Shown piece by piece: positions 1-64,000 of a DNA stretch of 64,000 bases. The notes beneath the pieces are model-generated. The model did no database searches and was not told the origin of the DNA. It was given only the letters and a program-made list of their open reading frames with translations. The position numbers and the translations under genes are program-made. The stretch comes from Trichoplax adhaerens (Eukaryota; Animalia; Placozoa): the NCBI RefSeq assembly GCF_000150275.1, contig NW_002060957.1, forward strand, positions 1,104,445 to 1,168,444, in the 5' to 3' direction. Positions within the stretch are counted from its first letter, which is position 1. Each line of letters starts with the position of its first letter.

Positions 1-3000
1 TAGGCTACTGCTGATTTCCTATGACCCAGTTTCGATTTCTGAGCTATTTAATCAAAGATTCTATTTACTGCTTTGGTTTAGAATTTTACAGCGTGGGAAT
101 TATTCCAAATCAATGACTTAAAATTGTGGTGCTTGACATTTCTATCCAAGAAAACGGTAAGCGTAATGGCTATCACAAAAATGTGTAGTTCGAAGAATGG
201 TAATTGGTATTTAATCACAATCTACCCGAGCCATTTATTTTTTGGACCTGTTACTTGGATTTGCTGTTCTTACTGATTTTATTTGTTCTTTACTTTTGTT
301 TATTATCTAGCATATGATTGCATCTCAAATTGATCTTAATAAATTTATAATTTCGGTAAGTATCGTCTGGTAATCATTGCACGAATCGCCTACAGAATTA
401 AAATTGGTATTAAAATCCTTTTTAGATATTGAAATTAATCCATAGCTTTGTCGAAGAGGGGTTATATCAAGATATGGAAATAAAATCATTAATAAAATCC
501 ATTTCATTCATAATTAATGGAAGCATGGATACGCCTTATCACACTATACCGATGAAAAGTATGCTATATAGGATTAAAAATGATTCTGATGATGACTTTA
601 GACATAGTGGAATTAATAATACCTTACTATATGGTACCAGTCCTAGTAGGTCAGGCTTTAGAACTTTTGAATTTTTAATTATTTTAAATTCAGGTTATAC
701 GATACTTCATAAAGAGAATTTTTTACATGTATCCAATTTTAATTAAGTATAATGTTTCGTTGTTATAGGCTATAAATTGGTAGAATTTCAAGCATATAGG
801 AACAAAAGTAGATTTGAACGGAGTAAAGAAAATGGATTCATGGCCGAGGCAAAGCGCAGGTTAATAGTTTATTGTATAGACTTTGAATTCTGATATTTTT
901 ACGCCTATTGTGTGCAATATTTTATTCTAATTTAATATTTGTTACTCCTTGTAGGGTTCTACGTACTTTAGAAATGATATTTAAAAGGCAATGCTATCAA
1001 TATGTAAAGGTGAATATATTAGAATGATGAATTATTCTTAAGTTTTTAAAGCTATAGAAAATTGGAATAACAACCAACACTTGAAATCTTATCTCTATTA
1101 TAGCGATTTATACAGGAATTTAGACATGTTGAAAGCGAAACTAGAAGTAAGAAAAGAAATTTCAGTAAGAAATTTAAAGGCAGCGATAAGTTTGTAAGTC
1201 ACCAGATTATTTAATAGCAGCATATTATTTGAAATGAAGGATAGAGCTGCTATCTATTTAGGAAAATATTTTTAAAATTGTGTTATATTGGATTATTTTC
1301 AATTAGGCTTTTTTAACAAAGATGATGCAAATTCACAATTCGGAGGCTGTTATCGCCTCTATTAGGTGTGTATATTACAGTATTGATGTTTCTTCAAATT
1401 GTTAGCATAAAATGGCTATAATGGTTCTTTTTTCACTTCTTTTATTTCTGCTAATGAATTAATCTTTAATGCTACAGATTAGATGATCAAGCTAAATTGT
1501 TCCTAGATGGTCTTCGTGACGAAACGACAAATTGGAACAAGTTTGATTCAGAGTTCCTGTTATTGGTATGACGGGCTGTGGACTAAAATATTCAGCTCTA
1601 TCATTTATATTTCTTTTATTTTGTAATAAGCTACTACATATTTTCATTACTATTATAATTCCCTAGATTTTAAATTGGAATAGCGCATTTTTCGAAGTAT
1701 CGTGTCACTATCATTAACATTTCTTTTACTTTGCTTTAAGCTACTACATGTTTTCATCACATTTATAATTTTAAATTGCTATACATTTTTTTAACTGATA
1801 ATTAGGACCTTACTAATTATAAATATGAGTGCATTAGTAATAATGCAATCGCAGTTTTAAGTGCCAGATATTCTATCTACCAAACATTATTTACCAAAAG
1901 CAAAGAAATCCAGGTAGGTTTAAGATTTTCAAATGCTTTGCTGTCATACATACGCTCATAAGAGGGCATCTTCAAAATAATTAATTTCATAACTAACTAT
2001 TAATTGTGATTTATTCTCTCACTAAAATTCTATTTAAATGTTCATTAGTTACTTAAAACTACAAAATCGATCCAACTGCATGATGAGGTTAGATTGTAAG
2101 CTTAGAAAGAAACCACTTCAATGTGATTGCTATCCTAAATTGATTGTGGACCAATATCGTTATCTAATAACATCGTATTCTGCTATCATAAATCTTCTAG
2201 ATTCAACAACAAGTAAAAGTGTTGTTTCAATTATTTAATATCCAATTGAATACGAAAATTCTCTACGATATATCTAAAATAATCGAAAAATTTACGAGGT
2301 TAACCTAATGATTAATCTTTGATAGAATTTTTTAACCCATCAAAACATGATCTGTGTTACCGTTTACAGTTTATGTAGCCTGCGTGGTGATGACGAAGAA
2401 CCTCATCCCATAAATCAGCAGTTACTATATAATTGCGGAGTCTTTCACATTGTCTTGGACATGGTAAAATTGGATGCTGGTGATTACACCGAGGTTTGAG
2501 AAACACTGTATAATTGTGACTTAAATTCCTATTAAAGTTAAATCTAGTCTTTTCATTAATGCTTTCACCTATACCAGTAATACTTAATTTTATTCTTGGG
2601 TGTTGCTATAAGTTGCTCTATCTGAAATTGTTCTACAGGAAGTGAGAAAATTTTTACCTAATTTGATACGTCAAGGGTATAATTTGCTACGGAAATTAGC
2701 AAGGTTGATATATCAGATATAAATAAGTGCTACTAAAACTGATATAAATATAATATTATTCACTCTATAAGCTAAAGACTTAATATATTGAGAATTTATT
2801 TAATTGTGAGCTATATACTTGTTCTCAAATTTTACTTGTCTGGTGAAATAGGAAAAATCGAATTATACAAGAGCAATTGTTTGAACGTATAGATATCTTA
2901 TTAGCTAGTGAGAGCATATTTTTAGAGAAGATCTATGCCTTAATAGAAGTAGGCATTAAAATTAAAATTACATGAATAGATCGCATGTCGCTCTTTTAAC

Positions 3001-6000
3001 AAGATTTTAACTACTAACTATTGAATAAATTACTGATAAAGACCATTTTTTTGGGGTCACTACAATTAGACTTTTGCCGGTAATCGAGCTACTTGCTGTA
3101 AGATTCGAAAGCAACATGTTGAGAAAATAATGGTATTACTAATTAAGAATCCGCATAAGCCACTATTAATAGATTTACTCTCCAGTTTCATCAAGGTAAG
3201 CTCTATGACAGTAGGGAGAAATTAGTAGCGAATGGTATAATGGAGAATCAGGTCAATTTTTTGCTTATTACACATAACTAGCTAGGGAAGTATCATGACA
3301 GGGTGATTTTATTATTTTTAAAGGCTTCTTGATTGCGATTTGTTCCCAACTTTAGCTAATATGTGATAGCAAAACAGCTACTCTATCTATATAAATTATT
3401 GCCTTTAAAATGAATTAATCATGCAAATTTCTTGCACATTATTGATAAAATTTAGATGGACTAAGGGATACGTGATCGTATTATTCTGAAAGGATTATTT
3501 TTTTGATAAATGTAACAGCTATGCTGCAGAGATTGTGCGGCTATAGTTTGATTACTTGTAGTTCCTCCATGTCTGCCCTCACCTAGTGATTTATTACTTT
3601 TATGAAATTTGAATGAATTTATTGAGAGTGAATAGATAACTAGGTTTATCAGGTTAATATTTGAAAGTCGTATCACAAATATCTATTTATTAGTTTTCAC
3701 AAAGCCCTGACTGCTTATTAAACAGCGGTAAAGTTGAGCAACGGCTACTAAATTTATAGCAATCATTAATTACAATATCGTAAAATTTGTCTTTTTGGTT
3801 CAATATCTAATTCAAGTTTATTTCAATGATATATCAATCTCCTGCAAAGGTTGATTTATTAAATCCACCTATCCTTCGAAATCAAGCCATAATTTCAACG
3901 GCAGTTTTGGATCATCAATCAGAAGTATTGGACATCTTGAGTGCAGAGAATAAATTAAAAAGGTTAGGCTGATATAATATTGTTTTATTATTATTTTTTA
4001 ATTTCGTCGGAGGCTAAAGCATATCAAATACTAAAATGGCTTGTTAACTACTAGACGTCATTTCATACAAATGGGTGCTGATCATTATGGATTACTTTAC
4101 TTGCTAAATATGATCAATCTTTTATCTCAATGTGCTGAGGTTCGTAGACCGTCTAGCTAATGGCTTTGATTAATGCATATCCTTATAGCTTACTAAAAAG
4201 TCATCAAAAAATGTATATCCTTCTATAATTTCCCCCAAAGTCGCATGATTTTAATTCAGATCACATATTTGCCATATCTCTATCTAGGGTAATAATCACT
4301 GTCTTGAGTCAATTTGTCAAGAATTACTACCTATAGATGAAATTTTCGATGTAAGTATTTCATCAATGGAAATATTTCCAGCACGATCGCGCCATTTATT
4401 GATCTTAAAAAGCCAAGATGCTTAATTATTCATACAGTAATCATTTATTGATTTTTATTTCTTAAATTTTACCAGGTATTGCTGGAAATAAATATTCCAA
4501 TCTACATTAAAATACCATATTTAAAGTATTTGACTTCTGTATATATGTACGCTGGGAAAGATGAAACAGAAAAATTAATGTTACAGACTCATCTAAAAAG
4601 GTAATATCCTCAGCTTTTTTCTGTCATTTTGTTCATCTGTAAATTGTAGTGCTTTGGATAGAAAGAAATTGATTGATTATGGTAGCAGTAATAATAAATT
4701 TAAGCATGAATTAAACACGATTTAAGTTTAAAATCTTTTGCTTAACAGCGATCTGTGGTCGTTTATTCAAAACATTCTGCAAATCCTACAAGCTTTAAAT
4801 GATCAGATTAATCGACAAGTAAAGTCAGGCGTAGCTGGCATCAATCGTTTACGTTTTATAATGAAGCGGAAGAATATTTTACTATTAAATGGGTTAGAAT
4901 ATTGCAATATCACATTAAATTCAGCATTATTAATACGACATCTGTTATAAAATGAATATGTCATGGTTCCCAACAGCACCAACAAGGCTGGACTCGAAAA
5001 TGGTATTTTCATTTACCTATTTAATGGAATACTGCCTTTTCTACAAGTTAGTGGAATTGACCTTTCAATATCAATAATGCAGAGTTTACTACACATTAAC
5101 TTAAATAAGGAGTACTTTTGTAATTTGGTGCCTAAATTATTGTATTATTAAATTTGCAGGTATATTTTGAATTATACTTTCAATTTGAATCTGAAGATGA
5201 TTCAGTTTATCATGGCCAGATGAAAGTAGTTAGGGAATTGACCTTGCTACTTCATGTAAGTTCATTTAATTAGAATTACTTACAGTTACAAATTTTATTT
5301 CTGCTACGATTGTATTAGCATACTCATTTTATAATTTCTTCTTATAATCTTATAATACTGTGTGATTCATGTCTTCGAATATAATAACATTTCTGTTTCC
5401 CAAAAGAATATAATTATCTTGCTCTATTATCACAGCAACTGGCGAACAATACTATCCGAGTCCTCACTGACAAACATCAGTTTCAGATTTTGAAAGACAC
5501 TGTAATTTATCTCATGCTTAAATTTAGTAATATAATACAGGCTAAAGTAAGTAAAGCAAAAGAATTATTTACATTTGATCAGAAAATATATCAAATTATT
5601 ATACATGCCTTGATCAATCCATTCTATCTATCAGATCGAACAATCTGAATACCATCCATTAGATTTAATCAATCACGATTTTAATGCAATTAATCCTGCT
5701 CTTCAAGTTAGTTTTCACTTTTAAAACTTACCATGAATAGATCTAACAACATTACATGAATCGTTAGTAATAATCTATTGTACTTGATATCGATACAATT
5801 TCAACGAGAAAAATCTTTTTTTAATTTCTAATACGACAGCATTATAGAGTTGTATACGGTGAGGAAAAGCGCTTAAATAAGCTGTTTTCTCAATACGTTA
5901 ATAATTTTCGAACTACTTATGCCAACGGAAACATTATCAAGACACAACCAGAAAAAGATGAGATTCCCTTGGCAAAACAAGGTGAGATATACAGCCTTAA

Positions 6001-9000
6001 AAGCGTCAATTTCTTATTAATTATAACTGCCGTAATTTTGCTCTCAGATATTTGCATAATTCAAATTTATAACTAGTTATAATAACTTTATGGCTCTAGA
6101 TATGTCATGATAATCATAGCTATAAAATATCAGCAATAAAATGTAAAAGAATTTTACATTAAATAAATTTTTATAGCACTTATAAATAACTTCTGTATGT
6201 TAGCTAACATCGAATTTGGTACTATGAAACTACCACTTGGCAAAGAATTCCAAGATTATGTTGCCTGCTTTACTTCCACGTATGTTGTATTAATCTTTTA
6301 ACTCTTAGTTACTACAGCATATATAATTTCTAACTTAATACTTCGGTTTTTTCATCGATTACTCGTGGCTTTATCTAGTTGCTAGCTGTGAGACAAAGCT
6401 ATAGTGATTTTCAGTTGTTCTTCAGCTGATTATTATGATAAATTGACTTGAGTATTCCATAATTTATTATTCTTGTCTACTTCATTTCAGACATTCTGTT
6501 GTTCATCAATCCATTGCTAGCATTATTAGCCAGCTTGGGTACGTTACTTTGATATGCATATAAGAGGCTAAGCTATCATTTTATTGGTTACCCAGAAAGT
6601 ATGCATTTAAGCAGGACTTTCTTTGCTTAATGATTTCCTTTATCTGTCATCTATTTTGTACAGGTCAGTATTAAACGATAATACTGATACCGAAATGGAT
6701 AGGCAAATGAAAAAACAATTATATATTCGATATCTGCAGGTTAACATGTTACTGATATATTATTGAAATGATTTCAGTAGCACTAACACAATACAGATAT
6801 ATGATTGGAATTATTGACATCAATATTTGTAGGTTCTAAGGGCTACTATCCATAACGAAATTGTTCGTTTACCATCTAAAATAAGATACGAGCCATGGAA
6901 ATATCGGCAAAGGTGATCAGTAAGCTAGTTTAATCTTTAGTTTTCCATGTTGTTTTGATGCCCGAATTTTGACGACAATTGTAGGCTCACGGGAGTTAAG
7001 CATGCCCAACAAGCTATATTAGTAGACAAAACGGCTGTTTGCAAGGTTTGCATGTTGCAAGATATCTGAAGCAAAGCTCAGAATAATTAAATTACTAAAT
7101 GTTTGCCTGTGCAGTATCATAGACTACAGATTTTTTCATTCAACTCTAGATTCTCTCACTGATCGTCCATCCCTGTAGTGATATAGTTCGTGAAGTCCTT
7201 GCACTACTAGAAGTTTTACTATATGGCAGAAATTCTAAAATACAAGTTTGTATAGTCTGATGCTGTTGCTAAGTATTGCACTTATTCTTTAATTTAAAGC
7301 AACATAGTCGAGAAGTAAACTGTTCTATAGTTGTTAACTAGCTTGAGCATCTAATTCTATTTCTTTATTTATTATTGTCACAGGATCTGTTTGAGAGTTA
7401 CTTGTTAGGTACAAGAGAGGAAACATTTTTTATGGAGGTCCATAGATACATTCTAGTTTATATGGATAACATTAAGGAAAGGTAATATAAGCCTATCATC
7501 GAAATGTAGAGAAAGCCAACTTTTCGTTAGTTATGATATACGGTTAGAAATAGCTATGCGATAAATAAGCAGATGACTGTTGCCGATTCTAGGCAGCAAT
7601 TAAAGCGTCTAAATGATTGGAAAGAGCGAAAATTAACAATTTTAGTAAGGCATCATCGCATTACATGCCCTTAAGGTGTTCTGTCTGGTATTGATTCTAT
7701 TCCTGAGTAATTTTAAAATCTATTTTCAATCGACAGCATGCCGCACTAAAAACTAGCGGCCATTACAAGAAATCCTCGGAGTCAGTAAGTTTTAAAATTA
7801 ATAATATGATTTGATTTTTGCGGGCTCACTTGAATAACTGAGACTTTAATATCATACTGGTATTCCTCTTGCAATGACAGGCTATCACTTTAAAACAAAA
7901 TGAAGATGAAATAATGGAGGTGACTTTTTAAAACCATTGCAATTTGCACTATAATCTCAATACACTGTGTATATGAAAATGGAGGGTTTTGGATTTATAT
8001 ATTTTATCTAATTTTAATGTAGTGATTTACACATATTTACTTTCAATAATTATATGCAATTCACAAATAATAGAAATTGGGTCAGAATTCCAAGCCAGTT
8101 TTGGATAATTACGAATATGGGTATATCAAACTCATTTTAGCCATAATTGCTGGTTTATGCGATGGTCATCGCTACTCGCTACAGGTAAATTGTCAGAAAA
8201 AACTAACTTTTGTGATCAAAATTTGGTTGCTTGAATTTTTGGTAGCTTTGACATGGACGCTTAATTTAACTAAATAGGATTACATTCGATATCAATGGAA
8301 CCATATTCAATCATTTGATATCGTATCAGACTTGGCTTTATTGCTGAAAACTATCTGCCAAGAAATTGACAGCTATGATGTGAATATTCTCTGCCAGATA
8401 CTACGCACGCTTTCTAGCCTGTCTCAAGTAAGTTTAGCTAGGATCATGAAGTTTAAGGGTTTAAACTATTTTATGGAGGTTAATATAGCATTGGTGCGTT
8501 CTTGAACTTTAAAAATCTATCATCAATTGTAGTCTATATGATGATATAGATGTTCAGTGACCATTTGAACTTACCAAGATCTTCTCTTTTGGTAGGGGAA
8601 CGAATTAAATCAGCAGCTACTGCTCAAGTATAAAGTTCCTTGTATGCTAACGACCATATTGAGAGAATTGAATTCCACATGTTCCTCTCTATGGGTAAGC
8701 ACTATGCCCAGCTCCAGCTTCAACTTGGTTATATATATTTCTATCTACTAAAGAATCAACAAAAGTGCAACGATAGCTTTTATTAGACTCGTACTAGAAG
8801 TCTTTGTTATTAATATTACTGGCATATGCGTCCATTAAATCAATGACTACTTAATATTTTTCATAATTTGGTATCTTATCTGTTTACTTTGCTAATTTAA
8901 CGAACTGTTCATAATTTTTCTATCAACAAAATGGTATCATTTGATCTCTGATATACTTCTGTTTACCTCTAATAGGTTGTTCAATTAGAAAACGCATGCC

Positions 9001-12000
9001 TAAACCTATATTGGCATTTTCTAGAAAGTACTGAAGAGATAAGTGACCAACTCTTTAAGGTACCAATGCTACTAATGGAAACTATTAGCTACTAAAGAAA
9101 AAACTGATCAACACTTTAAAGTCTTAATGATACATTTTAGCTTTAAATAGCCGTCATTAATAGAAATTTGTTTGAGTAAAATTACTATAATTTCTTACTT
9201 AAAAACAGTTGTCTTCTTGCAACTTTAGGAAATGCAAATGGCTGATTATCAATTGTTTCAATTAATCCTTTGCAGTCTATATGAGCAAATTACTGCCGTA
9301 AGTACAATATATATCAATATTTGCTGGACATTGTAATGTAAAATTATACTTTCATACTTTACAGACTACATAACTGCTAAAAGTTGATTGTATACAGTAT
9401 AGTATGATATTCTACGGCTGCTCTAATGATTGCATACTTTAGCCCATATCAAGAGAATCCAATAGCAGCCATTTGCAGGGAGAAAATTGTATTCAAGCTG
9501 GCATAATGTTGTATCGAATAATAATGCGGTTAAAGGATGCAACTGATGACCATGGTGAGATATGGAGTGATACATATTTAATTCATCTATAACCAATTTC
9601 ACACTTTATATGGGAAAAGGCCTTTTTATACTACTACTAGATTGTCGTATTCACAGCAAGATTTTTACGGTAAATACGTTCTAAAACGGTCATAGAATAA
9701 TGAAAAATATTCCAATAGGGAAGCTAGGCTTTTATTTGTTTGATAACTTGGCTGAAGAGAATGAAAGTAAGAATGAACTATTCAAGCAAAGCCTTAAATA
9801 CTTTTCTCGGTACATGGACTGCGTAGAAATAGTTTATAGGAAGAAATTCTACAAGTTAAGGTTTCAGTTTGATCGCAAGGTGAGTAGTATTAATGATGTT
9901 AAGGTTTGGAATGTAACTGCTATCATTTTCTAATATTCCATAGCTGGCATACGAGCATGATCAGTTCTTTTGCAGTAATTATATTTCTATTAGTCCATCA
10001 CTAATTTATTTTTTAGCCTTTATTGAATCATGCACATTTACAGAAGCATTTTGCATATCGTGAGCATAATATATCTTAAAAATGCTATGCTAGAATATTG
10101 TATGTATAATTAAGAACGGTGGTTGATGGTTCTAGTGTTCTGTAATAACTATAAATTTATGTGATCATTCTAGCTTAACTATAAATCTAGTCGCTGAAAA
10201 TTAATACGTATTTTATATTTATTTAATATCAATATCGGGTACTATAGCATATCGATGTAGACTATTTTAAACCAAGGATTCTGCCTCACAATCTAAACCT
10301 TTCGAGAGAAATGCGCTTACGTGAATTGTTTAATGCTGCGAAAGATGCAAACCATCACGTGGAGAAAATATCTACTTTAAATAAATTTGGCAACCAATTA
10401 TATCGGAAAAAGTATACTACTTACCCACATACGCTTGTAATCATAGCTTAACAGCTTTATTGAAATTATATATAAATTGGCTTCTTTTTCAGGAATATCT
10501 ATCAGTGTATCTATAACTTAAGTACCTTGATGTTGGTTATACTGCTCATCTTTTGGAATATGCCTTGCAAAGCTGAGCAAAACAAGTAAATAGAGTAAAT
10601 GAAATTTGAGATTGTATACTAAATAAAATATTAGATACTTCAGTGCAAGATGAATGACCGTTATTTCGCTATATTTAACATATAAATTAAACTAGAAATT
10701 TGAAGGAAATTAAGATGCTTAGCGCAACATAAGTTCATGCTCGCTTTTAAATTTTCTTAGGTTTGGGTTACCGTTTTATCAAATTAGTACCAGGCTTGCC
10801 GCAATTTTATCACTGTTTGGACTAGGTCACATGGGTGCTTCAGTTGGGATAGTTCTGATATACTCTATTGAAAATAAACTATTCTTGCCACAGTTCATCG
10901 ATTATACTAGGTAGGTCGGCTGTCATAAAGTGGATTGGAACTTACTTTTTTCACGAAGGCATGAAATGAAAGTAGCAAAGTCTAATTAAATTTGTTCTAT
11001 CATACAGTATATCATTGTCACTGTTTAATTATCGTCTTCAAGAATTGCTGTTCCATTTAATGTGGAAATAATAACTGCTTTTAATTATAAAGTAATTTAG
11101 GGAGCTTAAGCCTAACAGTGAAGAAAATTTGCAATCTTGAGATCTTCTTGAAAATTGTAAGTAAATTGTATACAAATATGAAATTATTTTTTGGGTATCT
11201 CTCCTATAAATGGGCTCAATGATTGATAATGTTGTTTAGTTCTACTTTGAAACTTTGGATGGATAGTAGCAGTATTATCAGCACTTGAACGCTTTTCCTG
11301 TAATGAGCTTTACAACTAATTATAATATTCAATCTATTTGATTTATTTGGATTGACAACTGAAATAGTTTTAGCTATTGCATATCTTGCACACGAGCTTT
11401 ATAATTTTCATTTATATATTTTAAATCTTTGTATGGGAAACATATATGAAATAACAATGTTCTCCGTACTTTGCACTTGTCCCATAAATGAACTTTATCA
11501 ATGATGATATTCAATTTTGTTTCATGTTTTGGATAATAATAATGTTTTCAACAGTTGGATATATGTTTCCCTAAATAAATTTTCTATCTGATGATATTCA
11601 ATTATATTTTAAATTTTCGAATAGATTCTGATGATATTTTCTGCCCTTGGATTAGTTTATCAATCCTATTTTTATCTGCTTGCTGGCATTATTGTACTAA
11701 TCGATATCTATTCGGAGAGGACATGGAAGAATGTATCCAGTGAGTCAAAATTACGTTGCTATCTATATTCATAGAGAGTGTTAGCATATGATTTGACATG
11801 TTTAAAAATTATAATTTCTATATCCAAGGTACATTCCCACTCCAACATTTACTATCGATGGCAGCCATTTTTTATGGTCTACTAGAAGTGATATCAATCT
11901 TTAAAATAACCTCTGCCCAAAGTGGGGTGCTTATGACTCCATTAGTTAGGATGGCATTATCTCTGGTAAACAGTTGCTTATAGTTTATTAGCCCTGCTGA

Positions 12001-12780
12001 TTCCTGGTTAGATCCAATCTATGATTTATGCTGGTATTTAATTTTATTCTTGGTATCTTTTAAATTAGAGTTATTATGGGAATGAAAATCTAGACCAGAC
12101 CAGTAGCGTTATTTTGCCAGCTGTTGGGTTGCTTAATTTTGTAGTATTGCTCATTATTGGCAGCGTAATGATCACTATTCGCACTTTTCAGCGGGTGAGA
12201 ATTTACCAAACTTTATCATCATTCTCCTTTAGCTTAATTTTATTTTAAACTTTAACAGTCAAGGCTGCCTATACTGCTATAACTATTTCAATGTCTTGCT
12301 GGGTTAATAATTAATTCATTGAATGTAGAAAAAGCACCCCAAGATCGCAGCACAAAAGTGCTATATTTGCAATACTACTAGAAAAGCATTTCAAACAACG
12401 AGACAGGTAATTAATATTCTAAGTTCTAATAGGCCACTCTTTGAAATATCTCGGAAAGCTAACGAATTAAAATCATTACTACAGAGCTTTGATGATCATG
12501 TCTATCATCGGCATAAATTGGGATCATATTGGAAATTTCTCATTTACCTGCAATATACTCCTATCTGTCAGCAAAGTAGTTTAGAATATTACGTTTATAC
12601 GAAAGTAATTCTAATTTCATTTTTGCCAATTTTTCAATATCTCCAGATGAATGCTTAAGAAATTGATTCTAATAACATCTTGTTTATTCTTATGTACTCT
12701 CATAGATTCAGAAAGGCGATATTGACTTTATACCAAGGGCGGAGGAGAAGATTTTAATGAGCCATCCAGACGCGCAGTAG
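1..12780 (+). CDS. Divergent inositol 1,4,5-trisphosphate receptor / ryanodine receptor superfamily channel-like protein; multi-exon, 5' part outside the window
   Basis: Hand-spliced GT-AG exons give ITPR-collinear segments. RIH region: LCSLRGDDEEPHPINQQLLYNCGVFHIVLDM (~2370), TFAGNRATCCKIRKQHVEKIM (~3070), GNNHCLESICQELLPIDEIFD (~4290), VREVLALLEVLLYGRNSKIQ (~7190). RIH-associated domain: IKLILAIIAGLCDGHRYSLQ/DYIRYQ...ILRTLSSLSQ/GNELNQQ (8080-8620). TM exons lie at ~11625-12194, the Zn finger KCYIC...FDDHVYHRHKLGSYWKFLIYL at 12329-12604, and the last exon IQKGDIDFIPR...DAQ* ends with TAG at 12778-12780. Confidence 0.88.
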
Positions 12781-13159
12781 GAGTTTCATCGTCGTTCTTG
12801 TTAATTACGTATTAACTTAAATTTAAAACTACTGAATCCTATCCTACGTGAAACAATTAGTCAAAAGCTGTAGTGAGGCTTGAATTCTTCGATGTCCCCC
12901 TTCATTCAATATATATCATAGCCCGGAGGCAGTACAGATAATTAATCCATTTACAAAGTCGAAAAATTATATAGTACTGTACTGTCTGTTAAGTATTCAA
13001 TGAATGTCATTAATGAAGTTACTCGGCCATTCTTAGGCTATTATTTTACCAGATTTTTAAAGGTAAATGCCAAATATTACTAGAAACGTAATGTAATGTA
13101 CTATACGTCATATATTGTGTTAATAGAATTTTTAAAAGTATCTAACAATTATTAGGATC

Positions 13160-14180
13160 ATGAATGATTTAACTAAATTTTAAATGTATTTATTGAACTT
13201 CCATTGGGATCAAAAGTAGCGTACGTATAATTACAAAGATTATTAACCATCTAAGACTTGATGATTTTGTCCTGCTGCTGTTGAAACAGCTAAGCGAATA
13301 ATTTATTTAGATAGCGAATTTCAATTGGAATTATATCTAACGTCAATATTATTGTACAGATTGTTAAATTTATGTGAGAGTTTATCCACTCATCGTGCTA
13401 TTATTGAAAATCATTAAGCAAATAACTTCGCTCATTTTAAATGTATTTATTGGATTCCAATTAGAATTATAACTACCATCAATACGATTACGCAGATTAA
13501 CATATACATTTGGGGATTCCTGCACTTGTCGTGCAACTGTTCGGACTAACGAAGCAAATAATTATAGCTTAATTCATTTTACTTGTATTTATTAGATTCC
13601 ATTTTAAATTAAAACTATCGTCGAAGTAATACTGAGAATAACGAAGTGAATAATTAAAGTTATTTTATATGTATTTATTGGATTTTAATTGGAATCAGAA
13701 AGTGCGTTGGTGCACTTATGCACATTACTAAAGTCATCTCAGGATTCAAGCCTATCGTGCTGTAATGGAAAATGAAAGGAAGAATTATATTTTTAACTCC
13801 TTTAAAAATCAATATATTGGATTCCAATTGGAATCATAATTGTCGTCAAAACTATATTGAGAATAACTAAGTGAATAACTGAATAGATTTTAAATGTATT
13901 TATTGGGTTTCAATTGAAGCCATAAGAATGTTTGTTGTACTATTGAGCAGATTGTTGTAATCATCTAAAGATTTATGCAATTGCTATTCTATTTAAAAAT
14001 AGTGAAACGAATAATTTAACTTATTTTATATATATACAAACTGGATTCCGAATACAATTATAATTGCTGTCAAGAATATTTTAACTCATTTCGTACGTAT
14101 GTACGAGCTATTAGATTTCGATTAGAGTCAAATTGTTGTCACTATTACTGTAAAGGTTATCAACTATATAAGAGTTGATA
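13160..14180. repeat. Degenerate AT-rich tandem array (~8-9 units, 80-150 bp spacing)
   Basis: A core resembling aaatgtatttattggattccaattggaatc recurs near 13181, 13438, 13582, 13668, 13811, 13892, 14040 and 14110. Confidence 0.75.
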
Positions 14181-15884
14181 CACTTGTGGTGCTGCTATTA
14201 AAGTGAACAATATCACCATTCCTAGAATAGATATTAAATTTTGCGAATCACATAGTGATGGCAACTTGAAGCTGGTGTTTTATTTTTCTTAAATTGTCCC
14301 AAGCTGTTTAAAATAAAAGTATATTTTGTACCTAATCGTTTAAAGTGTTTCGATATTTACACATGAAAATGGGTTTCCTTGGTAAGTATTCTATATTGGA
14401 ATGGTCTGTAATTACTACCATGGACTGCTAGCTAGAATTCAAAAAAATCCGTGCCACAAGATGATTTCACACTTTCAATTTTATTGAGATGATAAGTTTG
14501 TATGCGAACAAAAAAATTTTCGTAAGCTTGTATCAATTAATAAATTAGTCAAGAAAGGATTAACAAGGTGACAAATAAGCATGATTACCATATATAAATA
14601 ACAAATTATAAAAAAGGCACTGTTTTAAGAGATAGAAGTCAAATGAACCGTTATTCAGTCCAATCGTTGAATATATTGAGAGAAAAACCCAATGGTCTAA
14701 TTTGTAACAAAGACACGACTACAACGTGAGATATTTTTACATCAATCATTTACAACAAATGCTGGAGAAGAGCTACTCAACCTAGAATCTAACTACGAGA
14801 GCATACCTAGGTATGCTCAATAGAAAGTTATTAAAAGAAAGTAGGAAAATATAAGAAAATTGCAAGTTATCTCAATTTCATCGTGGAAGTACTAGCTGAA
14901 ACCTCTTAAGATGTTTCCATTCACCGCATCATACCTTGGTAAGGTTAATAGAAATCGTTAAAAGAAAGCAGTATGTTATTAAAAAATTGCCAGTTATCTT
15001 CATTTCATATTGAAGGTACTAGCTGAAACCTGACTGGATGTTTACATTATTACTTCGGTAAGTAATTATGACAGAACGTCACAGTAAATGTCAAAATCTT
15101 AAAATTGAAAATGGCAGCATAGGCATGTCAATTTCGCCAACAGTTTTTATGAATAGAAAAATGGGTACCATGATAAAAATGCTTCAAAAAATTCGAGTAG
15201 ATTTTAGAAAAAAGAGTTAAAATGGCAGCAAACTTGAAAGAAACACAAGACAAACCAAAGTACGACATACCCAATTGAACGGGAAATGAATAATATTGGT
15301 ATCAATAACTGAGGTTTACAAAGCGGAATAGAAATGAGTTAGCAAAAGATGAATAAAGTTTTGAGAAAATTATAAGAATAGGATATCAGAAAATATTGAT
15401 CGCGGTGAAGATCAATCATGATAGATAGCTAAATTCTTTTCTGGTCATAGCCTGACTGATTAATAAATATAGTAGTAGGTTGAATATGTAAGGGATGTAA
15501 AATATTGCATGGCATCTTTAAATTGATGATGGCATGATATGGCAATGATATTAATCTTGACTGTACATAATAACGTAGAAAATAATGATCAATGCTATTC
15601 TTTAGCAATTTTTTTTCCTTAACTTATACACATGCTACAGTCTGACTGTCTGTGGAATAAATTGCGTGTGAATTATTGATAGATATAGATATGAGGAAAA
15701 GACGATATCATATACAAAAATGGAACAGCAACTGCTGTAGCTACCTAGAGAAGTACACATAAACATGTTTATACCGTTCATTGGTAAAGTTAGCACAGCA
15801 TGACATGAGCTCCAAGGGAAGCTATAAAATTGAAATTTGTAAATGAAGAGTAAAGTTAAACATTGTTCGAGCATCGCTTTCCCA

Positions 15885-18800
15885 TCAGTTTTCGCTCTTG
15901 AAGGCAAGGCGAGCAGCATTGCCTCTTTTAGGATTATTATGTGTTTTCATATGCTTGGATAAATGATCGCTTCTCATAAAGCGTTTGCTGCAGACTTTGC
16001 AAACAAATCGTTTCTCCCCTGTATGTGTTCTTAGATGGCGTTGTAATTCATCTGATCGAGTAAATCGCTTACCACAAAAGAGCCAATTGCAGACGAAAGG
16101 TCTTTCACCGCTATGCCAACGCAAGTGTGCCTTTAAATGTGATGTTTTAGTATATACTTTACCACAGTCAGCAATATGACAAATATGTTGCGCTTTACGT
16201 CGGGGTACAGGCTGGCCAGTAGCAGCCAAACGTTCATTTTCTTGACAGTATGGACAATTACAACTTGATCGATTTCCACCGTATCGACGTCCACTAGTTT
16301 GTTTGGTTGACGACTGAAGTTTTTTATTGCCATTACTATTTAATTGATTGCTGTGTAATCTTGACGGCGATGAAGTTGGGTTAGGAGAATTGCTATTCAT
16401 AGTAGACTCACTTGGCAGTTTGCTTGGTTTATTATCGCTTGGTGTATTGACTGGACTTGCTATGGATTCGTGATCGACATTTTGCCAGATATTATCGTTG
16501 ACTGCAGCTGTCATTGTAGGTTTAACCACTAATGTTCCCGCATTTTGTAGTAATTTTGGATTGGTTGAAGGAGCTACAGCAATCATTGGTGGCCAGATGG
16601 CTTTCCCTAACAGTTGTGGATGGATTAATGGGCTAGTTGGCAAGGCTACGGGAGCATAACCTGAAATTAAGTTGTTATCGCTGCCCGTTCTGAAATCGTA
16701 AAATTGATATGGTTGAATAGCTAAAGTAGGAGAGTGAGCAACCGTGATAAACTGCGGCGATAGAGGATGGCCAACGGTAGTAGGATTACTTATGGTGTTT
16801 GCAGTGGTTACTGCTGTTTATAGGATTCCACCAGAGTCATGATATTAATAAAGAATACAAGTAGAAAAATTCAGTTTGATTTTAATATCAATCAATCAAT
16901 GCAACAGACTAGTGGTATAAAAATCCATTGTATAAAATAGTCTACATCCTTTTTATCCTTCAATATATATGTATAGGTTACGGCCAAAACCCGAAGTTGG
17001 CCAATACGCGTATTGGCCGGAATTCGGGTTTTGGCCGTAACATATATACATTATTGATGATCAAAATCGATGACAGCTGAATGATTGATAAAGGAGTTTA
17101 TGACATAGATCACTGCAAAATAATAGTATCACTAGACAGCTAGGCGATATTACATAATGTATCCTTAACTTTATCCCGCTTGATGTCTCTTTGTCAATAA
17201 AGATCAATCAATTCATTACAGTAGGAGTTATAGTAGGATTTGGCTGGCTGTATTGTTCGTTGAAATAATGCATCATGACTTTGCAATGTAGGATATGCTG
17301 TAACCTGTAAGTTATTCAATCCTTTGGGTGACAAATGCTATAGGAGACAGTAGCATGAATAAATAATTCATCTCGATTGGTGTTAAAATCTATGCTAATA
17401 ATTAATTCATTGTAAATCATTTACAACCGTAGCAGTTACTGCTGCCATAGATTATGAATGTGTCGGAGAATAACAATAACACTGCAATCGAAGCTATACG
17501 GGAAAGTTAGTCTATACTTTAGGTGGCAAATGCTATTGGAGACAGCAGAAAGAATAGGCATAATATTATGTTTCCTGGTGATATTCATGCCAACTATTGT
17601 ACATCCTTTACAGCAGTAGTTACTGTAAGCATTGGATACCTTTTTGGTTTACTCATTAAATAATGTATTACTATCGTGCAAGTTAGTTAGGCCATTGAAG
17701 AAAGTAGCATAGAACTCAATATCAATAACTTTGATCCCATTTTGATTTCTCAATCCGTGTTGACCGTTGTCAATCATGGACAGCAGCAGCAGTGATTACA
17801 GAAAATCACTTATTATGCGATGTTGTTAAATGATGGCCAACAATTCTCCAATCTAGGCTATATACTGAAAGTTGATCAATATACCTTTGATAACAAAATG
17901 ATATGAGAGATAATATTAGCATGGATGCTCAGCTCAATAGCCTTGGTTCAAACTTGATGAACTTCATCACATTTATTATGCGATGTTGTTAAATGATGGC
18001 CAACCATTCCCAATCTAGGCTACATACTGAAAGTTGATCGATATACCTTTGATAGCAAAATGATATGAGAGATAATAATAACATGGATGCTTAGCTCAAT
18101 AGCCTTGGTTCATGCTTGATGAAATTCATCACGTTTCAAGTCGACAACTATTATACATTAATGACAGCAGTAGCAGTTGGTGTTGGAATGTGCTGTATTG
18201 AGAATGGGCTAATTGATGTCCAACGAACGATGTTGCAATGCATTATAATGTAAAAATATCCTACAAGACACTCCATTATTTGTAGCAAGACCGATAGTTC
18301 GAGATAATACCTATGAAAATATACAGCTATCTAGCATTGGTTAATGTGTCTTTAACCTCATCAAGTTTCATGCCAATATCCAGTGTACATCATTTAGAAT
18401 AGTTGGAGGCAGTGTCGGAAATTTGCCGTATTGCTAATTTGTTGAATAAAGGACAACTACACTGTCATCTTAATTTAGGATATACTGGAAGTTAGTCAGT
18501 ACTTGCAATTATCAATGTTATTGGAGATGATCTTTGATCACGTTCCATGTCAACAATGTCAATCATTTATAGCAGTTGCAGTTATAACAGCAATTTGCAA
18601 TACAGTATTGCTAAGTTGAATAACTACAGTGAACAATTGTGCTGTAATGCCGGATAGATTAGAAATCAGTCAATACTTTGAATGCTGTTGATCATGTTGC
18701 ATGTCTTTATCCATGTCAATCATTGTTAACTTTCAACAGTAGCAATCTGAGAATAGCAAAAATGGCCCTAAATTCTGCCCACTAGACCTCAAAACTATGC

Positions 18801-19250
18801 ACTGGTAGCAGCAGCAGATACAATAAGAATCTGCTGTTGTATTGCTTGAATGATGATGCACAACGATGCTATCGTAGTGCCGTGAGTTTAGCCTTAACGT
18901 TCAATTCTACATTAGCATTAAAATTACTAATTTGTGCTACAGTAACATTTTAACTTTATTCTAGCTATCATCCAACTATTTATAGCTTCGTTAATATAGT
19001 AATAAAAGAGGCTGAATGATACAGCACTACAGCCAGATCGATATTAACTATTGCTTGGTGCATCAGGCGTTGCCATATACAATCCAAGGAAAAATTATGG
19101 AAGACGGACTATTGATCCTAGCAAACAGCTTATCCTAATATTTTTTTGCATTATCCACTAACCTTCAATCATATTAGGATGGACTAAAGGTGTAGTCTGT
19201 TGTCCAATTCGATTACATGTTGCAGCTAAAAGGGCCAGAGGCGTTGCCAT
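15885..19250 (-). CDS. Sp6-9: Sp-family C2H2 zinc-finger transcription factor, most like Sp6-9; exons 19250-19163 and ~16813-15885
   Basis: Exon 1 encodes the Sp box [16 protein letters not shown] and ends GAAG|GTTAGT (phase 1). A phase-matched AG at 16815/16814 opens a stop-free frame into ORF 15885..16643. This frame has the Btd box [21 protein letters not shown] (cf. Sp8/9 RRYSGRATCDCPNCQEAERL) and three fingers ([24 protein letters not shown]). The subfamily call is by eye. Confidence 0.9.
16977..17041. repeat. 65-bp GC-rich near-perfect palindrome (MITE-like/cruciform) in the Sp intron
   Basis: Outer arms gttacggccaaaacccgaa / ttcgggttttggccgtaac form a perfect 19-bp inverted repeat. 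They enclose the perfect 20-bp palindrome ggccaatacgcgtattggcc. Flanks are TA-rich. Confidence 0.85.
17810..18132. repeat. Recent ~163-bp tandem duplication inside an older degenerate array (~17330-18850) in the Sp intron
   Basis: tattatgcgatgttgttaaatgatggccaac...ccttggttca starts at 17811 and again at 17974. Older units share aaatgcta(t)aggagacag and cagcagtag motifs. Confidence 0.85.
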
Positions 19251-19464
19251 CTTGATTTTTCACTTGAACGATTTCAGCCAAAAATAGGATTGGATTTAGG
19301 CAATATCAATATCTAATGACATTATTCAAAAGAAAAAAAGTTCAGTTCATTCAAATCAATACAAATTCTGGCTTTCTTCTTTATAAAATGACTATAAATC
19401 TTGTCAATTCTAATCATGATAATCTCTCCTTAGTTGTGTCATAAAGTTCATATTGGTAGGTTGT

Positions 19465-20110
19465 GGACTAGAATTGAAGAAAATTAAAGCTAAATTTAAC
19501 TACTGTATAATTTTTCAGTGCCTTCTCGTTTCTTATTCATGATATTGTTGTGTAATAAGGTTGATATTGGCAAGTCGTAGGCTAGAATTGAAGAAAATTA
19601 AAGCTAAATTCACTTACTGTGAACGTAACTTGTTAGTGACTACTCGTTTCTTGTTCATTAAGCATGGTTAAAAATACAATAATTAAAAATTAAGGCCAAC
19701 TTCAAATACTGTATATCTTGCCAATGCCTCTTCGTTTCTTGTTCATCAAGTATGGTAAACAAATACAACAACTACTACAGGTTTGAAGAAAAAGGCAGCC
19801 AAAATTTAGCAAGTATAAAGTTTGTCTGTTTCAACGACGTCCTCTCTCGTTATTGGTGTGAGATTTGCAATTTCTACCACAAGGTTGAAGAAAACAACAG
19901 CTAAACCCAAATTGCTGTTGAACTTGTCAGTACCTACTCATGGTTGAAGAAAACGACAGCCAAAATCAAGCTACTGTATAACTTAGTCAGTGCCTCCTCC
20001 TTTCTTGCTAAAGCAGTATGGTTGACAATTAGCAATTTGTAATGTAGAGTTGAAGAAATTGGCAGCCAAGATTAAACTAGTGTAGAACTTGTCAGTGCCA
20101 GTTCTTGCTA
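19465..20110. repeat. Degenerate tandem array (~7 units, 60-115 bp) just upstream of the Sp ATG
   Basis: ttgaagaaaa..agc.aaa...actgt..aactt.tcagtgcc...tttctt recurs near 19470, 19585, 19685, 19782, 19883, 19942 and 20048. Confidence 0.8.
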
Positions 20111-23100
20111 TTTCAGTAAAGTCGATATTGGCGATTTCTACTCGCTGTTTCTCGCTATGTTAGTGAGGCAAATTGTACGCTAGGATTGAAATAGGAATCA
20201 CAACTAAAATGGAACTAGTCGGCTTCCGTTTTCACTACTCGAGTTGTTTATGTTTATTTAGAGATGGTGGGTTTGAGATGAGCTAGTTGGACGATTGTAG
20301 ATCACAGTCTAACATCAATGTCATGCCCTGTGGAGATTTAAGCCATTAAAACAGGAGTAGTAAAGGGGCAATTTCCTTGCATAATCCCGTTTCATGTGGG
20401 TCATGGATGACGAACAACAGTCTAATTGATTAGTAATCATTTGTATCCACGTTCAATTGAATGATGGCACCTCTTCCCTTTGATAATTGTTGACTACCGT
20501 AGTGCAATCAAGACAAACTCATTCGGATTGACTCAATTACCTATTTTATTTTTTTCTACTTGTCTTTTACAATAATCCATTTCTCTTTGTCGTAGAATCG
20601 ATGTAGCAAAGAATAATGATTGTAGATAGAATGGGTGGTAATTGTTTTATTAAGACGAGCTATTCAAAGGAAGATGCTCTTCTATTTTATTGCCTCTTTT
20701 CCTCTTTACAGAAATTGAGTTTAGTCCAATGATAATGCTGTACCAATAGTATACATGGTTGTAATAGGTAAACTAAGTCTATTGGATAACATGTTATAGA
20801 TTGGGAAAGACTACAGTTGAATCTGCAAGAAATATTAGAGTAGAGAGAGGAGAAAAAAAAAACTTCATGTCTACTGTGTCCGAGTTGTACCGGATGATTC
20901 AGTCGACTAGTCATGCAGAGGTTGCAAGTCTTATCCTTGAAGGCGTAGCTCGAGAAATGATCCATTTTAAACCTCTTTCTATCATGATGGAATTCAATCT
21001 AATGTAGCCTCATGTTGGAATCTCTTTTTTACAAAAATGACAACCCTTATTCAATATGTAGCCAACTAAGTCATGATTAAAATGGTAGGTCGTGATCATG
21101 GATAGGGTAGAGGAGTAGACATGGTATTGATATTGGCTTGTTGCATCAGTGGATAGCAATATCGGCCATTTCCCTTTTGGTTTGATCCATTTCCCTGTTC
21201 TTACCTCATCAACTGCAAAGCCTATCCCTAACTAGGCCAAAGTTCTTGGCATCATGAGTGTAGAATCAGCTTAGTCGATAAAATTACTTTATCTAAGCGA
21301 CACTCACCGTTGATAATTTTCTATTTTCTTCCACTTTTTCTCTCTACCCTGCAAGATTTCAATAACTAGGCCAAAAATGGGTGGTAATAGCAACCTCCAA
21401 GATGCAAAGAGTTTACTCTAGGCAATTAATGACGTGAGAAATGACCTTTTCAGCTTAATTGATCTTGCTGAATTTCACCTAAATGGAGATGAAGAGGATA
21501 GAAAATCAATTGATCCGAAAGCCCTTCTTTTTTCTTTTATTTTTTCCACTTGACACAGTCAGTAAAAGTGTATATTCAAAAAGAGCGTTGATGACGATTT
21601 TTGAAGGATGGCTAAGCTAGACTTTATGGCTGTTGGATGGATAAATTGTATATAGATCGACTATCAAGGCTTGCAAGTGCAAAAAGTAAATGAAAGGACG
21701 ATGGATGGGAGGCGGAGTATCTTGGATAGAAGAGACAAAGTAATGAGACGAGAATGGCAGAAACAATAAGCAGAAGGTTAAGGGCCATAGGCTTGATGGC
21801 CAATGAATCCAACGTGAACAATAACATCATCAGACATAGGCAAAAAGGAAAAAACAATCAAGGCATTTCCTTGATCATGTCATGCAAAGCATTCTATACA
21901 TAGGCTATAGCCATGATGGATTGAATTCGATTCCAAATTAATATGCAATGCATATTTTGCAGGCATTGTTTGCATTGTGCGGGCGTAGACTAGGAGACCA
22001 CCTACAGTAAACATAACGGTGTTGAGCATTGAGTTTACTGTTGAAAATGGATCAAAAGGGCTTGAAAGAGTGACAAACAAGGTGGACAAGGAGCGTCCAT
22101 TGCTAGTCCAATGTTGATTTCTACCATGACGACAGTAAGAGAACATACAAGTACACGATCCAAGCAGGGTACAAGAATTCAGAAGTGATGATGGAAAGGA
22201 AAGGGGGTTGGTCAATTTACGCCTGCTTGATTTATACTGGTCAACTTGTAAATAAGATATAATCAACAGCTTGGAGGTGCAAACTCATGTTATTCAACTG
22301 ACTAGAATGATTCCCCTGTGCAATCCAGAGGAATTGGATAGCATTCTCTATTCTAATTGATAATATAACACAGTGTATTTTAACAGTCTACACCAGTGTT
22401 GACTTATCATTATTCATGCTAGACTTGGCTATTCTCCTTCATTCCTTTTTTTTTCCAGTTGGATTATTCTTATTCTATCCTACGTTGATGCACTTTGTTG
22501 ACAGTAGTGACGATAACAACGTTGTTATCCATTTTGTTGACTACTCTAGTGTACTCTACCATTGGCTATAAAATGCAACTCTCTCTCTACAGTACAGGAC
22601 TCCGGGCTGAACAAATAGATTGACAAACAACCAAGGAGAGGATTAAAATGGAGTCACAACAGCAATGGAGATGATCAGCGGAGTCTCAACTGTCCTGATT
22701 GATTGAGTGATATCAGTAAAGAGAGCATTTTATGCTGTAAAATAAGAAGAGAATACAAACATTCTATTCATGGATGTTGTGCAATTCTGGTACATCAGGA
22801 AGGGCTTTATACGTTGACAAGATAATGAAACAGCATTGCCATTGACGATTCTTCTCGCTGCTAGTGGGGCACCATGCTCCTATCAAGTAGCCTGATTTAT
22901 CTACAGTAGATAAACTTTTTCTGTAAAGTATCACGCAGAGATGATAAGGCATTGGTGATTATTTCCTATTGTTTGTACATAGTCGAGGAAATGGCCAAGA
23001 AATGAGAGAGAGAATTGACTTCTCTACAGGAGCAGTGTGGATTAGAAGGAGGTATTTAAAGAATGCCCGCTCAGACTTCATTGCCCTATCAATGCGGCCA

Positions 23101-23919
23101 GGTTCAGTTAGACTCCACAGTGAAGAATCAACACATTTCGTATGTTGATGGCAGTCATCATTGTTAAGAAGGAAACTCCCTTCGTATTTCACTTACAGCC
23201 CATCATCAAGCTTATTTGACCTCTTATTTCCATAGTGTTGCTATCTAATAAAATTTGAGAGCAAGTTCTTTTCGTTGATGCTATGAAATTTCCTCCCCCT
23301 CTTTACTATCCGATAAGTAACCCCCATCGTAACAGACATTTTGAGCTTCTACCTACACCATGGAATCACTTTATTTTCTGTCTAGATTAAGATTTATTGT
23401 AAGCTTCCTTATCTATCTGTTTCATAGATAAGCCATAGATAAGGAGTACTTGGTCGATAAGCACTCATTTTATGAAGATTATTGATGGATGTATATTCTC
23501 CGATACGGCTTATATCTAAGAGTTTTAATTTCTGTTGTAGTCAAGTTTAATAAATTTGTAGATACACAATCAAATCAACTTTCTTTTTCTGCCTTGACCA
23601 AGATCAATTTATGCTTTAATTTCTTACGTATGTGTTTAATTTAGTTGTGTTATCAAGACAGTTACCTTTGCATTCAAGGTTCAATGCTTTAAGCTATTCG
23701 TTGTACCGATTTCAAGAGTGCTTTCTTGGTTGATATAATTCTAAGCAGTAATTGCTCTGTAAATATACTGGCAGCCGCAAACTTGATATAGTGTAAACGG
23801 GAGAATGCGAGTACTTTTTACGTCTGGATCGAGCTTAGTTTAGTAGTGCTAATCGAGTCCATTTTCCTTTAATTAATTCATTATTGAAGCTCCCTTTCTA
23901 ATTCTAATGGCTAAGTACC

Positions 23920-24730
23920 CACGGTAACACATTTGGAAAAGCAATTTCTACTTCTAATAAAGTGCAATCACCAAGGGCAATATCACTACTGCTATGACTG
24001 TGTTGTTGCTAATTTAATTGCTAAGCACCGATAGTAAGACATTTACCAATGTAATTTCTCTATTCTATACGTGTAAAATAATGCAATGATCTGTAGATTC
24101 CTTCATGACAACCTCACGAAGCATAACTAACATGCTTCTACGAGAATTTCTGCTATTACTCTACTAACTACTGCTCGCTCCTAATCGCTAAGTCTGATAG
24201 TAAGACATTTGAGAATGCCATTTTCCATCCAGTAGCAGAGGATCATCAGTGACAACATCACTGCGAACATTTCTGGTAATACCCTAGCGATTACTGCTAG
24301 TTGCTAATCACGAAACCCCAATAGTAAGACATTTGAGAATGTCATTCTCCATCTCATTCAGTAGCAGAGAATCATCAAGGACATCACGGCGAATATTCCA
24401 AGTATTCCCCTACCAATTGCTGCAAATTCCTAACGAATAGAGTCTATCATTTCTAAGCATCCTCAGTAAGACATTTGAGAATCCCATTTCTTCATCCGTC
24501 AGAATACCACAGTAGTCTGTAGAATCATCATCCATAGTAACATGGCAACGCCTAAAATGCTCCTTCGCTCAACACTCGTTAGTCGCTATTGGAAAATGTA
24601 ATTTCTCCAGTCGGTGGAACAAGAATCCTCATCGACAACATATCTCTAGGCATCAAATACTAAGACGAGTATTTCTGCTACTGGTCTATGACAACTACTG
24701 TATGTTGTAAATACTATAGAAAGACATTTA
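23920..24730. repeat. Degenerate tandem array with core tagtaagacatttgagaatg.catt
   Basis: The core or a variant occurs near 23923, 24032, 24198, 24322, 24464, 24588 and 24718. Confidence 0.8.
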
Positions 24731-25594
24731 TTTACCAACGGTATTTGCAAATCCAGCTGGCTGCAATCGCCTATGTCAACATGACTTGACGTCAAGATAA
24801 CTGCTACTACAGATCACTACCGATGCGATCTAAACCCCTTCCGGGAAATCGCGAAAGGCATTGATTTACAGTAATTCAAGTGGACATTTTCCATCGACAA
24901 ATGGCAAGATCCCAAGCCATGACGTAATCTTTTTCCCCATAGGATGAAATAAACGACCGAGGGGATGAAATTTAAATCAACCTTTGCTGAAAGATTGGGC
25001 GTATACTCCTATCTATCCGCCATCTCAGCCAATGGATAGTATTTTGAGCCACTCTTTCCGCTGGAAGTAGTGTAGGATAACATGTCCACTGTGAGACATG
25101 TTGATGACAGCATTTTGGCTGCAGGTTTCTATGGCCTTTTCTACCGTCATAGACAGCTAAAACAATCAAGACGGCTCCAAAAAGGGGGAGGGAAAGGAGG
25201 TGCAGCCTCCAGTTTTAAATATGCCAATTTAATTTGACACTCCTAAAAAGAATGATAGGCGTTCCCGCTCGAGTGCATCCAAGCAGCAAAGACAAGAAAT
25301 GGAAGCACCCGCTGCTTGTCTTCTATTCGATAGGCGGATCATCAGTAATAAAGAACCAGGTGTTGAGCTGATAGACAAGGTCGTTATTCTGTTGCAATCT
25401 GCCATGACTAATCTCTCTCTTGTATTGTATAGGTTGATTTCTCTCTTTTCAACCGGTAGACATGTCGAAAGCAAATGGCCGGTAGGTGTTGACTACATGC
25501 TCATCATTGGCAGGGTATTGCAAACGTCGTGGAAAAAAAAACAAGCATCAGATTGGTCGGGAAGTTAGCCCTTATAATATCATCCTTCAACCCA

Positions 25595-25750
25595 TGGATC
25601 AATTGGGCTTCTATCTTGGCTGCGTGATGGCAGTCCAACTGGAAATGGAAAGCCGATAGAATCAAGATATCATCAATCAATTGGATTTTAGATTCAATCG
25701 ATGGATCGATTGGGCTTCCATCTTGGTTGCGTGCTGGCAGTTCAACTGGA
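25595..25750. repeat. Direct repeat of ~50 bp, copies ~106 bp apart
   Basis: atggatc.attgggcttc.atcttgg.tgcgtg.tggcagt.caactgga occurs at 25595 and 25701. Confidence 0.8.
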
Positions 25751-26741
25751 CATGAAGGAATGGAAAGGAAATGACTATCAACATCAACATGGATGTGCTA
25801 CGTTACAGATTTGCTCAATGTATCCCTCCAATTTTGAGCCAATAATGGCGAACCTTAAGGATTACAGAACCCATTCACAACAATCAACGATAACCTACCT
25901 TGCAACGGTTTCCTGCTCCCCTGAGTAGCAACATGACTAAGCCGATAGATAGTTCAAGCGATGTCCGATTAATCTTGATTCTATCAATTCGTTCTTGGCT
26001 ATGGAATCAACATGGCTAAGGTCAAGTTAACCATTACTATCCATCGTCAGCACTACAATCGAGATTGACAACAGGCAGTGATCGATATTCATCCCTATAA
26101 AATTTGCCTTCTTAAGTCTTCTTTTCCCCACCGTCAGACGGGCCCTATCACAACCCTTCCTGCAATCATTAACACGAAAGGAAACACCTATGTGGAAATG
26201 GCGTCATATCTGCTTGAACGGTAGAAAGGAATAGCCTTGTAGTCATTGGTCCCCCAGGTAAAAATCAATTCCAGTTGCCTATTACACTAAGCAAACTACA
26301 GTAATGAAGAGTAGACAAGTTGATCGTTCTACTGGTCATGTTGAGAAATGCCTTTGCTTTAACAGTGGGATACTCTGCGTTTCTACTTTGCAGTACTCTT
26401 GGACAGTATCGCATGGAGTAATTACTGGGATAGATGGAATAATCTTGTTCTGTTTAAGCGATTGATTGGTGTCGTTATTTCAATAATTGAGTCAGATAAA
26501 ATAATAAGCCAGCTCCCAATAGGTCTACTACAAATTGTGCAGCTTGACTAGCTTGCATTGGTGATTAGAACAGTCTTTTCTAATGAATCATCCGTTTAGT
26601 ACAGTAGTCACACAGATCTTGCAAGGGTTGATTCCTACGGTATTTCGGCATCGTAGATGCTGGATTCTTCTATCCTATTAGCACTACTTGTGCTTGCAAG
26701 GTAACTTGATTGTTCTCCTCTTCTCATAAGGAAAGCCTTTC

Positions 26742-27194
26742 TAGCTTTAGCGTTCTACTGTAGAGCAGTCTACAACATGGATTACCTTATTCTAACGAGT
26801 AGTACTTGCATATTGTGAAGAGAGGTTTGCTAGCTTGATCGTCCTACTGTAGTCTCTTCCAATAGGGGAAAGCTCTCTCTAGCTTTAGCCTTGTACAGGT
26901 TGAAGAGAGGTTTGCTAGCTTGATCGTCCTACTGTAGTCTCTTCTAATAGGGAAAAGCTCTCTCTAGCTTTAGCCTGTACAGGTTAAAGAGAGGTTTGCT
27001 AGCTTGATCGTCCTACTGTAGTCTCTTCTAATAGGGGAAAGCTCTCTCTAGCTTTAGCCTTGTACAGGTTGAAGACAGGTTTGAGAACGTGACCGTTCTC
27101 CTGAAGTCTCTTGTAGCTTAAACGTTCTTCTATAGAGCAGTCTACAACATAGATTGCCACATTCTAGCGAGTAGTACTTGCACATTGTGAAGAG
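26742..27194. repeat. 85-bp minisatellite (~3.3 near-identical copies) flanked by an ~80-bp direct repeat
   Basis: The unit gaagagaggtttgctagcttgatcgtcctactgtagtctc... starts at 26817, 26902 and 26986, with a partial copy at 27071. The flanking repeat tagagcagtctacaacat...gagtagtacttgca lies at ~26761 and ~27133. Confidence 0.9.
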
Positions 27195-28629
27195 AAGAGT
27201 GATAATTTGATCATTTTACTGTTCTCGAGTGCTTTGTAAACAGTGATTCGATCAGCGGATGCTTTACAATAAAAGCGATGACGAGTATTGCCAAATGATC
27301 GCCATGACCACTTGCACTTTGAAGTAATTCATTCAGGCGAGAGTGTCGGGTCTAGGCGAGACTCGTTAGGTTTTATCGTTCTACAACAGCCTTGAATATG
27401 ACAGATTCGATAAGTTATCATCTATGGATAAACTCCTTCTAGAGTGATTAGCTCGACCTGTACTTTGCAAAGTCTACTAGACGAGCACTCCTTCTACCTA
27501 TCATTACTGAAGTCAGGCGAGATAGATTGATTATGCAATTGAGGCCTATTTTACGAACATGACCTCATGACTGCAAGAACTGATCAAAATATTGTCTACA
27601 GTATCGCTATTTTTCTACACCATTCAACAACGATCCCATCCATGTTACAAATAAATCAAACAGTAGATGACAGAGCTTGCAATAACAAACTCAACTTCCT
27701 TGATAGTGCATAAAGATCAAGTAAAATCCAACACCATCCCATCACTATTACTGTACTTCAATCATGAGGCCACTGAGTGAAAAGAGCGGATTCAATAAAC
27801 TGCTATTGATCCTTCATGTTAGTCATAACATGAAGGAAGAGAATTAATAAAAAAAGAGAGAAAATGCTTGATACGATACCTTTTCTGATGATGGAAAATG
27901 TGGCAATTTTCTACACTGGTCTACGCTAATCAAGGTTGTATTCCGTGGATGGCCAACAATCAGATCAAGTATGAAAAGAATTGAGGATCAATGTGTCTTG
28001 TTGTCTCCTTCAGCTTGTCGATAACCTAATGGTAAAGCGAACAAGTCCAGGGGGCAATTTATACACCTGCATTCGAGTGGAATGATTGCACAATTCTGCT
28101 TTTCACTGTGTCGACTCTATACTAAATGGTTTGCACTCCACTTCCGTTTGGGTGTCTGCAATCCATGGATGGATACCTTGACGAGGGTTATGGAATCAAT
28201 TGAGCAATCATTGGGCTGTAGTAGACTGTATATTAATGATGAATTCTACTAATGCCAGCAGTTGATTTTGACAGTTGAAAGACAGCAATGGAAAAGACAC
28301 ATTAGCAGGCAGCAGGAGGGCTTGTATAGTGCAGAGGTTAAAGTAGGCAAATTCGCATTTTGCTGGACAGTGGACAACCCCTTTTAAATCAATATTCTTT
28401 ATTGATCCTCTCGTCCTCTCTATTGTTATTCTTGCTTGACATAGCCAACAGAATTAGACGAATAGTGAGGGTTGGGCTAAAAGCTCCCCAATTCTCTTGC
28501 AATCAATATTGATGTTGATGTCCGGATGATGTAATTGAATTAGCAAGGCCATTGCAAGCTGAAGATAAACAAGCCACGACAAGGGAAGAGGGTAGTAGTC
28601 ATGCAATATAGAAAGATTGATCCAATCCA

Positions 28630-29330
28630 ATCATCATGCAGTAAAAGACTGCAATACCAGTCGATTTCTGCAAAAGATTGAGAATGCAACAGTCACGTAA
28701 TAAAAAAAAAGACTAAAACTCTGCCAGTTTCTGCAAAAGATTAGTAAAATAAGCGAAGGACTGTACTAAACAATCACGCCATGCAGAGACTGAAATAGAT
28801 TCCTTCGTAATAATCTGAAAGACTAAAATAGATTTTTCCAAAAGATTTTGGAAAGAAAAACAAATGACTTGTGGGAATACTATAGCATACAATTCTACCC
28901 CAAACAATCATGCAATGGAAAGACTAAAAATATAGTTGCAAAAAAGGGAAATGACTGCTGTAAATACTAAATACTATCCATGTACAGTAATTCTACTTTG
29001 TCCCCAATAGTTATGTCATGAAAAGATTAAAATTGCATTTCGAAAAGAAAAAAACGACTGCTATGAATACTATCCACGTTCTTCTATTCCTCCATGCAAA
29101 GCAAAGACGAAAACACGTCCATACCTCAAAAAGACTTGGAAAGGAAGAGAAGGACTGCAGTGTCTACTGTCCATATATGCCATCTCGATTGTCATACTTT
29201 GGAAAAAGACCATAATGAAATTATTAAAAATAATTTAGAAAAAGTAGGGACTGACTGCTGTGAGTACGGTCAATGGACTATTCCATCCCCTACTATCATG
29301 CTATGAAAAGACGAAAATGGATTTCTCAAC
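28630..29330. repeat. Degenerate A-rich array (aaaagactaaaa / gactgct.tgaatactat motifs)
   Basis: The motifs recur roughly every 60-110 bp. The short ORFs here appear to be repeat-derived. Confidence 0.6.
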
Positions 29331-30539
29331 AGGATCTACAGTATGCCAAGAAGATGAATCAATAAAAAGTAAAGCAACAATGACAGTCAATTACTATCCC
29401 ATACAATCACCATGTTTTGATTAATAATAATAAATCAATATGTTGTCATTCAAATGATGACTTATGCTACTTGTCATGGCCACGATTTCAGCAGGGCTGC
29501 CAGCCATCGTGTCAATCTGTATCCAATCATCTGGCTTGAATAGAAAAGGATTCTTTTGAAACGTAAATCGAATGCATGGCGATGAAATCAACATTGGGCT
29601 CGCATCACATCTGGTAGCAAAAGGGACTGCCATCTTGACTATCATGGTGTGATGGCTGATTGTTATCGTGCAAATCCATCCCCTTGTCAAATGATGATCC
29701 ATTACTCAATGATACATCCAATCATTATAATTGCATGCTTGTTGTGGAATAACTATCCAACAAAGATGCTTAACTTGGTCTACGTGATATTCAGATAATC
29801 CTACAATCGAAGCATGAATGCAGATCATTAAATCAACATAATGTTGCATCTTTGACCATGGCATTGCTTGCATGATCGATCGTCGACTACAGCGATTCAT
29901 CAATCAATGTGTTAATAACAGTCATCATTCTCCTGCATATTTTTTATTATTATTTTAATTTTTAATGGGATAATCTCAGCTAGCTTGTGTAGTCATCGAG
30001 ATTGTTATACAAGTCCTAGACAAACCCTTTTTCGTAACACTATCCTATGGTAAATGTGTCATCGATCAATAGAGTCATTCCTATTCTGTTAAAATCTGGT
30101 AAAGATGAGATAGAAGAATAGAAAATCTTTTATGCTTTATGTCATGATTGCTGCAATCATGCATTAATTCATCAATGTCATCCATTCTATGATTGACAAT
30201 AATCATCATCGCCGGCTGAATCCTAAGCTCAAGATGTGCCTAGCACCAATTCTATCCTTGATTGCTTGCATGTCTGGCGGATGGGAGAGTGGAAACGTTT
30301 TGACAAGATGAATGAGAAAGCGGAACAACACCAAATGACAAAACTTCAGCCATCAGCATCTTCTGTTACTCCTCCATCATTCAGCATCGTCATGACCACA
30401 TCCTCTCCTATTGATATCCCTATTCAAAAGCTCGTTCTCGGCCCTCTTGACAATCTACTTTTAATAGTAGGATAAGTGGAAATAAGGCTAATTATATATC
30501 AAGAAGGCTACAAAGATAGCAATCTCAATCGATGCTGCT

Positions 30540-30720
30540 CAACGCATTGGGCAGCATTGCAAAATTGCTACAGGCAGTAATAGACTAATTGAAATCGTCC
30601 GAGACAAAGGGCATTGGGGCGTGGAAAATTGGGCGGACACCACAAGAAAATCAATAATGAGTATTACTGAATAGGCTAACGGGGTGCCACACTGCCGGCG
30701 TTGTGGGCAGGCGAGTGTAG
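30540..30720. promoter_or_regulatory. GC-box/CCAAT cluster; candidate distal promoter or enhancer of the Sp gene
   Basis: GGGGCGTGG at 30616-30624 and TGGGCGGA at 30630-30637, with ATTGG (CCAAT on the minus strand) at 30546, 30613 and 30628, in otherwise AT-rich DNA. Confidence 0.45.
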
Positions 30721-30919
30721 ATTTTTCTGGAAATTGTCTTCTTTGGAGAAGGGTACAAGAGGAAGCAGGTATTTTACTTACTTTTGTAGGGAGGAAATGG
30801 ACTAGAAGAGGGGATTCAATTAGCCAACGTAAAATTAGATAAGGTTAGATAAGGACATCAGGCAAGGTTAGATAAGGACATTAGATAAGCTTCGATTAGA
30901 AGAATGCATAGATTGCTGG

Positions 30920-32590
30920 GATGAGATAGAATTGCGAAGAATGGGCTAGCATAATGAGGTGTTCAATGATGCATGTGAATGATCTTTCAGTTTACTTAGG
31001 CGTTGATCTTGGCATGTATCGTAAATATGGATCATGGCAAACTTGAATGGGTAAAATTTCAGTATACTGTAGATGAGATGGAATTGCAAAGAATGGGCTA
31101 GCATAATGGGGTGTTAAATGATGATATGTGAATGATCTTTCAGTTTACTTAGGCGTTGATCTTGGCCTATATCATAAATATGGATCATAGCAAACTTGAA
31201 TGGGTAAAATTCAGGATGGCTATCCAACAGTATCAAGAAATAATTCATGACGATGACCCTCAATACGTGTTATAATGATGAATAATTAATTAATGGATCT
31301 GAATTCTTTCAGTTTACTTAGGAGTTGATACCTAGTAAATTTTTAACATCACGGAATCATGACAGTAATATTGCTGTTATTACGAATGCGTTTGCATTCT
31401 TTCCGTTAACTTACGCATTGCTCCCGCATCGATTTTCAACATCAAGGAATCATGACGGCGATTCTTAATATGTTAATAATATTTATCTGAATTCTTGCAG
31501 TTTACTTAGGCATTGCTGCCTAATAGATTTCAACATCAGGAATCATAAAGGTGACTTATTAAAGTAGTAATTAGTCTACTTAGCAAATAAGTACGCAAAA
31601 TTATCACAAGCCGGGGTTCCACTGGTTACAATTATTTAATAATGCATCTAAATTCGTTCAGTTTACTTAGGTACTGGACCCTTGCAGACTTTCAACATTT
31701 AGGGATAATGATGGCGATCCTTAATACGTGTTAAAATAGAATTCTAACACGTATTAATGGTCCGTCTAAATTCTTTTTTCAATTGACTTAGGCATTAACG
31801 AAGCAGATTTAGATCCTGCATTAATATTGACATCAATCATGCCAGGTTAATAATCAAGGAATAATTACGGGGATCCTTAATGATGTATTTGATTTCTTTT
31901 CAATTGACTTAGGCACTGAATTAAAGCATATTTGGATCCATAGTTAATATTGATGCTAATCATACTAGATTGTAAGGACCAGGATATACCAGTGGCCTGA
32001 TATAGTGCATTATAACTATATTAACCATAATTATGCATCTAGATTCTTTTTTTCAATTTATTTAGGCGTTAATTTGACGCCAATTTGCATTTATAATTAA
32101 TATCAATCATACCGGGCTGTAATATATAAAGTTCCAGGATATGTCTGTCATTCAACAGTATCAAGAAATAATTATGGCACTCCTTAATGATGCATCTGGA
32201 CTACGTATTAATTTACTTGAAAGTTGTTCTCAAGAACATTTAAATACATGATTAGTATTAAGAAAAATTATCGCATCAGATTTAAATCCACAGTATACTC
32301 GTGAAGTCCTAGGATATGCCGTCCAACAGCAGGAGGGAAGATGTCATTGCATCGTTAATGATGCTGACGAATCATATTTTCAATTTTCTTAGGTGCAATC
32401 TTTAGCAAATCTGTATCTTTAGCTCATGAATATGAATTAAATTATAATAATCATAACAGACTGTAATCTATTAAAATTTCAAGGAGAATATTTGACAGCA
32501 CGAAGGAGCAATGGAATGTTTGTGATGCAATTAGGCCTTGTTTCAATTTACATCAGTATCAATCTTAGGCACATTTGGATCTTAATTACG
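30920..32590. repeat. Degenerate tandem array (~11 units, 120-190 bp) with core tttcagtttacttaggcgttga
   Basis: The core occurs near 30985, 31138, 31308, 31497, 31657, 31778, 31898, 32050, 32208, 32378 and 32540. The first two units are near-identical. Confidence 0.8.
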
Positions 32591-34241
32591 AAAAGTGAGT
32601 TACTGCAATTGAACGATCATAGTGGACACTGATCGATAGAGCTCCAGAAATTCGAGAACTATAATCAATAGGATAGAATGAAATCACTTATTTTATACGA
32701 GTATGTTTCGGTGAAATAACCTCGCTAGTGTTGTAATTAGTGAAATACTACTAGGTGTGTTAGAATCTAGTGACTCTAAACGATATCAAGTTATTTACTT
32801 AGGAATAAATTAATAGAAAGGACTATTATCATGAATTACAATCAATGAGAAAATTAACAGTTTAATGATAGATCGTATTATAAATTATATTAGTTGATTA
32901 GCATACTTTCTCCCTCCTCCCTTTTCAAGAATAAATTATGAAATCATTTCACGTAATCAGCATTGATCAGAACTGACGTTATGAAAATTGGAAATCTTGA
33001 CCACCTACGCAGTCATTATTAAGTGTGAGCATTAATGGAGACACTTGGCGAATTTATGTACTCAAGTCACGTAATTTTTTCAGTCCTTTCTTTCAACGGT
33101 TGGCCAAGTCTTAATCCGTCTGCATTGTATACGTGCCACATAGAAAAGTGAATATTGCATGTGCTTAAACAATAAATTTTGCTATGATTGTTTGTCATAT
33201 CGTATCCATAAACTAATAAAATCTACGCCTTACATGGCTATTAAACTATGTTTACCGTACTATCGTTGATTGCATTTGAACTAATCAAGCAAATTATAAC
33301 AAGTAATTTGTAGTTGATTTCAATTACTCCGATCCCCACACTGATCGATAGACGAATAATCGCTGGAAATAAGAGAAATAAGTTCGGGCGTTGCTGATAG
33401 AATATAATCAAGTACTTTTATTGCACTTTTGGATATTATACTGTAATGTTAGTGGATCATTCCGTGCATGTAATAAGAGTACATTTCTGATACCGTCACT
33501 GTCTATTAATGAGTTAGAGTAGTTGCGAAGAAATAAATAATGAGATAGATAAATATTTCCATTCAAAAGTAATTCATATAGCAAACCATAAACACAAGGT
33601 AATAGTAATTGTACTACTGAACCAAAGAACTAAGTTAATGATATTTCAAATTGGCATGATTTGATAACAAGTTAATTCTACAACATGCAGAGCCAACAGT
33701 ACTCACGTAAGTAGTAAGTTTAAACTAACAACGACTAATAATTTGTAATCTAACCGATAGAATTTAGTATAATAACGGAAATATAAATAAAAATTCACTA
33801 GACCACTACAATACAAACAGTGAGCAATAAATTACATACAAAGAGAAAGATTAAGGTTAACGTCATGTAACTTAAAGAGCAACACTTAAATTTCACTCAC
33901 AGCCTTTATCAGTTTCGATTAAGACCATGAAAAGCATAACAATTTAATATACGAATAGGGTGAGAATAGGATCATTGTAATAGATTATTCTGAGGAAATT
34001 AAAAATGACCCAATAGATCTATTAATAACCAACATAATACAAATCAAATACTCTTCCATCGCTAGATCACAGTTGGTAAATTGCTTGATGCAGAGTCGAT
34101 CTATACTGCAACGCCGATAATATCCCTCTCTGGTGTCGTACGAATTTTAGATATAAATGTAGCAAACGGATAATCGTACGTTACCTATGTAGGATCATTT
34201 CTACTAATGCAACCAAAGCTATTTCAATCACTGCATGAGAT

Positions 34242-37200
34242 TTAGACGCCACCTCCACTTCTGCTTATTGGAACAGCAAAACCACTCTTCTGCCTCTGCA
34301 TTTTTACAATCATTCCCAGACGACTTTCAGATACAAGGCCAGCCTCCAGAGCGCTCATTAACTAATGAAATGCAATTCAAGATAAAAAAATTAAGGCGAC
34401 AATTACCCTTGAGATAGCTAAAGTACTTTAAGACGCAATATAGGTTACGAATGACGAATCAAGTGGGTTGTCCATGTCTGTTCATTAAATTTCATAAAGT
34501 TAGCTAGAATATATTACCTTTAAGAATTCGTCTAGTTCAATCATGCTGTTATTGTCGACATCTACTTCTGATATTAAATCTCGTACTTCACTTTCGCCGA
34601 CGTCTTTACCTAATTTCTCTAACAGTTTACGCAAATCTCGCGGACTGATATGGCCATCACCATCACGATCAAAGTCCTTAAATACTCTTTTGTACGCTTC
34701 AACATCTACATTGTCCAGTGAAATATTTGATCCAATTAAATCACGCTTTAATCGGTAACCCATAGTTTTTAAGAAAGCATGAGCTTTTTCCTCTTCTTCC
34801 TGTTACCATAAATAAAATGAGTTAAGTATGTCAGCAACACACAATCTACTATTCAATCTTATACTCGTATACTATTAACCAGACATGTGATTTACGTTTC
34901 TCTAAAAGATTAATAAAACATACCTTTTGCTTTTTACGGCTCCAATTTAATTCTTTACTCATTAATTCAGAAATTCTCGGTAAAGCTGCATCGGTTGCTC
35001 GAGCATTTAGAAATGCCAAGCTAGTCCTTCTAGCAATAAAATCAACTATACTGCAGCAGTATTCGTCACGAATGGCATGCTTGATTTCAGCTTCGATGTA
35101 AGGAAATCCTTCTACTAAACGTATTCCTGTTATTGGATATCTTTTGCCAGTAAGATTAATGTGTTTAGCTACCTCAGGTGCCCGATCGCCGTACGTGTCA
35201 GCGAGATGACTTCCAACCTACGAATTAAATAGACCGGTAGTAAATTTGGTAAGTTCTTAATAGCTACACGCTATGCAACAGCGAATAAAGTACTATTGAT
35301 GAATTGAAAGTTTCATTTTTAGCAAACCTCAGGATCTAAACCGTAATCTTGGACTAGACGAATTGATAGTGTCTTTGTGTAGTTCTCTCCACCTTCCAAC
35401 ATGATATTTTCAGTAATGCAATCATTTTTAGCGCTAAGACCACATACAGTTATGGCCTTGTCTACAGTATCTTTTGCCATTGCCCTATAGGTAGTCCATT
35501 TGCCTCCAGCAATACTAATTAAATTGCTATCGCTAACTTCAATAACGTGACTCCGCGAAAGTTCCGAGGTGTTCTTGGCTTGTGGGTTTTGGACAAGTGG
35601 ACGAATTCCAGCCCATGCTGCCAGGACATCACCTCGTCTTACTGTATCACAAGTATTACGGAAAATATCATTTCTATTGCTAAGTGATATGTTAACTCTG
35701 CTATGCAGTACTATAACTGAAATTAAACTTTGCAATCTTTAATTACTGCTCTCGATAGTATGAAATACAACAGAAATAGTAAAATATACTCACCGTTAAC
35801 ATCAGGGCTTAGGTAAGTAGAGATTTCGTTGAGAATAAATTGAATGTCTTCTTCAACAGCAGCCGGATTGGATGTGACTTTACATTCTCTATCAGTTGTT
35901 CCAGCAATGGTAAAGCCTATCATAAAATTGATTGCAATAATGATAAATGTTTATACATCATATCTTAATTGACAGCAAAGGAAAAAACAAAAAATTTGTT
36001 TAGCATAATGTTTTACCTTCCCAAGGTAAGAAAAATATAACCCTTCCGTCACTAGTTTCAGGGTCTAAAAGTCCCATATCTTTAGGGCTATCAAATTAAA
36101 TAAGACATTTCATTAACATTAAGAGAGTGAAATCATTCTATCAATCTTTATATTTACTTATAAATAATATACAACATTGTATAACTAAGGTTATAACTTG
36201 GACTTTTAAGGAAGATAGTCCATGAGTACAGTTTAACTAAAAATTGTACAAAATCAGTCTTTATGTTACAATTAATAAACTTAAACATTTTTTTGCACCT
36301 GTAGTAGCCAGGCAATACAACATGCACTCCTAAACTAGGCACAACAATCTTTTCTGTAGATGGATTATCCAACTGACGAATACCGTCAGTAAACGGTCCA
36401 GTTGCATTGATAACACATTTAGCCTGGACATCCCATTCATCACCAGTTAAATTGTCCTTAACTGTTGCTCCACAAACGACTCTATTAAATGAAATTAAAA
36501 GTGCACGAGTTTGTAACTAGAGATTTTTAGGAATTATTAATATAAGAAAATGAACTAACTCTTGATCGCCTTGCTTTTTCTTTAGTAATTTCTTAACTTC
36601 AACATGATTGGCAACTGTAGCGCCATAACGAGCTGCAGTTAATGCTATGCATGTATTCATTCTGGCATCGTTATGCTGGCCTTTTGATAAATTCAGCAAA
36701 GATAGTTTTATTTAAAAGGGAATACATAACTACGCGAGTTGGTTTAGAGTTTAAGTTGAAAGTATTCAAAGTTATATAATATAGTATAGTAACAGGCCTA
36801 CTTTAATTTATACCTATATGAAACTGTAAGTTAAAATGTTAGAAAATTATATAACATACCATCATAGTATACAATGGCGCCTGCAAGATCTGAGGATTTT
36901 AACATAGGAAACTGCTTCAAAGCTTTCTGTTTGGAAAGAAAGTAGCTACTGGGCAAACGCTTTTTACCAGAAACAAAATCGTACATTTTCATTCCAGTCC
37001 AATAATACGGAATCAGATACCACCTAAAAATTAGACGCATACACTTAAGTAATCATAGACGAGTAGGTTAGAAATCGATTGATTTGCTATTTTTATCTCC
37101 TAGCAGCAGTAGCTATAGGAAACAATAGCATTAAGACCATACTTGAATACTGGTACGATAATCGGTAGCTCTCTTGTTAGATGTGGAGCCACATGAAGTA

Positions 37201-38423
37201 AATGCCATCTTTCGCTTAAAGCTTCACGAACGAGCTGGTACTAATATTGTGAGAAAATGATATATATTCAAGGTATTAAAATTTTTATAACTTTTATTGA
37301 ATAGCAATTTAGGTGCTTTAAAAGGAATTTCGAATTTGTTAGGGTTTCTAGACGAGCGTGAGAAATTGAGAATGACTAGTTTTATGCAAGGTTCAGGCAA
37401 AATCAATTACTTGGCAGAACAGGCGTTGGTTAACATGATGTAAGGCAAGTATAGTATAAACTCACCTGTTCTAAATCCAGGTGCAGAATTGCACTTTTTA
37501 AGTATCGAACACCACCATGGATTAGTTTAGTACTTCTACTGCTAGTTCCAGAGGCAAAATCTTCTCTTTCCACAACAGCGGTTTTTAGTCCTACGATCAA
37601 GATAGGGGTAAGAGATGGTTAGTACTTTACAGTAGACTGGTATCTAAGATTCTTTCTAGGCCGAAAGTTTTGTAGTGAAGTATAACCATTGCTATCGTAG
37701 TTTATGACAATACCATGCACCTATATAAACTAACAAACAGACATTACGCTATGCGTTAGCTGTTATACCTCTACTAGCACTATCAAGGGCAATTCCAGCG
37801 CCAGTTGCTCCACAACCAACAACTAAAACATCGAATTGATCATCTTTCAGAGACTGCAGCTGTTCATTTCTAAAATACAAAATTGATAAAGAGTAAATAG
37901 ATAGCTTGTAATTACAGCGATGTTATTTCCTGCCATAGAGCTGACAATAACTTTGTCATGTATGAGTCGAGAATTTTATGATGCATTATGAGCATTTTAT
38001 CACCTGAGGGGTAGAACTTTTTTGGGAGTAGGAGTTGCAGCTAGAGTCTACCAGAGAAAGATAAAAGTAGTATTTTTATAATGATGGCATGTTCAATGCT
38101 AAATATCATCTACAGAATAGCTGTCCGATCACTTCAAATATGTAAAATTGTAAAAAATAGAAACTCCATTTGCAAGAGTTTTTTCAACTAAAGTCAGACT
38201 TTGAAGAGATAGCTCTATCAGAGTTGATTGATATTTCTAGCGTTGACATAATCCGAGCGTTAAAGAAAGGAATTTTACCCTATCATTACATTCTAACTGA
38301 CTATAAACGTCCGTAGACAATGTCGTACGTATTTCTACTTGCCTTCATTCCTCTTGATTTCGAATAATATAAAGCTAGTCCTGTTGTAGTTGCTATTCCG
38401 GTGGCTGCCAATATACGAATCAT
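34242..38423 (-). CDS. GPD2: Mitochondrial FAD-dependent glycerol-3-phosphate dehydrogenase with C-terminal EF-hands; multi-exon
   Basis: The ATG at 38423 starts MIRILAATG. Conserved motifs follow: [83 protein letters not shown]-hand loops are [12 protein letters not shown] and [12 protein letters not shown]. The C-terminus PISRSGGGV* ends with TAA at 34244-34242. Confidence 0.95.
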
Positions 38424-41200
38424 CGTGGTAATCTATCCGTATAGAAATAAAATTAAATGCCTGTGATCAGAAATGAAAATGCTTGTATCAGCATTCATGA
38501 TCTCTGACGCTTTACAAAATTATCTATGAGATACCGTATCATGCTATCATGACACAAGTTGCACAGATTCCAGTATTAAATTGATTTTCAAATTGATCTA
38601 ACGTAGATCATGGATACTCGCTGTACACTAGTAGTGTATGCAATAAAAGGGAAACAAGATAACACTTTGTCTACTGATGGCCCTCAACCTAGAAAGAGAT
38701 TGGACGATACAGCTCGATGTCCTGCATTCATTCGCCTCTACTGTACATACAATAACATTCATCAATCTAATCTAATTTATGTAACTGGCAACTTATTTTG
38801 ATTTACATTATGCAAAGAACAATCCTGATATTGGTATTCTATCGTAGTTATCAACTAAGGCGATATGATAAATGATCACAGACCTTCAATTCCTGACCGA
38901 TTTGTCATCAACTACCTGGATGTGTCTTTTAGGTTGTAAATAATGCAAAACTTGATCGTTCTCGGCATTTATATAAGCTAGCTACAATACGAACATTGTA
39001 AGACGCAATAAGTGACGACTGTAAGAAAATGGAAGGCATCATCGATGTCAACCTTCTAGGTTTATTACAGTGTTTAGGACCCTTGATGCAATTGAATACC
39101 AATTATAAATTATTTCCCCATGAATTGGATTAGTAATCCATACCAGGCATATTTTCCATGCTTGCTATGTGTCAATAAAGGACCGATACGGGCTAGTGAA
39201 ATTACTGTACAGCTTGTGATAAGTAGGGAATGGTCCCAACTATTATTTTTATTGTAGCTCAACAACATGCTAATTAAAAAACATTGATGATTCCGTAAGG
39301 AAAAGTGATCAGATGGAGTCATGCAATAGAAGCTTTCACCATCCTTGCTACTTTACATAAATACAATTTTTCTATCGTGCCAATACGAGTGGATGATGAC
39401 TTTGCATCGAGGGACGCTTTTCAAGTATAGAAACGTAAAAACAATAACCTTGTATGTATCTGGTTCACTGTTGCCAAAAATCAGGATTACATTGACTTAT
39501 AAGGAAATAGCGATACAGTCAAGACTAGTGCTTTATAAGCTGTAGTACTGTCAATCCATGGTAAGTGCAGGGATAAGCCGATGATAGCGATTAGCGTCCA
39601 AGTGCTCGTTGATGCCATTCTCGGGAGTTTCTATACTCGTCAACACGCTTGTACGGTCAGTTCAGTGGAAAAAGTAATTACAGTATTGTATCTCTATCCA
39701 TATTTATTCTCCTACGATACCAAGCCTACATAATCACTGAATGTATTTAAACTATGAATGGACAAAAATTCCATCGCTACCGGCATCAATCTTTAGCGAT
39801 AGTCCTATGTGATAATGAAATTCGCTATTTTCGAAGTGCACTTGTAGGTCACGAGAAGGTGAATTCGTAGCCGTTATTAGCTAACATAAGTAGTTAGCAT
39901 TAAGACTGACCAAATCAATCCGTAAAATCATGGACTATTTTTTAAGCATTACTATGTCGCATACTTGGCACAGGGAGAAAGTAAAAATGATAGTGGGGAA
40001 TCAGAGATAGACGTCCATTTTCGAATCAAACTACTCCATCTATCTCAAGATGGAGTCATGTTGTATTGTGATCAAGTCAGCTGCGAATGTAATCTGATCG
40101 CGTGTAAAAATAATAGCACAGTATCGAGTAGAATGGTTGAAATCTAATCCAAGGGCTCGTCTATGATCACGCAAAAGTACTGTCTTTGATTGATGCTGTA
40201 TTTCTTTCTTTTTTTTAACATTCAAGCGATAGATGTCGAGCAAAGCAATAGCAAGAAGATGTCAATAAACACGGGCATTCGAGCATCAATGGTGCTGTAT
40301 GCTGTTTGAATCACTTGTCCGTGGGTATACGTTGATGATGCTATGACGTCGATTCATTTAGTTCAACGTGTCTGCAGACAACCATGAATCCTAAGGTAAA
40401 TCATTGAAGCATGGCCGGTCTTGATGTTGACTTAGAATGGAGAAATACGGATAGGAAAAGGAAAGAGGCATTCAGACCTCAGCACGTTGTACTACAGTCT
40501 AGCAATGATGCGATCATCAGCCCTTCCCTTCTTTCCTATTCATCCATAAACATGTTTCCAAGATAACAACAGTATAAGGCTATTGGCTGGTAAATTGGAT
40601 AAACAATATCGGCCAAGCTAGCACGCTTTGCAGAGGTTTACTAATCCATTTGTCAAGGTGCACCTTACCCCAGCAGTGGGTAGAAAGCTTACTGATGACT
40701 TTAGATCGTTGTCGACTTACTGTATTGTCAACTATTTCAACATGGACAAGAAAGGTTGCGTCCATGCAGGCCCATCAAGTCCCTTATCTCTTCTCTTGTC
40801 AAATCCATGATCGCGATTGGATTGATGATTCTATCATCATTTCAATCTTCTCTTTTCCTCATTGACAACTCATTCTAGGAGAAAGAATTGTTAAATTATT
40901 CATGAATCATTACCTAATGGGCGATTTCTTGTCGGTACGAAATGAAATTGGAACTAGTCAAGACGTTGTTAATGGCGGGCAAGACGATCTGCAACTCGAC
41001 GAAAACACTTGACTCAATCAGTCAAGAAGAGCAATGCGATTGAATAGGAAGTCAATTGGGAACCAGTGCAACAATAAATATGTATAATTAATAGGTAGAT
41101 TGCATTCCACCCTGTCAATCTTTCAATCAAAGCTTGTAATGATAATTTCTCCTCTTGAATCCGATGCAAGGACGAATGGAGGACAAGGAAGTCTTGGTCA

Positions 41201-41474
41201 AAGGCTTGTTGACGATGTGCCGACTAGGCTGTCCTGGCCTGCCTGACCGGTGTTGTCATCAACCGCTTGATGACGCAATGGGTAAGGTCGGCTTGACGGT
41301 GAACGTCAGCCTTGCCCATGGGTCAATCGACTAGGCCGGTGACGCCTGTTGGCGTTGTCAGTCAAATCGCTCGTGTGGCTTTCGTAACCTACAGTGTGTG
41401 GTGAAAGCGTGGCGGTGAGTGACGATCCACTGATGGTGGCGGGGTCACGCGCGCTATGACGTCATACACGTGGT
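41201..41474 (+). ncRNA. Candidate structured RNA of unknown family
   Basis: A GC-rich island with about ten nested helices found by eye. Non-Watson-Crick pairs are G-U on the plus strand. AATAAA follows at 41487-41492. No known family was recognised. Confidence 0.35.
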
Positions 41475-41505
41475 CCATTCAGCAACAATAAACAGCCAAT
41501 CCAAT
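41438..41505. promoter_or_regulatory. Dense transcription-factor motif cluster; candidate distal GPD2 promoter
   Basis: GGCGGGG at 41438-41444, palindromic CRE ATGACGTCAT at 41456-41465, E-box CACGTG at 41467-41472, and CCAAT twice at 41496-41505. Confidence 0.4.
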
Positions 41506-41507
41506 GA

Positions 41508-41940
41508 CTGCCATCTTCTCCAGGCTTGCGTTGATTGGGTCCGGATCGGCCTGGGTACCAGTACCGTGGTTGCGATCTTCTCCTGGCTTGCGTTGTACAG
41601 TACTGTACTGTACTGTATTGGAGAACAACAATTGGGTCCAGATCGGACCGGGTACCAGTACCGTGGTTGCCATCTTCTCCTGGATTGCGTTGTACTGTAC
41701 TGTACTGTATTGGAGAACAACAATTGGGTCCAGATCGGACCGGGTACCAGTACCGTGGTTGCCATCTTCTCCTGGCTTGCGTTGTACTGTACTGTACTGT
41801 ATTGGAGAACAACAATTGGGTCCAGATCGGACCGGGTACCAGTACCGTGGTTGCCATCTTCTCCGGGCTTGCGTTGTACACTGGGGAACAACCATTGGGT
41901 CCGGCTCGGACCAGGTACCAGTACCTTGGTTGCCATGGGT
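41508..41940. repeat. GC-rich 92-bp minisatellite (~4.5 copies) with an internal (TACTG)n tract
   Basis: The gatcgg anchor sits at 41544, 41641, 41733, 41825 and (variant) 41904, giving periods of 97, 92, 92 and 79. Length differences lie in the TACTG tract. Confidence 0.95.
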
Positions 41941-44518
41941 GCTAGTTGCTATTCCTGTTGATAACGTCGTATTCTTGTTTTCGTCATGGATTGCAACAGC
42001 AACAAACTGTCGCGACTCTACAGTATTTCGGAGGCAGGAAATTGCACACTGCTTGATTACTTTGATGGACTCCGCTCTTGACTACAGTACCAACAACAAT
42101 AGATTCGATGCCTTGTACAGTATACTGCCTTTGAGCAATAATCCAAATAGTGCCTACTGTACACACATAGCTCTATCGACAAGCTGCTGCAGTCAGGATA
42201 AATTCCTTGAATGCCACAATATTAATTGTTTTGCTAGCCCATGAAATGGAATAAATTCCTCTGACAATCTTGTAGGCTCTCCGGAATAAAAATGACAAAT
42301 TGTTATTCATCATCAGCGGAATACTGCACAGTACTGTACAATGGTTATTTGTCTTACAAGTCCCTAGTTAGCGCACAGAAGCTGCTTTTTATTCACCTCC
42401 AAATTACCCCATTTCCTTGCAATCCTGTCGACGCCTAATCTCGATCTTACTGCCTGATGAAAGCATAAGAATGAAGGAATCCAAGTCTATTCTATGACGT
42501 GATCCAAATCAAGCTTCCAAAATAACTCGGGCTGTATGTAGCCTCAACATATTCTTACAACAGCTACAAAAATAGCCTAGAACTTCGGTAACGGTCCTAA
42601 CTATCCTACTTTATACTGTACTCCGTGTACTGTATATTAAGAGAAAGGACTATTTGACCACTGCACGCTTATATTTATTAATAAATTATAATAATTATTA
42701 TAGTAACTCATTCATAAACACGCCCCTGACTTTATAACAATCATAGAACAAGCTTCATAGCAGATTGAGCTATGACAATTAATTTCAACCGTCTCAGTGG
42801 TCCCATTCGACCAGTCTTGCATCTCTGATTTTACATACTTTGTACGCTTCAATTTATTATGCTGGCCTTCAGCATACGGAGGAAAAAATGTAAAACATGT
42901 CACAACAAGGGCTAATCATCACTTGGACAACATCGCGCACATTTGAAAATACTTATTTCCAATCTTACATTCGTCATGGACCACTAGATGCAGTACTTAC
43001 GCAAAGTATAAAGTACCTAGTGATCCTTGCGATCTTCTAGTCTATGCGTAGTTCAATCCTCATCTCTTGCTGATATCCTAGGCTGCTGCAATGATCTGAA
43101 CGGCCAGCAGACCCGATGAACGGTACACTTGAACAGCGTTTGCCGAGTCTGCACAAGAGTTCCTATCTCTCTAGCGTACTGTAATATGTGTATAAATTGC
43201 AGTACCTATCTTTTCTTTCTACGGTATTACTAAAAATCCTGGTGGTCCGTTTCTAGTAGTCATTGGCGTATACATCATCATACAGTCATAGACAACTTGA
43301 AGAGAACTCTTGTAGTGAATGACTTACTTTTACGACCATACCATCATCCTTCCAAACGGAGTATCCATCCCAAGCCCTTATGCATAATTTCTAGCGTCTA
43401 TAATACTGTAAAGCGTACAGTAATGGCACGCCTTTAGTGATAGCGCTCTACAGTATATATTCTACTTTACAAAGCTCATTTGTCAAGTTCTAGCAACTTA
43501 CACTAGTTACAAGCTAGCACCGTCTGATGTCAAGTATAATATTTCTACGTCGGTATAGCTCTCAAGCAGCTGCATTACCAATTAATTGCTACCGTATCCC
43601 TTCCGATACTACGTACTGCATCTCGTTGTTTACTGAGTGAAATAATGAATCTTGCGAAATCGCTACAATAAATAAATTATACATAATGGCTTTTTCTTAC
43701 TATTATACTGTAGCTTTCACAGCTCTGTTACAAAAAGAGAAAGGACTTGAACCTTTCAAAACGTCTACTAAACAGACGATACATAAACTGACTAGCATTT
43801 ACCAATCAATAAACCAAATGTAATCTGTTTTAAACGGAGTATTTATTGACTTGCAAAGGCCTAGCCAAACGGCAAGCTTATTAATGCTAACTGTAAAGAG
43901 GCAGTGCCTTCAAATATGCGGAATATCTGTACTGAGGCTTCTTGTTGACAAGACTTAACCAGCATACGTATAGTAAACAAGATGAATCTATCGGCATCAC
44001 AGGTTAATAATAAAATAAAATACGATATGGATAAAGCAAGCAAGTTGACAACGTCAGTCTTTCTCTGACATTGTTAAATGCTAAACGAAACAAATGCTCT
44101 TTTCTTAATAGGTAGAGCTAATCTCGCTTATCATGATGCTGGCTAATAGCTTGTAGCAATGATAACATCGGATTTCCGAGTTTGATATCCTTAGAAACAG
44201 GCGTTCTAAAAATTTCTTTTATAAACATTTCAATCTTGAATATAATTTATCCTTAATTATATCATATTATACAAGATTACGCACTCTACTAACTAATTGT
44301 ACGAGTAAAATGTAACAGATACATAGTAAATTAAGCCTCTAGTTAGCTAAGGCAGCAAATAAAATTTTATACATCAAGTTTCTTAATAGAAGAACATTTC
44401 AGCCATTAGCTTGATATTTATACATAGAAACAGGCAAATCTAGTCAGCTGACTACTATTAGTGCTAAAACAACTTAGCGCTACGTTAATTGCTTAGAGTA
44501 GTTATAGAACAAATAATA

Positions 44519-47500
44519 TCACTCAGTTTGTGAATCTTCTCCTTCTGAGGAAACCGTAATGCCAAATGATTTTGTAATCATATCTGTCATTTGCAGAACT
44601 AAATGCTTATTGGCTCCACCGCGAATACTATGATCTTTGTTGGTATACGCCTACGAACCGAAAATACGGATAAAGCATATAAATGATGTAAGACTGTACA
44701 GTACCAAACATCGTCAAACAATTTGCTATTCCTGTTTGGCTAATTCTATAATGTCAACATTTTATTCCATGAAATTTATACTTTTCATTAAAAATAATTT
44801 AGTTTCAGAGAAAAATCTTAAATCATGAACTGAAGGTACTTCAACAAACCTGCATTCTAAAGGGAATAACTTCATTTTGTAATGCTTCTACCAAAATTGC
44901 CGTATTAGAGTAATGGACATTGTCATCACTTGTGCCATGAGCAATAAAAAATGAAACAGTTTTATTCTTGAATCCTTGCAGATTATTGACGATTGCAGAT
45001 TGCTACCGTTATTACAGACAGGAATATGAGGAAAGAAAAATAATAAAAAATGATTTAGTTAGGCAATCGTTACAAGGAAATATTACATCAAGACTGACGA
45101 AAGCTAGAAACACTAAATTTACATTGTAGCCAGCGGCATTGTCGGATGGTGTTGCCAGGAAGCGCTCAGAATATATAGCATCTACACTCGAATTAATAAT
45201 TAACATCATTATAGGACATAGTTAACAATACTTTTTTTACTAGTTGAATTCAAGGTTAATTTACCGTAGAATCCCCAATTTGCAACCGGTGCAACAGAGA
45301 ACCCAATTTTGAATAAGCCCTGATTCCTACCGGTAACCATAGCCGTCATGTAACCACCGTAGGACTAATAAATTAATATTAAAAAATATAAGACCAAATA
45401 TTCCATCTATTAATGTCAGCTGGACTCATAACGCTAAATATTTTACAGAACTAAAATCGTTAAATGCTACAATCGATAGTTACAGCCGTGATATTAACTG
45501 ATTCTTGTAGCATAATCTAGTTAAATCGACTCGGACAGTAAATCAACTGTTGCATTCTAGCGATAATAGCCTCAAAACATATGCTCAAAATAACTCACCC
45601 AGCCAAACATGCAAATCTTATCTGGATCGACGTAGCTTTGTTGACGTAGGTATCTGACCAAGGGAGTAATATGATTACTGGATAATGACACTTTATATTA
45701 TATGTTCGATATTTCAATCAAATTTTTAAACGTCACTAGTACCTAAATACATTGAGGAAGTCGTCTGACTCTAAAAGTCCAATTTTTCTATATGTTAAGA
45801 ACTTAAACCTACAAACCAGAGTAAGCACCAAGTGAAAGATGAGGACAAGCTGTAACTTCTTTTATATATACATATAGTTCAGAATATTAATATTAAGATG
45901 AACAGTTACATCAACTGCAATATAAAATGTTACAAATTACTTAATTGAACAGTTACAAGTGCAGAACATTGATTAATTAGTGTCCTTTCATTTTAATAGA
46001 GAGCAATGTATCTGACTAAATTTATAAAATTGTATCAAAGTTTCATAGCGTACCTGTTGCCTCGGTAACCCGTTCCACGTGGATCAACTCTGATCACTAC
46101 CATTTGAAGGGTTGTTGAAAAGTATTGCGGAAATCCGAGTGACCATGAAGTTTTAACCTGCGATATTTGTGCGGAAACGTAAGACTGTTGCTCTAATCTA
46201 TCACAATAAATTAAATATCTTCATTCAACAGTAAATATCTACTCTTACAGTTTGAGAACCAGGCCCTCCATACCTAATGTGATAACATGAATAATGATAA
46301 AAAGAAGTCAACATTTAGTTCATAAGCTGGTTGTACATTTTGCAAAAATATCTTTATTTGATTTTCAATACTTACACATATAGCATAACTGGATATCTTT
46401 TATTAGCGTCAAAGAGTGGAGGCCGGTATTCAATAGCATTTAATTCTATTCATAAAATTATTCGTGTCATAAGCTCCATTACAGTGTTAAAAAATGCACG
46501 CTTACATAATCATAATCTGTCAAATCATCAAAATTTGCCTGGACTTACTGTAACCATTGCTATTAATTTGGTAAATATGACGTTCAGCTAATTCATGCTC
46601 AGATAATTTAGTAGCTAGTTCAGTGTTGTTTTCTAGCAAGGTCTCTAAAATAACCCATTTACAATATTGTCTTACAGCAAAAGTCGATACCAAGAATGCT
46701 ATATATCAAAGATGCACTATTTATATTGATTTAGGTAACTGCATAAATACTTACTGTCACTTGTCGCTGTAGTAACTACGTAATAAGATGGGATATTCGG
46801 GCCTGCAGTTGTTATACAAGAATAAAACGTTAAAATAATCTAGAATTGAAAATATTGTGTAGATATTTCAATCGTACCTAAGCACCGTAAGAAATAAAAG
46901 GATGCCTGAGAACTAAAGGTAGCCGAAAAATAGGAGTAGGTACCTAGAGAAGAAATGTTCAAATTATTACAACTGTAATAATACTAAGCGTATAGTAAAT
47001 AATTTGATATTAAAAAATGATAGCGAAAAGAAATTCTCAAATATATACCACTTTGGAACATGTTACAGGTCAGACAAGTTACTGTTGGACTTGCACTTGT
47101 CGTGGCGCTATAAAGTAAAAATAATAATTCTTGAAGCAACCTACTACAGTAAGCATCGAACTAGATTTATAACAAAAAATTACGACAAGGTCAACTTACC
47201 TATAAATATGTCTGGTTGTTGACGATTGCTTAGTACTTTGAAAATAACTACCCAGAATAAGGAAATTGTTACTTCTCCACAATTATACAACTTTCATTAA
47301 GCCATGATACACTTTAAAAGCTTTTACAGGGCACAATCAAAGTTAGCAACATTTATGATAATAATATTTACATCATGTCATTCGTAAGTGTCAATCCATA
47401 CAAGCTAGTGACTTCCCACTCTCCATCAGTCAAGAACTGTCTAAAATTCGTCTATAAGAGCATAAAGCGGTTGAGTAATTAAACATATTTTCGACTTTAA

Positions 47501-50500
47501 GCAGCGATTATTAGCACTTGCTATATTTATAACATCAGTTGCCTTACCGATATAACAATTTTAGCAATGTGATTAAAGGTTCCTTTATCTGCAACAGCTT
47601 TCGGTAAAATCGTGTATAAAGTACTACCATCAGAACTAGACAATGGTCGATACTATTTCGTGAAAGAAAGAGTTTGAGAAATACAAATTAAGAAAAATAA
47701 ATTAAATATCTCATAGATCTGCTACAATGATTTTCGTACATAGTGAAAGTCAACATATCCACCAGAAGTTGTCGATGAGGCTGCAGAAATCTATGGGATA
47801 TAAACAAATGCAAGACAAGTAAAAAAACGTTATCAACGTTGGGTCATATCTAACGTTATAAATTAAATTAAGTCGTGATTATACCTCTGTACAGTCTCCT
47901 GTTTGAGGATTGCACGTTGTAACTGAACTGATATTTTGTAATCTATTCAACCAGTATACAATAATGGTATTGCTGTTTGGCCAGACAACATTGGTATAGT
48001 AGTAGTTCCTACAAGAAAATGGAAAGTATTTTACATTGTAATAATGACAACTCTATATTGGAATAAAATGTAGATAACAACTAATCTTCATTGCAACTAT
48101 TTACCCATCTCCGGTAATGCGTGCCGGTGGTTGTAGAGTGACTATTCTGGAAATATTATTATTACTAATAGCCGCGACATTTAGCGTAAATTTAGGCAGC
48201 GTTGTTCCAGGCTATTTATTAAAATAAGAAAAGGTTTTATTATCTACCCATAATGACCCACGAATCTTCGAAAGCGGTAAAATATTAAAGTATTAGTTTA
48301 GAATTATAAATGTAAAGGCATTGACACCTTTGGATATGGTATACTGTGAAGTTTCGCAACATAACCATTTCTATCAGGTTCATACGTAAACCATTTGGCA
48401 TGAATGATATGGCTATCATTAAAGGAAGCGTAGCACAAATACGTTGCATCTGGTGACCAGTATTTCGCATTCCCTGTATTTAATATTTCCTCTACAATAG
48501 ATCAGCATCCAATCAAAATTGTTTTATTCGCTATAACGTCTATAAACGACCGCCATCACCAAAGACTAATTGTACAACTGCGATTCATAAATGGCGTCGA
48601 TCACTAATTCATACTAAAAGTCAAATTAGAGCTACTTCCACCTAATAGATGAAGTAGAATAGATCCACTTCATGTAATCATATGCCTAGACTTACCTTCG
48701 TAAGCCCAGTCAGCAGCACCATTGTAGATTTGATCAATTTTGCCATTCATAGTTACACGAAGACCACTCGCTGTAGGTGAATTCTTGATGTACAAGTCAT
48801 TATTGTAAACATAAGCCTACAATAGCAGCAATTAATGTAAAAAAGTAATTAGCTAAAACATGATGTGAAGCTACTTGCGTAAGTAATGTTTTTTTGAATT
48901 ACAAAAAATGGTCTGTAATAATATTACCAATTTGTTGCCAGTAGGAGACCAGCTCATTTCACGTAAACGAACCCCTTGACCAGCTTCGTCTAAAAGGGTG
49001 GTGATTCTAAATTATTAAGTAAATAAATTGAAACCTTAAATATTTTTTTATTAGTGCACATAAAATCTAAAGTCAATTCCTTTAGATACCTTGTAGTAAC
49101 ATCATATAGCGCATATCTCGCGAAATATGAGTGTCGGTAGATCTATCGAAATAATAACTCGTAAGTTAGGAATAGATAATAAGCAATAAATTTATCATTA
49201 CAGACACACAGTTTTACTGGATAATATGGACAGAACGTATAATCAATCTACAGCATATACCAGCATCATTAAATTTTCGATACTAGTTTGAGCGCTACGT
49301 ACTCAGCAACGAGTAAAGCCTTGTATTTAGTATAAACTTAACAGCATTATCGCATAGAACCGAAGTTGAAAGAGTTGGAATTATTTCGAATAGATTTTCA
49401 GGTGTGACATGTATGCAGCTATTCCATTTAAACGATACTCTTATTTAATTAAAAATTAAAATTTATTATATACTATCGCATAGTGTACCTTTTTATGATC
49501 ATATGCTGCCAAGACATAACGTTGGTCACTGCTCCACCAATAAGCATAGGCAGAATAGTTTGACTACCATAAAGAATTCGAAATTAATTGCCAGAGTTAA
49601 TCCATTGTGATTACTTAATTACGGTTTACACACTTAGAATAATATCATATATTTATTAATAATATAAGTACACCGGTACGATAGAACAAGGTGTGTATGG
49701 TATGTTCTATAATTCAATTTTCTAAATTACAGCACAATGCGCATATTTAATATAGCTATTTAGGACTGTAATGGCATATTATGTAGCAATGTAATGCAAT
49801 CGCAACATTTTCAAAAACCATCGGTGAAACAATTTAATCTTACCAGAAATTGGCCGACGTGATTAATTACATGGCCTTTTGCTGAAGTTAAATCCATCTT
49901 CATCAGTTTACCTTCTTCGGTTTTGTATTCATATTCAGTATCTGTAGAAATGTAAATCGCTTCCATAACTATCTCATTTAGGGATTAAAAGAATCGATCC
50001 AATAAAGGAATAATGTACTGCATACAAATATAGTTTAAATATGAGAACAACCTTGCGCTGTAGTATATTCTGACTTAGCATGAAAGATTTATCGCTACAA
50101 CTGATTCGAACTCAAACCGGAAGCTAAGCATCAAGATTATTAATTTTATTTTAAGCCATGCTTTGATATACCCGTGCACTGTAGTAAGCTTTAAGTACAA
50201 GAGTATGATAATGCGTTCGCACCACGCATAATCATGTCAGCCGAACTAATATTTGCATATTCGTCTATTAGTTCATAACCTTATTGCCATGTCCGACAAG
50301 AGAAATACCAATTTAATAAACGATATAATAACGTCGACTGATGAGCAGTTACAATACTGTATAGTTTAGAAAAACAAAGATAAATCTGGGACAGCTAGTG
50401 AGTATCTGATCGAACCACTGGTTTTACCTGAGAGCCACTTAAAATGTGGTTTCTTAGCCCTATATTCAGTACTATAAAGGGCTTCTACATTAAAGGGAGG

Positions 50501-52858
50501 CTTCGGTTTTTCTGTATCTCCTAAGGAATAATTGAAGCATTAAGGAATTAATAACGTTTGTAATTGGTATATTGTGTATAGTTACGAATCACGATTACCA
50601 CCTTTCTTCCTTATATCATGATATTGATAAAACCGATAATTAAACGAGACTATGATAAAAATTAATTTATTGATGACATTTACTACAGTGGCGATTATCT
50701 TAAGTGTCAGTTCACTGAGATTGAAATGTACGTACGAATTCAGGTTCCGTATATACAAATGATGCAACAAAACCGCTTTACCGCCAACTACAAGTAAACA
50801 CTATATTAAATTTCAGTTCAAATACTGTATTTGACGACGAGTTATGATAATGAATAATTAATCAATAGCAACGTACCATTTCGTATGATGGCAGCAATAC
50901 AAGCTAACGACAAATTAGATTAATGATTAATTTATTATACTGTTGCCTATCTTATCGAAAATGAGCTAAATTAGTTTATCACTAAGCCATGGTATGCCGT
51001 AAGTAAGCAATTCATGGATATACCGTCAATTGTTACAACTAAGAAAATAAGCATTGACTCCGCTTTTACGATCACCAGTAGCTTCCTTTATCGGAAAAGA
51101 AAAATTCCACTAGGTGAATACTGTACAAGTCAATAAAGTGAGAATTAACAGCTGTAATCGCGAGATTCGAGAATACTATCGTTACATGATACAGTCGTTT
51201 AGGCAGTTGTAGTCATAGAGTTATCCATCTCGGATAATGATACATTTAATAATAGTAGACGGTAATCGTCCAAATTGATTGGTCTTGTTGATGATAATAG
51301 CACTACAGTACTACTAAGATTGCATAGGTAGAATAGGCAGGTTTTTCCGATATTCGATACAAGAAGTCAAAAAGGGCAATAAAACTTGTCGATACTTACT
51401 GGCAATGACGACAACGACAGCAATGACCGCAGCTACAATTAAAACAAATATCACGGCGATAATGGTTGCTCGCGTCCTCTTGGCTTTATCCAAGCCGGAA
51501 TATTCGACCGGTTCTTCCGCCTTGATTTGACCATATTATATAGTGGCGATTGTTTCCAAAACGGTGTATAAAAACAACAAAGAATGAAATCACATCACCG
51601 TTAATCAATAGTCCATATGATTTTTCAAGTCAAAATTGAACTACTGTATGGAAGATTTTACAAAAGGGATTGTCTTGATGGAAAGACATTCAAATCAATT
51701 TCGAAAATATCTATTGGAGAGATCATAAGAGAAGTGAGAGACTACGGCGCTGTCCATCCTCATTAGTCATTACAATACGGACTTGGATGGTTGATTTCCA
51801 TTTACTTCAAGAATGGGTTTAGAAAAATAGACCAGATGAAAAGTTCTGGGTACGTAGACAAAAATTGGCACAACATGGAGAACCTTGATGGACATAATTG
51901 TATTTTCTTTTTTTATTTCCATGGCCTGATCACTAAGGATCTTTTGGATCCGCATTAAGAATGAACCATGAAATCAATGTACAGGATACTAAGGTTATCC
52001 ATGGTGTTCGAATGATGGATCATTCTTGAAAGAGTGGGAGAAGACGGTTTGGATCCGTCAACGACTTCAATTTAACGATACAATGTTATGTGTCAATTAC
52101 ATTAGCGGGTATCCATGTCGTGATTTTATCCAAACATATCATACGGTATTGTAAGACTGTTAATTAGTTGATCTAGTAAGTCAATAACAGTGATGATGGA
52201 CATTGAAAAGGAACGCTGATGTATTCTCTGGGACGATTAATCCATTTCTCTCTCGTCACTTTGGGTGTATAAAGGAGTTTTGTTGTAGTTACAACGTTAT
52301 CCCTATCGAGGTCGACCGTGATGTTGGAAAGAATAGTATAGTAGAGGATAAAGTAAGCCTAGTCATTGAGAAAAAATGGAAAAAAGAAGCCAGTGATGGA
52401 AAACTGCCTTGACGCCATTTTACGTCGTCCTCGAATTCAATGAAAAAAGAAATAGGAAAGATGGGGGTGGTCTATCGGAAAATCATGGAAGATAAGTCAC
52501 CATCTCATTTATCCTACTGAACCCACTGTAACTTGAAAAAATGACTACTAAAAGTAAAGGAATGGACATGATTGGAAACTGAATTTTTGCCTTGATATAA
52601 ATTCCCATATGGTAGAAGTTTCCCCCCCCCCCGGTCACTGAAAATATAATAGTGAACATACAGTAGTAACATGATTTATTCTATTGCAGTCAAAGAAAAA
52701 CATGTTGACTCTTCTTTTAAACGCCTTCGCTTTTCTTGCTAAACTGATTGCATGGCTTTATTTTCCTGTTCCAATGCTACCCTAGTCTATTTTCTATTGA
52801 TGGCTACTAAGGGGGAAAAAGAAATGTTCAAAGATCATCATCATCATTAACTTACCAT
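44519..52858 (-). CDS. DPP4: Dipeptidyl peptidase 4 family (S9B) type II membrane peptidase, catalytically intact; multi-exon
   Basis: An ATG-only coding exon (52858-52856, caacATG|gtaagt) splices to 51520-51400 (AEEPVEYSGLDKAKRTRA plus TM TIIAVIFVLIVAAVIAVVVVIA). Later motifs: IYRHSY, NGAADWAYE|EEIL (double Glu), YGGPGSQ, VDPRGTG, GW|SYGG (Ser), HGTSDDNVH (Asp), YTNKDHS (His). The TGA stop is at 44521-44519. Exact orthology (DPP4 vs FAP/DPP6/10 ancestor) is unresolved. Confidence 0.9.
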
Positions 52859-52939
52859 GTTGAAGGAGCAAGGACTGCCAGTGAAGAAGAAGATTGGAAC
52901 GGCAACAGGAAAATGACACTGGATGTGGCTGACTTGTCG

Positions 52940-53500
52940 TTCTGGCTGACGTATTGATGGACCGGACTGGTACAGTATGACTCGTCTGTGACTGACGTTA
53001 CCCAGTACTAGTACAGTACAGTGGACAGTACACTACTACTACTAGTGGACACGGTAGAGTATGTACTGTAGGTAGTCAAAGCAAGAAGGTTGGACTGCCA
53101 ACAGCTTTCGTTGACAAAAATGATTATTATTTATTATTATTATTATTATTATAATAATAATCAAGGCGGCGGCTGACTCTTTAGCTGCTTCTTTCCACTC
53201 TACTGTATACCGTATGTAGAATTCTACACGGCGCTTAGACCTGAGAAAGGTTGATCAAGTTGGTTGAGGGATTACTGTACTCGAGTCGTCCCTGGCTGGT
53301 TGCAGATCTCGATACTGTACTGTACAGTAGAGAAAAACGCTGCAAACTACAGTATCTCTTGCCTACGCGTACTGTACTGCACAGTACAGTACTGTACTGT
53401 ACTGTACACTCTCAAGTTACAGTACTGTGCACTCTGAGTATACACTGTATGTCTTTCGGACTCTTTCCGCTCCGTCTGTATAGTACTGTAATGGAAGGTG
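52940..53500. promoter_or_regulatory. Putative DPP4-like promoter region with TGACGT half-CREs, TACTG/CAGTA repeats and an (ATT)n tract
   Basis: Lies immediately 5' of the ATG exon. TGACGT at 52947 and 52993, (ATT)n/(ATA)n at 53122-53162, and the inverted repeat tactgtactg-ca-cagtacagta at 53370-53391. Confidence 0.4.
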
Positions 53501-53576
53501 TACAGTATGCGAAATGGACTCAGGGCTACGCGACAGTCTTGGAAATCCTTCGCCTGCAATTTATTTACTGTACCTA

Positions 53577-53992
53577 TTTCCCTATTATAATTATCCTCCA
53601 CTATCCATCCACAAAGCGATAATCCATCATGTCACTACGGCTAGTGGACAAATGCTCATTTTGCAAACACTGGCTGTCATTACTGTACAATTGCACTCAA
53701 AGTGAACAGTAGGACTACTGTACAGTGTACACGCTGAAATAGCGCTCATTGTTGGAGCTGGCGATGAATACAATCAACATGGGCACATTTCCCCTATTAA
53801 TTATCCTCCACTATCCATCCACAAAGCGATAATCCATCATGCAACTACGCCGAGTGGACAAATGCTCATTTTGCAAACACTGGCTGTCATTACTGTACAA
53901 TCGCACTCAAAGTGAACAGTAGGACTACTGTACACGCTGAAATAGCGCTTATTGCTGGAGCTGGCGATGAATACAATCAACATGGGCACATT
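53577..53992. repeat. ~210-bp tandem duplication, high identity
   Basis: aattatcctccactatccatccacaaagcg...caacatgggcacatt occurs twice, starting at ~53577 and ~53788. Confidence 0.92.
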
Positions 53993-54615
53993 CCACCAGA
54001 GTTCACAACACTGCTAGAGCTACTTAACTACTCCATCAAGTTATTTCAAAGTGCAACAATTGCTACTTACGCAGCCTGACCGTGAAAACACAGATTGCTG
54101 CTTTGATTGGCGACGAAAGCGCCTGCTTGTCAATGCTACCTACAGTATTGCTCGCTGCAGTACATGCATTGATTAACGTATTGTACGCCCATCGATGTTA
54201 TTCACGCCGTAGTGATTTTGTAAAATGACGGATTTTTGAATAAACGCGGTAACAGTATTACTGGCATACATGCAATTCAATACTCCAAACCGGTCGGACC
54301 TTCGTGCTAGTCACATCTTTTATTATCGTTTACAGTATATGCGACACCAATACCAAATTGTCAATTCCATATTGCAAATTCAATTTTCTTCAACAGCGTT
54401 GATAATAATGATTCATTCTACTCAATCGAATGAGACAGTATTCAAAAATTGCATAAGTTCATAGTATTGACGCTGCTGTAGACGATAAGGAATCAACCAA
54501 AGCTATCATATTGTTAACGCAAGGCTTCAGTTCTAAATCAGACTCTACCTGATCTATTTTCGAATGCAAGTGGTTTACTCAGGTAAACCGTTGCAAACCG
54601 TTATCTCTACAATGT

Positions 54616-55641
54616 CTAGAAGTGAAAACTATCCAATTCGAAATTACAATTTGTCAACACAATACGGTAGCGAGCTAAATTTTGATCGATACGCTCAAAT
54701 GCAGTGTGACAATGATCCACATCCATAGGATAGATCTCTAATTGCGGCGAGATGTTATGCATGCCTGCAAAATTTAGCATCTTCTGCATCATTATTGGTG
54801 AACCAACAAGAGAACCAACAATGCTTCTTTCCGATCCGATTAATAATCCACCGTTCACTTGAAGGGGCTTACTTGCAATACCAATAACAACGAATTTACC
54901 TCGTGGTGCTAATAAATTAATATAACTTTCGTAATCGAGGTTTGCACTAACGGTGTTGATGATCATGTCTAAAGGCTTTAATGACTTCAGCTGATCTGCG
55001 TCTTTCGTGACAACGAACTCGTCAGCGCCGAATGCACGAGCTTCCTTTTCCTTGTTAGAACTAGTTGATAAAGCGACAACTCGACAACCCCAAGCTTTTG
55101 CAAATTTAATACCGAGATGGCCAAGACCACCGACACCTAGAATGCCAACGCGGCTTCCAGGTTGAACATTATGATTAGCAAGAGGAGCATATACTGTAAT
55201 TCCGGCACAAAGTAAAGGAGCTGCATCGGCAGATGACATTGTTTCGGGTATATCGTAAAGGAAACGAGAATCCCAAACGACATATTCAGCAAATCCACCG
55301 ATTGGAGCATTTATAAAATTAGTCTTCTCTGGGCAAATGTGTTGTTTACCATCATTGCAAACGTTGCAATTTTGGCAAGAACCTAATTGCCAACCTCCAC
55401 CAACACGTTGGCCTACCTTGAGTTTTACCACATTACTTCCAACTGCAACAATTTTACCAATAAATTCATGACCAGGAGCTTTTCCTGCAGGGCAGAAAAA
55501 GTCAGTATGGCAAACACTACAGCATTCTATATTCACCAAGACATCGTGAGATTGTAATTGTGGAACATCAATTTGTGCCTTGCGAAAAGTTTGCTTTGAT
55601 ACGTCATCAACAACGTAAGCTTCGATTTGTTCGGGAATCAT
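54616..55641 (-). CDS. Zn-dependent medium-chain alcohol dehydrogenase, CAD/Ahr(YjgB)-like, probably NADP(H)-dependent; copy 1
   Basis: Uninterrupted 341-aa ORF with CHTD, GHE, the four-Cys structural Zn site (CQNCNVC...C), APLLCAGITVY, GVGGLG, ALSTSSNK (NADP-type) and ARYRIVL. Confidence 0.93.
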   Translation of the reverse strand: MIPEQIEAYVVDDVSKQTFRKAQIDVPQLQSHDVLVNIECCSVCHTDFFCPAGKAPGHEFIGKIVAVGSNVVKLKVGQRVGGGWQLGSCQNCNVCNDGKQHICPEKTNFINAPIGGFAEYVVWDSRFLYDIPETMSSADAAPLLCAGITVYAPLANHNVQPGSRVGILGVGGLGHLGIKFAKAWGCRVVALSTSSNKEKEARAFGADEFVVTKDADQLKSLKPLDMIINTVSANLDYESYINLLAPRGKFVVIGIASKPLQVNGGLLIGSERSIVGSLVGSPIMMQKMLNFAGMHNISPQLEIYPMDVDHCHTAFERIDQNLARYRIVLTNCNFELDSFHF

Positions 55642-58043
55642 ATTGAACCACTACAGAAAAAAAAGAGTTCGATCGACCGTTTAATTAATTACTGCTAAAA
55701 ATGGATTCTTTGCATATGAACCTATTTGCTTAGTCATGATAACACTGCATATCAGTAGTTCAAAACTAAGAGTGACCTTTTCTACGAGCATCTGACCTTT
55801 TCCCATGCAAATAAACTTCAATGAGTAATGAATTATAATTATTCATGAGAACATGAAATCATATACAACCGTACAGCACTTACTAAGTACACAGTTTAAG
55901 AATCTCAAGCAAGTTGTAAGGTATAGATCATCCTAGAATGCCGCAGTAGGAAGGTATTTTAATCTTACATTTCTCAATCATAAATTAATTCAAATTTCGA
56001 AAGGGAAGTATGATAGAAGTAAGTAATTTTATTATAATGCCTCCGTCAAATAAGAATTTAAAAGTAATTTAGAGTGTCCACATTTCATTATACTGTATGC
56101 ATGAATATCACAGGAAAAAAAAATGTACATGTTACCGTTACGAACAGCAAAGATTAGGTTAAATACTTGAATTGCTTCAATTTTACAATTCCATGCCCAA
56201 GCTATAAGGGCAACTGTTAGTCACGATTGGATTGATTCTTTAATTTGTGCCATTAATGCCCTATCAAGCGAGTGGGTGGTTCGCCTTAGATAAGCCTTTT
56301 TTTTTAGTGTACTGTACTGTACACTAGGCCACGTTAGTGTACTCTTATAAATACGCCTATAATAGTAAATCTAAGAATATTCATTGCTCTATCTAATTAA
56401 TTGAAGCAATATTCGTTCATTGAGAGTCTCGCCATCACTTTACTTTTACGATACTTCTACTATGCAATAGAATATAGGATCATTACTACATGAGATATCA
56501 AGGGACTGTTATTAACTCAATTAGTCAAGAAATTTCCCTTATCATTTCCACTCAGCAGATAAAGTATTCGTTATTATTATTTTACTGGTACCAGTCAAAT
56601 TGCAGTAAAGGGCTAAAATTACAGTAAAATGATCATAAATAAACAAATACGCCTTGTTCTATCTGGAATGCATAATTTATAGATTGGATGAAGGAAAAGT
56701 AACAATGCGATCAGCTGTACACTGTCCAATACTACTGTAAATTAGAAGAGTGATGGATTATGATAGGCATATACCTGCGGATAGATTAGATAATAAAAGT
56801 ACTATATAAACAAACACAGTCGGCACTAATCTGCAAGAAAAACAAGCCAAATTAGAACCATGACAGTGTTCCAATGTGCATGCTTGTCCAAGATAGATAT
56901 CGTCACAGATAAAGCCGTCTACTAGTGTAGAGGAGAGCCGACAAAAATGCAAGCCGTAGAGAATTCCATTGCAATCTTAAATAGATCATTTCCTTTTTTA
57001 TTAATTTCCACAATTGCTGCCAATTACTAATGTAACAACTGTTTTATTGATCTTAAGTACTGAATATCACAAATTGTTCTCTTATCACAGCTTGAGAGGA
57101 AACATTTAACAGAGAAGTAGCACAATATCATAAATCCTATCATGTTATGCTCGATATCTCTATAATGGTAATCTGCAATCTGAGCATTGCATAGTGTGAA
57201 CAAGTATCTCTATTGTAGCCTGACTGTAAAGTCGAATGATTGTAAGCAGGCTTTTTTTTTCATGAGATTACCTACTTGTATATAGAATATAAATAATTTT
57301 AGAAATTTAAGAAGAATAAAAAGGTAAATTGCAAACATTTAAACTTAACTTGATAAATTTATCAAGACGGGTTATTTATTGGTGATCATACTGCTTAGTC
57401 TTTATCTGAGCTGATCAATTACGAACCAATTGGCAGCTGCAAAACGTCTAAAGTAGCGCAGTTAACTAGAGATTACAGTAGTCTATGAATACCAGTTATT
57501 GATTGAAGATCAAATTGACTAGTCAATAGCTATCCGAAGGGACAATAAAGCAATCTTTCTAGGTTTCCTGTAGCGATGTTGCCTTGAATTATATTTGAAT
57601 ACTGACGATATGCATAGTACCGTACTTCTCTTGACATATGTACTATAATTACTGCTACCCCCAGCGAAGAATGCTAAAGATATTTAGTGGATGTTGAACA
57701 GATTTATTAAGATATCGAGAATGAAAAGCAGACAGCAAATTACAGCATTAGAGTATCTGCTAATCCAGAGCGTACACAATAGTATGAATGAACAGAACAT
57801 CAACTTTAAATTCATTATTAATTATTAATTTAATTAAGTTGGGCAAATTTGACTATCGAGGTTATTAATTTTCTCTTATAGTTATACAGCATATGAGCGC
57901 TCGTATACAGATCAGATCCAAATTTAAATTCTTTCAGGTAACAAACACAGGATATCTAGTTAAGATCGTATTGACTACAGTTAATCAGCAAGAATTAATT
58001 GAAACTTTTTACCTGTTAATGTCATTCATGTACCTCTACGAAA

Positions 58044-59058
58044 TTAATCCGATTTGAAATTAGAATTCGTCAACACAATACGGTAGCGAGCTAAATTTTG
58101 ATCGATACGTTCGAATGCAGTGTGACAATGATCCACATCCATAGGATAGATCTCTAATTGCGGCGAGATGTTATGCATGCCTGCAAAATTTAGCATCTTC
58201 TGCATCATTATTGGTGAACCAACAAGAGAACCAACAATGCTTCTTTCCGATCCGATTAATAATCCACCGTTCACTTGAAGGGGCTTACTTGCAATACCAA
58301 TAACAACGAATTTACCTCGAGGTGCTAACAAATTAATATAACTTTCGTAATCGATGGTTTGCACTAACGGTGTTGATGATCATGTCTAAAGGCTTTAATG
58401 ACTTCAGCTGATCTGCGTCTTTCGTGACAACGAACTCGTCAGCGCCGAATGCACGAGCTTCCTTTTCCTTGTTAGAACTAGTTGATAAAGCGACAACTCG
58501 ACAACCCCAAGCTTTTGCAAATTTAATACCGAGATGGCCAAGACCACCGACACCTAGAATGCCAACGCGGCTTCCAGGTTGAACATTATGATTAGCAAGA
58601 GGAGCATATACTGTAATTCCGGCACAAAGTAAAGGAGCTGCATCGGCAGATGACATTGTTTCGGGTATATCGTAAAGGAAACGAGAATCCCAAACGACGT
58701 AGTCAGCAAATCCACCGATTGGAGCATTTATAAAATTAGTCTTCTCAGGGCAAATATGTTGTTTACCATCATTGCAAACATCGCAATTTTGGCAAGAACC
58801 TAATTGCCAACCTCCACCAACACGTTGGCCTACCTTGAGTTTTTCCACACTACTTCCGACTGCAACAATTTTACCAATAAATTCATGACCAGGAGCTTTT
58901 CCTGCAGGGCAGAAAGAATCTGTGTAACAAACACTACAGCATTCTATATTCATCAAGACATCAAGAGGCTGTAATTGTGGAACATCAATTTGTGCCTTGC
59001 GAAAAGTTTGCTTTGACGCATCATCAACAACGTAAGCCTCGATTTGTTTGGGAATCAT
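58044..59058 (-). pseudogene. CAD/Ahr-like alcohol dehydrogenase copy 2, frameshifted
   Basis: One extra base at 58355 (tcgaTggttt, versus tcgaggttt in copies 1 and 3) splits it into ORFs 58333..59058 and 58044..58364. CHTDF is also changed to CYTDS. The indel could be an assembly error. Confidence 0.75.
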
Positions 59059-61183
59059 TCTGCAGTATGTTAGAAATGATCAAGTTCGATCGATCGCTAA
59101 TTAACCCTTCTATCTCTCTTACTTATTACTGGGCTACTATTAAAAAAATACGCTAGTGCTACTTTATATACTGAATTTATCAACAGCATATGACTACGGT
59201 GAACTTTCAGCGCGTATGTCACATTTTTGCAGACAAAAAATATCACTGGGTTAGTAATAAAAATAATTGCCCTGTGCATTACACCAATTCAGTTTAGTCA
59301 TAGACTAGTGCAAAACTTAACCACTGTGCAATGTGTGGACATGCTTACAGAGACGGACGAAGACGGACCAGATCATAGGCATAGAGGGCAAAATATTGTA
59401 ATAGAAGGTTTTTGTAACCCAGAACCTAAACTCAATTGAAATTTATTTCAAGAAATTAAGTTGTCGAGTAGCAGTAAAGGACTAAAGTGATTTTAAAATG
59501 ACACTAAATAACCAAATCTTTTTCCATTTACAGTAAATACGTACCGTACACAATACGGGCATTGGATGAAAGAATATTTGTAATATAATCCGAGCTGATA
59601 TACTACTGTAATATGATTAGACAAGTAATGAATTAAGATAGGTACATAGGATAGCTGCCTATCAATTAGACAACGACACAACTACTGTATGCTCATAAAC
59701 AAGACAATCAACACTAACTTATGCACAGACACAGGCCAAATAAGATCCTTAGCAGTTTCGTAATATGCATGCACGATCTATGATAGATGTCATTGCAGAT
59801 TATATCATCTGATCCATATTTTCCTTTTACCTCTCACTAGGCTTAGGAGTTTTAAGAAACCTCCTTAACATCACTGTTAATTGATATCGTTACCTAAGTG
59901 AACTGCGAAAATGATATAATTAATTGAAAAATAGAAGGAGTAAATGACCAATAGCGTTCGAAAATTATAAGCGATTAATCCAGTTTTGATAGTGCAATTA
60001 TTGGTTGATGTAATTAACAAACAATTCTACGAGTAGTTAATACTGACTAGAAAATAAATCTATGCATTTTGCAATATCGTGCTCATCTTTAGTTGTAGTT
60101 TCAGTAAAGATGATGTAAAATTCTATACATATACAATAAATATCACCTCACAAACAACATTACATTTTAATCAAATGATTATATCGAAGCCGTTCATCAT
60201 ATTGAAACCTAACCTTACAAATTACTCATAAGTAATTATAATTTTAAAGTTTCAATAATATGTAAAATTAGTATAGTTAAATAGGCTTGATTATGAATAC
60301 TAGGCCATTTATTAGGGGTTAAAACTAAAAAGTACCATCCGTCCGAGAATGAAAATCACAAGCAATTAAATCAATGTTGATATACTTGATTTATCAAGAT
60401 GAGCTATTCAATGGTGGTCAGATTGTCCAGCCGGTATCCAAACTGACAAATTGCAAACAAATTGACAGTTAGTCGTTTACCGACCATGGCAGATGTTAAT
60501 ATACTATTGTGTGAAGCAAGGAAGGTTCTAAATTGAGTACAGTACCAGCTACCGTAGTAGCTATATCATAGATTAAAATACAGATCATTAATTAGCCTAC
60601 TGTTAATAGTTAATTATTTAAGGTACGAACTGATTCCAGGATTGCCAAGGGTTTATTTGTCAGCAAATACTCGGTATTCCCTATTACATCGACTGATTGT
60701 ATAACTCTGATTAATATTGAATTTAATGCTCAAACTACATCGTATCACATGCTAGTAAGATTTTTATTATAATTATTGCAAAAGTCGTAATACAGTATAG
60801 AGTATACAACTCTTTGGCTTCATATTCATCTTTCTTTAAACAAACGATCGAGTATCAAGTACATAGGTAGACACAATACTGGATGGAACAAGTGTATCTA
60901 AACTTAATTTTTTCAAGATAATGAGCATGAATATCCAATTAAGGCAGTATTTATTATAACTAACCAATAAGAACTGATGGAAAATTTTCATTAGTCGATG
61001 TTATCTATTCTAGATGACTCAGAATTAATAGAAGCCTTCACTTTGCTCAATTTTTGGATCTAGTTTTTCTAAATACAGTATCTATTTATCATTTCTTCGG
61101 ATAAACCGCTAAAATAGAGTATCTCTAATATCTAGTATAATAATCGAATAGATTAAAAACGGACAGGCTTAACCTCTACGAAA

Positions 61184-62197
61184 TTAATCCGATTTGAAAT
61201 TAGAATTCGTCAACACAATACGGTAGCGAGCTAAATTTTGATCGATACGCTCAAATGCAGTGTGACAATGATCCACATCCATAGGATAGATCTCTAATTG
61301 CGGCGAGATGTTATGCATGCCTGCAAAATTTAGCATCTTCTGCATCATTATTGGTGAACCAACAAGAGAACCAACAATGCTTCTTTCCGATCCGATTAAT
61401 AATCCACCGTTCACTTGAAGGGGCTTACTTGCAATACCAATAACAACGAATTTACCTCGTGGTGCTAATAAATTAATATAACTTTCGTAATCGAGGTTTG
61501 CACTAACGGTGTTGATGATCATGTCTAAAGGCTTTAATGACTTCAGCTGATCTGCGTCTTTCGTGACAACGAACTCGTCAGCGCCGAATGCACGAGCTTC
61601 TTTTTCCTTGTTAGAACTAGTTGATAAAGCGACAACTCGACAGCCCCAAGCTTTTGCAAATTTAATACCGAGATGGCCAAGACCACCGACACCTAGAATG
61701 CCAACGCGGCTTCCAGGTTGAACATTATGATTAGCAAGAGGAGCATATACTGTAATTCCGGCACAAAGTAAAGGAGCTGCATCGGCAGATGACATTGTTT
61801 CGGGTATATCGTAAAGGAAACGAGAATCCCAAACGACGTAGTCAGCAAATCCACCGATTGGAGCATTTATAAAATTAGTCTTCTCTGGGCAAATATGTTG
61901 TTTACCATCATTGCAAACATCACAATTTTGGCAAGAACCTAATTGCCAACCTCCACCAACACGTTGGCCTACCTTGAATTTTTCCACACTACTTCCAACT
62001 GCAACAATTTTACCAATAAATTCATGACCAGGAGCTTTTCCTGCAGGGCAGAAAAAGTCAGTATGGCAAACACTACAGCATTCTATATTCATCAAGACAT
62101 CAAGAGGCTGTAATTGTGGAACATCAATTTGTGCCTTGCGAAAAGTTTGCTTTGACGCATCATCAACAAAGTAAGCCTCGATTTGTTTGGGAATCAT
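61184..62197 (-). CDS. CAD/Ahr-like alcohol dehydrogenase copy 3, intact
   Basis: 337-aa ORF nearly identical to copy 1 with all Zn ligands present. It shares its N- and C-termini (MIPKQ, SNFKSD) with copy 2. Confidence 0.93.
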   Translation of the reverse strand: MIPKQIEAYFVDDASKQTFRKAQIDVPQLQPLDVLMNIECCSVCHTDFFCPAGKAPGHEFIGKIVAVGSSVEKFKVGQRVGGGWQLGSCQNCDVCNDGKQHICPEKTNFINAPIGGFADYVVWDSRFLYDIPETMSSADAAPLLCAGITVYAPLANHNVQPGSRVGILGVGGLGHLGIKFAKAWGCRVVALSTSSNKEKEARAFGADEFVVTKDADQLKSLKPLDMIINTVSANLDYESYINLLAPRGKFVVIGIASKPLQVNGGLLIGSERSIVGSLVGSPIMMQKMLNFAGMHNISPQLEIYPMDVDHCHTAFERIDQNLARYRIVLTNSNFKSD

Positions 62198-64000
62198 AAT
62201 GTACCACTGTAACTTAGGTGAAATTTGATCCGGTTACTTAATTAATTAATTGATATTTCACTTAATATATAGTTTTTATATTGATCGGCGTTATTCGTTT
62301 TTTGCTAAGTCACGATTAGCCAGTCTTTTTCGTATGTGTTATGTAACAGTTACTGTATATCGTTATGTTATATACGAATTATATAGCATATATAACATAA
62401 TACATATACGTATACAGTACAGTATTCGAGCATGCAGTATTTATCAGAAGCACATGATAGATAGCCATGACCTTTCCAGGGATTTTTTCGAAGTCCATGA
62501 CCTTTCATATGTCTGACGTGACTACACCAATGCTTTTGTAGCCATTAAAATAAATTAATTAATTATGAATCGAAAGACTGTGACAGACGGACCTATAGCA
62601 AATATTTTAAAATTAATTAATTTATACTGTAGTAGGCCCACGCTCTTTATAATTCGCGTGCTCGATTCAGTCTGTATGTACTCTTACTTCTACTTCACTA
62701 GCAGCCATGGTAGAATGCACGCTCGTTATACTTCTCGTACTGTGTGACTTGTACCTGTAGTGTATTATAATTAGATATAACATACATAATATAACACAGT
62801 ACTTAGTGACAGTACTAGTAAGTCTAAGGATATTCTCTGCCTCTATCTAAAGCAATACTCGTCCTATGAGAATTAGTTATCACTTTGCTTGAAAAATAAA
62901 ATACTGCTGATTTGAAAGAGAATATAGGATCATTGCTCCCCGAGATGTTAACATTTTCCCGTTACTATTCCCTTCTGTCAGACAGATTACTTATTATTAT
63001 TTTTTAGTACCTGCTAAATTACAGTAAAGAACTAAAATTACATGAAATGGCCTTAAATACACAAGTTTGGTTCTATTTCCAGTAGATATACTATCAATTA
63101 GATTAAAATAAAAGTTGCAATAGAACACGACTCGATGTACCACTGTAATTCGACAAGTAATGAATCAAGATAGGCATATAAGAGTACTTGTTGGCAAGCT
63201 TGCCAATATCGCTGTATAAACACGATTAATCAATACAAACCTACATTACATATACATCTAAGAGCGAAATAGGCCAAATGAGATTTATGACAGTGTTGTA
63301 ATATGCATACGTGATCTACGATAGGTATTATTACAGATAATGATATCTTGTTTTTAATTGATATTATTAGATAATTAATACTAAGGAAATAATTCATAGA
63401 ACAATAATTTTGGAAGTAGATGACTAATAGCGCACGAAAATTGTAATCAATCAATCCTATTTTGAAGTTGCTACAGTCTATTACTAGTCGATAAAATTAG
63501 CAAACACTCCTATGAATAGCTAATGCAAACTAGAAAACAGGCTTTTATTTCCGACATGATGCTCATCTTCAATTGTAATTTCAGTAATGATAATATAAAA
63601 TTCTTTATACGTAGAATCTACACTAAAAAGTGAGTTTACTCTGATACATAGAAAGGAAAAAGTACAATTATACAGTAGACTACACGGGTATTACGAGTGA
63701 TCGATCTACCAGTACGTTATTTTAAAATCTTATATAGTATGTAAGATTGCTATATAATTGAACGGTTGTAAATAAAGCTGTTTATCATGCATGAACCTAC
63801 TCGTACGAAAAGCTCGATAATAATTCTAGAGTTTATTAAATAATACATAAAGTAGGTATGATTAAGTAGGTTTAATTTTGGATGCTAGGCCATTTATTAG
63901 GAGTTAAAATTATTAAGTAATATCCATCCGAGAATGAAAATTACAAGCAACTAAATCAATATAAATATGATTTATCCAAAATGGATAATTTTAATGGTGG

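Follow-up and report, generated by a model that had tools for sequence, protein, structure and literature searches.

IP3 receptors (IP3Rs) and ryanodine receptors (RyRs) are recognised by two hallmarks of their ion pathway, GGG(V/I)GD after the pore helix and G(V/L)IID(T/A)F in S6, and this pore signature is regarded as invariant in animals. Next to the IP3Rs known from vertebrates there is IP3R-B, a non-vertebrate ITPR lineage that was lost in vertebrates. The IP3R-B of Capsaspora reportedly neither binds IP3 nor releases Ca2+, and such IP3 insensitivity would fit a divergent, IP3-insensitive paralogue. Filters that deviate from GGG(V/I)GD are described for Paramecium CRC-III, V and VI and for some oomycete ITPR homologues, which also have shortened luminal loops and family domains that are recognisable in part only (PMC3213138, PMC7399828). 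As in those proteins, the filter deviates, the luminal loop is short and the family domains are recognised in part in the ITPR-like gene described here. Those proteins, however, come from protists and in most of them a GG(V/I)G or GGGLG core survives, whereas the ITPR-like gene has no glycine run left and belongs to an animal that also has a canonical IP3R and an RyR. In the literature searched, we found no description of Trichoplax IP3R-like genes or of IP3R-B pores.

The gene ends at 12780 of the window (the whole 64-kb stretch of DNA analysed here) in the placozoan Trichoplax adhaerens and is, judged by its sequence, a member of the ITPR/RyR superfamily. Within this family of calcium-release channels it is a genuine paralogue, intact and expressed but strongly diverged. 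Besides the canonical IP3R and RyR, the same genome holds a second divergent paralogue on contig C1411.

Relationship to other IP3R and RyR genes

The superfamily membership proposed in the initial annotation is borne out by a RIH_assoc match above the cut-off, a MIR match close to it, a recognisable S4 and a canonically spaced zinc finger. Pfam RIH_assoc (PF08454) scored 30.7 bits (cut-off 28.5) at window positions 8278-8502, and a whole-genome scan found four genes with this domain, among them the ITPR-like gene with 33.8 bits. Further upstream, a MIR match in the single exon L002:5066-5326 reached 24.9 bits (E 2.2e-5), slightly below the cut-off of 25.6, and there are short HSPs to canonical N-terminal exons (WNQPFRLRHL versus WNSLFRFKHL). 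Upstream of the window one can also recognise a homologue of the exon around the canonical ...FLRTTAR..., with an approximate border. Scanned exon by exon, the gene gave no match to Ins145_P3_rec; RYDR_ITPR (RIH, PF01365) was likewise unmatched in an exon-by-exon genome scan, a method that is insensitive on short exons and in which the canonical IP3R and RyR matched strongly and C1411 with only 20 bits.

With canonical IP3Rs (ITPR1-3 and, in this genome, the canonical IP3R at G000:C1410, about 2342000-2358000) the protein appears to share the family scaffold, that is a putative N-terminal beta-trefoil/MIR region, helical repeats with RIH_assoc, and a membrane domain of six hydrophobic segments with a recognisable S4. 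The C2H2 zinc finger, which had been noted as kept, indeed reads CYIC-16 residues-HVYHRH with the Cys-His spacing of the canonical CFICG...HTKEEH, and this linker would couple the cytosolic domains to S6. The C-terminal E-YV and (F/I)PR motifs are shared as well. In contrast to the canonical IP3R, the C-terminal coiled coil is absent, as apparently are the two extra S1-S2 helices.

The nearest relative found by sequence comparison is the C1411 paralogue (G000:C1411, about 1093000-1115400). Both genes are collinear along their whole length, with 24 collinear tblastx HSPs from L002:3651 to window position 12607 (sum E 1.7e-39) and 30-57% identity in conserved exons. They also have in common a short S5-P loop, the absence of GGGxGD (C1411 has GFLSGFHE) and a first Ca2+-sensor position that reads CDG and not CEG. 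C1411 differs in its canonical S6 (IIFGIIVDTFSELRQEK, z = 12 against the canonical IP3R), in an acidic residue kept where the filter has its Asp, in a retained second sensor Glu (LIEYS) and in a longer C-terminal tail. Outside this genome, HMMER with the S5-P exon against 1.84 billion representatives returned only an unrelated repeat protein (P0001), a metagenome scan with exon 9721-9879 found no relative, and a homologue search with the open frame 12329-12655 found none within a search length window that leaves out full-length kin. When single exons were searched against PDB sequences, neither an ITPR nor an RyR was matched.

Gene structure, expression and constraint

The start of the gene lies roughly 7 kb upstream of the window, near L002:2970, and its features within the window are given in Table 1. 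The two exons at 11829-11965 and 12069-12194 are exactly those drawn in the initial annotation, they are joined in spliced transcript contigs of three runs, and their translations agree with the peptide given there. The junctions 11739|11829, 11965|12069 and 12194|12329 are present in transcript contigs of X12, X5 and X6, which come from three studies with two organism labels (X12 is on record as RNA-Seq). These contigs skip 11740-11828, 11966-12068 and 12195-12328, all of which have GT..AG ends, whereas run X1, which is probably DNA, contains the introns and shows no joints. The joint 9552/9718 corresponds to 9554|9719 once a T>C difference at position 9553 is taken into account. Hydropathy gives five clear peaks in the membrane domain, of which the second (S2-S3) would need to hold two helices. 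Two other assignments were ruled out: exon 11625-11739 is not S5, given its similarity to the S4 of C1411, and the open frame 11307-11501 is not an exon, as RNA puts it inside an intron.

Table 1. Features of the ITPR-like gene in window coordinates, with the evidence for each.
Feature	Position	Strand	Evidence
Upstream exons, helical ARM-type regions	1..8073	+	tblastx collinearity; MIR match; exon borders putative
Exon ending ...AGLCDGHRYSLQ, with first Ca2+-sensor Glu position (Asp here)	8074..8184	+	Splice sites; alignment; contig end at 8072
RIH_assoc exon, with second Ca2+-sensor Glu position	8278..8427	+	Pfam; junction 8427|8596; alignment
Six exons between RIH_assoc and membrane domain (8596-8694, 8976-9059, 9229-9297, 9443-9554, 9719-9879, 10248-10411)	8596..10411	+	Joints in X12, X5, X6; frame check
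S1 exon	10493..10585	+	Joints 10411|10493, 10585|10761; hydropathy peak 1.96
Exon of S2-S3 hydrophobic region	10761..10910	+	Joints; hydropathy peak 1.96; split into two helices putative
Short exon preceding S4	11093..11156	+	Joints 10910|11093, 11156|11625
S4 and start of S4-S5 linker	11625..11739	+	52% identity to C1411 S4 exon; z = 6.3; joints
S4-S5 linker, S5, short luminal loop, putative pore helix (PLVRMALSL)	11829..11965	+	Joints; hydropathy; z 0.3-0.9
Filter-equivalent SYYGNENLD, then S6 (VILPAVGLLNFVVLLIIGSVMITIRTFQR)	12069..12194	+	Joints; translation; z 0.9 and -0.07 against paralogues
Basic S6 extension and CxxC half of zinc finger	12329..12406	+	Joints 12194|12329, 12406|12485; translation
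Hx4H half of zinc finger and E-YYV motif	12485..12604	+	z = 5.1 against C1411, 5.8 against canonical IP3R; 35% tblastx HSP
Last coding exon (IQKGDIDFIPRAEEKILMSHPDAQ, then stop)	12706..12780	+	Joint 12604|12706; stop 12778-12780

The frame had been described as open over the exons checked, and it runs uninterrupted from 8074 to the stop codon at 12778-12780 (computed from 9229 to the stop; for the four exons of 8074-9059, the frame follows from a reading of the sequence with the junctions). These roughly 650 codons contain zero stops or frameshifts and all junctions there are GT..AG. Among the polymorphic differences listed (seven more fall outside the listing), 8 were synonymous and 9 non-synonymous, which gives for this small sample a pN/pS of about 0.29 (one-sided p = 0.014).

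A gene on its way to becoming a pseudogene, still transcribed but released from selection, could have acquired an odd pore by neutral decay. Its extreme divergence would fit such a history, as would the PDB search without an ITPR match for single exons, the unmatched RYDR_ITPR and Ins145_P3_rec domains and a pN/pS that exceeds that of strongly constrained genes. However, neutral decay is difficult to reconcile with the long intact frame and its regular junctions, with one identical spliced form in three runs and two organism labels, with non-synonymous differences significantly below expectation, and with intact flanking motifs such as the exact zinc-finger spacing. We therefore consider it improbable, and the view that this is not a decaying pseudogene holds, with an open, spliced frame expressed in several runs and with fewer non-synonymous differences than expected.

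The S5-P-S6 module

The initial annotation had reported that the selectivity filter is missing, and GG.GD and GGG.G are indeed absent from all six frames of the gene. In the 64-kb window no frame contains GGGxGD, and the sole GGGxG match is an unrelated GGGKGG at 25184. The RNA-confirmed exons spell ...MALSL|SYYGNENLD... at the filter-equivalent site, where the canonical IP3R and the RyR of the same genome have GGGIGD; this placement comes from a weak alignment, and an ungapped count back from the zinc finger puts MTPLVR there instead. The filter-equivalent codons carry no difference among those listed for four runs.

It is very hard to see the missing filter as an artefact of the gene model, with a canonical filter supplied by an overlooked or alternative exon. 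The 468-nt intron does contain a 65-codon hydrophobic open frame (11307-11501), and a low-depth contig of X5 lies over 11388-11570. This contig overruns the end of the open frame, however, and thus looks like unspliced RNA or DNA. Moreover, the junctions around the pore exons are identical in three runs, and the filter motif occurs in no frame of the gene region.

The S6 Asp, which had appeared lost, is absent: S6 reads LLIIGSVMITIRTF, against a canonical IP3R sequence that carries the Asp. The S6 motif with its downstream stretch is GSVMITIRTFQRKKHPK, in which only Gly and Thr are kept from G(V/L)IID(T/A)F, and the canonical GVIIDTF is not found. The 22 residues that begin with the S6 hinge Gly carry a net charge of +6 (canonical IP3R -1, RyR -4), so that the post-S6 region is basic in the ITPR-like gene and acidic or mixed in canonical proteins. 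The loop between S5 and the pore helix was also singled out as nearly missing. It is short, with about 10 residues where the canonical IP3R of Trichoplax has about 72, but it is not unusual by itself, since the C1411 paralogue and RyR have short loops too.

In global alignment, the S5-pore-S6 module alone has lost detectable similarity to the paralogues (z about 0-1), whereas the S4 and C-terminal exons that flank it score z 5-6. For comparison, C1411 aligned with the canonical IP3R reaches z 12 in S6 and z 6 in S5-P. Pfam found no match in the pore exons. The hydrophobicity of S5-P-S6 is maintained despite the lost similarity.

A further observation concerns the gate. The complete loss of S6 similarity counts against a conducting pore; because of this loss the gate itself may be gone, which would favour a non-conducting protein.

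Calcium sensing and possible functions

The Ca2+-activation site consists of two glutamates, E1978 and E2042 in rat IP3R1, and in mammalian IP3Rs activity is abolished by E-to-Q and strongly weakened by E-to-D replacement (PMC9522344). Alignment with RyR, the canonical IP3R and C1411 shows that the ITPR-like gene has Asp at the first position (LCDGHR; canonical LLCEGHN) and Ser at the second (LSSLSQ; canonical LTEY.QGPC).

The initial annotation had offered two functions, a channel of altered selectivity or a non-conducting subunit, either of which may apply. Three observations speak against canonical Ca2+ release: a loss of similarity confined to the pore module, a basic cytosolic extension of S6 and the replacement of the Ca2+-sensor glutamates. 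The pore-forming part has lost every family hallmark and therefore the protein probably lacks the usual mode of calcium release. We infer that a canonical IP3/Ca2+-gated, high-conductance Ca2+-release pore is not possible for it.

Our best explanation, with a probability of roughly 0.45, is that the gene encodes a diverged ITPR/RyR paralogue with a rebuilt ion pathway, in which a P-loop pore would persist with altered permeation, probably much lower or differently selective. The protein would be a tetrameric membrane protein of the ER type. The glycine-rich GGGxGD filter is replaced by YYGNENLD, with a luminal Glu/Asp ring that would stand in for the carbonyl filter, and the S6 motif retains the hinge Gly only. 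A basic run in place of the acidic residues after S6 would form a basic cytosolic mouth and, with Asp and Ser in place of the activation glutamates, gating would rely on cues unrelated to the canonical Ca2+ site. The P-loop topology, tetramer formation, ER location and permeation are the parts of this mechanism that we infer.

A lower, though still considerable, probability goes to a non-conducting ('silent') member, which would still fold and form tetramers, either by itself or together with the canonical IP3R or C1411, and would serve as a regulator, scaffold or sensor with the membrane domain as a mere anchor. This would agree with a loss of similarity that is confined to S5-P-S6 while hydrophobicity is retained, and with a vestibule without its acidic residues, an S6 without its Asp and a filter without its glycines, as well as with the basic cytosolic mouth and the changed Ca2+-sensor glutamates. 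The properties reported for Capsaspora IP3R-B (Alzayady et al. 2015) point in the same direction, as a lead only. On the other hand, S5 and S6 are still separated by a normally sized P-loop that contains Glu and Asp, and the S6 hinge Gly and the gating-transmitting zinc-finger linker, both superfluous in a pure anchor, are kept.

The ITPR-like gene and C1411 could together represent an old filter-less ITPR branch in placozoans in which the calcium-release pore was converted. The basic cytosolic mouth and the lost carbonyl filter would turn the ITPR-like protein into a pathway for anions, or for something else than cations, or else into a sensor that does not conduct and puts the giant cytosolic machinery to a new use. 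We regard this as unlikely, but if true, it would be without precedent among animals.

Trichoplax is an early-branching animal in which canonical copies exist beside two expressed paralogues without the pore signature, and one of these has diverged in the pore module only. A conducting protein would show to what extent the IP3R/RyR pore tolerates rebuilding. A non-conducting one would be a naturally occurring silent subunit of the ITPR family and would reveal which uses the large cytosolic assembly can have besides Ca2+ release. Conducting or not, the outcome bears on the unexplained IP3R-B lineage.

Gene structure and transcript support

The assembly comprises 105.6 Mb in 1414 contigs, and in the window (G000:C1400:1104445-1168444; about 30% G+C) exons are short and introns measure about 80-470 nt. 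Contigs from four public sequencing runs, X1, X5, X6 and X12 (the last on record as metatranscriptomic RNA-Seq), were aligned over window positions 8000-13500. Spliced forms of the ITPR/RyR-superfamily gene studied here, called the pore-diverged gene, were found in three of them (X12, X5 and X6), while contigs of X1 covered the introns and showed zero joints. Splice joints in X12, X5 and X6 include those at 8427/8596, 9059/9229, 9297/9443, 9879/10248, 10411/10493, 10585/10761 and 10910/11093, with further joints at 11156/11625, 11739/11829, 11965/12069, 12194/12329, 12406/12485 and 12604/12706, and all have GT..AG ends. An odd joint at 9552/9718 with a stray C is the ordinary intron 9554/9719 combined with a T>C difference at 9553. 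Given these junctions, the reading frame is open from 9229 to the stop codon at 12778-12780. The two stretches that the initial annotation had joined across the pore are real exons, as their junctions were seen in spliced contigs, and the peptide it proposed matches the translation exactly.

Transcript contigs continue for at least 720 nt beyond the stop codon (12781-13500), a stretch that belongs to a long 3' UTR or else to an overlapping transcript of a neighbour. Here, the contigs of X5, X6 and X1 come in two haplotype-like versions, with differences at 13008, 13027, 13032 and 13062; the variant form is the one present in X12, and a joint going back 67 nt (13500/13434) lies at the edge of the aligned stretch.

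Features of the pore-diverged gene (window positions) and of its paralogue on C1411
Feature	Position	Remark
Exon	8074-8184	Phase 0
Exon	8278-8427	Phase 0; Pfam RIH_assoc match
Exon	8596-8694	Phase 0
Exon	8976-9059	Phase 0
S4 and start of S4-S5 linker	11625-11739	52% identity to C1411 S4 exon
Linker, S5 (HLLSMAAIFYGLLEVISIFKI), a loop of about ten residues, putative pore helix PLVRMALSL	11829-11965	
Filter-equivalent stretch SYYGNENLD and S6	12069-12194	
C1411 gene, whole	~G000:C1411:1093000-1115400	
C1411 gene, channel-end stretches	L003:4763-4954 and 5278-5424	G000:C1411 ~1113760-1114425

Relation to other ITPR/RyR genes

The RIH_assoc match scores above the curated Pfam cut-off, and a MIR match on an upstream exon reaches 24.9 bits, slightly below the cut-off. 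Four genes in the genome carry RIH_assoc: the RyR (C1414), the canonical IP3R (C1410), a divergent gene on C1411 and the pore-diverged gene. With tblastx, the latter two are collinear over their whole length (24 ordered HSPs from L002:3651, upstream of the window, to window 12607; sum E 1.7e-39), which places the gene start about 7 kb before the window and gives a span of about 20 kb. Matches to the canonical IP3R were weak and N-terminal only. Exon-sized queries recovered no homologues from other species. The invertebrate IP3R-B lineage reportedly does not bind IP3 in Capsaspora.

The C1411 gene likewise has no GGGxGD; in its P-loop, ...GIRVGFLSGFHE/ALGPTNQ..., the position of the filter Asp is taken by Glu. 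The glycine filter may therefore have been lost before the two genes diverged. It retains a canonical S6 (IIFGIIVDTFSELRQEK; IIFGIIVDTF) and CFICS, has a longer C-terminal tail, and reads CDG rather than CEG at the first Ca2+-sensor position. The loss of S6 similarity, as judged by alignment, is restricted to the pore-diverged gene. In the canonical Trichoplax IP3R (L004:9134-9250) this sensor site reads LLCENHN, compared with LLCEGHN in the RyR and mammalian IP3Rs, so that the Glu is retained and the following Gly is replaced by Asn.

Divergence of the pore module

Alignment scores for exon pairs were expressed as z against 500 shuffles. The pore-diverged gene resembles the C1411 gene in S4 (z 6.3) and in the zinc-finger/C-terminal exon (z 5.1; 5.8 against the canonical IP3R). 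For S5-P, z was 0.9 against C1411 and 0.3 against the canonical IP3R, and for filter plus S6 it was 0.9 and -0.07, whereas C1411 and the canonical IP3R align with each other in S6 (z 12.2) and S5-P (z 6.1). By these scores the divergence is limited to the pore. There are five clear hydropathy peaks, and for the topology to hold the S2-S3 region would have to contain two helices. The zinc finger is kept, as initially noted, with exactly canonical spacing (CYIC-16 residues-HVYHRH versus CFICG...HTKEEH), and the C-terminal end ...LEYYVYTK IQKGDIDFIPRAEE... parallels ESYV...DWFPR. The last exon encodes 24 residues before the stop, so the protein lacks a C-terminal coiled coil.

No run of glycines remains in the filter, and the claimed absence of GGGxGD holds: neither GG.GD nor GGG.G is present in the gene, whichever frame is read, and the sole match in the window, GGGKGG at 25184, is unrelated. 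This practically excludes an overlooked filter exon, and we give next to no weight to the missing filter being a gene-model artefact. A 65-codon hydrophobic open frame (11307-11501) sits in the largest intron of that part of the gene (11157-11624) and has no similarity to the paralogues. It is overlapped by a low-depth X5 contig (11388-11570), and could be a relic, a rare alternative exon or merely unspliced RNA.

The luminal S5-P loop has about 72 residues in the canonical IP3R but only about ten here, and the S6 signature is lost (GSVMITIRTF). The RyR has GGGIG/D and GLIIDAF; the Asp codon that ends its filter is interrupted by an intron (L005 ~5370-5340), so single-frame motif scans miss it. 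Over 22 residues from the S6 hinge Gly the net charge is +6; the corresponding value for the canonical IP3R is -1 and for the RyR -4. Acidic rings around the cytosolic mouth promote cation flux in RyR. The Ca2+-activation glutamate positions (LLCEGHN, LTEY.QGPC) align with LCDGHR and LSSLSQ. Mammalian IP3Rs lose agonist-evoked release altogether when Gln replaces Glu at these two sites, and show strongly weakened release when Asp does (PMC9522344). Paramecium CRCs and some oomycete ITPR homologues have already been described as departing from GGG(V/I)GD and having shortened luminal loops (PMC3213138, PMC7399828); the literature searched contained no description of the pore of this placozoan gene.

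Selection and possible function

Polymorphism among the four runs gave 8 synonymous and 9 non-synonymous exonic differences, a small sample of 17 classified differences with seven further ones left out, and a pN/pS of 0.29 (354 synonymous and 1356 non-synonymous sites; one-sided binomial p = 0.014). The two pore exons carry two synonymous and two conservative changes (V to I, P to A), and none is listed in the SYYGNENLD codons in any run. Combined with a frame that stays open and with splicing that is consistent across two organism labels, this pN/pS argues against a pseudogene, in agreement with the initial annotation, and it seems quite improbable that the gene is in decay.

The pore-diverged gene is expressed and encodes an intact protein of the ITPR family that lacks the family filter, S6 signature, acidic inner mouth and Ca2+-sensor glutamates. 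A silent subunit or scaffold is possible, if somewhat doubtful: S6 is no longer recognisable and the inner mouth is basic, but the P-loop is of normal length with Glu and Asp retained, as are the hinge Gly of S6 and the gating linker. These retained elements lead us to prefer, tentatively (a probability of roughly 0.45), a pore with altered permeation. The protein probably does not function as a Ca2+-release channel of the canonical kind.
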